Source of the DNA: Promethearchaeia archaeon
GTDB taxonomy: Archaea > Asgardarchaeota > Lokiarchaeia > Sigyniarchaeales > SOKP01
DNA: 64,000 nt
Direction of reading: 5' to 3'
Assembly (NCBI GenBank): GCA_029856045.1
Contig: JAHQWG010000028.1
Span: forward strand, 78,547-142,546
Shown here: in pieces, positions 1 through 64,000 of the stretch
Position numbering within the stretch: the stretch's first letter is position 1
Layout: each line of letters starts with the position of its first letter
Position numbers and translations under genes: made by a program
The notes under the pieces: model-generated
The model's database searches: none
What the model was told of the DNA's origin: nothing
Seen by the model: only the letters and a program-made list of their open reading frames with translations

Positions 1-1721
1 CAATCTTCCACATTGTCGAGAGTAGCGATGACTAATGGACATTTTATTTGCACATTTTTTTTCTTGAGATATATGGTTTTTTTTTCACCTTTTGGAGACT
101 TATAGATAACTGTTCCACCGATTGAAGATATTCCACATTCACGGGGTTCTAGGTAAAAATCAACTCCTCTTGAGTTATTAGGTTCAATTACAGGAATTGA
201 AATTATTTCATTTTTTATATTATAACTAGAAGGGGCATCAAGTATAATCTTAATAGAGTGAATTGCCACATCATTATGATTTCGAACTACTATTTTAAAG
301 TGTAATTGACCTCCTTGAAAATCATATTCTCTAAGAACTTCAACCTTATCAGATAACTTTAAGTCATCAGTTGGAATCTCATCTAATTTTATTGAATATT
401 GAGATGGGATGGGAGTTACTTTTTCAAGAATGAACATTTTATTTAAAGAATCAATATATCCTTCAATGGAGCCCCGTGATATCAGAATTGCTAATTTTTC
501 CTCAATATTTGACTCAGTTATTCCTAAACGTCTCGCTAATTCTGTTAATGAAATTTTCCTATAAACTTTAGTTACTTCTTTTATTTTGATTTCTAAGTGT
601 TTTTGAGTCATAAATTCTCTTCTCTGAGTAAATACACCCTTAAGTTCTCCACTTTGTATAAGATTAAATAAAGTTCTCCGATTTAATTCCACAGCGATTT
701 TAAGATCTTCTGAAATTTTATTAAGTTTAAAAATTCCTTTATCTTTTGCATATTCCTTTATTTCAATATTTAATTGATTTTGGGTGATTATTTCTTTTCC
801 TTTATCTGCAAAAAAAGCAAATAACTTCTCTAATTTCATTAGATTTACGCAAAAATTTTTAATATTTTCTTGAGGTAAATCTAATTCTTCACTAAGTTTT
901 ATTATTGAAATTCTGCCCTTTAAATTAATAATATCAATTATTTTATCGAAGATATATTGTTTAGTATAATATTTCTGCTTGCTTATCGTAAAAGAACCTT
1001 TGATTTTATATTCCTTAATCAACTTTAAGATTAATTTTATTATATTATCAGAACTCATATCTAACATTGAAGATAGATTTTGATTCTCAATAATTCCATC
1101 TTCTTCAATTTTTGAAACAATTTTTTGTTTGATTTCTGATGAGATATAATAAAATAAATTATGAATATTATCGGTAATTCCATAAACTTTATTTTCATTA
1201 ATAAAATTTTTAATAATTCCAACAATCTCGTCTGAACTGACGTTAAACATTGTTGATAACGTAGTAAAATTAGTAATTGAGGCACTTTTTAATACTGCTA
1301 AAAGACATTGGGGGCATACTTCCTTACCTTCGAATTTTCTTAATTTTTTATTGCATACTTCATCAAATTTTATTATACCAAGTCTTTTTGCATCTCTAAG
1401 AACTCTTTCTTTATAAGGATAAAATATTCCAGGAGATTTTAAATACGAATTCCATCCACATTTTTTATCAGTGCATTTTAAATAGAATTGACCAGATGAT
1501 AATCTATCTAACTGTAGTAGCGCTTTACATTCAGGACATGAACTTCTTTCTATTATGGAACAGCGATATCTTAGATCTTTAGCATTAACTCGTGAATAAT
1601 ATAAATTATGATCTTTACAATACCATTTCTCTGTACTAATCACATGGTTTATGCAAAAGGAAGCTCCACACTTCTCACAAGTAAATACTACGTTTTCATC
1701 TTCACAAAATTCGCATTTCAT
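1..1721 (-). CDS. Partial CDS whose 3' end runs off the left edge. It has N-terminal Cys-rich zinc-ribbon modules, about five tandem winged-helix (PCI-like) modules and a beta-rich C-terminal domain.
   Basis: This ORF is not in the supplied track because it has no stop inside the window. Manual reverse-complement translation from the ATG at 1721-1719 gives MKCEFCEDENVVFTCEKCGASFCINH. Further Cys pairs follow (CPECK..CTDKKCGW; CNKK..CPQC). Repeated units of about 45 aa come next, such as ISLTELARRLGITESNIEEKLAILISRGSIEGYIDSLNKMF. I checked the in-frame triplets for 1-182 and found no stop. The track lists no same-frame ORF that a stop would have created, and no competing ORF in 1-1060. Confidence 0.6.
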   Translation of the reverse strand, partial: MKCEFCEDENVVFTCEKCGASFCINHVISTEKWYCKDHNLYYSRVNAKDLRYRCSIIERSSCPECKALLQLDRLSSGQFYLKCTDKKCGWNSYLKSPGIFYPYKERVLRDAKRLGIIKFDEVCNKKLRKFEGKEVCPQCLLAVLKSASITNFTTLSTMFNVSSDEIVGIIKNFINENKVYGITDNIHNLFYYISSEIKQKIVSKIEEDGIIENQNLSSMLDMSSDNIIKLILKLIKEYKIKGSFTISKQKYYTKQYIFDKIIDIINLKGRISIIKLSEELDLPQENIKNFCVNLMKLEKLFAFFADKGKEIITQNQLNIEIKEYAKDKGIFKLNKISEDLKIAVELNRRTLFNLIQSGELKGVFTQRREFMTQKHLEIKIKEVTKVYRKISLTELARRLGITESNIEEKLAILISRGSIEGYIDSLNKMFILEKVTPIPSQYSIKLDEIPTDDLKLSDKVEVLREYDFQGGQLHFKIVVRNHNDVAIHSIKIILDAPSSYNIKNEIISIPVIEPNNSRGVDFYLEPRECGISSIGGTVIYKSPKGEKKTIYLKKKNVQIKCPLVIATLDNVED

Positions 1722-1847
1722 TTTTTAAAAACTATTCTTCTTTTAGTAAAGATATATATTGCATTATTAAAAATTTTTATAGTCCAATAATTATTATTTA
1801 GAAATTTAACCTACAATATGAAAAAAAGAAGTTGGTAATTTATACTC

Positions 1848-2480
1848 CTAAATGATAGGAAAAATATCAATTTGAAATATTGAAAGAATTAATATCACAA
1901 TATTAAAAAAAATTATCAAAATAATCATTATTAGAGAAACTTTATTGGATCTTTGAGTTTCTATCCTTCTTCTTCTTGAACCAAATTCGCTTATAATTGC
2001 TAAAGGGAACAATCCAAGAAATGTGCCTAAAGAAAAGGATAAGATTGTTAACAATCCACTTATTAAGCCGTAGCTTAATGTCCAAGTAAAACATTGAGTA
2101 TAAATTATTATTTCAAATATACATGGGGGAATACCAGCTAAAATCCCAATGATATAAGGTGTTCTTTTTCTTTTCCAATCAATATCCATCTTTAATTCAT
2201 CAGCATATCTAGAATGAGGGGCATAATGGTGAGTAATAATATAAATCAACATATAAACTGATACTACACAGCTTATTAATGCCCCGAAAAAATTATTAAC
2301 ATAATTTTCTGTAGGAATCAATGTAAAAATTAAACTAAATAATGAAGTAAGTGTGCCAATAAGCACATTAGCTGTCATTAGTCCAGCACCATATATTATT
2401 AAAGTTATCATACTACTTTTCCAATCCTTACTTATACCAAATGACCAAAAACAAAAAATTGCTTTATCTTCACACGGCAT
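1848..2480 (-). CDS. Polytopic membrane protein, possibly metal-transporter-like. Function uncertain.
   Basis: 210-aa ORF with about six hydrophobic segments and a His-rich loop (ITHHYAPHSRY). The frame stays open upstream of the listed ATG (..LVLWPAFVIGLLHTI-MPCEDKA) back to a stop at 2565-2567, with no ATG/GTG/TTG in that stretch. The true N-terminus is therefore unclear. Confidence 0.45.
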   Translation of the reverse strand: MPCEDKAIFCFWSFGISKDWKSSMITLIIYGAGLMTANVLIGTLTSLFSLIFTLIPTENYVNNFFGALISCVVSVYMLIYIITHHYAPHSRYADELKMDIDWKRKRTPYIIGILAGIPPCIFEIIIYTQCFTWTLSYGLISGLLTILSFSLGTFLGLFPLAIISEFGSRRRRIETQRSNKVSLIMIILIIFFNIVILILSIFQIDIFPII

Positions 2481-2707
2481 AATTGTATGTAATAAGCCTA
2501 TGACAAAAGCTGGCCATAATACAAGCAGTTGTTCAAGAATCTTGGATTCCCCTGAAAAGAAATGTTAAGTTAATATTTAATATATAGATTTGTATCTTCC
2601 TTATTTTAAATTTTATATTTAATATTAAGATCTGTTTATTTATTATTATTATTTTATCTAATTGCCTTTATGATCGAAGAATCTCTTAATAAAATTTTTT
2701 GTGATAA

Positions 2708-3973
2708 TTATAACTGATTTCTTCCATTTTTCTTTAATGCAAATTTAATTAATCCATAGAAACATAATAGTAAGAATATAGTTGGAATAAAATTATAAGG
2801 AAATAGGTCGTGAATCAGATACCAGAGACCAGTAAAAAGCATACTAAAAAAACTCAATCCAAAGAAACCGGGTTTTACATATTTTTTAAAGATTAAAGGG
2901 CTATTTGAGGAATAAAAGAATGTGATTGATAAAATTGGTACCAAAATTACAAGGTGATGGTCCCAACTATCAAAATAAACTAATAACATAATTACTAATC
3001 CAAAACTAAAAGCATGAGTTATATCAAATTGTGGATTAACCTTTATAAAATATATGAAAATACCAAATATGCCAATTAACATAAAAATTACAAAAAAAAC
3101 TATAAAAGAACTGCTAGAAATTCCACTTAAATTAAGTGCATTTAAAACCAATCGCGTAATACTAAATGAATGATTTACAATTTCTGGGGTTGAACCTAAA
3201 AAATTTACTTCTAAAAAGCCATTCCATAAACTTGGAATAAATATGAAAAATAAAATATTGAAACTTAATGGGAATATAACACCAATCAATCTCAGTATGC
3301 TTCTAAAGAAATCAATATTAATTTTTTTATTTTTTAAGTCAATTTTTATTAATAATAAAAAAGGAACTATGAAAACTGTTATTGGTTTTATAATTATACT
3401 TATTCCTAAGCAAATACCTCCAAGAATTTCCATAAAAAGCGATGTTTTTGTTTTAAAAAAATAAATCGAAATTAATAGAAAAAAAGTAACAAAAAGGTTG
3501 ATTTGTCCAAGAATATAATTAATTGAATGCGGAATAATTAAGAGAAAAATGCTAATATAAAGAATTACTCTTTTCTTATCCAAGTCTTCAACATTGGAAT
3601 TTACTGAAATGCATTTAACCATTAATACACAAATCGAATAGGTAGTAATTAAATTCAATAATTGGAATCCAATAAAACCTAAATCATAACCTAATAAATA
3701 AAATGGGACAAAAATAAATGCGGAGAGCGGAAAATACCTGAACGGCCAATCATAATTTGCCTCATTATATAAGTCTGGGAGGTTAGTGATCACCTGTTTT
3801 CCTACATTATAATACGTTAAGAAATCGTTTTGATTATGTAAAATAGTAAAAAATAATATTAGAGAAAGAGCAAAATAAAATAAATGTATAAAAAATGCGA
3901 TTTTAAATAATTTTTCATTCCAAAATTCTTTGAAGTTATTCTTTTTGTTTAATAGAAAAGATTTAAAATCCAT
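2708..3973 (-). CDS. GT-C-type integral membrane glycosyltransferase-like protein (DUF2029/GT87-like)
   Basis: 421 aa with more than 10 predicted TM segments. It has an aromatic-rich first loop (YNEANYDWPFRYFPLSAF) and a KPITVFIVPFLLL segment, both typical of mannosyltransferase-like GT-C proteins. Assignment is by eye only. Confidence 0.45.
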   Translation of the reverse strand: MDFKSFLLNKKNNFKEFWNEKLFKIAFFIHLFYFALSLILFFTILHNQNDFLTYYNVGKQVITNLPDLYNEANYDWPFRYFPLSAFIFVPFYLLGYDLGFIGFQLLNLITTYSICVLMVKCISVNSNVEDLDKKRVILYISIFLLIIPHSINYILGQINLFVTFFLLISIYFFKTKTSLFMEILGGICLGISIIIKPITVFIVPFLLLIKIDLKNKKINIDFFRSILRLIGVIFPLSFNILFFIFIPSLWNGFLEVNFLGSTPEIVNHSFSITRLVLNALNLSGISSSSFIVFFVIFMLIGIFGIFIYFIKVNPQFDITHAFSFGLVIMLLVYFDSWDHHLVILVPILSITFFYSSNSPLIFKKYVKPGFFGLSFFSMLFTGLWYLIHDLFPYNFIPTIFLLLCFYGLIKFALKKNGRNQL

Positions 3974-4046
3974 TAAGAAAATAGAAAATAATTTTTCAAA
4001 AAAGTCTTACTAAAATTTTTTAATTTTAAACTATAAAAGTTAAATT

Positions 4047-5486
4047 ATGTCATTAATCGATAAAAAAAGACAATTAATAAAAGTTACTTTTGGTGTAATA
4101 GTCGGAAATAGAGATGTTTTTCCAGACCAACTTGCAAAATCTGGTAGAGTAGAAATTATTGAAGTTTTAAAAGAATTAGGTTGCGATTATGTCATTTTAA
4201 ATGAAAAGGATACTAGATTTGGAGTTGTAGAAACCCTTTCAGACGCAAAAAAATGTGCAAATTTATTTAAAGCCAATCGGGATAAGATTATGGGAATTAT
4301 TGTTGTTTTACCTAATTTTGGTGATGAGAAAGGAGTTGCAAACTCTATAAAGATGGCGGATCTAAATGTTCCGATATTAATTCAAGCCTCATCTGATGAT
4401 ATAAAACAAATGGATCGAAAATTTAGAAGAGATGCTTTTTGTGGGAAAATCTCAGTATGCAATAATCTATATCAGTATGGAATTCCCTTTACCTTAACAA
4501 AATCCCATACATGTCCGATTACTTCAAAAGAATTCAAGAATGATATCATAAAGTTTGAAGCAATCTGTAGAATCGTTCATAAAGTGAGAAATGCAAGATT
4601 GGGACAAATTGGAACAAGACCGGCGGCTTTCAATACGGTTCGATATAGTGAAAAGATCTTGGAAAAAAATGGAATTTCTATAGAACCAATAGATTTATCA
4701 GAAATTCTGGCTGCAATAAATAACTTAAGCAATGATGATTTAGATGTAAAAGAGACAGTGGAGTATATAAAAAACTATACAGAAACTAAGATATTCCCTG
4801 AAGAAGGTATAATAAAATTAGCCAAATTAACAGTAGTTATAAAAAATTGGGTAAAGGAGAATGATTTAGATGGTTTTGCATTTCAATGTTGGCCTAGCAT
4901 TCAAGATAATTTCGGTATTGTGCCTTGTGCAGTATTAAGTATGTTTAGTGAAGGATTAATACCGGGGGCATGTGAAGTAGATATTTCTGGATTAATAGGA
5001 ATGTTAATATTACAATTGGCTTCGAATAACCCTTCAGCAATATTAGATTGGAATAATAATTATAAGTATGAAGAAGATAAAATGGTAACATTTCATTGTT
5101 CAAATCTACCGAGATCATTTTTAAAAGGAGCACAGATTACAACTCATCCAATTATATCTGATGGAAAAGGAGCAGAAAAATCATTCGGCGCTATACAAGG
5201 TAGAATTCTTGCTGAATCTTGCACATTTCTTAGAATTGAAACCGATGATATCAATGGAAAAATTAAATGTATATTAGGTGAAGGAAAATATACTGAAGAT
5301 CCTTTACAAACTTTCGGAGGATATGGTGTTCTTCAAATTCCACATTTACAGAAATTATTAAAAAAAATTTGCACGAGTGGATTTGCCCATCATGTTGCAG
5401 TTACCCTAAATAAAGTAGGAGATATAATAAATGAAGCAATAACCACATATTTAGGATGGGAAATTGATTATCACACAAAAGAGTAA
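4047..5486 (+). CDS. L-fucose/L-arabinose isomerase family protein
   Basis: 479 aa. The N-terminal VTFGVIVGNRDVFP..GIIVVLPNFGDE and the C-terminal GFAHHVAVTLNKVGD..LGWEI match the FucI-like sugar isomerase architecture. Confidence 0.6.
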   Translation: MSLIDKKRQLIKVTFGVIVGNRDVFPDQLAKSGRVEIIEVLKELGCDYVILNEKDTRFGVVETLSDAKKCANLFKANRDKIMGIIVVLPNFGDEKGVANSIKMADLNVPILIQASSDDIKQMDRKFRRDAFCGKISVCNNLYQYGIPFTLTKSHTCPITSKEFKNDIIKFEAICRIVHKVRNARLGQIGTRPAAFNTVRYSEKILEKNGISIEPIDLSEILAAINNLSNDDLDVKETVEYIKNYTETKIFPEEGIIKLAKLTVVIKNWVKENDLDGFAFQCWPSIQDNFGIVPCAVLSMFSEGLIPGACEVDISGLIGMLILQLASNNPSAILDWNNNYKYEEDKMVTFHCSNLPRSFLKGAQITTHPIISDGKGAEKSFGAIQGRILAESCTFLRIETDDINGKIKCILGEGKYTEDPLQTFGGYGVLQIPHLQKLLKKICTSGFAHHVAVTLNKVGDIINEAITTYLGWEIDYHTKE

Positions 5487-5515
5487 TAGTTTATTAGAAA
5501 TTTATCCCATTTTTA

Positions 5516-8500
5516 TTAGAAAAAATATTCAAATACCCAGAAAACTGTAAATAATCCAGTAGCTCCGAGTAAAATCCAGAAAAGAAGTTTAATAAACCCA
5601 CTACTCAGAAATGTTATTGATTTAATGAGTATATTCCTTAACATTTTTACTTTTCCAACTGTGAAACTATCTTTATTAACAAAAAAAAGATGCTTATTTA
5701 AAAGATGCTGATTGTCCATTTGTTGAATTAACCGTTTAACTTTGTTTATCGCTTTGAATTGTTTATTTTTATCAGGAGAATTTATATGTTTAAAATTAAG
5801 AATTGTACCAATCACTTTATATTGAATATCGGTTCCATCTGGTTTTTTTTTTATAGAGTCTTTAACAAACTTTAATAAATATTTTAAATTAACAATTTTT
5901 TCTGGATCAGGTTCCAAAAATGTTTCTGGTGCTATATATTGGATGAAGACCTTCTCGTTAAATAAATCGCTGTTAATTATTATTTCAAGATCATTATTTG
6001 ACAGAGGAGGTATATGTTCTTTAATTTTTTTTAAATCAACAGCAAAGGACTTTCTGAGATTAAACCCATCACCAATATTATTAATTTGACTATTTTTTAA
6101 ATATGTATAGAGTTTAAAGCAACCATTTTGATATGTTTTATCTATAAATTTTTCAATCTCTTTTTGATTTCTTTCCTTGATTTTTACTTTTACATCTTTA
6201 TAAACATTCAGCACCTCATTTATTATTAATCTCTTTAATTTAATCTCTGTATCAATTGTAAATCTCAATTTATTGAAAGTATTCTTGATTTCAAAACCAT
6301 CTAAATTATAAAAACAATATTTTATCAAATGGTTTAATTTTAACTTATTTAGTCTGGTAATTTTCTTGTTTATAGATGAAGTCTTTCTTATTAAAGATTC
6401 TAAAAGTAGATTCAATTTATTATAAAATGTGATATATTTATCGGCAACTTCTTCTTCTTTGCTTATTTTTGGTTTTTTAATCGATTTTGATTCAAAATGT
6501 TGATGATAATATTCAATTGAGCCATTATAATCGTCCTTTAGAGAAGAAATAAGTTCGGAATCAAACTCACTTAGATTAATTATTGGGTTCAATTCTAATG
6601 CTTTTTTATAGTATTCAAATCCAATTTTTTTCTTCTCTTTTTTAAAATACACTACTGCTAAATTTATCATCGCTAATAGGTTATTTGGATTATATTTAAG
6701 GGCTTTTTTGAATTTCTTAATAGCCTTTCTAAATAAGTTATTTTTGTAGTAACAGATTCCAAGATCATTTAAAATAGAAATATCGGAGGTATATATTTGA
6801 AGAGCAATTTCGAAATATTTAGCAGCGTAAGAATATCGTTTCTTATTGAAATTAGAAAAACCAGCATTACATAATTCAATTTTAAAAAATTTTATCAAAT
6901 CATTTTTTAATCTACTGGATTCTAATACGTCTAAATAAGCTTTCTTTATTTGATAATTAAGGTAATTATTAAAATTAAATCCAAGTTTCTGAAGCGTTTT
7001 TTTAAAATCGTTAATTTGACTTTTAAATCTTTTATCGTAGGTTTTAATAGGATACTTCTCAAATTTTTTAATGTCATAATAGTCATAACTATGATAATCA
7101 TAATCACGAGGATAGCGAGAATTTTCATATTTCACCATTTCAGATTTGAATTCTTGTTTAATTTTTTCTGACAAATAAGAAAGATCATCTTTAATAAGAC
7201 CTTCTAAATTCTCAATTTTATTAAATTCAATTACACCTTTTTTTTTTTCCAATTTTAGGGTTTTTATTAGATCTCCAACAAAAATAGCAAAAATTGAACT
7301 TATAACAATTAAGGTTATCACTAGAGTTATAAATGGATTTAAAAAAGCATTTCTTGGATTTGAAATCCATGAAATTTCCAATATATCATTAATCCCATCC
7401 AAATCGGTATCTTTTTGATTTGGATCTGTAAAATATGTGTTAATCTCCTCCCAATCCGATAATCCATCGCCATCTGTGTCAGAGTCATTCGGATTTGTAG
7501 TAAAATTTTCTTTTTCTAGAATATCTGCAATAGAATCTCCATCTGAATCTATCTGATATTTTAGAATATTCATATCATAACCCCCGTTGTTTGTTTTAGC
7601 GACAATATATGTATTATTTAAAGAATCAAAGGCAATTCCTCTTCCCACATTTCTCTCATCTAAACCCCATGTAACATTAGTAATCAAATTACCAGAATCA
7701 CTAATTGATAAATAGATTAGATTTTTCTCAAAGCTACCATAACTAGAGGTACTTCCTGTAATATGAATATTATTTAGCGAGTCCAATTGTAAATCAAACC
7801 CATCTTCTGATTCAGTTCCACCCCAAGTTTTATTCCAAACTTGCTGACCATCATTATCAAATTTAATAAGTAATAAATCGCTCTTATTACTTTCGCTCTG
7901 GTTATATCCAACAATATAAAGATTGTTAAGTGAATCAATAGCAATATTTCTTCCCCATCCATGTTTATTAGCATGCCACTGAGTGTTCCATTTCATATCA
8001 CCAGTACTATTGAATTTTGTTAAAAATATGTCATTATTACGATTTGTTACGACGTAAAAGTTGTTATCTTTATCTAAAACAATCCCCTCAGGATTTCTAA
8101 ATTCTTCTAATGTCCATTTTTTCGACCATTTTTGAGATCCCGAACTGTTAACATATATTATAGTTAATTCTCCATTTAATTCGCCTAAAACATAGACATT
8201 ATTTAATGAATCTATAGCAATACCTCTTCCATAATCATCATACATTGAAGTCCATGTTTTAGACCACTCAAAAATTCCCTGGTTATTAAACTTTAATAAA
8301 AAAATATCATATTTTTGATTAGTGGGTTCGGTACTCCCCACAACATAAATATTTCCATTTGAATCTATTTGCATTTCTGCTGGAAACTCATAATTTGTAC
8401 CACCCCATGTCTGATTCCAAATTTGAGATCCTTTACTGTTATACTTAACTAGAATAATATCATAACTACCTACACCATAACTTCGCGTGTTACCTACAAT

Positions 8501-8737
8501 AAAAATATTATCTTCAGAATCTATATCAACATCATAAGGGTTATCAGAATAATTTCCAGGCCACTCTTTATTCCATTCAATAACGTAAGTAGGGTTATCT
8601 AAGAATATAGGATTAATGGGATTATAATAACTATGTATAAAACATGTTAACAGCAAAATTGAGGAGATTGTTAAGATGAAAAATATACTCGAATTTACTA
8701 ATCTAATTATAATTTTATTAACCAAATTAATAACCAT
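5516..8737 (-). CDS. Transmembrane receptor-like protein with an extracellular 7-blade SBBP-type beta-propeller, TSP3-like Ca-binding repeats, a TM helix, a cytoplasmic TPR-containing region and a C-terminal TM segment
   Basis: 1073 aa. N-terminal signal anchor at residues about 17-35. Seven repeats of the D(S)LNNxY(I)VG..D..L.KF...G...W type lie in residues about 70-390. The acidic repeats are DSDGDSIAD, NPNDSDTDGDGLSDWEE and DPNQKDTDLDGIND. A TM helix lies at about 468-488 (FITLVITLIVISSIFAIFVG). TPR-like helices lie at about 633-718 (YAAKYFEIALQIY..AIKKFKKALKYNPNN..YYKKALELNP). The tail is hydrophobic (LLFWILLGATGLFTVFWVF). Confidence 0.7.
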   Translation of the reverse strand: MVINLVNKIIIRLVNSSIFFILTISSILLLTCFIHSYYNPINPIFLDNPTYVIEWNKEWPGNYSDNPYDVDIDSEDNIFIVGNTRSYGVGSYDIILVKYNSKGSQIWNQTWGGTNYEFPAEMQIDSNGNIYVVGSTEPTNQKYDIFLLKFNNQGIFEWSKTWTSMYDDYGRGIAIDSLNNVYVLGELNGELTIIYVNSSGSQKWSKKWTLEEFRNPEGIVLDKDNNFYVVTNRNNDIFLTKFNSTGDMKWNTQWHANKHGWGRNIAIDSLNNLYIVGYNQSESNKSDLLLIKFDNDGQQVWNKTWGGTESEDGFDLQLDSLNNIHITGSTSSYGSFEKNLIYLSISDSGNLITNVTWGLDERNVGRGIAFDSLNNTYIVAKTNNGGYDMNILKYQIDSDGDSIADILEKENFTTNPNDSDTDGDGLSDWEEINTYFTDPNQKDTDLDGINDILEISWISNPRNAFLNPFITLVITLIVISSIFAIFVGDLIKTLKLEKKKGVIEFNKIENLEGLIKDDLSYLSEKIKQEFKSEMVKYENSRYPRDYDYHSYDYYDIKKFEKYPIKTYDKRFKSQINDFKKTLQKLGFNFNNYLNYQIKKAYLDVLESSRLKNDLIKFFKIELCNAGFSNFNKKRYSYAAKYFEIALQIYTSDISILNDLGICYYKNNLFRKAIKKFKKALKYNPNNLLAMINLAVVYFKKEKKKIGFEYYKKALELNPIINLSEFDSELISSLKDDYNGSIEYYHQHFESKSIKKPKISKEEEVADKYITFYNKLNLLLESLIRKTSSINKKITRLNKLKLNHLIKYCFYNLDGFEIKNTFNKLRFTIDTEIKLKRLIINEVLNVYKDVKVKIKERNQKEIEKFIDKTYQNGCFKLYTYLKNSQINNIGDGFNLRKSFAVDLKKIKEHIPPLSNNDLEIIINSDLFNEKVFIQYIAPETFLEPDPEKIVNLKYLLKFVKDSIKKKPDGTDIQYKVIGTILNFKHINSPDKNKQFKAINKVKRLIQQMDNQHLLNKHLFFVNKDSFTVGKVKMLRNILIKSITFLSSGFIKLLFWILLGATGLFTVFWVFEYFF

Positions 8738-8836
8738 TGAAATATAGTATAATATCGCTTTATATTGCGTTTTTCATATATTTAAAATTACTTTATTAAA
8801 TGTTAAATTTTTTTAAAATCTAAATTTGACTATATT

Positions 8837-9919
8837 TCATTTTCCTCTTAAAATTTCAATCGTTTTATTAAAGAATCCCGATTTAATAGCTTTTAAAGTC
8901 TTTTCATTTTTTACAGCCAATAATTGTATTGGATAAAAATCAATGTTTCTGGTATTTCTAACTCTTTGTTTTAAAAATTTTTGTATGGCAATTGAGATAG
9001 CATATTTTGAAATATCACACCCAATCCATTTGCGATTTAATCTCTGTGCCACTTGCAAAGTTGTTCCAGAACCACAAAAAAAATCAGCAATTAAATCTCC
9101 CTCATTACTTCCTATCTGGATTAATCGTTCTAATAACATCGGATGTTTTTGAGTAGGATATCCGGTCCATTCCGAAGAAGCTGGTTGAATACAGGGAATT
9201 TTCCAAACATCATCGGCTTTTTTATCATGAACAATTCTGTATTTTACATGACCATTTTCATCCTTTACATTCTTTAAGACACCATTTACCGATTCTCGCA
9301 TTAATTGCTTGATTGGTTTATCTCTTTTAAGGCGGAGCTCATTAAAAGTATAAGATCTTCCTTTAGAATAAATTAAAATATTATCATGAGCTCTTGGAAG
9401 ATTATTCTTTCCAGCTGAATATTTATTGTAGTAATACCATATAATTTCATTAACAAATCGCTCCTTTCCGAATATTTCATCCAATATTGCCCTTATGTAA
9501 TGTGAAACGTGCCAATCTAAATGTATAATAATAAGACCATTACTTGCTAAAAGCTCTTTCATTAAAATTAAACGTTCATACATCATTTGGAGATATGAAT
9601 CAATATTCTTTCCCCAATTATCTTTATACCCAAATTCCTTAATTATATTTCCATCTAACCGAATTTTTAAAATATAATTGGAACCCGTTGCAAAGGGAGG
9701 ATCAATATAAATTAAATTAATTTTGTCTGTAAATTTTGAGAGTAAATAGAAAATTACATGCTTATTATCCCCCCAAAAAAGTTTATTAGACCAGACATTA
9801 ATCATTTCACCGGAAGAATTAATTGGTCTAATTAACTTTACTCTCTCAAAATTTATGCTATTATCCTTTAATTTATTAACGTCTAAATCTTTTTTATTAG
9901 TCCAAGAGAGTCTAACCAT
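8837..9919 (-). CDS. Beta-class DNA methyltransferase (N6-adenine or N4-cytosine), type III Mod / type IIS-like
   Basis: 360 aa. Motif IV (LIYIDPPFATG) is N-terminal and motif I (DFFCGSGTTLQVA) is C-terminal. NKLFWGDNKHVIFYL precedes motif IV, as in Mod-type enzymes. Confidence 0.8.
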   Translation of the reverse strand: MVRLSWTNKKDLDVNKLKDNSINFERVKLIRPINSSGEMINVWSNKLFWGDNKHVIFYLLSKFTDKINLIYIDPPFATGSNYILKIRLDGNIIKEFGYKDNWGKNIDSYLQMMYERLILMKELLASNGLIIIHLDWHVSHYIRAILDEIFGKERFVNEIIWYYYNKYSAGKNNLPRAHDNILIYSKGRSYTFNELRLKRDKPIKQLMRESVNGVLKNVKDENGHVKYRIVHDKKADDVWKIPCIQPASSEWTGYPTQKHPMLLERLIQIGSNEGDLIADFFCGSGTTLQVAQRLNRKWIGCDISKYAISIAIQKFLKQRVRNTRNIDFYPIQLLAVKNEKTLKAIKSGFFNKTIEILRGK

Positions 9920-9969
9920 TTTATTATTCCTAAATAGTAAATAATATTTTTAAAAATTTACATTTAAAT

Positions 9970-12900
9970 CTAATAATTGTAAGCACCTTGATTTTCGGGA
10001 TAAATAAACTCGAATTTATTAGTGAGAGATTTATGATTAAGCCATTTTTTTATATTTTTATCCCAGAGATGACAATCCAATGGATTCGGATGTTTGAATT
10101 TATCAAATAAATTATTAACAAAAAGATCTCCTTTAACTAAATCAAAAAATAAAAGATAATGTTCTATTCCAAAATAATTGAATAATTGAGTAATAATTTT
10201 CTTGAAATGATTAAAGGCGGAATCTGGTAAATAAAATTTCAAAAATAATCCATTTTCAAATTTAATTATTTTATCATCTTCTTTAAAACAATATTCCCCC
10301 TCTATTTCATAAATGAATCCATAATTAAGGAAATTAAAAATCTTAGTAATTATTTCGATTTGTTCTCGTGTCAAATTCGGTATAATTGCATAAAATTTAA
10401 ATTTAAGACCTGTATTTTCTCTAAGTTTTATTTGGGGAAAAATTAATTTTTTATTAATCAAATCTTTAATGTTGTTTAACCTTGATTTGTGTCTTAATTT
10501 TATCATATCTAAAAAATTTTGACCATTAAAATCTATGATGTTCTGGAAATCTTGGTTGATTTTTCCTTTAATATTTTTATCTTCTCTTTTAGATACATTA
10601 AAAACTTTTAAATCAATTGAAGGGTTAAAATTCTTATCAAATAGTATTTTTTGAACAAATATTTCAAAAGTCTGGTATCCAAAATAAAAACCATCAGGGC
10701 CAATATTAAAATTAAAATTCAATATTGAAAAGATTTTTTTAACTGAAAATGATAAATATTCATCAATTTCTCTTTTACTTTTTAAAACCCAGTTCAGATA
10801 TGAGAAATTGGGATTTCTTGAGGGGAAAATGTATTGAAAAAGGTATGAATTTGAATTTTCTAATGAAGCTGTATATTTAAGATTTTTAAAACCTAATGGA
10901 AATAACATTTTCCAGTCAATTTCATTACCTTCACTTGGTTTTAAGTATAAATAGTAATTTTCTAAACCAAATGTTGAAAAATTTATAAAAAAATCAATAT
11001 TTTTAATATATCTAGAATATTTGATAATAGTTGAAAGATCTTTATTCTGAGTAAGTATATCTTCAAGATTATTGTGTAAATCTCCAATATCTTTAAAAGT
11101 TTCTAAACTAGCTAATTCACTCTTTTTTGATTTTAGATTTTCGGCAAATTGTTCAAAAGATATTTTTTTAAATAAATTTTCGTTTAATTTAATAGATTCG
11201 ATCTTACTTTCTCTATGATTTGAAAAAAGCTTTTGGTCTTTAACAAGAGCAATACTATATTTAGATAGCTCATCAAAAAAATCTGGAGTATAAAAAAAAT
11301 CATTATTTTCGACATCAAAAAAATCCTCAAGGCTAAAAATCGATATTAGGTACGAAGTGAGGAATTCTTTTAAAAGAATTAAATCACTCTTAAATAAATT
11401 ATAAATAAAACCTAGCAAGTTTAATTTTTCTTTGTCATTTAGCTCAACACTATATAAATGTAAATAGATATATTTTTTGCCAGTGATTATGTCAATACTT
11501 CTATTAATATTTATTCTAGGAAATATTTGTTTGAGAGCATAAATCTTTTTATCTGCAGCAATAGAATCCTTTATTATTAAAGAATAAAAAATTGGGCAAA
11601 TTTTTCTGGCAGAAATAGAGGTAATTAAAAATGGAACTGCTCCTGGGGGATCAGCTTGAACAGTTTGAGTTAATCTTGTATCTATATCTTCAAATGTAAT
11701 TTTCTTTATTCGATATTCCTTTAAAATTTTTTTTATTTTCTGAATTTTTGAAGAATATAAATTTTCCGCTAATTCCTTCTTTGTTAAAATTACTCCAATC
11801 GTGTTTAGATTGAAAATTTTAAGCTTTTCAAAAACCTTTAGTAAGCGTAGGGTATTTTGATAATTTTCTTTTTTCTTGCCATAATCAGAATATTTATTAA
11901 AATAAACAACAAATAAATTAAACACGTCTTTTTTAAGCTTAAAGAAATGATATTCAATATTTTCTTTGAATTTGGGGCCAATCCCGTTTTGTTCAATAAA
12001 ATCAAATAGCATATATTCATTTTTTAGTTCTGGGTGGATTTGTAGAAGATTTTCTACGTGAATTATTAACTTTAAAATGGTAGAAATTTGTTCTTTGATA
12101 TAAAAAAATCCGAATGATTTATTTAAATTAATAACATTGAGACAAATTTGTTTTAATTCCGGATTCGCATAAAAAACATTTATAATCTCTTTTAGATCCT
12201 TAATATTATTTCTCTGAGTTAATAAATAACTAAATAGATCACTTTTTACTTTCTTTAATTGTTTCCATTTTTCCTCAAAACTAAAACCAGTGGCGGAGAA
12301 CCATCTAATTCTATCAAGGAGTATAATATCTAATAGATCCAATTTCTTTTCTTCTTTAGAAGCATATTTTAGAGAAGGAGAAAATATTAGATGCTCATTA
12401 AAATCTTTATCATCTCTAAGTAATAGTTTTTTATTCATAAATTTCTTTTTAAAATAATTTAAATTAAGATAGTTTTCATGAAAATCAAATTTTAGTAGAA
12501 AAAATTTCTTGATAATCCCAAAATTTTTTAACGTTCTAAAATATTTCTTTAAATCATCATTGTATTTCTTAGGTATAACAAAAATTCCTGTAAGTTCAAT
12601 CCCAAATTTCGATTCTTGGGATCTATTTACCCAATAAAACGGTAAATGCTCTAATATTTTTTGTATCCTATAATTTCCTAGTTGAGGGTTAAAATACAAA
12701 TAACAATAAATCGTATTTAAAAAATAATAATCAGAATTTACTTGATAATTCGGAGATATCATTGAAAGCGGTAAAAAGTCCTTAAAATACTTGTTAAATT
12801 TCTTTGGAGTGAAGGTAGTTTGAATTTTATTCTCTAATGTTAATCTCTTAAAAATATCTTTAAAATCTTTTCTTCTTATATACCGTTTTTTAATTTGAAA

Positions 12901-13509
12901 AATCTCAAAAATGAGGTAAAAAAATTCTAACTCATCTTCATTCTCAAAATGACCTTCCATTACGTTATATTTATGAATATCAGCAAAAACATCATATTCC
13001 TCATCAAGATTTATAAATAAAAATGAATATTTATGGATATAATCAAATAGAAATTTTATATTTTTTATTATTATATTCCCAATTCTAAATCTATATCGAG
13101 CGTATAATAGATTTTTTTTAAATTTCTCTTCCCATATATCAAAATTTGGAAGTTTCCTTAAGATTTCTGAAGTAATTAATAAAATTATTATTATTAAAGT
13201 AGAATAATTTTCCAACGATTCAGGAATAAAACAATAAAAAATCTCACGTAAAAGTATAAATTTAATAATATTTTTTAAATTAAAATCTATTTCCAAAATA
13301 TATCTTTCTTCCTCATGAATTCTTTTGACTCCAAAATCAATCGAAATATCTTCAAATTTTATGGAAGTATTATCTTTTATAAGTTCAATTTTATAAGGCT
13401 GGCGTAATGGATCTCTTTCTATGTGGCTTCCAATTTCACACAAAAGATAATTAAACCAATAATTGATATTTTCTTGAGTAATTTGAGCTTCAAAATATTC
13501 TTCTAACAT
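9970..13509 (-). CDS. Large (1179 aa) protein of unknown function
   Basis: Long uninterrupted ORF in a coding-dense operon-like array. I could not find a P-loop, helicase, nuclease, SAM-binding or TM motif by eye. Strand-helix-strand-like modules recur (e.g. FYAIIPNLTREQIEIITKIFNFLNYGFIYEIEGEY; YIYLHLYSVELNDKEKLNLLGFIYNLF). Confidence 0.65.
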   Translation of the reverse strand: MLEEYFEAQITQENINYWFNYLLCEIGSHIERDPLRQPYKIELIKDNTSIKFEDISIDFGVKRIHEEERYILEIDFNLKNIIKFILLREIFYCFIPESLENYSTLIIIILLITSEILRKLPNFDIWEEKFKKNLLYARYRFRIGNIIIKNIKFLFDYIHKYSFLFINLDEEYDVFADIHKYNVMEGHFENEDELEFFYLIFEIFQIKKRYIRRKDFKDIFKRLTLENKIQTTFTPKKFNKYFKDFLPLSMISPNYQVNSDYYFLNTIYCYLYFNPQLGNYRIQKILEHLPFYWVNRSQESKFGIELTGIFVIPKKYNDDLKKYFRTLKNFGIIKKFFLLKFDFHENYLNLNYFKKKFMNKKLLLRDDKDFNEHLIFSPSLKYASKEEKKLDLLDIILLDRIRWFSATGFSFEEKWKQLKKVKSDLFSYLLTQRNNIKDLKEIINVFYANPELKQICLNVINLNKSFGFFYIKEQISTILKLIIHVENLLQIHPELKNEYMLFDFIEQNGIGPKFKENIEYHFFKLKKDVFNLFVVYFNKYSDYGKKKENYQNTLRLLKVFEKLKIFNLNTIGVILTKKELAENLYSSKIQKIKKILKEYRIKKITFEDIDTRLTQTVQADPPGAVPFLITSISARKICPIFYSLIIKDSIAADKKIYALKQIFPRININRSIDIITGKKYIYLHLYSVELNDKEKLNLLGFIYNLFKSDLILLKEFLTSYLISIFSLEDFFDVENNDFFYTPDFFDELSKYSIALVKDQKLFSNHRESKIESIKLNENLFKKISFEQFAENLKSKKSELASLETFKDIGDLHNNLEDILTQNKDLSTIIKYSRYIKNIDFFINFSTFGLENYYLYLKPSEGNEIDWKMLFPLGFKNLKYTASLENSNSYLFQYIFPSRNPNFSYLNWVLKSKREIDEYLSFSVKKIFSILNFNFNIGPDGFYFGYQTFEIFVQKILFDKNFNPSIDLKVFNVSKREDKNIKGKINQDFQNIIDFNGQNFLDMIKLRHKSRLNNIKDLINKKLIFPQIKLRENTGLKFKFYAIIPNLTREQIEIITKIFNFLNYGFIYEIEGEYCFKEDDKIIKFENGLFLKFYLPDSAFNHFKKIITQLFNYFGIEHYLLFFDLVKGDLFVNNLFDKFKHPNPLDCHLWDKNIKKWLNHKSLTNKFEFIYPENQGAYNY

Positions 13510-13588
13510 ATTGCAATAGTTATTTTTCTCTAAATTCTCTTTATAATATTAGATCTATTTTAATTTTTAAGATTTATTTTCAAAATCT

Positions 13589-15187
13589 TTATTTTTTGAA
13601 ATATTCACGACATTGACATTGTTTATGTGGGATTACAGGAATTTTTATTATTTCATAATTAAATAAATCTACAATGATAAAATGACCTTGAGATGAATTT
13701 ATATAACCACATATATCATTGATAATGTTCTGCGAAATTATTGAGCCTGTAGCTATTACAACATCTCCAATATTTCCTGTTTTTCTAAGAGAATTAAATA
13801 TAGATTGTTTATTTGTCCTAAACCGCAAATATTTATCTCCAAAAATGCACCTTAAACAAGCAGTTTCCTCTGGGTAATAGTTGAATAAATCTCCAGTAGT
13901 TTGATTTACTACTCCCCAATAAAATGGTTTCTTATTTTTTATACATAGATCATTAATTAAATAGGGTGCTCCAAATAAATCAAGAGCATTTATAATATAA
14001 TCACTCATCTTTATAATTTTATTAATTTCATCAATATCCCTTGGATATTCAGCCTCATTGATTTCTAATATATTTATTTCTTTAGGATAATTTATATTAA
14101 TATTATGAATTTCTATATTAGCATTCGGGTTTATTTTTAATAATCTTTCTTTAGCTTTCTTAACTTTTATTTTTCCAATATCTTCTGGTGTATATAATGT
14201 TTGTCGATTTAAATTAGATAATTCAATCTTGTCATGATCTACTAAAATGAAATTATGAACACCACTATAAATTAATCCTAGTAAAATGTTAGTTCCAATC
14301 CCACCAACACCAAAAACAACAACTCTTGCATCTCGAATTTTTTTCTGATTAATCAGAGGATGTGAAATTTGGCGATCCCATCTTTCAATATCATTATCGT
14401 TTAACATTGTATTATTTTGATTTCTAATAGTCTGCTCTATTAGTTTGTAATATTCATATTGTCTAAGAAAAATCTTTAATTTGACCTCCTTTAATTCACT
14501 TTGTTTAAAATATCTTTTTTCCACAATATTTTTTATTATCCTTTTTCTGATGTCTTCTTCACTTTTTGGAGAAACATATCCTGTTTTTATTTGTTGATCT
14601 TTTCTCAAGGATTTTTCTACCTTTCCTTTTTCAAAGAAGATCTCCTTTCCTAATCCCTCTGGAATATTCTCTCTTAAATCTAGATCATAATATTCCAAAT
14701 CTTCTAATTTATTACTGACCTTTACAAAATCTTTTAAAACACATCTAAATTTAAAATTCAGTTTATTGAGAAGATATTTCATATTTAAATTTCTTGATAA
14801 TGTATTACAAGTAACCCATTCAAAACCTTTTTCTTCAATTTTTTTTATTGTTTCTGAAAAAAAATGAGTGCCGATTCCTTTTTTTCTATATTTACTCTTA
14901 ATAATCACTCCCATATTAACAGATTTTGGAAATATCGGGTTAAAATCGTTTATTACCGTATATTCACAAATACCAATAATATCTTTCTTATAATCTTTAT
15001 TATTAAAGTAAATTACATTAACATAATATTTCGGATTTTTCAGTTGTTTGAAATAGAGATTTTGGGGTATCTTAACTGCAAATGAATCGGAGTAATAATC
15101 TTCAAAAAGTTCCCATAATAAATCCCTTAATTCAAATTTTTCTTTATATTCTAAAGTTTTGAATTTTAATGAATCAATAATAACCAT
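13589..15187 (-). CDS. Fusion protein with an N-terminal GNAT (RimJ/RimL-like) acetyltransferase and a C-terminal ThiF/MoeB/E1-like adenylyltransferase
   Basis: 532 aa. The GNAT core is NMGVIIKSKYRKKGIGTHFFSETIKKIEEKGF (residues about 1-165, nt about 14693-15187). The E1 domain spans residues about 265-532 (nt about 13589-14395). It contains RWDRQI..KIRDARVVVFGVGGIGTN, VDHDKIELSNLNRQ, NALDLFGAPYLINDLC, CLRC and a C-terminal CQC. Confidence 0.75.
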   Translation of the reverse strand: MVIIDSLKFKTLEYKEKFELRDLLWELFEDYYSDSFAVKIPQNLYFKQLKNPKYYVNVIYFNNKDYKKDIIGICEYTVINDFNPIFPKSVNMGVIIKSKYRKKGIGTHFFSETIKKIEEKGFEWVTCNTLSRNLNMKYLLNKLNFKFRCVLKDFVKVSNKLEDLEYYDLDLRENIPEGLGKEIFFEKGKVEKSLRKDQQIKTGYVSPKSEEDIRKRIIKNIVEKRYFKQSELKEVKLKIFLRQYEYYKLIEQTIRNQNNTMLNDNDIERWDRQISHPLINQKKIRDARVVVFGVGGIGTNILLGLIYSGVHNFILVDHDKIELSNLNRQTLYTPEDIGKIKVKKAKERLLKINPNANIEIHNININYPKEINILEINEAEYPRDIDEINKIIKMSDYIINALDLFGAPYLINDLCIKNKKPFYWGVVNQTTGDLFNYYPEETACLRCIFGDKYLRFRTNKQSIFNSLRKTGNIGDVVIATGSIISQNIINDICGYINSSQGHFIIVDLFNYEIIKIPVIPHKQCQCREYFKK

Positions 15188-15418
15188 TGTAATATTCTCA
15201 TTATAATGAATAAATGAAGTCTAAGATATTGTTATTAATTAGATGTATTAAAACCATTTATTTTCGAAATTTTTTCTATATCTTAAGAATTTTTAATATT
15301 TTAAAGTTTTATTAAGAGTAAGAGTTTAGATTTAATTTTTTATTATTAAAAAATTATTTAAATTCTGGTATTATATTCAAGATTAAGTTTAATAAAATAA
15401 ATTTTTAAACTGATAATT

Positions 15419-16399
15419 ATGGGATTTATTTCTGGATTAAAAGAATTATTTAAGAAAGGTATTTTTGCTTTTATCTTATTATCGTTTATTCTATCTTGGT
15501 TTTTAATCTTATTCGGAATAACTTTCATTCCTTCCGCTAATTTTCAAATTTTTGCAGGATGGTTTATTGCCATTTTAATTGGATTTAATATAGTTTTATT
15601 TATCTTTTCGTTTTTTAAATCTGTTGATAAAATGGGAACAGCTCTAATAATAATTGCATTTATAATTTCATTACCCTTATTAATTATTTTTGCTGCAATC
15701 GTTGGATTATTTTTTATATTTTGCTTCTTCGCCAATCTTATTTTAACATCATTTTTCTACTTTAAAGGTTCAATAGACTCCGCTACAAAAGTAGATGATT
15801 ATTTATATAAAAAGAAAGGCTCCAGAAAAGTAACTCGAACACTAGAATTTTTAATTTTTGGAATTCTTGATTTAGGGTTATTAATACTCACAGCTATTTT
15901 TTTTAGGAGTATAAACCCAGCAAGCTTTATCATATTCCAAATTATTTTCTATGTTAATTTAATATTAATAGGATTTGTAATATTGAGACTTTTATTTACA
16001 AAAAAATTCGCTGCATATATCACCTTATTTTTTCTATTATCATTATTTTATATTATTTACATAATTATTGATATATTTGCTGAAATACTTTTTACCGGTC
16101 TTGGAACTTATAATTGGATTTCGTTCTTCATTGATTTGGTTCTATTTTTATATATTATTGGGGCGATTTACGACAGAGTTGATTACTTAAAAGAAAAACT
16201 CATAATATTTAGAGCAGATACAATTGCTTTATTCGTCATAATAATTAAGCTCCTCGTAAAAATTAATGAATTATTGAATTTAGGAGCTCCACCAAATGTC
16301 ACTGAAGAATTGATGGTACTATTTGTATTTATTGCCTTTAATTTGCTAATTGGAATTTATTCGATTTTTGCTCATAAAGAGGGAAAAACTGGAAAATAA
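15419..16399 (+). CDS. Polytopic membrane protein, paralog A of a tandem pair
   Basis: 326 aa with about 8-9 hydrophobic segments. It shares an N-terminus (MGFISGLKELFKK) and internal motifs (VDDYLYKKKGSRKVTRTLEFLIFGILDL; LRLLFTKKFAAYITLF; RVDYLKEK) with the next gene. Confidence 0.6.
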   Translation: MGFISGLKELFKKGIFAFILLSFILSWFLILFGITFIPSANFQIFAGWFIAILIGFNIVLFIFSFFKSVDKMGTALIIIAFIISLPLLIIFAAIVGLFFIFCFFANLILTSFFYFKGSIDSATKVDDYLYKKKGSRKVTRTLEFLIFGILDLGLLILTAIFFRSINPASFIIFQIIFYVNLILIGFVILRLLFTKKFAAYITLFFLLSLFYIIYIIIDIFAEILFTGLGTYNWISFFIDLVLFLYIIGAIYDRVDYLKEKLIIFRADTIALFVIIIKLLVKINELLNLGAPPNVTEELMVLFVFIAFNLLIGIYSIFAHKEGKTGK

Positions 16400-16415
16400 T
16401 CATCTGGTGAAATCT

Positions 16416-17417
16416 ATGCGTTTCATTTCAGGTATAAAAGAATTATTTAGAAATCCATTATATGCGATAATCATAACAACCTTTCTCTTAGCTTGGTTTT
16501 TAAGTTTGATCGGATATACCATATTTCCTGAAGTGAATGATTTTAAAAATTTTGTGTATTTTTTTATCCAGATTTTCATTGGATTTATTTTAGTTTTACT
16601 TGTGTTTTCTCTTAAAAAACCAATTAATGAAATGAGTGTAAAATTAATAATAATTGCATTTTTAATTGGATTACCTGTTTTATTATTTTTTAGTATATTT
16701 GTGTGGCTTTTTTATGGTATTTGTTTTTTTGCTAATACATTTTTTACTTCTTTCTTTGCCTTTTTAGTGTGTCGTGATACTTCTACTCAACTGGATGATT
16801 ACTTATATAAAAAAAAGAAATCTAAAATAATCACCCGAACGTTAGAATTTCTATTATTCGGTCTTCTTGATTTATGGATTATTAATATTGCCACTGATTT
16901 TTTAAGTAATGAGATTGGGGGAATTAAAACCATTTTAAATATTATTTCTATTTTTTATATAGTGTTAGTTGGATTAGTGATTTTGCGTTTATTATTTAAA
17001 AGGAAATTCGCAGCATATATTACTCTATTTTTAATACTTGCCTATTTCTATCTTTTTTATAATATTCTCAGTTTCATAATTGAAGAAATTTTAATAAATG
17101 CTTTATATTTTGTTTGGTTTTCTTTTATTATTGATTTATTACTATTTTTTTATATCCTTGGTTCAATTTTCAGCAGAGTTGACTATCTAAAAGAGAAAAT
17201 AAAAGTATTTTCAGCTGACACGATTTCTTTATTTGTTATAATCATGAAGTTAATAGTTCAAATTTCCTACATTTATCCAGACTTACCAGGAGTTAATATT
17301 GCCGAGAACGTAGACCTAGAGGGAGCGGTATTATTAATCTTCCTAGCTTGTACGCTCTTTCTTGGGACACATACAATTTTTACCCATAAGCATGAAGAAG
17401 CGATAATACAAGATTAA
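16416..17417 (+). CDS. Polytopic membrane protein, paralog B of a tandem pair
   Basis: The track ORF starts at 16350 and overlaps the upstream gene. Alignment with paralog A (MRFISGIKELFRN vs MGFISGLKELFKK) favours the ATG at 16416. Shared motifs are LDDYLYKKKKSKIITRTLEFLLFGLLDL, LRLLFKRKFAAYITLF and RVDYLKEK. Confidence 0.6.
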   Translation: MRFISGIKELFRNPLYAIIITTFLLAWFLSLIGYTIFPEVNDFKNFVYFFIQIFIGFILVLLVFSLKKPINEMSVKLIIIAFLIGLPVLLFFSIFVWLFYGICFFANTFFTSFFAFLVCRDTSTQLDDYLYKKKKSKIITRTLEFLLFGLLDLWIINIATDFLSNEIGGIKTILNIISIFYIVLVGLVILRLLFKRKFAAYITLFLILAYFYLFYNILSFIIEEILINALYFVWFSFIIDLLLFFYILGSIFSRVDYLKEKIKVFSADTISLFVIIMKLIVQISYIYPDLPGVNIAENVDLEGAVLLIFLACTLFLGTHTIFTHKHEEAIIQD

Positions 17418-17488
17418 TCAAATTTTATTAATTCACTATTTATTTACATATTTAATATTTAAATTCTCGGTAGATCACAAAGCTTTGT

Positions 17489-17992
17489 ATGGATGATAGA
17501 ATTGATGATCTTTACAATAAACTTGGACAATTATTTGTAGAAGTGGAAAAAATAACCGATAATGTTGGATTAATAAAAAATAATCTTGATACGATTTCTA
17601 AGACTAAGGGCTCATTTGGTTTAAAGGCGATTGCAAAATCAAGCCTTCTAAAAGATTTTGAACCTATTGAAGGAATTGGAACTAGCACTAAAAGATATAA
17701 ATTATTTTTCAGGTTTATTAAGGATGAATGGAAATCAACTGTAAATGATTTTCTGATTGGTATAAAACAACAAGATCGATCCTCTAATTACGACTTAAAA
17801 GCATTGGGTATAAGGATCCATATTAATGATACACGAAAATTACGACAATTAGCTAAACAAGTTATTTCGCTCCTCCATATTTCATGCGAGATTAATAGTA
17901 TTGATAGTACCACTATTTTACGTGAGATTATCCAAGAAATAAACGCAAAAAGTGATACTATGGTTAGAAATATAAAGGAAAAAATTCATTAG
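17489..17992 (+). CDS. Hypothetical protein (167 aa)
   Basis: This ORF has no competing frame and no recognisable motif. Confidence 0.45.
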   Translation: MDDRIDDLYNKLGQLFVEVEKITDNVGLIKNNLDTISKTKGSFGLKAIAKSSLLKDFEPIEGIGTSTKRYKLFFRFIKDEWKSTVNDFLIGIKQQDRSSNYDLKALGIRIHINDTRKLRQLAKQVISLLHISCEINSIDSTTILREIIQEINAKSDTMVRNIKEKIH

Positions 17993-18009
17993 CACAAGTA
18001 AAAATCATT

Positions 18010-18933
18010 ATGAAAGAAAATACGATACTACAAAATTTTTATAAAACCTTAGAAATAAATGGTTATAGAGGGCAAATTATTTCTGCAAAATATATTCCAG
18101 ACTTGCGGAACGACATTCGAAAGCATTATGAACAAAATCTTATTTATCCAGAGTTATATAAAGAATATAAAGCATATTTTGAGTTTGAACCAGATGTGGA
18201 TTTCGCTCAGATAAATTCTCTTTTCATAATCGCGGTTCCCGTGCCTCAATTTAAGGTTATTTTCCATTGGAATAAAAAAAAGATTTCTTTACTTATACCC
18301 CCTACATATTTACATAATCTTGAGATAATAAACAAAGTGAAGGAACTCCTAACCGAGATATTCAAGCCGGATGGGTATAATTTCGCATATGCCAACCTTC
18401 CTGAAAAAACCTTAGCAGTACGTAGCGGATTAGCCGAATATGGGAGAAATAATATCACTTATGTGCCGGGAATGGGTAGTTTTCATTACTTAACAGCATT
18501 TTATTCGGACTTTCTTGTCGAACAAAATAATTGGCAAGAATTACGAATCATGGATATGTGTAAGGAGTGTTCTGCCTGTGTTCGAAAGTGTCCCACCGGA
18601 GCAATCCCAACGGATCGCTTTCTATTACGTGTTGAGAAGTGTCTTACATATCATAATGAACTACCAGGAGATATCTCCTTTCCAGATTGGATTGATCCTA
18701 CATGGCATAATTGTTTAGTTGGTTGCCTTCATTGTCAGAAAGTGTGTCCTGCAAATAAGAAAGTTATAAATTGGATCGAACCTGGACCAACATTCAGTGA
18801 AGAGGAGACAAAATTGATCTTAAGTCGAAAAAATGTAGATCAACTGTCCGAAGAGACGAGAAAGAAAATAGAAGAGCATGATTTGCTTGATTATTTTGAG
18901 CTTATTCCACGAAATTTAAGTGTTTTATTATAA
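18010..18933 (+). CDS. 4Fe-4S dicluster protein of the QueG / reductive-dehalogenase-related family
   Basis: 307 aa. It has two ferredoxin-type motifs, CKECSACVRKCPTGAI and CLVGCLHCQKVCPANKK, separated by CLTYHNE. An LAVRSGLAEYGRNNI..GSFHYL segment precedes them, as in epoxyqueuosine-reductase-like proteins. Confidence 0.55.
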   Translation: MKENTILQNFYKTLEINGYRGQIISAKYIPDLRNDIRKHYEQNLIYPELYKEYKAYFEFEPDVDFAQINSLFIIAVPVPQFKVIFHWNKKKISLLIPPTYLHNLEIINKVKELLTEIFKPDGYNFAYANLPEKTLAVRSGLAEYGRNNITYVPGMGSFHYLTAFYSDFLVEQNNWQELRIMDMCKECSACVRKCPTGAIPTDRFLLRVEKCLTYHNELPGDISFPDWIDPTWHNCLVGCLHCQKVCPANKKVINWIEPGPTFSEEETKLILSRKNVDQLSEETRKKIEEHDLLDYFELIPRNLSVLL

Positions 18934-19150
18934 GAGAATTCCTATAAAAAGATTAATACAACGTTTGCTATACTTAATTGACGATATGTTTGATAATTTG
19001 AAAGAAGAATTGATTAAGGTCTTGAGATATAGTTCTAACAACTTGTTGAATCACTTTTGTATTTTTATCATAAAGAGAGATTTTTTAAATATATTAAGTT
19101 AATTTTAAGTGATAAACCTTAAAAAATGAAATTTTTGAAATATTATAGAG

Positions 19151-19948
19151 TTGAAAAAAATGAGTTATGAAGATATAATTTATGAAAAAAAGGAGGGGGT
19201 TGCTCGCATAACTATCAATCGACCTCAGCGCTATAACGCATGTACACAGCACACTGTTCATGAATTGATCGACGCTTTCAATAGGTGTATGGATAATGAA
19301 ATTGGCGTTGTGGTATTCACCGGTGCAGGGGAGAAGGCGTTTTGTACCGGTGGGGATCAAACGACCCGCGAGAAGGGCGGATACAAGGGGGAGTATATGT
19401 TACCGTTGGAGGTGGGCTGGCAACGCGTGACGCTTCTGATCCGCACTCTACCCAAACCGGTCATCGCTCGAGTGAACGGGTACGCGATCGGAGGAGGTCA
19501 TGTATGGCATGTTAATTGTGATCTCAGCATTGCAGCAAAACATGCGCAGCTTGGGCAAGCAGGTCCTCGCGTAGGTTCTTTTGATCCAGGGTATGGAACT
19601 GGTGACTTAATGCGTGCCGTGGGCATGAAACGTGCCAAAGAAATTTGGTTTCTATGTCGTCGATATACAGCACAACAAGCATTGGAAATGGGACTTGTGA
19701 ATGCTGTTGTACCGTATGAAAAATTGGACGAGGAAGTGGATAAATGGTGTCAAGAACTGTTAGAAAAGAGCCCAACAGCGCTGAGAATGCTCAAATATGC
19801 TTTCTTGGCCGAAACTGATGGAGTAACAGGTATCACACAGTTAGGAGTTGGGGGACTAGGTCTTTACTATGGCACCGAGGAGGCTGTGGAAGGAAAGAAT
19901 GCATTTTTAGAAAAACGCAAACCTGATTTTAATAAATTCAGAAAATAG
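19151..19948 (+). CDS. MenB/BadI-type crotonase (1,4-dihydroxy-2-naphthoyl-CoA synthase / 2-ketocyclohexanecarboxyl-CoA hydrolase family)
   Basis: Long stretches match my recollection of E. coli MenB: FCTGGDQ, GYAIGGGHV.H..CDL.IAA, GQ.GP.VGSFD.GYG, KRAKEIWFLCRRY.A..AL.MGLVN.VVP, and EG.NAF.EKR.PDF.KF at the C-terminus. The track start at 19151 is a TTG, and the ATG at 19160 (MSYEDII) is the likelier start. Confidence 0.8.
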   Translation: MKKMSYEDIIYEKKEGVARITINRPQRYNACTQHTVHELIDAFNRCMDNEIGVVVFTGAGEKAFCTGGDQTTREKGGYKGEYMLPLEVGWQRVTLLIRTLPKPVIARVNGYAIGGGHVWHVNCDLSIAAKHAQLGQAGPRVGSFDPGYGTGDLMRAVGMKRAKEIWFLCRRYTAQQALEMGLVNAVVPYEKLDEEVDKWCQELLEKSPTALRMLKYAFLAETDGVTGITQLGVGGLGLYYGTEEAVEGKNAFLEKRKPDFNKFRK

Positions 19949-20808
19949 TGAGGGTTATGGATATTAAAAAAATTTGTATAATTGGAGCAGGTATTATGGG
20001 TCATGGGATTGCGCAATTAGTTGCAACTCATGGATATGATGTAAACCTTGTAGATGTAAATGATGAAGTTTTAAATAAAGCAAAAGCCTCTATTGAAAAG
20101 AGTCTCAACAGATTTTTTGTAGCAAAAAATAAGATTACTGCTGAAGAAGCTGAAAAAATTCTAGATAGGATTAGTCTAAATGTTAATAGGGATGATGCAG
20201 TTAAAGACGTACAAATGGGAATTGAGGCTGTGTTTGAAGATATTACTTTAAAGCAGCAATTATTCTCTGAGCTGGATGCTATATGCGATAAAGATGTAAT
20301 TCTTGCGTCTAATACATCTTCATTGAGTATTACAGATATTGCTATAAAATCTAAAAATCCAGATAGGATCGTAGGGATTCATTTCTTCAACCCGGCTCCA
20401 GTTATGAGATTAATAGAATTAATAAAAGGGAAGAATACATCTGATGAAGTCTTAAAAACGTCAAAAAAGTTCTCTGAGAGCTTAAATAAAACTGTAGTGA
20501 CCGTAAATGATGCTCCTGGCTTCGTAACAACTCGGCTCATTTATGTATTATGTAATGAAGCTGCAAACATGAAAATGGAAGGAATCGCCAGCACAGAAGA
20601 TATTGATATTGCTTGTAAATTGGCGTTCAATTTTCCCATGGGTCCTTTAGAACTAAGTGATCTCGTAGGGAATGATATTTATTTGCATATAGGAGAATAT
20701 TTAGAAAAGGAATTCGGAGATAAATATAAACCGTGCCCTATTCTAAAAGAAATGGTTGATAAAAATTTATTGGGAAGAAAATCTAAAAAAGGCTTTTATG
20801 AATATTAA
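19948..20808 (+). CDS. hbd: 3-hydroxyacyl/3-hydroxybutyryl-CoA dehydrogenase
   Basis: Rossmann motif ICIIGAGIMGHGIAQ, plus SNTSSLSITDIA, GIHFFNPAPVMRLIELI and the C-terminal GRKSKKGFYEY. The start is either the GTG at 19948 or the ATG at 19957. Confidence 0.85.
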   Translation: MRVMDIKKICIIGAGIMGHGIAQLVATHGYDVNLVDVNDEVLNKAKASIEKSLNRFFVAKNKITAEEAEKILDRISLNVNRDDAVKDVQMGIEAVFEDITLKQQLFSELDAICDKDVILASNTSSLSITDIAIKSKNPDRIVGIHFFNPAPVMRLIELIKGKNTSDEVLKTSKKFSESLNKTVVTVNDAPGFVTTRLIYVLCNEAANMKMEGIASTEDIDIACKLAFNFPMGPLELSDLVGNDIYLHIGEYLEKEFGDKYKPCPILKEMVDKNLLGRKSKKGFYEY

Positions 20809-20850
20809 CTTTTAGCTTAAATCATTACCTTAATTTTTTTCTTTTATTTT

Positions 20851-21993
20851 TTATTTTAACTCTTCCCGTGCAATGATTAAGTTCTGTATCTCGGAAGTTC
20901 CACCTCCGATCATAAAGAATTTAGCATCTCTCATATATCTTTCAACAGAATAATCGTCTGTATATCCATCTCCACCGTGAATCTGAACTGCTTCTGATGT
21001 GATTTCTACAGCAGTTTTACTTGAGAAAACTTTTGCCATTGAAGCTTCCTTAGTTATATTCATGTTCATTTCATTTAATTTTGCAGCATTATAAGTTAAT
21101 AGTCGTGCAGCCTGTAACTTTGTAGCCATTTCTGCAATTTTTAATTTAATAAGTTGAAATGATGAGATTGGTTTATTAAATTGAATTCGATTTTTTGCAT
21201 AATATTTGGAATCCTCTAAAGCCGCCAGAGATATACCATTACTCTCGGAACTCAAGGTCAACCTTTCTATATTAAAAGTAGCCATCAAACTTTGAAATCC
21301 ACTTCCCTCTTCGCCGATAAGATTTTCTTCTGAAACTTCTATATTTTTAAACTGAAGAATCCCATTATATATTCCATTTATTCCCATTAAACCATAAGGA
21401 TTTTCAATTGTTAAGCCGGGAGTATCTTTTTCCACTAAGAATACACTCATTCCATTTCGGGGATCAACATTATTATTTGTAATGCACCAAATAAAATAAT
21501 AATCTGCTATTCCCACATTAACAATAAATCTTTTAGAACCATTTAGGAGATAAATGTCTCCCCTTTTTTCTGCTACAGTTTTTATTCCCGCCACATTAGA
21601 ACCTGCATCTTTTTCTGTAACACAAATACTGCATAATTTTTCTCCGGTAGCAATTTTTTTCAGGTAATTTTCTTTTTGAACTTCATTTCCAAATTTATTA
21701 AGAAGGAATCCATCTAAAATACAAGGCGTTCGAGTAACACTGATTGAGGTATTAATTCTCGAAATTTCTTCAGTTATCATACAATGAGCAATCATTCCAA
21801 ACTCCGAACCATTGTATCTTTTTGGAATTAAAGGTCCAATTAATCCCTTTTTTCCAATTTCTTTAATCAAAGAAGGAGGAATTTTTCTATTCTGATTAAT
21901 TTCATTCTTTATCGGTTCTAATTCTGTTAATAAAAACTTTCTTACATCTTCCCGTAATGCGTAGTGTTTCTCTGAAAAAAATAATTCGTTCAT
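20851..21993 (-). CDS. Acyl-CoA dehydrogenase
   Basis: 380 aa with CVTEKDAGSNVAGIKT, QFNKPISSFQLIKLKIAEM, and QIHGGDGYTDDYSVERYMRDAKFFMIGGGTSEIQ near the C-terminus. Confidence 0.85.
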   Translation of the reverse strand: MNELFFSEKHYALREDVRKFLLTELEPIKNEINQNRKIPPSLIKEIGKKGLIGPLIPKRYNGSEFGMIAHCMITEEISRINTSISVTRTPCILDGFLLNKFGNEVQKENYLKKIATGEKLCSICVTEKDAGSNVAGIKTVAEKRGDIYLLNGSKRFIVNVGIADYYFIWCITNNNVDPRNGMSVFLVEKDTPGLTIENPYGLMGINGIYNGILQFKNIEVSEENLIGEEGSGFQSLMATFNIERLTLSSESNGISLAALEDSKYYAKNRIQFNKPISSFQLIKLKIAEMATKLQAARLLTYNAAKLNEMNMNITKEASMAKVFSSKTAVEITSEAVQIHGGDGYTDDYSVERYMRDAKFFMIGGGTSEIQNLIIAREELK

Positions 21994-22145
21994 CTAATCA
22001 TCACTAATTTGTTTTTCATACTATTTTATATTATGAGTTAATTTTAAATATTAAATTTTTAATTAATTAAAAAATACATCTCCTAAAACAATTATGCAAA
22101 TTATACCTAAAATCATAAAAGTAATGCCATTATAAAACATTTAAA

Positions 22146-22541
22146 ATGAAAGGAACCTACATTTTAGAAATCAGCTTTCAAAATGATATCGAATTATCAA
22201 TTGGAAGTTTAGGTTTAATTCATTTTAAAAAAGGTTTCTATTACTATATCGGATCAGCAATGGGTTCTCAAGGTTCCTCTGCTTTACTTAATCGTGTTAA
22301 GCGTCATCTAAAGAATTCTAATGAAAAGAAAAGATTTTGGCATATAGATTATCTCCTTGAAAGTAAGAATGCTCTTTTAACCAAAATTATTCTTATCCCC
22401 TGTCAAATCAAATTAGAATGTGAGTTTGCAAGAAGTTTTTTACAATTGACAGATAATTTTATTCCAAACTTTGGAAGTAGCGATTGTAATTGTAAAACTC
22501 ATTTATTACATTTTACAAAATCCAATAATTTGTTCAAATAA
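22146..22541 (+). CDS. DUF123 / GIY-YIG-superfamily (Uri-like) domain protein
   Basis: 131 aa with the pattern GTYILEI..IGSLG.I.F.KGFYYYIGSA..L..RV.RHL......WHIDYLL, typical of archaeal DUF123 proteins. Confidence 0.55.
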   Translation: MKGTYILEISFQNDIELSIGSLGLIHFKKGFYYYIGSAMGSQGSSALLNRVKRHLKNSNEKKRFWHIDYLLESKNALLTKIILIPCQIKLECEFARSFLQLTDNFIPNFGSSDCNCKTHLLHFTKSNNLFK

Positions 22542-22631
22542 TCAATTGAAAGAAAGAAAAAATCAAAATTAATATTCAATTTTTCATTTATATTTAAAAA
22601 AGAAAAATAAAGTTGATTTTTACAATTGCAG

Positions 22632-23114
22632 ATGGTTACTCACTTTTTGGTCGGAATTATCATACAGAAATATCTTTTTGGAATAATTCCGTTTCCCTTT
22701 GATATTATATTAATATTAATATTGGCATTTTTATCGCATATTCTCGTTGATTGCCTTTCAAGATTGACATTTCATACACCCGAACCACAAAAAGGTGATA
22801 AAATCTGGCTATCCTGGCATATTATTATTTATGTGGCGAGCTTTCTGGTTTTCATAATTTTTTTTAATCCGTATTGGCTGGCTATGATTGCATCAATCTT
22901 ATTCGATATTTGGGACTGGTATACTCTAAGGGCAATACAACGTCATATTAAAAAAGATCCAAACTGGGGAAAAAAATATTTTTTACATCCAATAGTCGAT
23001 AAAATAAGAAGTAAATTCTTTATGTGGCTCCCAGATCTTACCTACAACCATAAAGGTATAATAGTTGAGATAGTTATCATAATTTCATTATTGTGTATTA
23101 TCTTATTTCTCTGA
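22632..23114 (+). CDS. Small membrane protein, possibly a DUF457-like membrane-bound metal-dependent hydrolase
   Basis: The track ORF starts at the TTG at 22626, and the ATG at 22632 gives MVTHFLVG. An SHILVDCLS motif and four hydrophobic segments are present. Confidence 0.4.
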   Translation: MVTHFLVGIIIQKYLFGIIPFPFDIILILILAFLSHILVDCLSRLTFHTPEPQKGDKIWLSWHIIIYVASFLVFIIFFNPYWLAMIASILFDIWDWYTLRAIQRHIKKDPNWGKKYFLHPIVDKIRSKFFMWLPDLTYNHKGIIVEIVIIISLLCIILFL

Positions 23115-23215
23115 AATAATTTCGTTTTTAAATACAAATAATAAGATCTGTTTATTCTAATTATTTATAGTTAAATTCTATAATAACATTAATTTCACAA
23201 AAAGGTAAAGAAAAA

Positions 23216-24685
23216 ATGGAAAATATAACCCAAAAAGAATTGAGAAAAATACAGAAGCTGGAAAAACGCCAAGGAATGTTGACAGCATATGTAAGTAAAG
23301 TAGGAAAATTGCTACTTTATATTCTTCCACTGGTACTTGTGGTAATTACAATACTAACACTCTTTCAAATCTCAATGTATGCTATCTTCTATGTAGTTTT
23401 GTTAATTTACGGAATAAATTCATTGATCTTATTCTATGGCGCAAGTTTAACAAAGAAATCATTTCAATCCAGATTAAAGTTTGAAAGAAGACGTGGTCGA
23501 CCCATCGATTCTCTTGATGGATTTGATTTGCTCTCTTCTAAAGTCCAGCGGGTGATAAATTTACTCAAAATTATTGCTCTTGTGTGTATTGTGTCTTTAA
23601 CATTATTTATCATTATGTTGGCATATAATACAGTCGAATTAGGTTATGCAGCGATTGGTTTTACTTTGGTGGGGTTGGGTTTAGCTTTAATAATCAGAAG
23701 TTTGAATTTAAAGGTTTCAGAGGTAAATGGCCTCCAAGATTTTTACAAACCAACAACACATCAAATCTTTTTAGATAACTTTTTCGCAGAAATCTTTTCA
23801 AATCATTTGGACCCTGTAACATTTCTTAAATGGGATGATTATATGTTAGGGCTCCAAAAGATTTTGAATCCCAATTTCGTCCAAAAAATTAAAGAGCAAG
23901 AGCCAGATGAGATGCCAATAACGTTTGCGATAGAAAAAATGCTCTTTCTATTTTATTTGAAATATCAAAATGTATTATCTGATGAATTAATAGCTCAAGA
24001 ACTGAAAGAAGTAATCAACATTGACGATAAAGTCTTTAATATTGAAAAGGGGTTGTTAATGGAAAATAATTGGTATTTCTCCAAAAATGATATCTATAAA
24101 ATATTTAAATTCATCAAGAGATATAATCCTGGTTTTTTCAATATAATAGACCGACTACAGTTAGAATTAGCAGATAATATCGAGCGACTTTCCAAGGATC
24201 CAATATACATGGACTCCTCATCCCAAGAAATTGTCTATGTAAATGATGAACTTAACATTATGATTTATCTATTTAACAATACATCAACAGGAAAAAAATA
24301 TTCAGTGAGGGTAATCGCCCCAGGCTTTGATCCGAAGGAACTCGTTTTAGATATTGAAGTTGAAGGACGAGGGACCTTTAAGATCCCTGAAAAACCAATT
24401 CCATTAACAGCAATGGGCGAAACGGATATTTGTGGAGTATTATCTGTGATGTTAGAAAACGGCGATACCACCTGGATAACATTGGAACCGAGAGAAGTTG
24501 GTGAGCAGACTATTCAGATATTTTTAGAATCTGTAGATGGAACAATTATTGAAGGAAAGACAAGGTCTGTGAAAGTTGTTAAAAATTTTAAGGATAATCT
24601 TAAGAAAATAACCTCGATCGGATCTTTGCTTGGTGGGTTGGCTGTTCCCCTTTCAAAAGTGATTCTACCAGGTATAATGCCTTAA
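23216..24685 (+). CDS. Membrane protein with N-terminal TM helices and a C-terminal beta-sandwich-like domain (hypothetical)
   Basis: 489 aa with four hydrophobic helices in residues about 30-165. The C-terminal part is beta-rich (YSVRVIAPGFDPKELVLDIEVEGRGTFKI..TIQIFLESVDG) and ends in a hydrophobic segment. Confidence 0.5.
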   Translation: MENITQKELRKIQKLEKRQGMLTAYVSKVGKLLLYILPLVLVVITILTLFQISMYAIFYVVLLIYGINSLILFYGASLTKKSFQSRLKFERRRGRPIDSLDGFDLLSSKVQRVINLLKIIALVCIVSLTLFIIMLAYNTVELGYAAIGFTLVGLGLALIIRSLNLKVSEVNGLQDFYKPTTHQIFLDNFFAEIFSNHLDPVTFLKWDDYMLGLQKILNPNFVQKIKEQEPDEMPITFAIEKMLFLFYLKYQNVLSDELIAQELKEVINIDDKVFNIEKGLLMENNWYFSKNDIYKIFKFIKRYNPGFFNIIDRLQLELADNIERLSKDPIYMDSSSQEIVYVNDELNIMIYLFNNTSTGKKYSVRVIAPGFDPKELVLDIEVEGRGTFKIPEKPIPLTAMGETDICGVLSVMLENGDTTWITLEPREVGEQTIQIFLESVDGTIIEGKTRSVKVVKNFKDNLKKITSIGSLLGGLAVPLSKVILPGIMP

Positions 24686-24830
24686 TAATAATTTTTTTTT
24701 TTATTTTCTTTTTTAAAGAATGCTTATATTAGGTTATTTATTCATATTAGCCAAGAATTTAAAGATATAATTAATTTAAATCCTCTAATTTTAATTTTTC
24801 TGGCAATTATTTAATATTATGGAAATAACT

Positions 24831-25409
24831 TCAATTTTCTTGAACTTCTATTTTCCTTTTTTTGAAACCATGTTCGATTAAATTTTCAATTATCGGTTTC
24901 ATCGTTGGACAAACTTCCCAATTACCCTTATATTCACACCGCTCACACTCTTTAGTAATGTGATTAGCTCTAACGTAAGCTATTACTCCAGTATAGAAAT
25001 TTACTAGAAATAGCGATAATATTTTTAATATAAGAAATATCGGAAGATATATTACGGCAACAATATAGAATCCCGTTCCAATTCCTATTGACACTTTTGA
25101 AAGAATTTTAAGAATTTTAAATTTTGTCAGATGGAAGATATTCAATAAAATTGCCAAAAAAAAAAGAAACGAAAGAAAATATAAAATAAAAAGATTTTGT
25201 AAACTCAAATCTATGAAGAGAATTGAAAAGATAATTGTAAGAATAATTGTAGGGTAATATGTAAAGCATCCTATACAAAACCTATATTTTCCAATATGAT
25301 ACACATGATCAGAGAAATGTTCACAATTGGGATGGTGAGATAAAACTATAGGTTTTATATCAGAAAAAAATAAAGAGACTCGTTTGAATTTTATCTTTAA
25401 ACTTGTCAT
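24831..25409 (-). CDS. Cys/His-motif membrane protein (DUF2085-like)
   Basis: 192 aa. N-terminal HHPNCEHFSDHVYHIGKYRFCIGC, then four TM helices and a C-terminal CERCEYKGNWEVCP. Confidence 0.4.
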   Translation of the reverse strand: MTSLKIKFKRVSLFFSDIKPIVLSHHPNCEHFSDHVYHIGKYRFCIGCFTYYPTIILTIIFSILFIDLSLQNLFILYFLSFLFFLAILLNIFHLTKFKILKILSKVSIGIGTGFYIVAVIYLPIFLILKILSLFLVNFYTGVIAYVRANHITKECERCEYKGNWEVCPTMKPIIENLIEHGFKKRKIEVQEN

Positions 25410-25491
25410 GCTTTTACTTATTCTTGATTTAATATAAAAGGAAAAAAAAAGATAATTAAAAAATTAAATTTTATCTTAACAGAATCTCTTA

Positions 25492-25707
25492 CTACTTACG
25501 TACAATCAGGTAGATGATACATCCTATACAACCAGTGATAAGTACAATGATGAGCCAAAGGGCTCCTCCCATTTCTCTTTTCTCGGCATCTCTGTAGACC
25601 CATACACATAACGCTATTGATACTATGCACCAGATAACAAAAAGTACGATGAAGATGGTCATAAAACCAGCAAGCGCAGCAAGAGGATCATAGTCAATTA
25701 ATAACAT
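25492..25707 (-). CDS. Small two-TM protein with a PLDc_N-like motif (paralog of 25992-26417)
   Basis: 71 aa. VWVYRDAEKREMGGALWLIIVLITGCIGCIIYLIVRK aligns almost residue for residue with the N-terminal half of the next small gene. Confidence 0.55.
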   Translation of the reverse strand: MLLIDYDPLAALAGFMTIFIVLFVIWCIVSIALCVWVYRDAEKREMGGALWLIIVLITGCIGCIIYLIVRK

Positions 25708-25991
25708 TTTTTATCACATTGAATTTTTTATTTTTTTGTTTTCAAAATATTTTAATTATTGAATTAGTATTCAACGTATAATAATTATGCAACCTAGTTA
25801 TTTAAAGTTTCATTATTAAATGCACATTAATCATAATATTATTTGTAAGATTGTGCTGCTTAAATAAATCTCTGAAATCTTTGAGGTTTTAAAGAAGTTA
25901 GCGACAAAAATGATTCTTTTAAAAATCTAAAAAAAATAGAAAGAAATAGTAAAAAATTTTTAATTTTCTTATTTTAAGCAATATTGGCGCC

Positions 25992-26417
25992 TTATACTTT
26001 ACTTCCACAATGGGGGCAGAATGTAGCTTGCGCTGGAATGGAAGCTCCGCAAGTAGGACAGAATTTTTTGTCCTTTTCTATTGGTTTTCCAGTTTCAGGT
26101 GGTGCGGGTGCTCTCTCCTCATACGGAGTTGTTGCTTGAGTAGTTGTTGGAGCGGTATAACTGGGAGGAGCTTTTTGTTCTCCTCCAATTGGTTTTCTTA
26201 CAATTAAATAAATAATACATCCTAAACAACCTACGAGAAGCACAATAATTAGCCAAACCGTGTTATCCATACCCCGTTTTTCTGCATCTTTATAAACCCA
26301 TACACCTAAAATAATTGGAATAATACAACCCAAAATAATAAGGGGTATCAATAATACCATCATCATACCCATAATTGCTTCATAGGGGTCATAACCATAT
26401 AACATTTTTTCACTCAC
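25992..26417 (-). CDS. Two-TM PLDc_N-like module, Pro/Thr-rich linker and C-terminal zinc ribbon
   Basis: 141 aa. VWVYKDAEKRGMDNTVWLIIVLLVGCLGCIIYLIVRKP, then the linker PPSYTAPTTTQATTPYEERAPAPPETGKP, then CPTCGASIPAQATFCPHCGSK. Confidence 0.6.
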   Translation of the reverse strand: MSEKMLYGYDPYEAIMGMMMVLLIPLIILGCIIPIILGVWVYKDAEKRGMDNTVWLIIVLLVGCLGCIIYLIVRKPIGGEQKAPPSYTAPTTTQATTPYEERAPAPPETGKPIEKDKKFCPTCGASIPAQATFCPHCGSKV

Positions 26418-26591
26418 TTTTACTTTATTTTTATGTTTATTTTTTTTTTTTTGAATTTCAATTAAATTTATTGTAATAAGATTATTTAAAAATTTATAAA
26501 GGTTTTGAATGATTGTTTGATTAATAAATATTTGGTTTAATTATGCTAATAATTAATAAAATTTTTAATTAATTTAAATTTTTGATATAAA

Positions 26592-26957
26592 ATGAAAGAT
26601 CTGTTAGGAATAAAAAATTTGAAAAGTGATTTATCTGCAATGAAAAATGAGATGACTAAAATCAGTTCAGAAATTTCTAAGATGAGCGAAAACATAATAT
26701 ATCTTAGTGATAAAACATCGCAGAGTATGGACAGAGTATCCTCAGAACTTCATGAAATGAATTTAACAATAAGGGAAGCAATGAAAATAACTTCTGATAC
26801 AATTAAAGAGATGAGTGAAAACTTTTCAAAAGCATTAAAAGATGCGCTGAGAGATATGTCTGAAATGAAAGTCAAGGTTGAGGTTAGAGATTCGATTTTG
26901 AAAACTCTTGGAATTGATAAACTTCTTCCGGAGTTTTTAAAAAAATCTAAAAAATAA
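26592..26957 (+). CDS. Coiled-coil hypothetical protein
   Basis: 121-aa heptad-like, Ser/Glu/Lys/Met-rich ORF with no competing frame. Confidence 0.4.
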   Translation: MKDLLGIKNLKSDLSAMKNEMTKISSEISKMSENIIYLSDKTSQSMDRVSSELHEMNLTIREAMKITSDTIKEMSENFSKALKDALRDMSEMKVKVEVRDSILKTLGIDKLLPEFLKKSKK

Positions 26958-26968
26958 AAATATAGAAA

Positions 26969-28381
26969 TTATAAATTTTTAAGTTTTTCTTCATGCAATT
27001 TTGTCAATTTTATTCGATTTTCTGCTAATTGTTTTCCTTTGATGGGATAGAAATATAATCCAATGGCACCGATCAATAGAACAATACATGGAAAAATTCC
27101 TATTAAAAATCGAAGACCTGTTATTACATCAGCTCCTGGGTTCGGTGTGTAAGTTGACCATTCAGTGCCTGAAAATACCAAGCCAATTACTGCAAAATTA
27201 ATGACCGCCGATAACCTGATAAGGAAATTGATGATTCCATAATAAATACCGGCTCGTCGTGTTCCATGCTTGATTTCATCTTCATCAATGATCTCCGCAA
27301 GACATTGGTCATAGAAATAAATAGTTGCACCCAATCCGACACCGGTGAATATCATCACAATGAGACCCACAATATAATCTGGTGTTAACATGTAAATCAA
27401 CATACACAATCCCCAAACTATCATTCCTATCATTCCAACTATGCGAGCGCCTTTTTTTTTACGCAATTTTTCCCAAAAAGGAATACTAAAAAAAGCTACT
27501 ATAAAAGCCGCAAGCAAAACTAATCCTATTAGTTCTGAATCTAGCACTCCATGTACGTGTGTCTCAAATAGAGGAATTAATGTAGGTAATAGATTAACAC
27601 AGATCCAATAAGTAAGTCCAGGGATGAGAAATACTAGAAATGACTTATTTTTAAATGTAAATTTCATTGTGTTTATAAAAGACGGTGCGGTTTCAGCATC
27701 TTTTACAAATATTTTAGGTTCTCGAAGACCCCATTTCACTGCGATGAAAAGAAAAACAACAACTATAATTGCAATAATGATTCCTGTAAGTTGATATTGA
27801 CCCAATGTATCAGGAAGACCCAATTTATTTGCCATATCTTCAATAATAAGTGTAGGCATAACAAAAGCAAAGATTAATGCAATAAGAACGAACATTACAC
27901 GGGTTCGCCCTACTTCACTCCTTTCTTTCATAGAAACGAACATTTCCGAAAAAATTGCATTATAATTTAAATTAAATGCCGTGTAAACCGAGTCAAATAT
28001 AATAAGTATAATCAATAAATAAATAAGATTGACTACATCGGAGTTAGCATAGATAGGGGGTGTAAAAAGTAAAATCATTATAATCGCTAGTGGAATAATA
28101 GCACCGACCATCCATGGAGTTCTGCGTCCCCACTTAGATTGTGTCCGATCAGAAAGATAACCAATGAGCGGATCATTAATACTATTCCATATACTCCAAA
28201 GGATAAAAGCTAGACTAATCCATAGAACTGGCAATCCAATCACAGTGAAATAGAAAAGAAAAATCAAAAATGAAAAACTCTGGTAGGCAACATTATCTCC
28301 AACTTCAGCAAGAGAGTAAGCCAATTTCATACGAGAATCTTTTCGAGGTTTCACTTCGTTCTTAGAGTTCATTTCGTTCAT
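26969..28381 (-). CDS. GPH-family (MelB/YicJ-like) glycoside-pentoside-hexuronide:cation symporter
   Basis: 470 aa and about 12 TM segments. It carries the family signature NDPLIGYLSDRTQSKWGRRTPWMV. Confidence 0.75.
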   Translation of the reverse strand: MNEMNSKNEVKPRKDSRMKLAYSLAEVGDNVAYQSFSFLIFLFYFTVIGLPVLWISLAFILWSIWNSINDPLIGYLSDRTQSKWGRRTPWMVGAIIPLAIIMILLFTPPIYANSDVVNLIYLLIILIIFDSVYTAFNLNYNAIFSEMFVSMKERSEVGRTRVMFVLIALIFAFVMPTLIIEDMANKLGLPDTLGQYQLTGIIIAIIVVVFLFIAVKWGLREPKIFVKDAETAPSFINTMKFTFKNKSFLVFLIPGLTYWICVNLLPTLIPLFETHVHGVLDSELIGLVLLAAFIVAFFSIPFWEKLRKKKGARIVGMIGMIVWGLCMLIYMLTPDYIVGLIVMIFTGVGLGATIYFYDQCLAEIIDEDEIKHGTRRAGIYYGIINFLIRLSAVINFAVIGLVFSGTEWSTYTPNPGADVITGLRFLIGIFPCIVLLIGAIGLYFYPIKGKQLAENRIKLTKLHEEKLKNL

Positions 28382-28540
28382 TTTTTTAACCTTTTTTTTT
28401 ATAAATATTTTGAATCATAATGATTAAATTTTAAAAATTAATTATATTTTAACTCTTTGATTAATATCAATATAAATATTTGCTAAAAAAAGAGACTATA
28501 TAAGATCCAGAAACGAAAAAATAGAAAAAATAAATAATAT

Positions 28541-29749
28541 TTAAGTAATTTTTTTCTCTTTTAAGAAGAATGCTAGAATGGATATAACAATGAGCAATAT
28601 GGATTGTATTATCAAAACAAGAAAATAATCACCGTTGAGCAATTTCAAACCTTCGAAACCGAGGATAAAAATAACTCCTCCTATTTGTCCAAACATTAAT
28701 AAAAATCCGTTTGAACTTGCTTCTGAAACGGGGCTTGTAATATCTATAGCGTATTCTAAAGCAACTGGTGCAGCGGAGATTAAACCGAATCCAAAAAGAA
28801 AACCGAAGAGATATAATAAATTTTCATCATATGCAAATAAAATAATGAATAGAGAAATAGTTGCAATTATACACGATAAAATTATTAGAATTTCTCGTTT
28901 CTTGAATTTATCTGATAAAATAGACATTACTAAACATCCAATGATGCCACCTATTAAAATTATACTTCTAAATATACCTGTAAATATGGCATCATAACCT
29001 CTAGGTACAAAAATTTTTTCTATATATATCGTTATTGTATGAGAGACGCCAAGTCCAATGAGAAAAACGATAACTAATATTAGAAATTTTTTATTTGTAA
29101 ATAGTTTTTTAAGACCTGCAAAAATAAATACCTTTTCTTCTGAAATTTCTTTTGAAGGTGGACTAGGAGGTTTATCTTTCACAAAAATTATGAAAAGTAA
29201 ACCTGATATTAAGGCTATTACCCCATAAATCGATAGCATGGCTTGGAAACTAATGTCTTCGACAATAAATGGTGTTATAAAAAAGCCTAAAGCGATGCCA
29301 AGGAACTGTGAAATTAATGAAATCCCAGTTGCAGTTGTGCGTTCTGATTCTGGAAACCAGTTTGCAGATAATTTGGTAACACTATTTAACATAAAAGGCT
29401 GACCAATTGCAATTCCTATTTGAAATATTAAAACAAGCATAAAATCACCCATTGTAAAGATACGTAAAAACCCAAAGATTGCTGCAAGTAATGCTCCAAG
29501 TCCAGCTCCGATTTTAAAGCCAAATTTATCAATCACCCATGATGCGAGAAATGTAACTGGGATATAGACAACCATAAATGTCATTGACAATAAATAAATT
29601 GATAATTCATCGACGCCATAAAATGTCATTGCAGAAGAGGTTACAGCTGCAAAACTTATCCAGAGAATTTGAATTACTATGTTTGAGAACATAAATAATA
29701 ACAGAATAGTCCAACGCATTAAGTATATTTGTACTTCTTTATAAGTCAT
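28541..29749 (-). CDS. MFS transporter
   Basis: 402 aa and about 12 TM segments. The MFS loop motif is LSANWFPESERTTATGI. Confidence 0.7.
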   Translation of the reverse strand: MTYKEVQIYLMRWTILLLFMFSNIVIQILWISFAAVTSSAMTFYGVDELSIYLLSMTFMVVYIPVTFLASWVIDKFGFKIGAGLGALLAAIFGFLRIFTMGDFMLVLIFQIGIAIGQPFMLNSVTKLSANWFPESERTTATGISLISQFLGIALGFFITPFIVEDISFQAMLSIYGVIALISGLLFIIFVKDKPPSPPSKEISEEKVFIFAGLKKLFTNKKFLILVIVFLIGLGVSHTITIYIEKIFVPRGYDAIFTGIFRSIILIGGIIGCLVMSILSDKFKKREILIILSCIIATISLFIILFAYDENLLYLFGFLFGFGLISAAPVALEYAIDITSPVSEASSNGFLLMFGQIGGVIFILGFEGLKLLNGDYFLVLIIQSILLIVISILAFFLKEKKIT

Positions 29750-30048
29750 AATTTTTCATCAATTTAATGGATATAATTATATTTTTTAAATTAAATTATA
29801 TTTAAATTAACAATATATTTAATGTTGTAAATAAATTTTTATTAAAAACAAATTCTGAATTACCTTGAAGTTAAAAATTAAAGATCCAAAAAACCCAATA
29901 TCTAAAAGGTTTTGAGATAATTATTTCTAAGGGAGAAATTGAAAAAAGAGATTACGAGAAATTAATATTTCTAAAATTCAAAACTGAGGGTATTCATACA
30001 ATCAAAATCATAAAAAAAGCCTGAATAAAAAAATTCTTTTTATTTTTT

Positions 30049-30789
30049 CTATTTCCCCAATCGGCGAGTTCTTCTTAGGTATTCTCTAATATCTTTTATC
30101 AGCATTTCCTCATTATAATCAGGCCAAAAATCGTCGCGAAATCTAAACTCTGCGTATGAAGCATCCCACAATAAAAATCCTGAAATTCTTTTGCCATCTT
30201 TCATTCCTGTCCGGATAATGTAATCTAATTCGGGAAAATCTTTAGTGTATAAATAATTTTTAATTAAATCAATATTTACATCCTTTGGGTCTATCTTATC
30301 CTCCAAGATTGATTTTACTGCGTCGATTATCTCTAATCTCCCATCATACATTATGCATATATTCAAAAATTTTTGGTCGTGGTCTTTTGTCTTTTCAATA
30401 AGTTCATTAATTTTTTTTCTTACATCAAGTGGCAATAGTGATAATCTACCGATTACATTTATTCGAACTTTCTCTTCTTTTATAACCGGATCGTTGCTGA
30501 TAATATCAATTACATTAATAATCAAACCATAAATATACTGAAGTTCTTGGGGACTTCGTTTTTTAACGTTTTCATTTGATAATGCAAAGATGCTTAAATA
30601 TTTAATACCCAGATCTAACAAGCTAAATAATATTTTCCTTAAAGTTTCATACCCTGCCAAGTGTCCCAAATTAACATTAAGATTTCTTTTTTTTGCCCAT
30701 CGGCGATTTCCATCAAGAATAAGTCCAATATGTCTGGGTAATTTGCCCTTTGCTTCTTTTTTCAATTTTTCCAAGCTGTTTGCCACCAA
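30049..30789 (-). CDS. uppS: cis-prenyltransferase (undecaprenyl-diphosphate synthase family)
   Basis: LPRHIGLILDGNRRWAKKRNL..GH.AG, IRTGMKDGKRISGFLLWDASYAEF.F and DFWPD. Confidence 0.85.
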   Translation of the reverse strand: MVANSLEKLKKEAKGKLPRHIGLILDGNRRWAKKRNLNVNLGHLAGYETLRKILFSLLDLGIKYLSIFALSNENVKKRSPQELQYIYGLIINVIDIISNDPVIKEEKVRINVIGRLSLLPLDVRKKINELIEKTKDHDQKFLNICIMYDGRLEIIDAVKSILEDKIDPKDVNIDLIKNYLYTKDFPELDYIIRTGMKDGKRISGFLLWDASYAEFRFRDDFWPDYNEEMLIKDIREYLRRTRRLGK

Positions 30790-31069
30790 GATATAATAAA
30801 TAAATTATACTAAAAAATTTTAATATCTTTTCTAAATGGATACAGTAATCAATTAATCGAATTTTGATTTAAAATTTAACTTTTTAACATTATTAATAAT
30901 ATGAACAGTTTAAATTATTAAAATTAAGAGAATTTTTAAAATAGATGTTATCCTTAAGAAAAACAATTATTAAAATCATGTTTTATTTTAATAAATAATT
31001 GTTTATATATTTCACATTTTTTTTCGAAGAAAAAAAGAAATTAAACAATAAAGAAGTGAGAAGATTTCT

Positions 31070-32713
31070 ATGAAGAATGGTAAAATTCAGTTTAGCGATA
31101 TAGGAATCGACTCTATTGGTTTTTATGCACCAAGATTTTGCTTAGATTTAAAAGATCTTGCAATTTTACGGAAAGTTGATCCAAATAAATATAAAAAGGG
31201 ATTGCTTTTAAAAGAGATGAGATTCCCTGAAATTGGTGAAGATATTGTATCAATGGGTTTAAAAGCCGCTCATAATGCTTTAATTAGGGGTCGTATTGAG
31301 CCAAAAAATATTGATGCCGTATTTGTTGGAACTGAAACAATAACTTATGCTGTTAAATCAGTTTCAAATATACTTGCTCAATTATTAGGGATTTCAATAA
31401 ATTCTTTAACTCAAGATGTATATAATGCTTGTGCTGCAGCTACACTTGCTATACTTAATGCAATTGCTTTAATCGAAAAAGATGTAATTAAAAGAGCATT
31501 AGTAATTGGAGCCGATGTGTCTTCCTACAATTTAGGTAGTCCTGGAGAGCCCACACAAGGAGCAGGTGCAGTTGCTTTAGTTTTATCCAAAAATCCACGA
31601 ATTGCGACCTTTAGTAAGAAATTTGGAAAAATTTCAGGAAATGTTAATGATTTTTATAGACCTGTTAATAAAGAAGTTCCAACTGTATTTGGACGATATT
31701 CTGTTGATTCTTATCTTAATTTTCAATTGGGAGCATTTGATGATTTAACCAAGAATATTGGTGATTTTTATGCGGACTACTATGTATTTCACGCTCCTTA
31801 TTCGAAACTCGCATTAAAATGTATGCAACAAATAATTCTTAAGCGGTGGACTGCGAAAATACGTGACGTATTAAAAGTTGAACCTAATCATATAAGAGCT
31901 TCAATAGCTCGAAAAATTAATGACTTTTTCCAAAATATAAGCATTATTCCTGAATTTATTTCCGTTAAATTGAAAGATAAAGGTTTTGCATTAACCCAGT
32001 TAGACCATCTCAAAAATTGGGTGCTTGCAAATATCAAAAATAGAGTAATACCTCAATTAAGGGTTCCTCAACATTTTGGGAATATGTATAGTGCCTCAGT
32101 ATGGGCTCAAATATTATATATTTTTGAGAATTTTTCTCGTGTGAATGATACAATTTATTTTGGATCCTATGGTTCAGGAGCAACTTGTATTACTGGTTTG
32201 TTAAAAGTTCAACCAAGATTTCATAGTGTTGTTAAAAGAAAACCACAAATAAATGATTATTTTAAGATAAAGGAACTTAAAAGTGCTGAAGAATACGAGC
32301 AAATAAAGCAAGGTCTATTAACTCCACGTATTAGCTTGGGACATATAGAGGAATATCAAAAAAATAAAGCAAAAGGTTTTACACTGCATTTTTGTGATGA
32401 AGGATGTATAATTCCACACATGGAGGGATTAAATTATTGTCCTAAAGGGCATTCTGGTTTTTATACGAAGTTTTTCCCACTATTTGCGGTGTTAATTTCT
32501 GATCCGATAGATGCAAATGGAAATAACCTTAGGTTTCTAAAAGAGGATTTAGTAAGAATTCAAGGTTACCCAAAAATCGGAAATCTTTTAGAATGTGAGA
32601 TGCGCCGTGTTGAAAGTACATTTGAAGATCAATCATTAAGTAGTGGATTGTTAAACTGGACCCCTACTTATATTCCTTTAGATAAATCAGTTTATCATTA
32701 CATTCAGCCTTAG
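31070..32713 (+). CDS. HMG-CoA synthase with a C-terminal extension of about 130 aa resembling a DUF35 zinc-ribbon/OB-fold domain
   Basis: 547 aa. The core has IGIDSIGFYAPRF..VDPNKYKKGL, catalytic-Cys context DVYNACAAATLAI, GEPTQGAGAVALVL, HFGNMYSASVW and YFGSYGSGAT. The extension (residues about 420-547, nt about 32327-32713) has HFCDEGCIIPHMEGLNYCPKGH followed by a beta-rich segment ending GLLNWTPTYIP. Confidence 0.8.
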   Translation: MKNGKIQFSDIGIDSIGFYAPRFCLDLKDLAILRKVDPNKYKKGLLLKEMRFPEIGEDIVSMGLKAAHNALIRGRIEPKNIDAVFVGTETITYAVKSVSNILAQLLGISINSLTQDVYNACAAATLAILNAIALIEKDVIKRALVIGADVSSYNLGSPGEPTQGAGAVALVLSKNPRIATFSKKFGKISGNVNDFYRPVNKEVPTVFGRYSVDSYLNFQLGAFDDLTKNIGDFYADYYVFHAPYSKLALKCMQQIILKRWTAKIRDVLKVEPNHIRASIARKINDFFQNISIIPEFISVKLKDKGFALTQLDHLKNWVLANIKNRVIPQLRVPQHFGNMYSASVWAQILYIFENFSRVNDTIYFGSYGSGATCITGLLKVQPRFHSVVKRKPQINDYFKIKELKSAEEYEQIKQGLLTPRISLGHIEEYQKNKAKGFTLHFCDEGCIIPHMEGLNYCPKGHSGFYTKFFPLFAVLISDPIDANGNNLRFLKEDLVRIQGYPKIGNLLECEMRRVESTFEDQSLSSGLLNWTPTYIPLDKSVYHYIQP

Positions 32714-32718
32714 GGTCA

Positions 32719-33927
32719 ATGATGTTTAAAAATGTTCCCAAATCTATTGCAAATCAATTAAAAAACGACCATAATGAGATTTTAAACTATCTAATTAAAA
32801 GGAATTATAATATTCATTCTCTCCCTACAAACAGAAAGGCAATATCTAAAGAGGGAGAAGCATATACACTGGCATATCCTATTCAAGGAGTACTTAAATA
32901 TCATGGGTTAGTAAGTAAAGAACACCGAATCTCTTATTTTCCCAGTGTTTCTTTTAATAATAATGCAGGTTTTACAGTCACTTATTTAAAATTTGATAAG
33001 CAATTAAAAGAAGATATTGCAATTTTAAATGGAGAAAAATTATCAAACAATAATTTAAAGAGAATTGTAATTTCTTTAGATCTAATTAGAGAATATTCAA
33101 AAATTAAGGTAAAAGCTTTATTAATTTCAAGTAATTTTTTAAATTCTTCGCATAAATTGTTAACTGGTAAAGGATTAGGAACATCTGCTTCTGGATCTGC
33201 AGCTCTTGCTTTAGCTGCAATTTCGGTATTATATAACAATGAATCAGAATATATTGAAAATAATCGATTAATTAGCTTATTTTCTAGATATTTAGCTGGA
33301 TCTGGAACACGTAGTGCCGCAGGAGGATTCGCACTTTGGTTGAGTCATCCTACAATAGATCCATTTGACTGTTTTGCAATCCGCCTTGATAGAGAAGAAC
33401 ACAAAAAATTTGTTAATAAAATTTCCCTTATAACTATTCCAATCAATTCTGATTTAAAAACCGAACAGGTTCATAAGATTGCCCCAAAATCGCCTTTTTT
33501 TCCTTCTTGGTTAAAAGAACGGAAAAGAAAGGTTTTTGATTTCTTTTACGCATTAGATAATTGTGATTTGAATAAAATTGGAGAATTAGCGGAATATGAT
33601 ACAATGTGTTTGCATTTAATAACAATGACTGCCCAACAAAAACAAAATATTATTGCTTGGAAACCAGATACTCTAGCGATTATGCTTCGAGTTCAAGAAC
33701 TACGTGCATCCGGTTATAATGTATATTTTTCAATCGATACGGGTCCTTCAGTGGTATTATTAACATATAAAAATGAAAAAAATAGTTTAATTAATAATTT
33801 AAAAGATTTAAATCCAAATTTTGACATTATTGAGGGACAAATTGGAGGAGCAAGTAAGTTAATTCATGCTAATTCTCCCAATGCTCAACTGCTAAAAGAA
33901 GATATAAATAAATTTAATATTTCTTAA
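32719..33927 (+). CDS. GHMP-kinase-fold decarboxylase of the diphosphomevalonate decarboxylase (MDD) family. The substrate (MVA-PP, MVA-5-P or MVA-3,5-PP) cannot be decided by eye.
   Basis: 402 aa with GVLKYHG, GKGLGTSASGSAALALAA, LAGSGTRSAAGGFALW and YFSIDTGPSVVLL. These correspond to the MDD ATP-binding, Arg and Asp motifs. Confidence 0.7.
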   Translation: MMFKNVPKSIANQLKNDHNEILNYLIKRNYNIHSLPTNRKAISKEGEAYTLAYPIQGVLKYHGLVSKEHRISYFPSVSFNNNAGFTVTYLKFDKQLKEDIAILNGEKLSNNNLKRIVISLDLIREYSKIKVKALLISSNFLNSSHKLLTGKGLGTSASGSAALALAAISVLYNNESEYIENNRLISLFSRYLAGSGTRSAAGGFALWLSHPTIDPFDCFAIRLDREEHKKFVNKISLITIPINSDLKTEQVHKIAPKSPFFPSWLKERKRKVFDFFYALDNCDLNKIGELAEYDTMCLHLITMTAQQKQNIIAWKPDTLAIMLRVQELRASGYNVYFSIDTGPSVVLLTYKNEKNSLINNLKDLNPNFDIIEGQIGGASKLIHANSPNAQLLKEDINKFNIS

Positions 33928-33944
33928 ATTATATATGTAAAATA

Positions 33945-35225
33945 ATGAATGATATCAACTCTAATATTCCTGGATTTTATAAATTATCAATTGATGAACG
34001 TCAACAAGTAATAACTAAACTTGTTAATCTTAATACAGAAGATCTTAAGTTGTTAAAAAATTATGGATATATTTCTCCTTCTCAACTAGATACATTAATA
34101 GAAAACGTTATAGGAAGCTTTCACTTACCACTTGGTATTGCCTGTAATTTTAAAATTAATAATAAAGATTACATAATACCAATGGTTATTGAAGAACCAT
34201 CTGTTGTGGCTGCAGCTTCAAACGCTGCAAAAATTGCGAGAAAATTAGGTGGTTTCTATTCTGAAAAAGTCAAGTCAATTATGTTTTCTCAGATACAAAT
34301 CACGAATATAAAAGATATTAAAACTGCAAAAGACAATATTCAAAAAAATAAGGAAACTATCCTAAAAATTGCAAATGAACAGGATCCCTTGTTAGTAAGT
34401 TTAAATGGTGGAGCAATTGATCTTGAAATTCGGGAAATATCAACAAGAAAAGGACCCATGTTAATTATCCATTTATTAGTTAACGTTTTGGATGCAATGG
34501 GCGCAAATGTCGTAAATACCATGGCAGAAGCGGTGGCTCCATATTTAGAAGATATTTGTAATGGTCATATTTATTTACGAATTTTATCTAACTTAGCGAT
34601 ACATCGTCTTGCAAGGTGTAGAGCTGTTTTTGATAAAGAGTTATTAGGTGGAGATAAGGTAGTTGAGGGAATAATAAATGCTTATGAATTTGCACTCGCT
34701 GATCCTTTCAGAGCAACAACGCATAATAAAGGTATAATGAACGGAATTATAGCTTTAACAATGGCTACAGGAAATGATACCCGCGCTATTGAAGCTGGGG
34801 CTCATGCATTTGCGGCATTAAGTGGAAATTATTCTCCTTTGACAAAATTTCAAGTTGATTCAGATGGAAACTTAGTTGGAGAAATAGAATTACCTCTTGC
34901 TCTTGGCATTATAGGGGGTATGACTAAAATACATCCAATGGCGCGGTTAGCGTTAAAGATTTTGGATATTAAAAGTGCTAATGAGCTTTCTCAAGTAGCT
35001 GCGGCTCTTGGCTTGGCTCAAAATGTAGCTGCTCTAAGGGCTTTGGCTTCAGAGGGAATTCAGAAAGGACATATGTCCCTACATTCGAGAAATATTGCAA
35101 AACTGGCGGGTGTACCTGAAGAATTAATAGAAAAAGTTGCACAAAAGTTAGTGGAAGATAAAAAAATTAGAGTTGATTATGCGAAAGAAATATTGCAAAA
35201 AATAATTGATGGTGAAAACCTTTAG
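33945..35225 (+). CDS. Class II HMG-CoA reductase
   Basis: 426 aa. ENVIGSFHLPLGIACNFKINNKDYIIPMVIEEPSVVAAASNAAK, DAMGANVVNTM, ATTHNKGIMNGI and GHMSLHSRN. The length and motifs match the class II (Pseudomonas mevalonii/Archaeoglobus type) enzymes. Confidence 0.85.
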   Translation: MNDINSNIPGFYKLSIDERQQVITKLVNLNTEDLKLLKNYGYISPSQLDTLIENVIGSFHLPLGIACNFKINNKDYIIPMVIEEPSVVAAASNAAKIARKLGGFYSEKVKSIMFSQIQITNIKDIKTAKDNIQKNKETILKIANEQDPLLVSLNGGAIDLEIREISTRKGPMLIIHLLVNVLDAMGANVVNTMAEAVAPYLEDICNGHIYLRILSNLAIHRLARCRAVFDKELLGGDKVVEGIINAYEFALADPFRATTHNKGIMNGIIALTMATGNDTRAIEAGAHAFAALSGNYSPLTKFQVDSDGNLVGEIELPLALGIIGGMTKIHPMARLALKILDIKSANELSQVAAALGLAQNVAALRALASEGIQKGHMSLHSRNIAKLAGVPEELIEKVAQKLVEDKKIRVDYAKEILQKIIDGENL

Positions 35226-35307
35226 TTTTTAAAATTTGTTAATTTAACTTTTCTAAAAAAAGATAATAATGTAAATAATTGTATTATTAAAAATAAGTCT
35301 TAGATGA

Positions 35308-36618
35308 TTGAAATTTATGGGATTTAGAGAATATATAAATCAAATTGATGAGAAAGGCCTTCTTCGAAAGGTGGACATTGAAGTATCTAAGAAATTAGAG
35401 ATCTCTGGAATTTTAAAAGAGATTGAACCAACCCCAGTAATGTTTAATAATATTAAAGGATCGGAATTTCGCGTGATTGGAAATTTATTCTGTACTAAGA
35501 ATGTAATTGCTTCATATTTCGACGTATCTCCGGCAGATCTCATACCAATGCTTTCTAAAGCGATAACTGAACGCTCAGAACCAGAGATCGTGTCAAACGC
35601 CCCTTGTCAAGAGATAATAGAATCAAGCGTAGATTTAGATAAATTACCAATTTTATTCCATTGCGAAAAGGACGGCGGAAATTACATTAGTTCCGCAGTT
35701 GTTATCACTAGAGATCCTGATTATGGACAAAACCTGGACTTTCATAGAGCCATGCAGTTTTCCAAAGATAAATTTGCTACTCGAATAGTTAGAGGTCGTC
35801 ATTTTCATAAATTTTTAGAAAAAAATGGTGAACTAGAAGTCGCTTTTTGTATTGGAAATAGCCCTAACATTCTTATTGCAGGAGCAACTTCTGTGGATAT
35901 TGGAGTTGATGAATTGCATATTGCAAATGCATTAGAATCAATAAAAGTTGTTAAAGCAAATTCAGTTGATCTTTTAATTCCTGCAGAAGCTGAATTTGTT
36001 TTAGAAGGAAGGGTCTATATGGAAGAAAACCATGCTGAGGGTCCCTTTGTCGATTTGACAGAAACCTATGATGTTATAAGAGAAGAACCTATTTTTGAAG
36101 TTAAAAAAATCACACATAGAAAAGATGCGATTTGGCAAGCCTTATTACCGGGGGCGCTTGAACATAAAATATTAATGGGTATGCCAAGAGAACCAACGAT
36201 TTTTAATAAAGTGAATGAAACAGGAGTTAAATGCTTAGATGTTAATATAAATCCTGGGGGATGCTCCTGGTTACATGCAATTGTGCAAATTGATAAAAAA
36301 TCAGAAGAAGATGGAAAAAAAGCTATTAATGGTGCTTTTACTGGCCATACTAGTTGTAAACACGTGTTTATTGTAGATAAAGATATTGATATTTATAATC
36401 CATTATCTGTGGAATGGGCAATGGCAACTCGCTTTCAAGGTGATATTAGAATGATTATTAAAGATAAAGAACCAGGAAGTAGTTTAGATCCTAGCGCAGA
36501 GCCAGGTACAAAAATGACAACTAAAATTGGATTTGATTTAACAAAACCACTTGTAGTTAAAGGAAAGAGCTTTGATATAGCGGATTTCCCAAAAGTAGAC
36601 TTGAACAAATATTTTTAA
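35308..36618 (+). CDS. UbiD-family decarboxylase, candidate trans-anhydromevalonate-5-phosphate decarboxylase
   Basis: 436 aa with UbiD-like layout (FREYI..L.EKGLL..V...V....EI; GGNYISSAVVITRDPD; EGPFVDLTETY; WAMATRF). The call rests mainly on its position directly upstream of the two AcnX genes. The track start is the TTG at 35308, with an alternative ATG at 35317. Confidence 0.7.
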   Translation: MKFMGFREYINQIDEKGLLRKVDIEVSKKLEISGILKEIEPTPVMFNNIKGSEFRVIGNLFCTKNVIASYFDVSPADLIPMLSKAITERSEPEIVSNAPCQEIIESSVDLDKLPILFHCEKDGGNYISSAVVITRDPDYGQNLDFHRAMQFSKDKFATRIVRGRHFHKFLEKNGELEVAFCIGNSPNILIAGATSVDIGVDELHIANALESIKVVKANSVDLLIPAEAEFVLEGRVYMEENHAEGPFVDLTETYDVIREEPIFEVKKITHRKDAIWQALLPGALEHKILMGMPREPTIFNKVNETGVKCLDVNINPGGCSWLHAIVQIDKKSEEDGKKAINGAFTGHTSCKHVFIVDKDIDIYNPLSVEWAMATRFQGDIRMIIKDKEPGSSLDPSAEPGTKMTTKIGFDLTKPLVVKGKSFDIADFPKVDLNKYF

Positions 36619-36631
36619 TATAGAGGAGTCG

Positions 36632-37831
36632 ATGAGATTGAAATTAACATCAGAAGAAAAAGAGATGTTGGAAGGTAAGCAAGGAAGATCTGCTCAAAAA
36701 TCCATGGAGATATTAACCACATTAGGTGAAATATTTGATGCAGAATGTATGATTGAGGTTTATAGCGTGCAAATAGCAGGAGTTTCCTATGCAAATTTAG
36801 GGGAAGCAGGTCTAGAATTTTTAAATGAGATGGCAGAAGATGGAAAGGTTAGGGTTTTAACAACTTTAAATCCAGCTGGAATGGACCGAGAAAATTGGCA
36901 AGCTTTAGGAATTGAAGAAGAATTTGCTATTAATCAAAACCGTGCTATAGATGCTTTTGCAAAAATGGGTATAATTACAACATGTTCTTGTACACCATAT
37001 TTAATAGGAAATGTACCTCACTTTGGTCAGCATATTGCTTGGGCTGAGAGTAGTGCTGTCTGCTATTCAAATTCTGTCATTGGTGCTCGAACAAATCGTG
37101 AAGGTGGTCCGAGTGCGCTAGCTGCTGCTTTAACTGGAAAAACACCAAAATATGGTTATCATCTAGACAAAAATCGTCATGGACAGGTCTTATTTGAAGT
37201 TAAGGTTCCAGTGAAAGGTACAGATGAATTTGGCGTGTTAGGAAAAATAATTGGGGATAAATTGGTTGAATTAGGAAAGAAAATACCTTATATTACTGGA
37301 ATTTCTTCAGCAACAGTTGAGGAACTTAAGTCATTTTGCGCTTCAGTGGCTACTTATGGAGGTACAGCATTATTTCATATGGAAGGCATAACCCCAGAAT
37401 ATAATATGTATCCTAAGCCAAAAGATGATATTTTTGAAATTAATCAGGATAACCTTAATAAAACTCGGTCTGATCTTATTGATGATGATATTGAAATTGA
37501 TTTCGTTAGTATTGGGTGTCCTCACGCTTCAATTCACGAAATAGCAACAATTGCAAGTTTATTGAAAGGTAATAAAGTAAATAAAGAATTTTGGATTACT
37601 ACTGCTCGACCTACAAAAAGAATTGCAGATGAAGCTGGCTATTCTAAAATTATTGAGGATGCTGGGGCCAAATTCGCTTCAGATACATGTTGTGTTGTAG
37701 CTCCTATTAAAGGTCGCTTTAAAGGAATTATGGTAGATTCAGCTAAAGCGTGTTATTATGGCCGTGCAAAGAATAAATTTAAAGTAAAAATTGGCTCAAT
37801 CGAAAAATGTGTTGAGGAGGCGGTAAAATGA
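36632..37831 (+). CDS. Aconitase X catalytic (DUF521) subunit, candidate phosphomevalonate dehydratase large subunit
   Basis: 399 aa with LTSEEKEMLEGKQG, SVQIAGVSY, TCSCTPYL, WAESSAVCYSNSVIGARTNREGGPSALAAALTGKTP and SIGCPHAS. Confidence 0.8.
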   Translation: MRLKLTSEEKEMLEGKQGRSAQKSMEILTTLGEIFDAECMIEVYSVQIAGVSYANLGEAGLEFLNEMAEDGKVRVLTTLNPAGMDRENWQALGIEEEFAINQNRAIDAFAKMGIITTCSCTPYLIGNVPHFGQHIAWAESSAVCYSNSVIGARTNREGGPSALAAALTGKTPKYGYHLDKNRHGQVLFEVKVPVKGTDEFGVLGKIIGDKLVELGKKIPYITGISSATVEELKSFCASVATYGGTALFHMEGITPEYNMYPKPKDDIFEINQDNLNKTRSDLIDDDIEIDFVSIGCPHASIHEIATIASLLKGNKVNKEFWITTARPTKRIADEAGYSKIIEDAGAKFASDTCCVVAPIKGRFKGIMVDSAKACYYGRAKNKFKVKIGSIEKCVEEAVK

Positions 37832-38217
37832 AGTTAGAAGGAAGAAAAATTTATAAAGGAACTGCTGAGGCAGAAGCAATTGTAACAAAAGATGGTATTT
37901 CATTTTATGGTGGCGTTGACCCTGATACTGGTAAAGTTGTCGAGGTTGGACATGAACTTGAAGGTCAATCCATAACAGGAAAAGTTTTAGTCTTTCCTAC
38001 TGGTAAGGGTTCAACTGTAGGGTCATACACAATGTATAGAATGAAAAAAAAAAATACGGCACCAGTAGCAATCGTAAACAAACAAATAGATACAATCGTA
38101 GCAGTAGGTTGCATAATTAGTGAAATTCCTTGTGTAGATAAAATTAATATTAATAATATTAAAACCGGACAAAAAGTTATTGTTAATGGTTCCGAAGGTA
38201 CTGTGGAGGTGAAATAA
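37828..38217 (+). CDS. Aconitase X swivel (DUF126) subunit, candidate phosphomevalonate dehydratase small subunit
   Basis: 129 aa. GEAEAIVTKDGISFYGGVDPDTGKV...GKVLVFPTGKGSTVGSY. A 4-nt ATGA overlap with the large-subunit gene suggests translational coupling. Confidence 0.8.
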   Translation: MKLEGRKIYKGTAEAEAIVTKDGISFYGGVDPDTGKVVEVGHELEGQSITGKVLVFPTGKGSTVGSYTMYRMKKKNTAPVAIVNKQIDTIVAVGCIISEIPCVDKININNIKTGQKVIVNGSEGTVEVK

Positions 38218-38236
38218 ACGGGAACTGGAAAAGGAT

Positions 38237-39184
38237 ATGGAAAGACCATCCTTTTTGGCGAAATTTTTTTCCCACTTCGGGGATAAACGCAATCATTTTG
38301 TGGTTTATGGTCTTCCCGCAATCGCATCGGCGTTAGGCGCTAATACAATCGCAGAAGTTAAAGTTGTTGAGGGACAAGGGTGGACTGTTGTCGATCAGAG
38401 ACCCGCTACGACCGGCTATAAAAAAAAGAAATATGATGAAGGAATGCAATCAATTAAAAATGTAATCAAGCATTTAAAAATAGATACAGAGAGTCAAAAA
38501 CTTGGAATAACTTTTGCTGGAGATTTAATTGCTGCGAGTGGAGTTGGTGCTTCAGCGGCTCAATGTACATCACTAGCTCGGGCTTTAAACGACAGCTTTA
38601 ATCTAAATTTAGACGATGAAAAGATAAATGAAGCTGCGTATGAAGGAGAGAAAGCATATCACGGAACCCCATCTGGTATTGACAACACAGCTTCAACTTA
38701 TGGAGGATTGATTTGGTTTGTGAAAAACTTGAATGGTGGGAAAAATACTATGGACCTCTTGCAATCACCAATAAAAATGCCATTAATAATCGCTAATTCA
38801 GGAATAACTGCTTCTACGATAGAAGTAGTTGCTGATGTTCGGCGTTTAAAAGATAAAAATCCTAATAAATTTGAGAAAATTTTTAAGGAATATAAAGAAA
38901 TAGCAGATAAAGCAAAAATGGCCTTACTTGAAGGAAATATTATTTCTTTAGGTAATTTAATGAATCAAAACCACAAATTACTCCAAGAAATTACGGTTTC
39001 AGGAGAAATAAATGATAAATTAGTTCAAATAGCGTTAAAAAATGGAGCGATTGGTGCTAAAATGACAGGAACCGGGCGTGGTGGTTTAGTAATTGCTTTA
39101 GCTGAAAATAAAGAAATACAAGAAAAAATAGCCAAGGCAATCGAAAAAGGGGGTTATGATGCCTGGAAAACCATAATTGGATGA
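38237..39184 (+). CDS. mvk: Mevalonate kinase (GHMP kinase) with a disrupted or remodelled 5' end
   Basis: The body has clear MVK motifs: HFVVYGLPAIA, ASGVGASAAQCTSLARAL, HGTPSGIDNTASTYGG and KMTGTGRGGLVIAL. The conserved N-terminal motif GKTILFGE is encoded at 38239-38262 in a different frame from the rest of the gene (see finding). Confidence 0.75.
   Translation: MERPSFLAKFFSHFGDKRNHFVVYGLPAIASALGANTIAEVKVVEGQGWTVVDQRPATTGYKKKKYDEGMQSIKNVIKHLKIDTESQKLGITFAGDLIAASGVGASAAQCTSLARALNDSFNLNLDDEKINEAAYEGEKAYHGTPSGIDNTASTYGGLIWFVKNLNGGKNTMDLLQSPIKMPLIIANSGITASTIEVVADVRRLKDKNPNKFEKIFKEYKEIADKAKMALLEGNIISLGNLMNQNHKLLQEITVSGEINDKLVQIALKNGAIGAKMTGTGRGGLVIALAENKEIQEKIAKAIEKGGYDAWKTIIG
38263..38293 (+). 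other. 31-nt insertion-like segment (T7 run plus hairpin) splitting the GE|H motif of mevalonate kinase
   Basis: Removing these 31 nt joins ..GGC GAA|CAT TTT GTG.. to read GKTILFGEHFVVYG in one frame. Positions 38265-38287 can fold with pairs 65-87, 66-86, 67-85, 69-83, 70-82 (G-U), 71-81, 72-80 and 73-79. The loop is ACTTC and there is one T-T mismatch. Confidence 0.5.
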
Positions 39185-39196
39185 GATTGATTTAAA

Positions 39197-40006
39197 TTGA
39201 ATAACAATAATGAAATTTATCTATTGAAGTTAGGTGGAAGTTTATTAACTGATAAAAATAGACCCTTTTCTATTAGGAAAAATGTTGTTAAAAGCGCAGT
39301 TCAACAAATTATAGATGCTAATGAAAAATTAATATTAATTCATGGAGGAGGTTCGTTTGGCCATCCTCTTGCAAAAAAATACAACCTTTCAAAAGGAATA
39401 GATGCATCGATTCAAAATCAAATTCTTGGACTTACTGAAACTCACCAATCAATGAACAAATTCAATTCCTATTTAATTAATCAATTTTTAGAAAAAAAAT
39501 ATCCTGTATTATCAATTCAAGCTTCCAGCATTTTCATCAAAGATTCTCAAAATATCTCAACTCAATCGATTAATGTTATTGAAACCGCCTTAGATCTTGA
39601 TATTTTACCTATTTTGTATGGAGATATAATCCTTGATTCAAAGGGGTCATTCTCAATTATTTCTGGGGACCAAATCATCGTTGAATTATGTGAAAAAATT
39701 AAAAAGTATAATATCTTTAAAGTTATTTTCGCTATTGAAAAAGATGGATTATTCATTAAAGAAAGAGTTAATAGCAAATTGAATATAAAACTGGCGAGAG
39801 AATTAAAATTCGAAGATTTAGATATAATTGAAATCGCTGATTTAGAAAGTAAAATTGATGTAACAGGCGGAATTAAAGGTAAAATTAATAAAATCAAACA
39901 AATTTGTCAACAAAATATTCCCGTTCAAATAATAAATGGTTTAAAAGATGAATTTATACTTAAAGCATTAAAAAATCAAAATATTATTTCAACCAAAATA
40001 AAATGA
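39197..40006 (+). CDS. ipk: Isopentenyl phosphate kinase
   Basis: 269-aa amino-acid-kinase fold with LLKLGGSLLTDK, LILIHGGGSFGHPLAKKY, ISGDQI and DVTGG. The start is a TTG in the track. Confidence 0.8.
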   Translation: MNNNNEIYLLKLGGSLLTDKNRPFSIRKNVVKSAVQQIIDANEKLILIHGGGSFGHPLAKKYNLSKGIDASIQNQILGLTETHQSMNKFNSYLINQFLEKKYPVLSIQASSIFIKDSQNISTQSINVIETALDLDILPILYGDIILDSKGSFSIISGDQIIVELCEKIKKYNIFKVIFAIEKDGLFIKERVNSKLNIKLARELKFEDLDIIEIADLESKIDVTGGIKGKINKIKQICQQNIPVQIINGLKDEFILKALKNQNIISTKIK

Positions 40007-40016
40007 GCAAAGAATT

Positions 40017-41099
40017 ATGAATGAAAATGATATAAATAAGAGAAAACTGGATCATCTAAAAATCCCAATTGAGGAGGATGTTCAACATTCTGAAAATTAC
40101 TTCAAATATATTAAATTAATGCATCATTCTCTCCCTGAGGTAAATTTTGAAGATATCGATTTAACTACAAAATTTTTTGATAAACAAATATCGGCACCTA
40201 TTTGTATTGCGGCTATAACTGGCGGACATGAAATTTCTAAAGAAATCAATAGGATTCTTGCTACAGCCGCAGAATCAGAGAAAATCATAATGGGAGTGGG
40301 TAGTCAACGTGCTGGATTAGAAGATCTATCAACAGAGAACTCCTTTAAAGTGGTTCGAGAAGTTGCGCCTAATATTCCACTAATTGGAAATATTGGTATA
40401 GGGCAAATAAGTGAGAAAAATTTCAAAATTGAAAATTTTAAAAAATGCATTGATATGATTAACGCTAACGTAATGGCAATACATTTCAATGCTTTACATG
40501 AATTAGTTCAGGATAATGGGAATATCTCATATAATCTTTTCCGTTCAAATTTTCAAAAAATAAGAGAAAATATTAAGATTCCAATAATAGCAAAAGAAGT
40601 TGGAACTGGAATTAGTAAAGAAATGGCTTTAACACTTGAAAATCTCGGATTTGATGGATTTGATGTAGGGGGTTCAGGTGGAACAAGTTTTGCTGCAATT
40701 GAATCAAAGCGAAAGAGTTATGTCGTTGAAAAATATTCACGTAACCCAGCAGATCTTTTTAAAGATTGGGGAATACCAACTCCTGTAAGTATAATTAATG
40801 TAAGGAAAGTTTCAAATAAATTTATTATTGCGACCGGTGGACTTAGAAATGGAGTTGATATTGCTAAATCCATTATTTTAGGTGCTGATATTGGCGGATT
40901 TGCTTATAATTTCCTAGTATCTGCGTGGAAAGATTATCAAAATGATACTATTAGCAATACCATAAAGGAAATTAGAACTTTAAAGCATGAGATACGCTCT
41001 TGTCTATGGTTAATGAATTTAAAGAATATAAATGAATTAAAGAATAGTTCTAATAAAAGAGTTATTCTTGGTATATTATATGAGTGGTTAAATCAATAA
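40017..41099 (+). CDS. fni: Type 2 (FMN-dependent) isopentenyl-diphosphate delta-isomerase
   Basis: RKLDHLKI, SAPICIAAITGG, MGVGSQRA, IIAKEVGTGIS, GFDVGGSGGTSFA and IIATGGLRNGVDIAKSIILGAD. Confidence 0.85.
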   Translation: MNENDINKRKLDHLKIPIEEDVQHSENYFKYIKLMHHSLPEVNFEDIDLTTKFFDKQISAPICIAAITGGHEISKEINRILATAAESEKIIMGVGSQRAGLEDLSTENSFKVVREVAPNIPLIGNIGIGQISEKNFKIENFKKCIDMINANVMAIHFNALHELVQDNGNISYNLFRSNFQKIRENIKIPIIAKEVGTGISKEMALTLENLGFDGFDVGGSGGTSFAAIESKRKSYVVEKYSRNPADLFKDWGIPTPVSIINVRKVSNKFIIATGGLRNGVDIAKSIILGADIGGFAYNFLVSAWKDYQNDTISNTIKEIRTLKHEIRSCLWLMNLKNINELKNSSNKRVILGILYEWLNQ

Positions 41100-41105
41100 T
41101 TCTGC

Positions 41106-42173
41106 TTAAAACTTACGCTCAATGACATATTTTAGTAAATTTTCAAAAAATTCTGCCTCAGATTGATTAATATTTGGAATTAACTCATCAAGCTGAATCC
41201 TAGCAATTTTAGCATAATCATTTACTAGGTTCTTACAAGAATATACAGTCTCAGCTTCAAGAAATAAATCCTTGACTTCTTGAATTTCCTCATCTTTTAT
41301 ATCAGGATTTCCAATTAAATCAAGGATCTTTTCTTTTTTATTGTAATCTAATTTTTCAAGAGCATCTATTAACAAACAAGTTTTCTTACCTTCCCTTATA
41401 TCTCCATTTGTAGGTTTTCCAGTAATTTTTTCATCTCCAAAAGTTCCTAATATATCATCGGTCATTTGAAAGATGATTCCTAGATTAATCGCATATTTAG
41501 AGATGTTTTGAAGAAATTTATCCTCAACTCTAGCATAATTCGCGCCAATTAACATTGCTTTTTCTATTAATGCACTGGTTTTTAATGAAATCATTTCAAT
41601 ATATTCTTGCATTCGTAAAGATTCTCGATTTACCATGTCTAATTCGATTAATACACCATTACTGATCTCTTTAAATGCCTGTTCATAATATTTAATAGCT
41701 GTAAGATTTTGGTCGAGATTAAACTCATTATCAAAAAAAGCTTCTAAACCAAAAAAGAACGCTGAATCTCCACCTATAATCCCTATAGAATTACCATAAT
41801 CTTCTTTATTCATTTTTTGAAACGTTAACTTCGAATAGTATTGTTTAAATCTATAATGAAATGCGGGACAATTTCGCCTAAAATCATCCTTATCTATAAT
41901 ATCATCATGAATTAATGAAGCGTTATGAAGAAATTCTACACCTACACTGGGAGAAACAATCTTATCATCTCTTTCGAGGTTAAATGCGTTATATGTAGCA
42001 ATGCAAATCAAAGGTCGTAAACGTTTTCCACCAACTAAAAAATAATCCATTAACTCTTGATAATAATCTTTTAAAAATGGATTCTTTACCTCATTTAACT
42101 TCTTTTCATAAATTCTCTTTATCGCATTATTGATTTTAGGCTTGTACATATTCAAATATTCTGGAACTTTCAT
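41106..42173 (-). CDS. Polyprenyl (geranylgeranyl) diphosphate synthase
   Basis: First Asp-rich motif LIHDDIIDKD, second Asp-rich motif QMTDDILG, plus GGKRLRP and GKPTNGDIREGKKT. Confidence 0.8.
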   Translation of the reverse strand: MKVPEYLNMYKPKINNAIKRIYEKKLNEVKNPFLKDYYQELMDYFLVGGKRLRPLICIATYNAFNLERDDKIVSPSVGVEFLHNASLIHDDIIDKDDFRRNCPAFHYRFKQYYSKLTFQKMNKEDYGNSIGIIGGDSAFFFGLEAFFDNEFNLDQNLTAIKYYEQAFKEISNGVLIELDMVNRESLRMQEYIEMISLKTSALIEKAMLIGANYARVEDKFLQNISKYAINLGIIFQMTDDILGTFGDEKITGKPTNGDIREGKKTCLLIDALEKLDYNKKEKILDLIGNPDIKDEEIQEVKDLFLEAETVYSCKNLVNDYAKIARIQLDELIPNINQSEAEFFENLLKYVIERKF

Positions 42174-42485
42174 AATTTCAATATTTCAACTTGTAATGAA
42201 TCAATATAGTAAATATTAATTAAAGAAATATTATTAAAAGAATCTAAATATTTTTATATTTTTTCAGAACTTTAAGCGTTTAAATTTTTAAAAGTTATTA
42301 AATAATTTTATTTATTTTTTCTTGATTTTTTTTTTCTTAAAGTGAGAATGTATATTAGTTAAGAAAATGTGAAAGAAATTACGTAAGTAAATAGAAGAAA
42401 AAGTTTTACTTTTTTATAAAAAAAAATTATGTTTATAAATAATAATGACTCCATATTAGATAGAAAAACCAATGGTGGATAATTT

Positions 42486-42809
42486 ATGATAAATAATAAA
42501 AATGAATGGAATCAATTAAAATTAAATTTAATTAAGGCAGATGCTAATTCTAGAAAAAATATTTCAAAAGCCATATTAAAATCCTTAAGAAAAGAATTAA
42601 TTGAAAAATTAAATAAGAAACTAGACATACTTAAGGGAAAATTTTTTAATATTGATTTCGATTCTAAAACTAAAACCTATTCTATGTATGATCCCACCAT
42701 CACTGAGAAATATTGTGATATTGTCGGTGAAGATGAAATTAGCTTTTTTTTAGAAGCATTATTATATGAATATATTGGGTTATATGAATCACGAAGAGTA
42801 AGAATCTAA
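42486..42809 (+). CDS. Hypothetical protein (107 aa)
   Basis: ORF only, with no recognisable motif. Confidence 0.3.
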   Translation: MINNKNEWNQLKLNLIKADANSRKNISKAILKSLRKELIEKLNKKLDILKGKFFNIDFDSKTKTYSMYDPTITEKYCDIVGEDEISFFLEALLYEYIGLYESRRVRI

Positions 42810-42974
42810 AAAATAAAGCAAGGTACTCTCTTTTTACTTCATTTCAAGTGTTAATTTTATTAGAAAATTGATTATATTATAATATTATAAGTCCAAAGAA
42901 TTACTAGTTAACACTTATACTTGGGAAAGCGCTACTTGGTTGTTCTAAACACTATATATTCATTAAAAAAGTGA

Positions 42975-43181
42975 AAAAAAGAGAAACAGATAAAAATTGC
43001 AACTCTAGCCATAGCACATGGTGGAAATATACGATTAGGAACTGAAGATTATCCTTTTATTAAGAAGTGGATTCCTGCAAAAGATAAAGCCGAACTTATA
43101 GCTCGAATGGTAAGAATATGTAAAGAAATGGGACGAGAAATTGCAGATCCATTGGATGCACAGAAAATTTTAGGGGTCTAA
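42975..43181 (+). pseudogene. C-terminal remnant of a BKACE-family (3-keto-5-aminohexanoate cleavage enzyme / DUF849) gene
   Basis: The frame is open from the stop at 42972-42974 to the TAA at 43179-43181 and has no start codon. It reads KKEKQIKIATLAIAHGGNIRLGTEDYPFIKKWIPAKDKAELIARMVRICKEMGREIADPLDAQKILGV. The GG.(V/I)R.G.ED..........N.ELV.....I....GRE.A.P.EAR.ILG pattern is the typical BKACE C-terminus. No upstream part of the gene is detectable. Confidence 0.5.
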
Positions 43182-43303
43182 TCTAATTGTCGGTTTATCA
43201 AATTTTATTGGTATAAGAAAAAAAAATTTATATATTTTTATCTTAAGTGAAATTATCATTAATAAGAATTTATTAAATTAAATTTAAATAAAGAGTTAAA
43301 AGT

Positions 43304-44782
43304 ATGAAAATTCAAATAGTATTTATTGGTAAACCTCAATGGGAGGCTGGCTGGCCTTATTTAGGATATGATAATGAACCTTTGAGAACATCCATTCTCA
43401 ACCATCTAAACAAGAAATATCCTAAAGTTGAGTTTAGCCAGAGTGAAATGGTTTCAACTGACGATGAGCAATTAGTTAAGAAAATCAAAGAAGATATTTT
43501 TAACGCAGATGGGATATTAATCTATACCATTGGTCACTATGGTGAGCCAGCAATAGTAAAAGCAGGCATAGAATTTATCGAAATTGGGAAACCTACAATT
43601 TTAGCAAATTATATCTATGGGGGAGATCATACATTTACAAAAATTTACACCACAATAAAAGATAAGAATTTACCTGTAATTCCTATATCTTCACAAAATA
43701 TTGAAGATTTTGATAAACAAATTGAAAATATGATTAATATCCTAAATATTAAAGGAAAGAAAGTCTTAGTTTATGCCACCGATTCAAAAAAGATAAATTG
43801 GGAGGGACTTTTGGGATTGGTAAATCCAGAAAGGAAAAAAGTTTTGAAAGAACATCCAGAATTCATTGAACAAATTGGAAAAATGAGAGAGGGAGAATCT
43901 GAATTGTATCTCGATTTAATTGGACTTGACCAAGCACATCAATGGAGAAGAGATGAGGATAAATACAAAGAAAATCTTAAAAAGATTTTTGGAATTGAGA
44001 TGATAAGAGAAAATCCAGAAGACATTAGAAAGTATTATGATGAAATAAGTGAAGAAAAAGCTACCAAAATTGCAGAGAAATGGATTAAAAATGCAAGAGA
44101 GATTGAACCTACTGAAAAAACCATTTTAAATTCTGCAAAATTATATCTGGCGTTTAAAAATATCTTAAAAGAAAAGAAATACGATTTTGTTGCTCCTGAC
44201 TGCGGAACTCTTCTTATAAGTGGTATTTTTCCAGCTTATCCTTGCATGGCTTTCTTCGAATTAAGTAATGAAGGTCTTTATGGAATTTGCGAATCGGACA
44301 TGGATTCTGCTACAAGTTATATTTTTGGTTTATATTTAACTGGACGACCGGGATATGTTTCAAATCATGCTCTTGATTTAGTCAATAATCAAGTTACTTA
44401 CATGCATTGTCTTGCTCCAAATAAATTATATGGTGTCGATGACCCTTCTGCCGAATATGATATTGTATATCACGGAGAAACTGGATTTTTAGGAGCGACT
44501 CCTCGCGTTAAATTCCCAATAGGAGAGATTGCAACAACGATAAAAATCAGTGTATTTGAAAAAAAAATTGCCATCCGTCAAGGAAAGATTATAGATAATG
44601 TCGTAGATAAAAAAGGATGCACCTCGAAGATGCTTGTAGAAAGTGATGTGAAAGCGATTTTGGAAAATTATGACTGGGAGACCTTTGGCTGGCATAGAGT
44701 AACTTTTATTGGAGACTGGAAAGAAAAATTTGTAATTGGCGCTAAATTGCTTGGATTAGATGTTATAGAAGAAGATAAATAA
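43304..44782 (+). CDS. Uncharacterised protein with a FucI/AraA-like sugar isomerase layout
   Basis: 492 aa. The N-terminal part is a flavodoxin-like alpha/beta region (KIQIVFIGKPQW..ADGILIYTIGHYGE). The central part has GLYGICESDMDSAT. The C-terminal WHRVTFIGDWKEKFVIGAKLLGLDVIE resembles the HH.A...GD.....A..LGI ending of the 4047-5486 isomerase. Weak, by eye only. Confidence 0.4.
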   Translation: MKIQIVFIGKPQWEAGWPYLGYDNEPLRTSILNHLNKKYPKVEFSQSEMVSTDDEQLVKKIKEDIFNADGILIYTIGHYGEPAIVKAGIEFIEIGKPTILANYIYGGDHTFTKIYTTIKDKNLPVIPISSQNIEDFDKQIENMINILNIKGKKVLVYATDSKKINWEGLLGLVNPERKKVLKEHPEFIEQIGKMREGESELYLDLIGLDQAHQWRRDEDKYKENLKKIFGIEMIRENPEDIRKYYDEISEEKATKIAEKWIKNAREIEPTEKTILNSAKLYLAFKNILKEKKYDFVAPDCGTLLISGIFPAYPCMAFFELSNEGLYGICESDMDSATSYIFGLYLTGRPGYVSNHALDLVNNQVTYMHCLAPNKLYGVDDPSAEYDIVYHGETGFLGATPRVKFPIGEIATTIKISVFEKKIAIRQGKIIDNVVDKKGCTSKMLVESDVKAILENYDWETFGWHRVTFIGDWKEKFVIGAKLLGLDVIEEDK

Positions 44783-44916
44783 ATAGATTTTGATATAACT
44801 TTTTGAATCTATGCCCAAATGAATAATCCTTAAAAAACCAGAAAATCTTAAATATTGCCTAATCTGATTTGGAAATAACTTTATATACTCAGAGAATTAA
44901 ATTTAATTTGATTACT

Positions 44917-46278
44917 ATGAATGAAAAAAAAGTAAAAGATAAAGTACATTCTTTAAGCGGACATCTTCTGTATTCTCTGGGAGCTATTCCTTCATCACTT
45001 CCATATCAAATAGTAGGTTCTTTTATTGTATTGTTTTATCAAGTAACAATTGGACTTGATCCTCTTCTATTTGGTACTTTATGGGTAATTTATGGTATCT
45101 GGAATGCAATTAATGATCCTTTAGCTGGGTATTTAATGGATAAAAAGGTGACTAAATGGGGTCGTCGAGTTCCATACATTATCGTTGGAACTATTCCTTT
45201 TACTGTTGGATTTATGCTTTTATGGTGGGTTCCATGGACAGATCAGATAGCTATATTTTTTCATGCTTTACTAATGCTATTTTTATTCGACCTTGGTTTC
45301 ACATTGGCAATGACTGCTTGGTCTGCATTGTACACGGAAATGTATGAAGATGAAGCAGAAAGAGCAACAATGGTAGCTATGAAAGATACCTTTGCGTTTA
45401 TGTCAGGTATGGTTGGTGTTATAATAGCTCCTATGGTTGCTTCAGCTACTAATTGGACACTGACAGGTATAATTTTTGGATTAACAATACCAATCTCTAT
45501 GTATTTATCACTTCTCGGAACTGAAGAAAGAAAAGAGTATCAAATAGATAAACCTTTATCATATATTCCTGCATTTAAAGAGACTCTTACGAATAAGCCA
45601 TTCTTAATTATTACATTGACATATGCAATTACTGACACTGTATTTGGCTTAACCATGATGGTTCTTCCTCTTTATGCTTTATTTGTTCTGGAAGTGGAAG
45701 AAGGATTGGTTGGTGTTGGTCTCTTGGGAATCGCATTAGGAATTCTTATTAGTGTGCTATTTTGGAGATGGATGTATGCAAAAAAAGGACCAAAATATGG
45801 ATTACTCCTATCACTGGGAATATTTACGGCAACAATTTGGCCTATTTTTCTTGTAAATGATTTTACCATGCTAATACTTATAACAATCATACCAGGTTTT
45901 GGAGTAGGTGGAATGTTGATGACTGAACCAGCAGTCAGCGCAGCGATTGATTATGATGAATTGAAAACTGGAAAAAGACGTGAAGGAACGTATAACGGAG
46001 TTTTTGGATTTATAGTAAGGTTATCTCTTGTGTTCACGGCTGTAACTCTAGCAACTGTTCAAATATTTACTGGCTTTGAATCGGGAGCAGACACTCAATC
46101 ACCCACTGCTTTATTCGGTTTAACATTATTAATGTCACTAGTTCCTGTTCTTGGAGGATTATGTGCCTTAATAGCTTTTAAATTCTTCCCAATAAACTAC
46201 AAAAATTTCTGCGAACAACAAGAAAAACTAAAGGTTCTTCATGAAAAACGATTAACTGAATTAGAAAAAACTCAATAA
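44917..46278 (+). CDS. GPH-family sugar:cation symporter
   Basis: The track ORF starts at the TTG at 44869. The ATG at 44917 (MNEKKVKDK) is the likelier start. Signature NDPLAGYLMDKKVTKWGRRVPYII, about 12 TM segments. Confidence 0.75.
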   Translation: MNEKKVKDKVHSLSGHLLYSLGAIPSSLPYQIVGSFIVLFYQVTIGLDPLLFGTLWVIYGIWNAINDPLAGYLMDKKVTKWGRRVPYIIVGTIPFTVGFMLLWWVPWTDQIAIFFHALLMLFLFDLGFTLAMTAWSALYTEMYEDEAERATMVAMKDTFAFMSGMVGVIIAPMVASATNWTLTGIIFGLTIPISMYLSLLGTEERKEYQIDKPLSYIPAFKETLTNKPFLIITLTYAITDTVFGLTMMVLPLYALFVLEVEEGLVGVGLLGIALGILISVLFWRWMYAKKGPKYGLLLSLGIFTATIWPIFLVNDFTMLILITIIPGFGVGGMLMTEPAVSAAIDYDELKTGKRREGTYNGVFGFIVRLSLVFTAVTLATVQIFTGFESGADTQSPTALFGLTLLMSLVPVLGGLCALIAFKFFPINYKNFCEQQEKLKVLHEKRLTELEKTQ

Positions 46279-46434
46279 ATCATTAATCTAAAATTTTTTT
46301 TTCTTTTTTTAATAAACGGGAGCTATAATTAATATTTAATCAAAAATTTCTTATGGTCATTTACAGAATTTTTATTAGTTTATTTATTCTACAATTAATT
46401 AAAAAGATTTTTATGAATAATATGTGAAAAAATT

Positions 46435-47787
46435 ATGAATGAAATGGAAATAGTATCTCGGGGTAAAAGTTCAACGAATAGAAATGTTATGTTTGGTTTA
46501 CCAAAATTGGGAACATCTATTATCATGGGATTTGCGGATTTTGCTTTAGCTACTCTTTATATTTTAGGTTATCAAATAACTCCATTTCTCGTTGGTGTTG
46601 CTTTAGCATTGGGAAAACTTACGATTGCTTCGTCTCAGTTCTTTTTTGGGTGGATTAGTGATGCTAAATATACTCGATTGGGTAGAAGAAAGCCATATTT
46701 AATAATTATGAGTCCAGTACTTGGATTATCTTTTATATTATTATTACTTCCAAGTCTGATATTAGACCTCAATGATCTTAATATAATATTTATTTGGTTA
46801 GTTGTATGGTATCAAATTTTTAATATATGCTATGGAGTTACTTCCCCATACAATTCTTGGATGGCTGAACAATTTAGAGTTGAAGACAGACCCAGAGCGT
46901 CTCAATACCAACAATTTTTTGGAATGGTTGGAATGGCAATAATTACAGCCTTTTCAATGGTTGTTTTAACATCTTTTATTGATAAAATAATAGAAGACCC
47001 AGAGAGTATTCCGTCAGAGTTTTTATATAGTGTGATAATATTTGGGATTATCCCTATAGTATTATTTTATTTAGTTAGCTTTTTATTACCTATAGAGCCA
47101 AAATTCAAAATCGAATCAAATTTATTCCAAAATTTAAAGACTATTCTAAAAAATAAGAATTTTGTATTAGTAACAATTATGCAAGGTATATCTAGCGTTG
47201 CTACTATGATGATTACTGCGATAATGTTACTATTCATCGAAGTAGTTTTAGATTTTAATACTACTGAATATTATGTCGCTGCAGCTATTATGATTTTTGG
47301 TATATTAGGTTTTTTATATATTTGGAGAAAGTTGATAGAAAAATTAGGAAAAAAACGAAGTCTTCTATATATTTTTCTATCAAATGTTTTTGTCACTCTA
47401 TTAACTTTATTAGGATTATTACCCATGGAATCATCTTTTATATTTGGTATTTTGTTTATTCTTGGATTGGCAGGGTGCTTAGGTGGGTGGTCTTTATTTC
47501 CAGCTATTATGTATGCAGATATTGCTCAAGATGATGAAATAAAAACAGGAGAATTAAAAGCAGGAATATATATAGGTTTTCCTAGTATAACTCTAAATCT
47601 TTTTCAAGCTCTATCTCTATTCATTATGGGGATTATATTAGAATTACCTGATATTACTGTTGGGAGTTTGCAATATTCTATAGGTTTAATATTATGGGGG
47701 CCAATTTGTTCGCTAATATTCATTATTACTTATTTATACACGAGAAAATTTATACAACTTGATTTTGAGTGGGAAAAAAATCAATAA
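46435..47787 (+). CDS. GPH-like MFS symporter (tandem paralog 1)
   Basis: 450 aa with GWISDAKYTRLGRRKPYLII. It aligns over its full length with the next gene. Confidence 0.7.
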   Translation: MNEMEIVSRGKSSTNRNVMFGLPKLGTSIIMGFADFALATLYILGYQITPFLVGVALALGKLTIASSQFFFGWISDAKYTRLGRRKPYLIIMSPVLGLSFILLLLPSLILDLNDLNIIFIWLVVWYQIFNICYGVTSPYNSWMAEQFRVEDRPRASQYQQFFGMVGMAIITAFSMVVLTSFIDKIIEDPESIPSEFLYSVIIFGIIPIVLFYLVSFLLPIEPKFKIESNLFQNLKTILKNKNFVLVTIMQGISSVATMMITAIMLLFIEVVLDFNTTEYYVAAAIMIFGILGFLYIWRKLIEKLGKKRSLLYIFLSNVFVTLLTLLGLLPMESSFIFGILFILGLAGCLGGWSLFPAIMYADIAQDDEIKTGELKAGIYIGFPSITLNLFQALSLFIMGIILELPDITVGSLQYSIGLILWGPICSLIFIITYLYTRKFIQLDFEWEKNQ

Positions 47788-47931
47788 AACAAAATTAAAT
47801 CAAGAATTTTAATTTTCTTTTATTTAATTCTAATATTTTTCAAAATGTTTTTATTTCAATATTAAATATTTTTTTTACAAGTTGTTTTATTATTTTGTAT
47901 AATAAATATTTTAAAAAAAGATGAAATTCTT

Positions 47932-49305
47932 ATGAGTCAAGAAAAAGAGGATTTATGGACTAAAAGTAAAAAAGGTAAATTTTTAACTTTTGGAATGCCA
48001 AAATTTGGGACATCGCTTATTATGGGATTTGCAGATTTTGCGCTATTAACTCTATATACTTTAGCTTACCAATTGCCTCCAGTTCCCACTACTTTTGCTT
48101 TAGGCTTAGGAAAACTTACGATTGCTGCCGCTCAATTCGGTTTTGGATGGATTAGTGATGCTAAATATACTCGATTTGGGAGAAGAAAACCTTATTTAAT
48201 TATTCTGAGTCCAATACTTGGATTATCTTTTATATTTTTACTATTGCCAAGTTTATTAATAGATATAACTGATATAACAGCATTATTTCTTTGGTTGTTA
48301 ATATGGTATCAAATTTTTAATGTATGTTACGGTGTTACTTCACCCTACGGATCTTGGATGACCGAACAATTTATAATTGATGATCGGCCAAAAGCGTCTC
48401 AATACGAACAATTATTTGGTATGATCGGAACTGCAGTAATTTCGGTTTTTTCAATGGTTGTTTTAACGGCTTCTATTGAGGATATCCAAGCAAACCCAAA
48501 TATTATTCCATCAGAGTTTTTATATAGTGTGATAATATTTGGGATTATCCCCGTTGTATTATATTATCTGGCAACCTTTTTAATGCCCACAGAGCCCCAT
48601 TTTAAGATAGAATTAAATGTATTTCAAAACCTAAAAATGACGTTAAAAAACAAGAATTTTATATTAGTAACTCTTATGATTGGTATTGCTAGTTTAGCTT
48701 GGACTCCAGTAGGTAATCTAATTTTATCTTATATAGAAGTGGTTTTAGTTTTTGATTTTATGACTAATATTATAGCTTCAGCTATTTTCGTTATAGGGAT
48801 ACTTGTTTTCTTATATGTATGGAGAAGGCTTGTACATAAATTGGGAAAAAAAAGAAGTATTTTATATGTATTTCTAATAGCAATTGTTATCCTTCCATTC
48901 TCTTTATTAGGCATGATCGCGATGGATTCAACTTTAATATTTGGATTACTTTTTATGCTTGGGTTAACAGGGTGTATAAGTGGTTGGTTTTTACTTCCTC
49001 CAGTTTTTTTCTCAGATATTACTGAAGATGATGAAAAAACAACAGGTGAATTAAGATCAGGAATTTATAAAGGTTTTCCTAGTATTTTTCTAAACATCTT
49101 CCAATTTCTAGGTTTATTAATGGTAGGATTTTTATTAGATTTACCTGAAATTAACGTAGGAACTTCAAGTTTTTCTATAGGATATGTTATTTGGGGCCCA
49201 ATATGTTCTTTAATATTGATTGTCGCCTATTTATACTCTAGAAAATTTATTAAACTTGATTTTGAGTGGGAAAAAAATTCAATAAAAGAAAAAGAAATAA
49301 AGTAA
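47932..49305 (+). CDS. GPH-like MFS symporter (tandem paralog 2)
   Basis: 457 aa with GWISDAKYTRFGRRKPYLII. The C-terminal YxRKFIxLDFEWEKN is shared with the previous gene. Confidence 0.7.
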   Translation: MSQEKEDLWTKSKKGKFLTFGMPKFGTSLIMGFADFALLTLYTLAYQLPPVPTTFALGLGKLTIAAAQFGFGWISDAKYTRFGRRKPYLIILSPILGLSFIFLLLPSLLIDITDITALFLWLLIWYQIFNVCYGVTSPYGSWMTEQFIIDDRPKASQYEQLFGMIGTAVISVFSMVVLTASIEDIQANPNIIPSEFLYSVIIFGIIPVVLYYLATFLMPTEPHFKIELNVFQNLKMTLKNKNFILVTLMIGIASLAWTPVGNLILSYIEVVLVFDFMTNIIASAIFVIGILVFLYVWRRLVHKLGKKRSILYVFLIAIVILPFSLLGMIAMDSTLIFGLLFMLGLTGCISGWFLLPPVFFSDITEDDEKTTGELRSGIYKGFPSIFLNIFQFLGLLMVGFLLDLPEINVGTSSFSIGYVIWGPICSLILIVAYLYSRKFIKLDFEWEKNSIKEKEIK

Positions 49306-49405
49306 TTTTTTGAATTCCTTAAATAAAAAACCATTAAAACCAGTAGAGAAAACTTAATAACCTATTAAACTATTTTTTTTTTTAATTGAATTAAAAGCGA
49401 TAAGA

Positions 49406-49567
49406 GTGAAATTAAAAGATGAAGTGGGGGTTATTCCCAGAGCTGGAGCAGGTATTGGAGAAGGTGTTCCCATTTTATTATCTAAAGAGGGAGCTAAGGT
49501 TAGTTGTAATTCAATATCTGAATCTGCTTTAAAGGTAACTGAAAAAATTATAAATTCTATTTTTAAA
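49406..49567 (+). pseudogene. N-terminal remnant of a plus-strand SDR gene, truncated where the minus-strand SDR gene ends
   Basis: Reads VKLKDEVGVIPRAGAGIGEGVPILLSKEGAKVSCNSISESALKVTEKIINS. This is the SDR N-terminus (compare MRLKDKVVVLTGAASGIGRSTAILFAKEGA) with the TG of the TGxxxGIG motif degraded to PR. The frame then runs into the antisense of the neighbouring gene. Confidence 0.5.
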
Positions 49568-50344
49568 TTATCTTGTTGTCCAACCACCATCCAAACGTAA
49601 ATCCGCTCCCGTCATGTAAGAGGATTCTTCAGTTGCTAAAAATAGAATTCCTGTAGCGATTTCTTCTGGTTTAGCCCATCTCCCCAACACTCCTTCTTCT
49701 TCAAATTCTTTTTTTACTACCTCATAATCAACCCCTCTATCTTTTGCCTGTTTAGCTACATCACTTTGTAACATCGGAGTGTCTGTAGCTCCTGGACTCA
49801 CACTATTGACTCGGATTCCATAAGGAGCCAAATCTAACGCTAAAGCTCTTGTGAATCCTAAAATACCAGCTTTAGTGGAGCAATAATTTGCATGATTGAC
49901 TTGTCCAATGTGAGCGGCAACTGAAGCTAAGGTTATAATTGAACCAAATTTTTGATTTTTAAAATATGGAATAGCATATTTACATGTATAATAGGTACCC
50001 TTAAGATTAACATCAATCAATAAATCATAATCCTCATCTGGAAAATCTTCAATGGGACCTACTCTTACAACACCAGCATTACATATCAATATATCCATTT
50101 TTCCATATTTTTTTATGGTTGTATCAATCATATCTTTAACTTCAGCAGGTTTAGTTACATCCACTTTCATAAATATTGTATTTTCTTTTCCATCTTTTAT
50201 CATTTCATATGTTTCGTTTAAACCCTTTTCATCAATATCTGAAATAATTTGAATCGCACCCTCTTTAGCAAATAGAATTGCAGTAGACCTACCAATGCCG
50301 GAGGCTGCACCAGTTAATACTACTACTTTATCTTTTAATCTCAT
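49568..50344 (-). CDS. Short-chain dehydrogenase/reductase (FabG-like), tandem copy 2
   Basis: TGAASGIGRSTA, NAG, and the S..YxxxK triad context (HANYCSTKAG). The C-terminus is PGATDTPM..GADLRLDGGW. Confidence 0.85.
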   Translation of the reverse strand: MRLKDKVVVLTGAASGIGRSTAILFAKEGAIQIISDIDEKGLNETYEMIKDGKENTIFMKVDVTKPAEVKDMIDTTIKKYGKMDILICNAGVVRVGPIEDFPDEDYDLLIDVNLKGTYYTCKYAIPYFKNQKFGSIITLASVAAHIGQVNHANYCSTKAGILGFTRALALDLAPYGIRVNSVSPGATDTPMLQSDVAKQAKDRGVDYEVVKKEFEEEGVLGRWAKPEEIATGILFLATEESSYMTGADLRLDGGWTTR

Positions 50345-50387
50345 TTGATTTACCTTTAAAAAAAATTAAGACATTTAGATATGAAGT

Positions 50388-50400
50388 ATTTCTCTGAAAT
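50388..50400. promoter_or_regulatory. Conserved palindrome ATTTC-TCT-GAAAT upstream of SDR copy 2
   Basis: The identical 13-mer occurs at the equivalent position upstream of copy 1 (51447-51459). It lies inside a duplicated 5' region of about 70-90 nt next to TATA-like sequence. Confidence 0.35.
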
Positions 50401-50626
50401 ATATTTTATTCTTTAGATTATAAATAATACTAGATAACAAAGAGCATTAAAAAGGAAAAAATAAGATTTTAATATTTGTTTAAAATATAATAAAACGATC
50501 GAAGAAAGTTAAGAATCCAGCCTTTATGGCAGTAAATGGATATATTCTATTTGATTACGATTATTTTGTGAACAATTTTTCATTACAAGTAAATAAATAT
50601 ATAAAAATTAAAACATATTCAAATGT

Positions 50627-51403
50627 TTATCTAATTTTCCAACCTCCATCTATGCGTAAATCTACACCATTAATATAAGATGATTCATCAGTTGCTAAAA
50701 AGAGAATACCAGTAGCTATTTCTTCAGGTCTCGCCCATCGACCCATCACTCTCTCTTCTTCAAATTCTCTCTTAACCACGTTGTAATCAACACCTCTATC
50801 TTTTGCTTGTTTAGATACATCATTTTGCAACATAGGTGTATCAGTAGCTCCAGGACTAACACTATTTACCCGAATTCCATAAGGTGCTAAATCTAATGAT
50901 AAAGCTCGTGTAAACCCTAATACTCCTGATTTCGTAGAACAATAATTTGCATGATAAATTTTCCCCATATGAGCTGCTACAGAGGATAAGGTTATGATTA
51001 CACCATATCTTTGTTTTTTGAAATATGGTACAGTATATTTGCAAGTATAATAAGTTCCTTTAAGATTAACATCGATCAATAGATCATAATCCTCATCTGG
51101 AAAATCTTCAATAGGACCCACTTTCACGACTCCAGCATTACATATTAAAATATCTATCCTTCCATATTTTTCAATAGTAATATCAATCATATCTTTAATT
51201 TCAGCGGGTTTAGTAACATCTACTTTCATAATTATCGTATTTTCTTTTCCTTTAGTTATCAATTTATAAGTTTCTTTCAAACCTTCTTTATTAATATCAG
51301 AAATAATTTGAATTGCTCCTTCTTTTGCAAATAAAATTGCTGTTGCCCTCCCAATACCTGATGCTGCACCCGTTAATATTACAATTTTATCTTTTAATCT
51401 CAT
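50627..51403 (-). CDS. Short-chain dehydrogenase/reductase (FabG-like), tandem copy 1
   Basis: 258 aa. My manual alignment found 46 differences over 258 positions against the 49568-50344 product. Confidence 0.85.
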   Translation of the reverse strand: MRLKDKIVILTGAASGIGRATAILFAKEGAIQIISDINKEGLKETYKLITKGKENTIIMKVDVTKPAEIKDMIDITIEKYGRIDILICNAGVVKVGPIEDFPDEDYDLLIDVNLKGTYYTCKYTVPYFKKQRYGVIITLSSVAAHMGKIYHANYCSTKSGVLGFTRALSLDLAPYGIRVNSVSPGATDTPMLQNDVSKQAKDRGVDYNVVKREFEEERVMGRWARPEEIATGILFLATDESSYINGVDLRIDGGWKIR

Positions 51404-51446
51404 TTTTCTTAACTTTAATGGTTTTTGAACATTTTAAATATAAAGA

Positions 51447-51459
51447 ATTTCTCTGAAAT
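51447..51459. promoter_or_regulatory. Conserved palindrome ATTTC-TCT-GAAAT upstream of SDR copy 1
   Basis: Same 13-mer as 50388-50400. The flanking sequence is also conserved (gaatttctctgaaatata..ttatt.tttagatta). Confidence 0.35.
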
Positions 51460-51539
51460 ATAGTTTATTATTTAGATTAAAAAAAAAGATACTAGATATC
51501 TATAAAAAATATTGGGAAAAAAAAGTAAAATAAAAGCAA

Positions 51540-53090
51540 TTATTGAAGTGTATATGCTGCAATTTTTTGAAGTTCCTCATTCTTAAGAAATTCTGATGTA
51601 GGTAATTTTTGTATTAAGTTTCCATCATCAAGAATTATAACTGTTTTTGAATATTGGGCGATAACGCGGGGATCATGAGTTATAATAATGATTGTGTGTT
51701 TTTGTTCATGAAGATCTTGAAGAATTTTCATAAATTCTTGAATCATACGATAATCCTGACCAGTAGTAGGCTCATCTACTATTAAAATCTCAGGTTTTAG
51801 AACTAAAACCGAAGCTAATGCTAATCTTTGGCGAATTCCCTTACTAAGATAAAATGTTGATTCATATATTTCTTCAAATTTTCTTAAATCTAATAGATCG
51901 ATAATTTCATTGTATCGATTTTTAATTTCATCATCGGGAAATTTAAGATTTTTTAAACCAAATTCAATTTCTTCTCTAATAGTATTTTTAAATAATTGAT
52001 GGTCAGGGTTTTGATAGCAAAAACCAATAATTTGTGCCATCTGTGTGATAGAATATTGCAAAACAGGATCACCTCTAATAAAGACTTCTCCTTGCTGAGG
52101 TCTGAGAAGCCCATTAAAATGCTTTATTAGAGTTGTTTTTCCAGAACCATTTTTTCCTATAATAGAAATAAAATCCCCATTAAAAATTTTAAGACTTATA
52201 TCTTTTAGAGCTTGAGTATTATTAGGGTAAGTAAAACTTAGATTAGATATTTCAATTATTGGATCCTGTTCTGTCGTTACATATTTACCCGTACTTATTT
52301 GTTCTGAAAATTTTAGATTCTTAGAAATTCCATTTTGGGATAAATGTATTGGAATATAAATTCCCAATTTGTTTAAAAGTTCCTTATGTTTTAAAAACTC
52401 AGAAGTTGCTCCGTTAAATCTAATTTCTCCATTATCGAGAAGTATTATTCTATTACAAAATTGAACAATTTTTTCAGTTATATGACTAACCAATATAATT
52501 GTCAAATCAAACTCTTTTCTTATTTCCTCAAGTATTTCAATAATTTCATATTTTCCTATAGGATCGAGATCAGATGTAGGTTCATCTAAGATAAGTATCT
52601 CGGGTCTCATTGCCATAATTGAAGCAATAGCAACACGCTGTTTTTGACCTCCAGAGAGCTCATCGGGTGATTTTTGCTCAAACCCTTCTAATCCAACAAG
52701 TTTTAATGCCCATTCAATTCGTTTCTTAATTTCTACACGATCAAGACCTAAAGTTTCAAGACCAAGAGCAATTTCATCTTCTACTGTTATCATTATAAAT
52801 TGAGTTTCAGGATCTTGAAATACTAAACCAATACGCTGTCCCAATTCTGTCATTTTCGCTGTTCGAGTATTTTTACCAAGAACTTCAACATTTCCTTTGA
52901 TCCATCCGCGAGTTCTTAAAGGAATTAGTCCATTAATACAACAACATAGAGTGGATTTACCTGCACCCGTCGGGCCCATAATTCCAATAAACTCACCTTG
53001 AGAGATTTTTAAATTAATTGATTTAAGAACCAGATCCTTTGAAGCTTTATATTTCCATGAAAAATCATTAAATTCTACAACAGTTTTCAA
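51540..53090 (-). CDS. ECF-type transporter ATPase, fused duplicated ABC domains (EcfA-EcfA')
   Basis: 516 aa with two Walker A sites (GPTGAGKST; GKNGSGKTT), two signature motifs (LSGGQKQRV; LSKGIRQRL) and two Walker B sites (ILILDEPT; ILIVDEPT). Confidence 0.85.
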   Translation of the reverse strand: MKTVVEFNDFSWKYKASKDLVLKSINLKISQGEFIGIMGPTGAGKSTLCCCINGLIPLRTRGWIKGNVEVLGKNTRTAKMTELGQRIGLVFQDPETQFIMITVEDEIALGLETLGLDRVEIKKRIEWALKLVGLEGFEQKSPDELSGGQKQRVAIASIMAMRPEILILDEPTSDLDPIGKYEIIEILEEIRKEFDLTIILVSHITEKIVQFCNRIILLDNGEIRFNGATSEFLKHKELLNKLGIYIPIHLSQNGISKNLKFSEQISTGKYVTTEQDPIIEISNLSFTYPNNTQALKDISLKIFNGDFISIIGKNGSGKTTLIKHFNGLLRPQQGEVFIRGDPVLQYSITQMAQIIGFCYQNPDHQLFKNTIREEIEFGLKNLKFPDDEIKNRYNEIIDLLDLRKFEEIYESTFYLSKGIRQRLALASVLVLKPEILIVDEPTTGQDYRMIQEFMKILQDLHEQKHTIIIITHDPRVIAQYSKTVIILDDGNLIQKLPTSEFLKNEELQKIAAYTLQ

Positions 53091-53099
53091 TTTTGTTCA

Positions 53100-53891
53100 C
53101 TAAAATAATTCTAGAAAGAGGAATACAAAACTTTTATTGATAAGAGATAAATAGATAGAAAAAAATAGAAGTATGAATAAGCCAATAATGATTGCATAAT
53201 CCTTTTTCTTAATTGGAAAATAATGATAAGTAGTCCTATTTTTTGAGCGTAATGGAATTCCTCGTGATTCAATAGATGCAGCCATGTCTTCTGTTTTTTT
53301 GAACATTAAAACAATTAATACAATAAAAATTGATATAAAATTTTTAATTCTTTTAGGTATTGAAGCACGTTCAAATTCAACCCCTCGAGTCATCATGGCT
53401 TCTCGGACAATAGAATATTCTTGTTGGAACATTGAGAGACCTCGAAAAGTCATACTTATAATTAAAGTAACAGTAAAGGGTACCTTAATTGAACGTAATC
53501 CATGAATTAAATCTCGATCGGAGATCCCAGCAAAAAAGAATATCATTAAAAAGAACATATTAATAATGCGTAAGTAGTATCTCGAAGCAATATAAATCGA
53601 CTGATCACTAATTAATATATGCCAATTCCCAACCCATGTTTCAAAAAAGATGATATCTCCTTCTACTGGAGTAAAAAAGCACCATACAATATAAATAGAT
53701 AAAGAAGAAATTAAAATGCCAATAATAATTTTTCTAAATTTCCTTGAAAATATAGGTATTTTAGCCAATAAACCCAAAATGATGATCAATATAAGGAGGC
53801 AAATTAAATCAAAAACGTTAGAAAAGAGTAAGACAACAAAGCTTAAAATAAACACAATAGATATCTTTGTAATTGGATGTAGTTTGGTCAT
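53100..53891 (-). CDS. ECF transporter transmembrane (T) component, CbiQ/EcfT family
   Basis: 263 aa and about 5-6 TM segments. The coupling-helix region is ISMTFRGLSMFQQEYSIVREAMMTRGVEFE. It lies adjacent to the ECF ATPase gene. Confidence 0.75.
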   Translation of the reverse strand: MTKLHPITKISIVFILSFVVLLFSNVFDLICLLILIIILGLLAKIPIFSRKFRKIIIGILISSLSIYIVWCFFTPVEGDIIFFETWVGNWHILISDQSIYIASRYYLRIINMFFLMIFFFAGISDRDLIHGLRSIKVPFTVTLIISMTFRGLSMFQQEYSIVREAMMTRGVEFERASIPKRIKNFISIFIVLIVLMFKKTEDMAASIESRGIPLRSKNRTTYHYFPIKKKDYAIIIGLFILLFFSIYLSLINKSFVFLFLELF

Positions 53892-53957
53892 GAAAGATTC
53901 TGATGGAATATAAGAAAAAAAAGTTTTTGAAAGAGTTGAGATTAAATCTCACCTCAT

Positions 53958-54725
53958 TTATGAAAACCACTTGTCTACAAATATTGAAGTTTCTTTTATT
54001 TTTCCAGTTAAAGATACCATCATTGGTGTAGCTATTGCAGACAAGACAATCAAATCTCCTGCAAACCAACCTATTACTCCGATCCAATATGCTTCAGCTG
54101 AAGGTTCGCCTATGAATACATTAATACCCCAAATTCCCCACAATGCTGAAGTAATTGCTGCTCCAAATATTCCAAAAATTACATATAGTAACCATGAACG
54201 AGATGGATTTATTATGTACATAAATATTATTAAAACTACTGCAACTATTAAAGTTATTAGCCACAGTACTTCTAAGCCACCTATAGCTGTTGCGATTGCT
54301 GATACTATAAGATTTATAACTAAAATTGCGAGCAATATATACATTTCTTTTTTACGCTTTAAATTTGCTCCGATATCTACATCAGCTTTAAAAATTCTGA
54401 ATGCTAAAAGAGGTACAAATCCCTCAATGAAATCTGCCATGGCCCAAACAAAACTCCAAGGACCAAAACCTGAGACAAAACCAAGAATAACGCATGAAAA
54501 ATAACCTGCAAAACAGCCCCACATACCTAACCATAAACTTAATGGGACATACACAGCTGCAGCTAAATAAAGACCAGAAACTCCAGGAAATGGTGCTACT
54601 GGGGCAAGAATTACCGCATAAATTGCTAAAATCGCACTAACTCCTGTAGCTAAGGCAGTAACAACTAAATGCCTCCAAGTAACTCCAATTCTTACCTCTT
54701 CCATACCAGAACTAGAATTATTCAT
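53958..54725 (-). CDS. Putative ECF substrate-capture (S) component, atypically long
   Basis: 255 aa, a Gly/Ala/Trp-rich polytopic membrane protein directly upstream of EcfT on the same strand. The assignment rests on context only. Confidence 0.4.
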   Translation of the reverse strand: MNNSSSGMEEVRIGVTWRHLVVTALATGVSAILAIYAVILAPVAPFPGVSGLYLAAAVYVPLSLWLGMWGCFAGYFSCVILGFVSGFGPWSFVWAMADFIEGFVPLLAFRIFKADVDIGANLKRKKEMYILLAILVINLIVSAIATAIGGLEVLWLITLIVAVVLIIFMYIINPSRSWLLYVIFGIFGAAITSALWGIWGINVFIGEPSAEAYWIGVIGWFAGDLIVLSAIATPMMVSLTGKIKETSIFVDKWFS

Positions 54726-55192
54726 TTTTTATTCAACTTGTTTTTTCTTTTTATGATTTTAATTAGATTTATTTTCGTGTTACAAATTGTCTAATTTTTA
54801 TTTAAACTTTAATATATTAATGGATTATTCTATATTTCTGTTTCTTGCATATTAGGAGAAAAATGTATGTTAAAAAGATTATATTACATAGATATTTTTA
54901 TCGAGAGTAGAAAGTTTTCCACATTTCGATTCAGTAATTCGATAACAATCTTCAATTCCGACTAAACAAAATTTTTTAAAAAGTTTGCCAAACTTCAATA
55001 TCTAACACCATATTTTCTTCAAAATTCAGATCAGGAGTTTTCATTATATCAAGTAGATGAAATTCTTCGCATTCAAAGCCATTTTCATTTCTCCTTAATA
55101 ATATTAATTAATTTAATTTTTAATATAGTTAAAGATTTTTTACTTGATGAGATATATTAATTAAATCTTCAATAATAAAAAAGGTTCAAGAA

Positions 55193-55960
55193 ATGGGAAT
55201 TAGAGTAGAAAAAAAAGGAGTTGTAACCACAGTAATTATTGATAATCCTAAAGTTAAAAATGCAATTGATCGGAAAAATGCATCTTCACTTGCAAATGCG
55301 TTTCGAGAGTTTAAACAGGATGAGAATGCACGTGTGGCGGTTCTCTGGGGTGCAAATGGAATATTTTGTTCGGGTGCAAATCTAAAGGCAATAGTAATGG
55401 GAAATGGAAATAGAATAGAGAAGAAAGGAGATGGGCCAATGGGATCAACTAGGATGGTCTTATCTAAACCTGTAATTGCTGCAGTTGCAGGGTATGCGGT
55501 TGCTGGAGGATTGGAACTCGCTTTATGGTGTGATTTGCGAGTGGTTGAAAAAAATGCAGTTTTTGGAGTCTTTTCTCGCAGATTTGGAGTCCCCCTTATC
55601 GATGGTGGTACGGTACGTCTTCCAAGACTTATTGGATTAAGTAATGCATTGGATATGATAATTACTGGACGACCTATTACTGCTAAAGAGGCATTTAGGA
55701 TGGGTCTTGCAAATCGAGTTGTTGATGTTGATAAGTCAAGAGAGGATGCTGAAAAATTAGCGAGAGAAATTGCTACATTTCCACAAACATGTCTTAGAGA
55801 GGATCGATTATCGGTATATGAACAATTTGGATTAAATTTAAAAGATGCATTAGCAAATGAATTTGAACATGGTCTTAAAACTTTAGCAAGTCAAGAACAC
55901 TTAAAAGGATCTCAAGTCTTTATGGATGGGAAAGGAAAACATGGGAAATTTTTTAATTAA
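55193..55960 (+). CDS. Enoyl-CoA hydratase/isomerase (crotonase) family protein
   Basis: VTTVIIDNPKVKNAID, FCSGANLKA, KPVIAAVAGYAVAGGLELALWCDLRV and TGRPITAKEAFRMGLANRVV. Confidence 0.8.
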   Translation: MGIRVEKKGVVTTVIIDNPKVKNAIDRKNASSLANAFREFKQDENARVAVLWGANGIFCSGANLKAIVMGNGNRIEKKGDGPMGSTRMVLSKPVIAAVAGYAVAGGLELALWCDLRVVEKNAVFGVFSRRFGVPLIDGGTVRLPRLIGLSNALDMIITGRPITAKEAFRMGLANRVVDVDKSREDAEKLAREIATFPQTCLREDRLSVYEQFGLNLKDALANEFEHGLKTLASQEHLKGSQVFMDGKGKHGKFFN

Positions 55961-56009
55961 TCCCTTATCTATATTAATATAAATCCAATATAAAAAAATT
56001 GAAAATAAG

Positions 56010-56213
56010 ATGAGAAGATTACTTATTATTTATGGAATTTTTGTTATTTTTACAATTATTACAGTTATAATTTGGATTATGTATTTTATTGATATTTATT
56101 TTCTTTTTCAATATACTAGTTATAACAATCCACTTTTATTTTTAGGAATTTTATTTATGATAATTGAGGGTATATTAGAAGTAATTACTATGTTTATTAA
56201 GAGAAGATATTAA
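56010..56213 (+). CDS. Possible small two-TM protein
   Basis: 67-aa hydrophobic ORF in an otherwise ORF-free gap. It could be a compositional artefact of AT-rich sequence. Confidence 0.2.
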   Translation: MRRLLIIYGIFVIFTIITVIIWIMYFIDIYFLFQYTSYNNPLLFLGILFMIIEGILEVITMFIKRRY

Positions 56214-56413
56214 ATAAATAATTGAAAATCTTTACATTTCTAAAAAGATTAACGTAATTCTATTGAAATTTGTAATTTCTTTTTACCTCCCTTTTCTCTA
56301 TTTTCAAAGAAGATCTTTAAGTTGGGTAAATTTAACATACATTATTCTTTATATTTCTTTTTGAAAAAAAGTTGAAAATCCAAAAATAATTAAATCTGTC
56401 AAGGAACAAAATT

Positions 56414-56432
56414 AAAAAAAAAAAAAAAAAAA
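56414..56432 (-). terminator. Poly-T (T19 on the minus strand) transcription terminator candidate
   Basis: An uninterrupted run of 19 A on the plus strand lies about 40 nt downstream of the stop of the minus-strand gene 56473-59898. Oligo-T tracts are the canonical archaeal termination signal. Confidence 0.5.
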
Positions 56433-56472
56433 TTAATTTTTATATTATATATTAGTAATATCGCAGATTCCT

Positions 56473-59400
56473 TTATGTTCTTCTAGATAATATTAATACA
56501 ACTACACCGAGAGCTGCCAAGCAAACTCCTCCTACAGCCATTCCCATGAATATCCCACTACCTAGTGTATATGGATCTGCTGGTAATCCCATTTCTTCTT
56601 TTGCAAGAACAGGAACAACATTGTCTCTAAAGTTTGTTATCCATGTGGTCATCATCCCCATTTGGGTATTACTCAAACCAAAAGTTGCTTTTAGCTCAGT
56701 ATATTCATTAGAACTTGAATCCGCTGCCTTATACCATTTCTGAAGACCACTGGGGTCAACTATTGATGAGGAGTTTCTTTTATCAAAAAGAATCTCAGCA
56801 ACTGATAACGAAATACTTGATGCCGTCGGACAACCTACTTCTAATCCTGTAATATTATCAAATGGGAGTACAATTCCTTCTGGAAACATTTTCTCACCGA
56901 GAATCGTACAATTAGCCCACTGTTCAAAGAATAGTACTTCTGCATAATCCGATAAGGACATTCCTAACTCTTCTGCTGCGAGAATTGGGACAACATCGTC
57001 TTTAAATGAATTTTCCCATAGCCAATCAAGGATTAAACTCATTTGGGTTGTATCCAAACCAAAAGTTGTGCGTAATTCAGTTTGAACTGTAGTATCTGTA
57101 GCTGCATCAAGCCATTTATCAATTCCAGTATCATTAACAAATGTTGAGCCATTTACCTCATTCCAGAGAAGTTCACATACAGCAAGAGAGATATTTGATT
57201 CTGTTGGAATACCTACTTCGAAACCAGTAAGACCACCACCTAGATCCAATCCTTGTGGATACACAGCTTCACCGAGAATTGTACCATTAGCCCATTGTTC
57301 ATAGAAAAGAGTTTTTGCATATGATGGTATTGTCATTCCTCTTCCCAATGTTGGATCAGCAAAAAGAGCTGGAACGAAAATATCTATAATATCTTCTAAC
57401 CAGTCGAGCATTAATCCCATTTGGGATATATCCAAACCAAATGTTCCACTTAGATTTAACCAAATGTCAAGTTCTGTAGCTGCATCGCGCCATTTTAGAA
57501 GTCCAGTATCATTTACAAATGATGAGGGGTTTGTATCATCCCAAAGTGCATAACATGCTGTGAGCGAAATACCAGAGGAGGTTGGAACACCTACTTCAAA
57601 GAGTCCTTTAAGCGCTTCCCCTCCTGAAATTGGGAGATCAATTCCATCTGGATATTGAGGTATACCTTGGATAGTTCCATTAGCCCATTGTTCATATACT
57701 AGAATTTCTGCATAAACCGTTGTTGTCATTCCATATCCTCCTAAAGCCACTGGGAGTGCAAAGAATGGGGGAACAATATTTTCCTTAACTATGGTAAATA
57801 ACCAAGGGAGAATTAATTCAATTTGGCCCGAAGCCAGACCGAAAGTAGCGTTTAATAAACTCTCTATTGTTGTATTTCCTTCAGATGCTAAATACCAAGA
57901 TCCAAATCCGGTGGTTGTATTGATAAATGAATATGGATTTGAAATATCCCAGAGAGCTTTAGCAGATGTATATGAAATATTTGATGGATTGGGTGGAAGT
58001 CCAACTTCAAATCCAATGACAGGTCCAACTAAATCCCCAATAAAATCACTGAAATCAATTCCGCCTGGAAACATTTCCTCCCCAAGCATTGTACCATTAG
58101 TCCATTGTTCGTAGAACATATATTCAGGAGCAGCATCCAATGTTATGAGATATTCATATGAAAAGAGAGTTGGTGCAACAATGAGTGTCCAACTATATAA
58201 CCAGCCAAGAAGTGCATTCATTTTATCATTTCCCAAACCAAGAGTCGTATTTAAGACTGCATAACTAGCAGGATCTCCAGCTAATGCACCGAGCCATACC
58301 ATAAGTCCAGCACTATTGATAAGTGAATAGGAGTATGACGAATTCCATAGATCTATGGCCGTCGTAAGCGAAATATTAGATCCATATGGATAAATACCCA
58401 CTTCAAACCCATAGAGGGTTCCAGGGAGACCAAGAAATTCATTAAAGTTAAGTCCTAGTGGAAACATAACCTCACCGAGAATTGTACCATTAGCCCATTG
58501 CTCATAGAATATAATTTCTGGAGCTGCCTCCAGTGATATCCCTTTTTCAGTCTCAAAAAGAATTGGGGCAATATTTAGCATCCAATTATATAGCCAACCA
58601 AGCACTATTCCCATTTGAGTATCATTCAGACCAAAAGTTGTCTTTAAGGCTATATAACTAGCAGGATCCCCAGCTAATGCACCAAGCCATACCATAAGTC
58701 CAGTATCATTAACAAAAGATGAGGAATTCATATGATCCCAAAGATCTAAAGCTGTCATATAAGAAATATTAGTTTTGATCGGAATACCCGCTTCAAATCC
58801 ATAGAGGGGATCATCATATCCTTCAATAAAAAGACTCATGTCAAGTCCATCTTCGGAAATCGTGGCATTAGCCCATTGTGCATAGAATATAAATACTGCC
58901 AATTGTGATGGAGTCATACCACCATACATCAATGGAACATAAAAAGGAACCTCAACAGTCCACAAATAGTTTTGTATATATCCTGCTATAGCACCTAGGT
59001 TGGCCCAAGTTGTATTATAGCCCGCTTTCATTAAGCCCTGTATAGTGACATTTCCAGCTGCTCCTAACGCATAGTATCCCATAAATTCTAACAGTCCTAT
59101 ACCTAAGTCAGTATCTGTTATTAATCCTGGCAGTCCATAAATTGGGTTCCCATATAATAAATAGTCTTGACCAGGCCGTGTATAGCTGAGATTTAACATA
59201 CCAGAGGTCATATTCTCTGAAACACCTTGAACTGGACATGTTGTATTTTTCTGGATAGTTTTGTTATTGAAAAAATGTTCTTTACCAAGAGTCAAATCAC
59301 CTGAAAAAGTAATGTATCCTAAAAAATCTATGGTTTGATTAATTAGTTTTGCTGCGGTTGAACCATTGACTATATCAGGTAAAGCTCCCATTGCCCTGCT

Positions 59401-59898
59401 TTTAGTTTCGTTTAAAGTCTCAAGATAAGCTGTAAAATTAATCATATTTTCAATTTCTGGAATGAATTGAGTTTTAGTTTCATTAAGAGTATTAAGATAT
59501 GCTGTAAAATTGACCAAGTTTTCAATTTCTGGAATAATTTGAGTTTTAATTCCACCTAAAACCTCAGGAATTGCTTGGGTCTTGACATTATCATCAAATA
59601 CCGGAATTGCCATTCCTTTTACTGTCTTAAGAATTTCAAGAATTGCTTCAGACTCCACCATATTCTCAATTTCTGGGAGAGCTCCGTCTCTGATACCTGA
59701 TAGCACAGTAGGAATTCCCAAAACTTTAACGTTTTCTTCTAATTCAGGTTCTACTTGATCCTTAATACCCAAAAGTGCCTCAGGAACGCCTTTAGAGACC
59801 TCATTACGAAGGTAATCATTTATTACAAATCCACTTGGTATTAAAAGACCACCAATTACTAATAATAAAATTGATGCTGTTAATTTTTTAGTAGACAT
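56473..59898 (-). CDS. Large membrane-anchored, repeat-containing surface (glyco)protein; S-layer/cell-envelope candidate
   Basis: 1141 aa. N-terminal hydrophobic signal/anchor (LTASILLLVIGGLLIPSG). C-terminal TM plus basic tail (GMAVGGVCLAALGVVVLILSRRT). It contains five repeats of about 24 aa, six large repeats, and roughly three dozen N-x-S/T sequons by my manual count. Confidence 0.75.
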   Translation of the reverse strand: MSTKKLTASILLLVIGGLLIPSGFVINDYLRNEVSKGVPEALLGIKDQVEPELEENVKVLGIPTVLSGIRDGALPEIENMVESEAILEILKTVKGMAIPVFDDNVKTQAIPEVLGGIKTQIIPEIENLVNFTAYLNTLNETKTQFIPEIENMINFTAYLETLNETKSRAMGALPDIVNGSTAAKLINQTIDFLGYITFSGDLTLGKEHFFNNKTIQKNTTCPVQGVSENMTSGMLNLSYTRPGQDYLLYGNPIYGLPGLITDTDLGIGLLEFMGYYALGAAGNVTIQGLMKAGYNTTWANLGAIAGYIQNYLWTVEVPFYVPLMYGGMTPSQLAVFIFYAQWANATISEDGLDMSLFIEGYDDPLYGFEAGIPIKTNISYMTALDLWDHMNSSSFVNDTGLMVWLGALAGDPASYIALKTTFGLNDTQMGIVLGWLYNWMLNIAPILFETEKGISLEAAPEIIFYEQWANGTILGEVMFPLGLNFNEFLGLPGTLYGFEVGIYPYGSNISLTTAIDLWNSSYSYSLINSAGLMVWLGALAGDPASYAVLNTTLGLGNDKMNALLGWLYSWTLIVAPTLFSYEYLITLDAAPEYMFYEQWTNGTMLGEEMFPGGIDFSDFIGDLVGPVIGFEVGLPPNPSNISYTSAKALWDISNPYSFINTTTGFGSWYLASEGNTTIESLLNATFGLASGQIELILPWLFTIVKENIVPPFFALPVALGGYGMTTTVYAEILVYEQWANGTIQGIPQYPDGIDLPISGGEALKGLFEVGVPTSSGISLTACYALWDDTNPSSFVNDTGLLKWRDAATELDIWLNLSGTFGLDISQMGLMLDWLEDIIDIFVPALFADPTLGRGMTIPSYAKTLFYEQWANGTILGEAVYPQGLDLGGGLTGFEVGIPTESNISLAVCELLWNEVNGSTFVNDTGIDKWLDAATDTTVQTELRTTFGLDTTQMSLILDWLWENSFKDDVVPILAAEELGMSLSDYAEVLFFEQWANCTILGEKMFPEGIVLPFDNITGLEVGCPTASSISLSVAEILFDKRNSSSIVDPSGLQKWYKAADSSSNEYTELKATFGLSNTQMGMMTTWITNFRDNVVPVLAKEEMGLPADPYTLGSGIFMGMAVGGVCLAALGVVVLILSRRT
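56560..58900 (-). repeat. Six tandem coding repeats of about 125-139 aa ('YEQWANGT' modules)
   Basis: The antisense DNA motif ATTAG(C/T)CCA(T/C)TG recurs at 56911, 57286, 57679, 58096, 58489 and 58867, with spacings of 375-417 nt. The protein consensus is (F/V)YEQWANGTI.GE..FP.G......GFEVG.P...NISLT.A..LW.....SF(V/I)NDTGL..W..A........L..TFGL...QM...L.WL. Confidence 0.8.
59400..59790 (-). repeat. About five tandem 24-aa coding repeats in the N-terminal region of the surface protein
   Basis: IPEIENLVNFTAYLNTLNETKTQF / IPEIENMINFTAYLETLNETKSRA, plus more diverged units (LPEIENMVESEAILEILKTVKGMA and others). The DNA motif TTCAATTTCTGGAAT occurs at 59449 and 59521, 72 nt apart. Confidence 0.7.
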
Positions 59899-60280
59899 AA
59901 CATATACTAATTTGTCTATGTTTTATTTAAATATATCGACAAACATATCCATATAGGTTTTTTCTTCTCCCAGTTCAAAAATGACTAAACATGAAAAGAA
60001 CAAACTTAAAACAAAAATACTTTCTTGAGATTATACTTTAATAAATCTTTGAAGAAATTTAAGAGTGAAATCAAGTGAGCTATTTATTTAATAATTTGTT
60101 TCGTTTTTCAAAATATTTAAAATTTTTTCTATAATCATTATATCTTTCTTCAGGTGGTTCTTTTAAAAATTGCGGGTCAACTTTATGAAATTATCTACTT
60201 CACGAATTTGGGATAAGTAAAAAAAGAAAAAAGTCAGATTCTTGCAAATCCTCATATATCACTATTATCTCCAGAAAAAA

Positions 60281-60450
60281 TTAATAACAACATAGTAAAG
60301 ATTTGAACATTATTTTAAGCAGAAAAATAAATACTTCTAATTTCTGTAAATCAGCCATATTTCCCCTTGTTTTGAGATGTCCTTCAATAAAAACCTTTAT
60401 TGGGGGGCAATATTTCCATAAGCAATATCTCCAAAAAGTTCAGAATTCAT
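60281..60450 (-). pseudogene. Frameshifted remnant of an SCP2 (sterol-carrier-protein-2-like) domain gene
   Basis: From the ATG at 60450 the reading is MNSELFGDIAYGNIAPQ, then a TAA at 60399-60397. Shifted by 2 nt it continues KVFIEGHLKTRGNMADLQKLEVFIFLLK. Joined, this matches the SCP2 C-terminal consensus (human SCP2: ..[36 protein letters not shown]). The N-terminal two thirds of an SCP2 domain are missing. Confidence 0.5.
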
Positions 60451-60498
60451 TTCTATAAAGGAATTTTATACATAATTTGAGATTAAATATAAAAAAAG

Positions 60499-61644
60499 TT
60501 ATGGTAATCCCATTGATAAATAGGTTGGACAATAAAGAGGTTTTTCAAATTTTGGGATTGATAAACCGCTTTTCATAGCTTTTAACATAATGACTTCCAT
60601 GGGATGTTGTAAAAGACCTATACTAGTAAATGCTCTTCTTAAGTCAACATCAGATTTTGTACTTAGATATATAAAAACTCCTTCTTTCCGTTGAACAGTC
60701 GCTTTAAGAATTTTATCAATTAAATATAAATACCCAAAATGCAAATCCCTTTTATTCATGAAATAGGATTTATCAAGATAAATTTCATGAAGAAGGGAGA
60801 AACCAAACTTGAATTTTAGTTTTTTTAAGCACAATAGTGAACTTGTGAGAGTACCTCCTCCAATTGTAACACCATTTTTTTTGATGAGAACATAAGTTGG
60901 CTCATAATCTTTATTGGGAACGTTGATTCGCATCCATCGATATATCTTTCGATCATATGGATAAAAACCAGTATAATTTTTGGAAAGAATTCGATTTATG
61001 ACATCCATAACTTCCCAATGTCTATTATTATGCACGATTTCATAGGAAAAATTTCTAAAAGATGAGTCTAATTTAATTCTTAATCGATTTAAAAATCTCC
61101 CGCCATAATTTAATGTAACAAATATAGGGAGTGCTGGGGAAAGAAGTGGATTATCTTTAATAAACTTAAGAAAATATGGAAATCCGATGGTCGCGTACCC
61201 ATGTTCAACATCTTCATATCCCATCTTTAAGTAAATTTTTTCTCGTGGAAAACCTTTAGGATCTGCTGTAAGGATAGAGTAATCACAATCCCTTGATTGC
61301 ATATAACTAAATGCCATCTCCATTAATTTTTTTGCAATCCCCTGGCGTGTATAACGAGGATCTGTGCTAACATCATTAACATCACCTACTAGATACTCAT
61401 TACTATTAAAAAGCACCCTTTCAACTCGATTAACAATAACCATGCCTACGAGTCTATCATTCTCTGAATCTTCAGCAATTTGAATCATCTCGGGTTCAAA
61501 ATCAGGATCAGAAGGATAACGCCAATGCCATTTGCTTTCTGTATCAATTCGTGAAATACCAGTCATTTGGAATGCATCAACAAATAAATGCGCAAGTTGC
61601 TTCTCGTCTCCCTCATTATAATGACGATATGTTATATTAACCAT
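60499..61644 (-). CDS. GNAT-family N-acetyltransferase with an extended C-terminal region (Eis-like size)
   Basis: 381 aa. The GNAT core is VGMVIVNRVE..VGDVNDVSTDPRYTRQGIAKKLMEMAFSYMQ. The remaining 220 aa or so are unassigned. Confidence 0.7.
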   Translation of the reverse strand: MVNITYRHYNEGDEKQLAHLFVDAFQMTGISRIDTESKWHWRYPSDPDFEPEMIQIAEDSENDRLVGMVIVNRVERVLFNSNEYLVGDVNDVSTDPRYTRQGIAKKLMEMAFSYMQSRDCDYSILTADPKGFPREKIYLKMGYEDVEHGYATIGFPYFLKFIKDNPLLSPALPIFVTLNYGGRFLNRLRIKLDSSFRNFSYEIVHNNRHWEVMDVINRILSKNYTGFYPYDRKIYRWMRINVPNKDYEPTYVLIKKNGVTIGGGTLTSSLLCLKKLKFKFGFSLLHEIYLDKSYFMNKRDLHFGYLYLIDKILKATVQRKEGVFIYLSTKSDVDLRRAFTSIGLLQHPMEVIMLKAMKSGLSIPKFEKPLYCPTYLSMGLP

Positions 61645-61833
61645 GGTCTATTTAATCAGTTCCATTTATAAATAAAATATAATTTAATAGGAATTTAATT
61701 TTTTATTTCAAAAATATTAACATGTAAAAAATACGGAGATTTTCGTTAAATTAAAATAGTTTTAAATTTAATTAAATTTTATTAACATATTTATAAATAT
61801 AATTTAAAAATCCTATTTTACTTAGAATATAAT

Positions 61834-62193
61834 GTGATTTTTATGGGAGAAAGAAATATTCAAGGAATATTAGAATCTTTACGTGAGATTAAAGGCGTTC
61901 ATGGAGCAGTTTTAATTGAGAAATTTGCAGGAATTGTAGGTGAAGCCCTTCCCGGCTGGATTGATAGTGATGCAATCTCTGCCATGGTTAATTTGATTCT
62001 TAAAGTGGGCCAAAGAGCTACAAAAGAATTAGAACAAGGTTCATTTATTAGTGCCACATTAGAAAATACAATGGGAAAGCTTTTATTTTCTGAAGTAGCT
62101 GGTAAAATTTTATGTGTAATCGCAACGAACGAAGCTAAGCTGGGGATTATCAAATTAAAATTAGATGCTGCGAAGAAGGCTTTAACTGGTTAA
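61834..62193 (+). CDS. Roadblock/LC7 (MglB-like) domain protein
   Basis: About 116-119 aa. ILESLREIKGVHGAVLIEKFAGIVGEALP...DSDAISAMVNLIL...G.L..ATLE...GKLLFSEVAGKILCVIATNEAKLGII matches the Roadblock pattern. The track start is a GTG, and an ATG lies at 61843. Confidence 0.7.
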   Translation: MIFMGERNIQGILESLREIKGVHGAVLIEKFAGIVGEALPGWIDSDAISAMVNLILKVGQRATKELEQGSFISATLENTMGKLLFSEVAGKILCVIATNEAKLGIIKLKLDAAKKALTG

Positions 62194-62194
62194 A

Positions 62195-63673
62195 TTAACT
62201 CTTTTTATATTTTTTTATTTTATTAGAAAGTAACTCTAATAAGATTTCTCGAGTTAATTCTGGGTCTAATCGACCTTTTGTTTTTTTCATACACTTTCCA
62301 ATTAAAGCTTCTAAAGCTCGTGGATTCTTTTCAAAATCTCTTATTATATCTAGATTATCTGTAATTACTTCTTTTGTAATTTTAAGAATATATTCTTTAT
62401 CAGAAATTCTTCTCTTACCTGTTTTTTCAATTAAAGCTTTAACATTAAATCCCACCATAAGATCTGGAATAAAAGATTTGGCTATTTTTCCAGTTATTTT
62501 ACCATCTTTAATAGCATTTATTAAATCTACAAGATGTTTTGGTGTTATTTTGGTTTCTTGTATTATCTTATTATTATTATTTAACCATCTCGAAATATCA
62601 TTCATTAACCAATTACAATATAATTTATATTCTTCAGAGTCAAAAGATGGGTCAGATTTTACTCCTTCTTCATAAAAATCAGCGAAATTTTTATCCAGAA
62701 CTAAATTATATGAGTCAAATTCAGTCAATCTATATTCTTTTCGAAACCTTACTGATCTCTCATTTGGCATTTCTGGTAATTCACTTTTAACTTTTTGAAT
62801 AAAATCGCTATTAATTTCTATTGGAACTAAATCTTGTTCAGGAAAATAGCGATAATCCTCCTCCAATTCCTTAGTTCGTAATGGAATTGTGATCCTTCTT
62901 TTATCATCCCAATGTCTTGTTTCTTGAATTAATTTTTTTCCTCTTTTAAGTATGTTTTTTTGCCTAATAATTTCGTGTCTTAAAGCTCTTTCAACTTCTT
63001 TAAAACTGTTGATATTTTTAACTTCACTGCGATCGTAGCCCTTTATCGAAATATTTGCATCAACTCTAACTGAACCTTCAAGCTCGAGATTTGAAATTCC
63101 TGTATATTGAACGATTGATTTTAATTGTTTGAGAAATTCTCTAGCTTCTTCTGGAGAACTAATGACGGGTTCAGAAACAATTTCAATTAAACAAACACCA
63201 GAACGGTTATAATCTATTAAAGTGAATGGTGAAGTTGCTATGCTTCCCTTATGTACTAACCGTGCAGGATCCTCTTCAAGATGAATTCTATTCAAAATTA
63301 TATCTTTTTTATGATTATTTAATCTAATAGTTGTTTTTCCCCCATCTGCAAAAGCTTTGCCCCCTGCTTTATTATACTGGCTAATCTGGAATCCTTTAGG
63401 GAGATCTGGATAAAAATAATTCTTTCGAAAGAACCAAAATTGATTATTGATTTTACAATCTAAAGCTAATGCTAATCTAATAGCAAGTTCGATTACTTTT
63501 TTGTTAACAACAGGAAGTGAACCTGGTAAGCCAATACAAATAGGACAAACATGAGTATTTGGTTCTGTGCCTCGATAATCATTACTGCAGCTACAAAAAA
63601 GTTTGGTTTTGAGATTTGTTAATTGAATATGAATTTCTAATCCAATCATTATTTCATTATTTTGGATACTCAT
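62195..63673 (-). CDS. gatB: Asp/Glu-tRNA amidotransferase subunit B
   Basis: MIGLEIHIQL...KLFC.C, THVCPICIGLPGSLPV, RKNYFYPDLPKGFQISQY and DYNRSGV.LIEIVSEP, with a C-terminal YqeY-like tail. Confidence 0.9.
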   Translation of the reverse strand: MSIQNNEIMIGLEIHIQLTNLKTKLFCSCSNDYRGTEPNTHVCPICIGLPGSLPVVNKKVIELAIRLALALDCKINNQFWFFRKNYFYPDLPKGFQISQYNKAGGKAFADGGKTTIRLNNHKKDIILNRIHLEEDPARLVHKGSIATSPFTLIDYNRSGVCLIEIVSEPVISSPEEAREFLKQLKSIVQYTGISNLELEGSVRVDANISIKGYDRSEVKNINSFKEVERALRHEIIRQKNILKRGKKLIQETRHWDDKRRITIPLRTKELEEDYRYFPEQDLVPIEINSDFIQKVKSELPEMPNERSVRFRKEYRLTEFDSYNLVLDKNFADFYEEGVKSDPSFDSEEYKLYCNWLMNDISRWLNNNNKIIQETKITPKHLVDLINAIKDGKITGKIAKSFIPDLMVGFNVKALIEKTGKRRISDKEYILKITKEVITDNLDIIRDFEKNPRALEALIGKCMKKTKGRLDPELTREILLELLSNKIKKYKKS

Positions 63674-63683
63674 GATTTTTCCC

Positions 63684-64000
63684 TCATTTTATTGCAGGTA
63701 CAGTTTTTCGATAAATATTCAGTTCTTGCTCTAATTGATATCCGATGTTAAGAATACCCTTTTCATCAAAATAATTGCCAATAATTTGAAATCCTATAGG
63801 CAAATCATTACTATCAAAACCACAAGGGATTGTTATTGCAGGTAAACCAGCAAGGTTAACGGGACATGTTAACACATCATCCATGTACATTTGTAATGGA
63901 TCATCTACTTTCTCTCCAATTTTAAACGCTGTTGAGGGCATTGTTGGACAAATAATAAAATCACATTTTTTATAGGCTTCTTGAAAATCTTTTTTGATTA
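63684..64000 (-). CDS. gatA: Asp/Glu-tRNA amidotransferase subunit A (C-terminal part; the 5' end lies beyond the right edge)
   Basis: The frame stays open to position 64000 (..[59 protein letters not shown]). This is the typical amidase-signature-family C-terminus. It lies 10 nt upstream of gatB on the same strand. Confidence 0.85.

Follow-up and report, generated by a model that had tools for sequence, protein, structure and literature searches.

The mvk locus in the window, by which we mean the whole 64,000-nucleotide stretch analysed here, raises the question of how a mevalonate kinase can be made from a gene whose catalytic motif 1 segment and main body lie in different reading frames. 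The gene belongs to an archaeal mevalonate-pathway cluster that also holds a class II HMG-CoA reductase, a UbiD-family decarboxylase, the large and small AcnX subunits, isopentenyl phosphate kinase and IDI-2, with a GGPP synthase as its minus-strand member. The AcnX-small (DUF126) ORF ends in a TAA at 38215-17, and reading on in its frame past this stop (frame 0) gives TGTGKGYGKTILFGE (38218-38262), then IFFPLRG and then a further TAA at 38284-86. The ATG at 38237 opens another frame, which reads MERPSFLAKFFSHFGDKRN-HFVVYGLPAIA and in which HFVVYG resumes at 38294. The original prediction, that the motif 1 segment is out of frame and that a 31-nt insert with a hairpin parts it from the gene body, was correct in all its sequence facts, except that the hairpin, described as 8 bp at 38265-38287, is not a clean 8 bp but comprises nine positions, of which one is a U·U mismatch and two are G·U pairs.

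When the 31 nt at 38263-38293 are deleted in silico, the two parts join to give GKTILFGEHFVVYG, which aligns without gaps from its first residue with the Leishmania major mevalonate kinase 2hfs (GYGKVILFGEHFVVHG); the whole spliced protein matches 2hfs with an E of 9e-72. The insert splits Glu24 from His25, and the upstream segment, exon 1, encodes the catalytic Lys18 and Glu24 of GHMP-kinase motif 1 (residue roles from PMC1851959). The predicted spliced product of 311 aa matches the TIGR00549 profile with 228 bits over profile positions 3-276, compared with 209.5 bits over positions 11-276 for the annotated unspliced product of 315 aa, and motif 1 (the catalytic Lys and the Glu-His pair) together with a full-length family match was found for the spliced product only. 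Excision would create an mRNA junction in which …TTTGGCGAA is joined to CATTTTGT… and the junction peptide TILFGEHFVVYGLPAIASALGANTIAEVK, and the predicted peptide GYGKTILFGEHFVVYG is specific to the frame-0 reading rather than the MERPSF reading that starts at ATG 38237. We propose that the 31 nt are probably an archaeal endonuclease/ligase-spliced intron of the BHB type within the mvk coding region, a reading in which cutting by EndA, joining by RtcB and the existence of a spliced mvk mRNA are parts that we infer. The features of the locus are collected in Table 1.

Table 1. Coordinates of the mvk locus and of the proposed intron, as positions in the window
Feature	Position	Strand	Basis or remark
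Mevalonate-pathway cluster (archaeal)	33945..42173	.	Gene context
Shine-Dalgarno-like GGAGGTG	38205..38211	+	6 nt upstream of the start-position codon, within the AcnX-small 3' end
ACG at the start position (relatives: ATG, GTG or TTG)	38218..38220	+	Putative near-cognate start or re-initiation site
mvk exon 1, 15 codons, (M/T)GTGKGYGKTILFGE	38218..38262	+	Peptide conserved in all insert-bearing loci
Exon1–exon2 clamp, 5' strand, GGAAAGACCAT, 38241 bulged	38239..38249	+	RNAalifold; 96.7% of cells paired
Central helix H, 5' strand GGCG, exon-1 end	38257..38260	+	Covariation
Bulge B1, AAA; predicted 5' cut between 38262 and 38263	38261..38263	+	Structure and published cleavage rule
Probable mvk intron, 31 nt	38263..38293	+	Identical position in 64 distinct sequences
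Inner hairpin h', 38264-72 with 38279-87, loop 38273-78	38264..38287	+	Covariation
Central helix H, 3' strand CGCA	38288..38291	+	Covariation
Bulge or loop B2, A-T-C; predicted 3' cut between 38293 and 38294	38292..38294	+	Structure
mvk exon 2, HFVVYG… to stop codon	38294..39184	+	Profile and homology matches
Exon1–exon2 clamp, 3' strand, ATGGTCTTCC	38307..38316	+	RNAalifold, covariation, synonymous sites

Altogether 25 species-level Lokiarchaeia genomes, as well as 54 of 61 metagenome matches, have the insert at the identical junction of GAA with CAT, and together they supply 64 distinct sequences; the metagenome sequences were fetched by a pattern that fixes several flanking bases, which inflates apparent conservation and leaves covariation at free positions unaffected. 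About 40 orthologs and relatives carry an uninterrupted mvk, and in an NJ tree without support values the insert-bearing sequences span deep branches of the Lokiarchaeia-type MVK clade. The insert is 31 nt long except in five related alleles (L042, L043/L066, L081, L104), where it is 30 nt and both exons stand in one frame with a stop codon between them; a stop codon in the exon-1 frame lies inside every copy. FGEHF can be restored from inserts of either length, 30 or 31 nt, only by an excision that joins GAA exactly to CAT. The best 120 protein matches were all MAG or metagenome proteins, with no insert-bearing cultured Asgard strain among them, and ten predicted spliced proteins, looked up for exact identity in public assemblies so as to find cDNA-derived contigs or contigs with a recently lost intron, gave no match, an uninformative outcome that lends splicing no support. 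The element has no paralog in the window (covariance model R1 with filters off, mvk element E 4e-18, next match E 0.26), and a Pfam scan of the ten adjacent same-strand ORFs, a limited check, revealed no other apparent split gene.

Comparison of the 64 distinct sequences shows strong covariation and points to a common fold, in which the central helix is followed by a 3-nt bulge and an inner hairpin of 9 bp and a distal clamp of 10 bp links exon 1 with exon 2. In this fold 90.4% of cells pair, compared with 42-45% when the partners are slid, and none of 500 shuffles matched the observed value on any of five measures. Changes on both sides were found at nine pairs in the whole structure and at eight in the BHB core alone. 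The inner hairpin h' accounts for many of these, with both-side changes in seven of its nine pairs (for example CG 19, UA 18 and AU 5 at one pair), and it lies inside the intron and directly adjoins the bulge, as expected of a BHB. At 38259/38289 in the central helix, 58 sequences have CG, 2 have UG and 4 have UA, where the U-A compensations may reflect only one or two independent events; another pair is GC in 61 and GU in 3, and another is GC in all 64. At the fourth position, where the window has G·A, 37 of 64 sequences show this combination and 26 have G·U. The central helix of four positions is present imperfectly, as in relaxed motifs. Bulge B1 is cleanly bounded by the central helix and the inner hairpin, and the outer closure of B2 is the single pair U38256–A38295, found in 64 of 64, with a U-rich internal loop beyond; the A at 38292 is invariant. 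Since the adjacent outer helix is absent save for this one U-A pair, the motif is a relaxed HBh'-like form and not a strict hBHBh'.

Codon choice, too, bears the mark of these helices. In the 25 insert-bearing genomes, synonymous sites are frozen at helix positions (AAG 25/25, ACC or ACT only, GGT 23/25, CTT 24/25, and the exon-1 Gly codon GGC in 24/25 compared with any GGN in intron-less genes), and the freezing is confined to these positions and to insert-bearing genomes, as adjacent codons and intron-less orthologs vary freely. Likewise, 9.6 of the 10 clamp pairs form in insert-bearing genes compared with 7.2 of 10 in intron-less genes. The hairpin in the window is by itself thermodynamically unremarkable and weakly better than shuffles (z -0.99 over 47 nt, -2.06 over 79 nt); since this copy folds weakly, the case for the hairpin is built on the comparison of 64 sequences and not on folding energy. 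RNAalifold also proposed a local helix (columns 20-24 with 59-63) as a rival of the central helix, which we rejected as the functional structure and which may form as a transient alternative. It is 100% pair-compatible with zero double changes, four of its five pairs are dictated by the Gly-Glu and Phe-Val codons, and it offers no frame-restoring BHB register.

BHB introns are cut 'between the second and third residues in the bulges' (PMC2738675). Applied to the predicted structure, this rule removes exactly 38263-38293 and joins FGE to HFVVYG, the arrangement that 2hfs and the uninterrupted orthologs show, and the cut sites so predicted are the junction that protein homology requires independently. 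Asgard archaea possess an (αβ)2 EndA with an L1 loop, a form linked to relaxed BHB substrates (PMC5829648); in the window itself no gene for such an endonuclease or for an RtcB-type ligase was noticed. In the mechanism that we propose, the last four nucleotides of exon 1 (GGCG) in the pre-mRNA would pair with a CGCN close to the intron's 3' end to form the central helix of four positions, which would be followed on the 5' side by the 3-nt bulge AAA and the 9-bp intron hairpin and on the 3' side by the three nucleotides A-N-C. The region would be clamped by the 10-bp helix of exon 1 (GGnAAGACCAT) with its partner strand in exon 2. EndA, in its (αβ)2 form with an L1 loop accepting relaxed motifs, would then cut after the second nucleotide of each bulge, and an RtcB-type ligase would seal GAA to CAT. 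The mature mRNA would encode …GYGKTILFGE followed directly by HFVVYG…, and hence a normal 311-residue kinase.

It is improbable that the insert is excised from the RNA by a different machinery from EndA/RtcB, for instance by an unknown endonuclease with the hairpin and the exon clamp as its recognition signals. The motif does depart from the canonical BHB in the G·A of its central helix and in having no adjacent outer helix, and BHB splicing has not been described as requiring a long clamp between exons. However, a 4-position helix, a 3-nt bulge and, on both strands, a cut behind nucleotide 2 of the bulge yield the exact junction required, and we know of no other protein-dependent mRNA splicing system in archaea. 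Relaxed motifs, moreover, are known to be cut by (αβ)2 enzymes, the type found in Asgard archaea (PMC5829648).

Programmed translational bypassing, in which the ribosome would leave at GAA and land before CAT so that the insert is skipped, is very improbable. A short non-coding, hairpin-containing gap in an ORF with both flanks under selection is what such an event would look like, and a gap of 30-31 nt is within the length range of the byp elements of Magnusiomyces mitochondria. On the other hand, the take-off codon GAA/GAG is unmatched by the landing triplet (AAT, TAT, AAA, TAG, TAA or CAT), and the codon after take-off is ATT, TTT or GTT and never a stop. The clamp includes codons that the ribosome occupies at take-off and therefore cannot exist at that moment, so its conservation fits a pre-translational event; covariation of the central helix in the exact BHB register also ties exon 1 to the gap's 3' end.

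The original prediction had offered four explanations of the locus, all of which the comparisons contradict, and an intron was not among them. One was an N-terminally remodelled but active kinase (MERPSF…), translated unspliced from ATG 38237, to which we give only a very slim chance. Gene callers do report this product, and database relatives are superficially alike at the N-terminus (MERP[SFY]FLAKF…KRNHFVVYG). However, exon-1 differences are 80% synonymous in frame 0 compared with 10% in the annotated MERPSF frame, where the other 90% are non-synonymous, and they amount to 5 distinct peptides in the former and 42 in the latter; exon 1 is under purifying selection in frame 0 and not in the annotated frame. 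An ATG equivalent to 38237 is present in 34 of 65 insert-bearing alleles and is a by-product of the Tyr-Gly codons TAT-GGN, and 21 of the 65 lack any start codon in the exon-2 frame. The product would also be devoid of the catalytic Lys and the motif-1 Glu (PMC1851959). A MERPSF N-terminus shared among orthologs had been put forward as the sign of a genuine lineage-specific variant. The similarity (MERPxFLAKF) was indeed seen, but it is what the same conserved nucleotides yield when the wrong frame is read, so this comparison would mislead.

That mvk is a recent pseudogene inactivated by the 31-nt insertion is scarcely credible. The reading frame as it stands is broken and has no canonical start, but the insertion is common to 64 distinct sequences over deep Lokiarchaeia-type MVK branches, an old and widespread arrangement; the exons are intact, further lesions are absent, the pathway cluster is otherwise intact, both exons are under purifying selection, and no second mvk locus was found in any genome scanned. 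The comparative data already refute both an error of sequencing or assembly and a +1 ribosomal frameshift on the T7 run, even though the window copy has a T7 homopolymer at 38264-70 and an insert length of 1 mod 3: about 80 contigs that were assembled independently contain the insert, the T7 run is peculiar to this lineage (most other copies read ATTTAC, ATTTAA or similar), a shift would leave a 10-residue insertion between Glu24 and His25, the shift-prone site is unconserved, and the frame relation of the ORF parts is inconstant, as the five alleles with a 30-nt insert and in-frame stops illustrate.

Self-splicing and spliceosomal classes were rejected as well. The insert is much too small to be a group I, group II or spliceosomal intron, lacks GU-AG boundaries and has no Rfam match, a gathering-threshold Rfam scan of the window having given zero matches, and to our knowledge archaea have no spliceosome. 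A tRNA search found none in the window or in 24 scanned Lokiarchaeia-type loci, and the outgroup loci L056-L058 contain one intron-less tRNA-Pro each.

The start codon is a hint separate from the intron question. We confirmed that the out-of-frame part has no start codon and that ACG takes the place of ATG, directly adjoining the TAA of the upstream gene. ATG, GTG and TTG were sought in the 15-codon exon-1 segment and are absent, and no canonical in-frame start precedes the catalytic Lys codon. ACG occupies the mvk start position in 19 loci, the intron-less L011 and L023 among them, and the Shine-Dalgarno-like motif is kept as GGAGGTG or GGAGGTA in most related loci. The ACG hints at start-codon rules looser than annotation pipelines assume.

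Searches of the literature turned up no earlier report of an intron in an Asgard mRNA or in MVK. In the searchable literature, protein-dependent (BHB) introns in archaeal mRNAs comprise one in a coding region (cbf5) and one in a 5' UTR (Haloferax) (PMC7714728). A BHB intron in mvk would, in that literature, be the second coding-region case beside crenarchaeal cbf5, in this instance in an essential metabolic gene and in Asgard archaea, a group thought ancestral to the eukaryotic host lineage. Asgard archaea are the closest known relatives of eukaryotes, and such an intron would mean that splicing-dependent interrupted protein genes have been tolerated and long maintained in this lineage. It would also provide a test system for relaxed-specificity EndA on mRNA, with a short transcript, 64 natural variants and intron-less alleles as controls. 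In practical terms, all insert-bearing mvk entries in public databases are mis-annotated as 315-aa proteins with a spurious N-terminus without the catalytic lysine, which could make metabolic reconstructions score the mevalonate pathway as defective, and Asgard gene finders should allow for BHB introns.

We consider it unlikely that the splicing of the mvk intron is a regulated, rate-limiting step rather than constitutive housekeeping. If it were, Lokiarchaeia would gate active mevalonate kinase, and with it the supply of isoprenoid membrane lipids, via the tRNA-splicing endonuclease and RtcB, and the lineage closest to eukaryotes would hold an archaeal counterpart or forerunner of the IRE1/RtcB-type frame-switching splicing of HAC1/XBP1. 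The persistence of the intron and the cost of the frozen synonymous clamp sites would then reflect function and not mere difficulty of precise loss.

The insert resembles bypassing elements, such as those of T4 gene 60 and the Magnusiomyces byps, in being a short untranslated hairpin gap inside an ORF, and differs from them in having neither matched take-off and landing codons nor a stop after take-off. The splicing of HAC1/XBP1 is cytoplasmic and unconventional, and the XBP1 intron measures 26 nt. With HAC1/XBP1 in eukaryotes (IRE1 and tRNA ligase/RtcB; PMC13149111), the proposed mvk intron shares its very short length in an mRNA, the use of a protein endonuclease at stem-loops and of a tRNA-type ligase, and a change of reading frame upon removal. 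The endonuclease and the recognition motif differ, and HAC1/XBP1 is stress-regulated, whereas we saw no sign of regulation for mvk. Non-canonical HBh' forms of archaeal BHB introns were reportedly described by Marck and Grosjean in 2003. Like archaeal tRNA and rRNA BHB introns, including the HBh' forms (PMC5829648), the mvk motif combines an (imperfect) central helix of four positions, a 3-nt bulge on the 5' side and a bulge-like 3-nt segment on the 3' side, and symmetric cleavage, the last as predicted, with a hairpin inside the intron and a relaxed structure on the outer side; unlike them, it resides in an mRNA, and in place of the outer helix it has a distant helix between the exons, beyond a U-rich internal loop.

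Two mRNA introns of archaea stand closer. The BHB intron of Haloferax volcanii HVO_1309 (Schwarz 2020, PMC7714728) is, as we propose for mvk, a target of the archaeal splicing endonuclease in an mRNA instead of a tRNA or rRNA, but it is situated in the 5' UTR, leaves the reading frame uninterrupted and is a canonical substrate of a homodimeric enzyme. The closest parallel in a coding region is cbf5 of Crenarchaeota, which encodes a pseudouridine synthase and thus an RNA-modification enzyme, whereas mvk encodes a metabolic kinase in mesophilic, AT-rich Asgard/Lokiarchaeia and has a distal 10-bp exon-exon clamp held by frozen synonymous sites. The cbf5 pre-mRNA intron was reportedly also described by Watanabe in 2002 and by Yoshinari in 2006. 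Its splicing has been demonstrated, while that of mvk is what we infer from the sequences compared. The cbf5 intron is an unconventional BHB that has been gained and lost (Yokobori 2009, PMC2738675). The mvk insert is akin to it in being a short coding-region intron at a catalytic motif with an unconventional or relaxed BHB, in its predicted cut after the second bulge nucleotide, in the hetero-oligomeric EndA of its host, and in a patchy phylogenetic distribution that implies both gain and loss.

The sequence described in the original prediction was confirmed, comprising the AcnX TAA, an out-of-frame motif-1 segment, a 31-nt insert, and an ATG at 38237 in another frame. After the TAA, the triplets in the same frame (frame 0) read ACG GGA ACT GGA AAA GGA TAT GGA AAG ACC ATC CTT TTT GGC GAA and translate to TGTGKGYGKTILFGE, followed by IFFPLRG and a stop at 38284-86, while the long ORF of gene finders starts at ATG 38237 in a different frame and reads MERPSFLAKFFSHFGDKRN-HFVVYGLPAIA…. 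When the insert is left out, the first residues of the product match Leishmania major mevalonate kinase (MVK) 2hfs in a gap-free alignment (E 9e-72), and NCBIfam TIGR00549 matches this spliced product with 228 bits from profile position 3 onward, versus 209.5 bits from position 11 onward for the annotated ORF. Exon 1 encodes the strictly conserved catalytic Lys18 (L. major numbering) and Glu24 (PMC1851959), and the insert splits Glu24 and His25 exactly, in the core of GHMP-kinase motif 1.

Features of the mvk junction, in window positions
Feature	Position	Description	Basis
AcnX small-subunit (DUF126) gene end	38215-17	TAA	sequence reading
Exon 1	38218-38262	15 codons, frame 0	
Insert	38263-38293	31 nt	
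Exon 2	38294-39184		
Central helix	38257-60 with 38288-91	GGCG (last four nt of exon 1) with CGCN	alignment of 64 sequences
First bulge	38261-63	AAA, unpaired, 5' strand	alignment
Inner hairpin	38264-72 with 38279-87	9 bp; directly adjoins central helix on 3' strand	alignment
Second bulge	38292-94	A-N-C, 3' of central helix; closed by invariant U38256–A38295	alignment

The gene lies in an intact archaeal mevalonate-pathway cluster with a class II HMG-CoA reductase, a UbiD-type decarboxylase, both AcnX subunits (large and small), isopentenyl phosphate kinase, IDI-2 and, on the opposite strand, GGPP synthase. The HMG-CoA reductase (33945-35225) is of the class II/NAD type (TIGR00532, E 3e-142), while most archaea typically have class I. 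The spliced product is also far nearer the trypanosomatid enzyme than the solved archaeal MVKs: matches to those of Methanosarcina and Methanocaldococcus have E values of about 1e-29 to 1e-22. By sequence, the Asgard MVK of the window may lie outside the classical archaeal subfamily.

With one genome scanned per species, 65 mvk loci were recovered, almost all of them under the label Promethearchaeota (Lokiarchaeia-like Asgard archaea). An insert was found at the identical site, between GAA (Glu) and CAT (His), in 24 of these loci and the window; 23 of the inserts measure 31 nt and two measure 30 nt. Forty loci have an uninterrupted GKTILFGEHFVVYG at the junction. A DNA-pattern scan of metagenome contigs returned 61 matches, 54 of them true mvk junctions; the other 7 lack MVK context and count as chance matches, about as many as expected. 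In every insert-bearing locus exon 1 is intact and the insert has a frame-0 stop. This recurrence rules out both an assembly or homopolymer error and a recent pseudogene or lesion, two explanations originally offered. Several contigs whose mvk locus is clearly of Lokiarchaeia type (L023, L028, L029, L032, L033, L035, L037 and L046) bear implausible organism names in the databases ('Nanopelagicaceae bacterium', 'Nitrosopumilales', 'Bathyarchaeota', 'Thorarchaeota'), a sign of mis-binned or mislabelled public MAGs.

Among 65 distinct exon-1 alleles, single-nucleotide codon differences are synonymous in 80% of cases in frame 0 and only 10% in the annotated frame, with 5 versus 42 distinct peptides. 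ATG 38237 is simply what the Tyr-Gly codons TAT-GGN spell across their boundary; it disappears when TAC encodes the Tyr or when Phe replaces it. The exon-2 frame lacks any start codon in 21 of the 65 alleles. The synonymous bias and the startless alleles rule out an N-terminally remodelled kinase. Database proteins from insert-bearing genomes do share similar N-termini (MERP[SFY]FLAKF…KRNHFVVYG), a similarity that had been proposed as the mark of a genuine variant, but it is a false positive produced by conserved nucleotides misread in the wrong frame. Since exon 1 is selected in frame 0 and carries the catalytic Lys and Glu24, the cell needs precise joining of both parts. In public protein collections, all insert-bearing mvk genes are annotated as 314-315 aa with the spurious N-terminus (P0001, P0002, P0036, P0099, P0113, P0116, P0127-29, P0132, P0152 and P0154) or as a 294-aa truncation (P0117), and the catalytic-lysine segment is absent from every one of these products.

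The predicted helices and bulges have the layout of the archaeal bulge-helix-bulge (BHB) motif. In an alignment of 64 distinct 79-nt junction sequences (duplicates dropped), the full structure, including a clamp helix between the exons, places 90.4% of cells in standard pairs, compared to 42-45% with partners slid 1-3 columns; in nine pairs both partners change, and none of 500 column shuffles did as well on even one of five measures. Restricted to the BHB core, the analysis gives 8 pairs with double changes, and 0/500 shuffles did as well on four measures. At 38259/38289 in the central helix, 58 sequences have C-G, 2 have U·G and 4 have U-A. Cutting between the second and third bulge residues, as the BHB rule prescribes (PMC2738675), would place the sites at 38262|38263 and 38293|38294 and release the very 31 nt whose removal protein homology requires, and these are two independent lines of evidence. 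The helix that a strict BHB has next to the 3' bulge is missing, with a U-rich internal loop between the single U-A pair and the clamp; the element therefore belongs with the relaxed, HBh'-like motifs, which (αβ)2 and ε2 endonucleases accept as substrates. Asgard archaea have an (αβ)2 endonuclease with an L1 loop linked to broad specificity (PMC5829648).

The clamp was found by unguided RNAalifold as a 10-bp helix of exon 1 (GGnAAGACCAT, 38239-49) with exon 2 (ATGGTCTTCC, 38307-16) that encloses the whole element. Codon usage bears out this predicted helix and links it to the intron. The Lys codon is AAG in 25/25 insert-bearing loci (AAA 23, AAG 17 in intron-less orthologs); Thr is only ACC or ACT, each pairing with G (intron-less: ACA 20, ACG 6, ACT 5, ACC 4); Gly is GGT in 23/25 (GGA 22, GGG 8, GGT 7); Leu is CTT in 24/25 (eight different codons); and the central-helix Gly is GGC in 24/25, the single GGT being compensated (all four GGN). 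Third positions left unpaired by the model (bulged Gly, Ile, both Val, Pro and the following codons) vary freely in insert-bearing genomes. On average 9.6/10 clamp pairs form in insert-bearing alleles versus 7.2/10 in intron-less ones; the roughly 7/10 already present without an intron reflect complementary G-K-T and Y-G-L codons, and this pre-existing helix may be the reason the site could accept an intron.

Together, we consider it very likely that 38263-38293 is an intron removed at the RNA level, and probable that it is of the BHB type cut by the tRNA-splicing endonuclease EndA. On this reading, the tRNA-splicing machinery would remove a conserved, relaxed BHB intron from the MVK mRNA of Lokiarchaeia. 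Some residual doubt attaches to whether EndA and the ligase RtcB, or another activity, would perform the excision. Among mechanisms that pass over the gap, the one serious rival is translational bypassing by the ribosome, but the matched take-off and landing codons that define it are missing (GAA versus AAT, TAT, AAA, TAG, TAA or CAT), the codon past take-off is not a stop, and the conserved clamp uses codons under the ribosome at take-off. Five alleles have 30-nt inserts, the missing base lying at three or four different places, and there both exons share one frame with a stop between them; exact excision is the only option for both lengths, which excludes the +1 recoding suggested earlier. 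Group I, group II and spliceosomal introns are ruled out by size and the lack of corresponding signals, and Rfam gave no match.

At the start position, ACG occurs in 19 loci, including two intron-less species (window 38218-38220, L003, L009, L011, L014-16, L018, L023, L071, L074, L079, L083, L096, L109, L112, L115, L123 and L126), while relatives have ATG, GTG or TTG, and a few CTG (L028, L097, L105) or ATA (L090). The ACG always directly follows the AcnX stop codon, 6 nt downstream of GGAGGTG, and ACG loci have no canonical in-frame start ahead of the catalytic Lys, a pattern that suggests near-cognate initiation or termination-reinitiation. Annotation pipelines start such genes too late; for L011, which is intron-less, the start called by the NCBI pipeline is ten codons late (P0141, MLFGEH).

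Searching the window with a covariance model of the element turned up no further copy, and no other split gene emerged from ten suspicious ORF pairs examined as a limited check. Our non-exhaustive literature search came across neither an mvk intron nor any Asgard mRNA intron; in the literature covered, the BHB introns described for archaeal mRNAs were one in a coding region (cbf5, Crenarchaeota) and one in a 5' UTR (Haloferax) (Schwarz et al., PMC7714728). A neighbour-joining tree of spliced proteins, built without support values, shows the intron only in the Lokiarchaeia-type MVK clade. There it is present down to the deepest branches (L052-L054), and intron-bearing and intron-less sequences are intermixed; it is missing from the outgroups, which carry the labels Thor-, Hermod- and Hodarchaeota (L056-L065). 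The window's nearest MVK relatives (L001, L002 and L025; 88-90% amino-acid identity) have no intron, and their upstream junction differs as well: a short additional spacer (…TAAAATGGGGTAAAACTA) precedes their ATG, where stop and start abut in the window. Together these differences suggest that the intron was lost recently or that the gene's 5' end has recombined. Pending a proper phylogeny, the simplest reading is one old intron gain followed by several precise losses; a gain-then-loss history has likewise been argued for the coding-region BHB intron of crenarchaeal cbf5.
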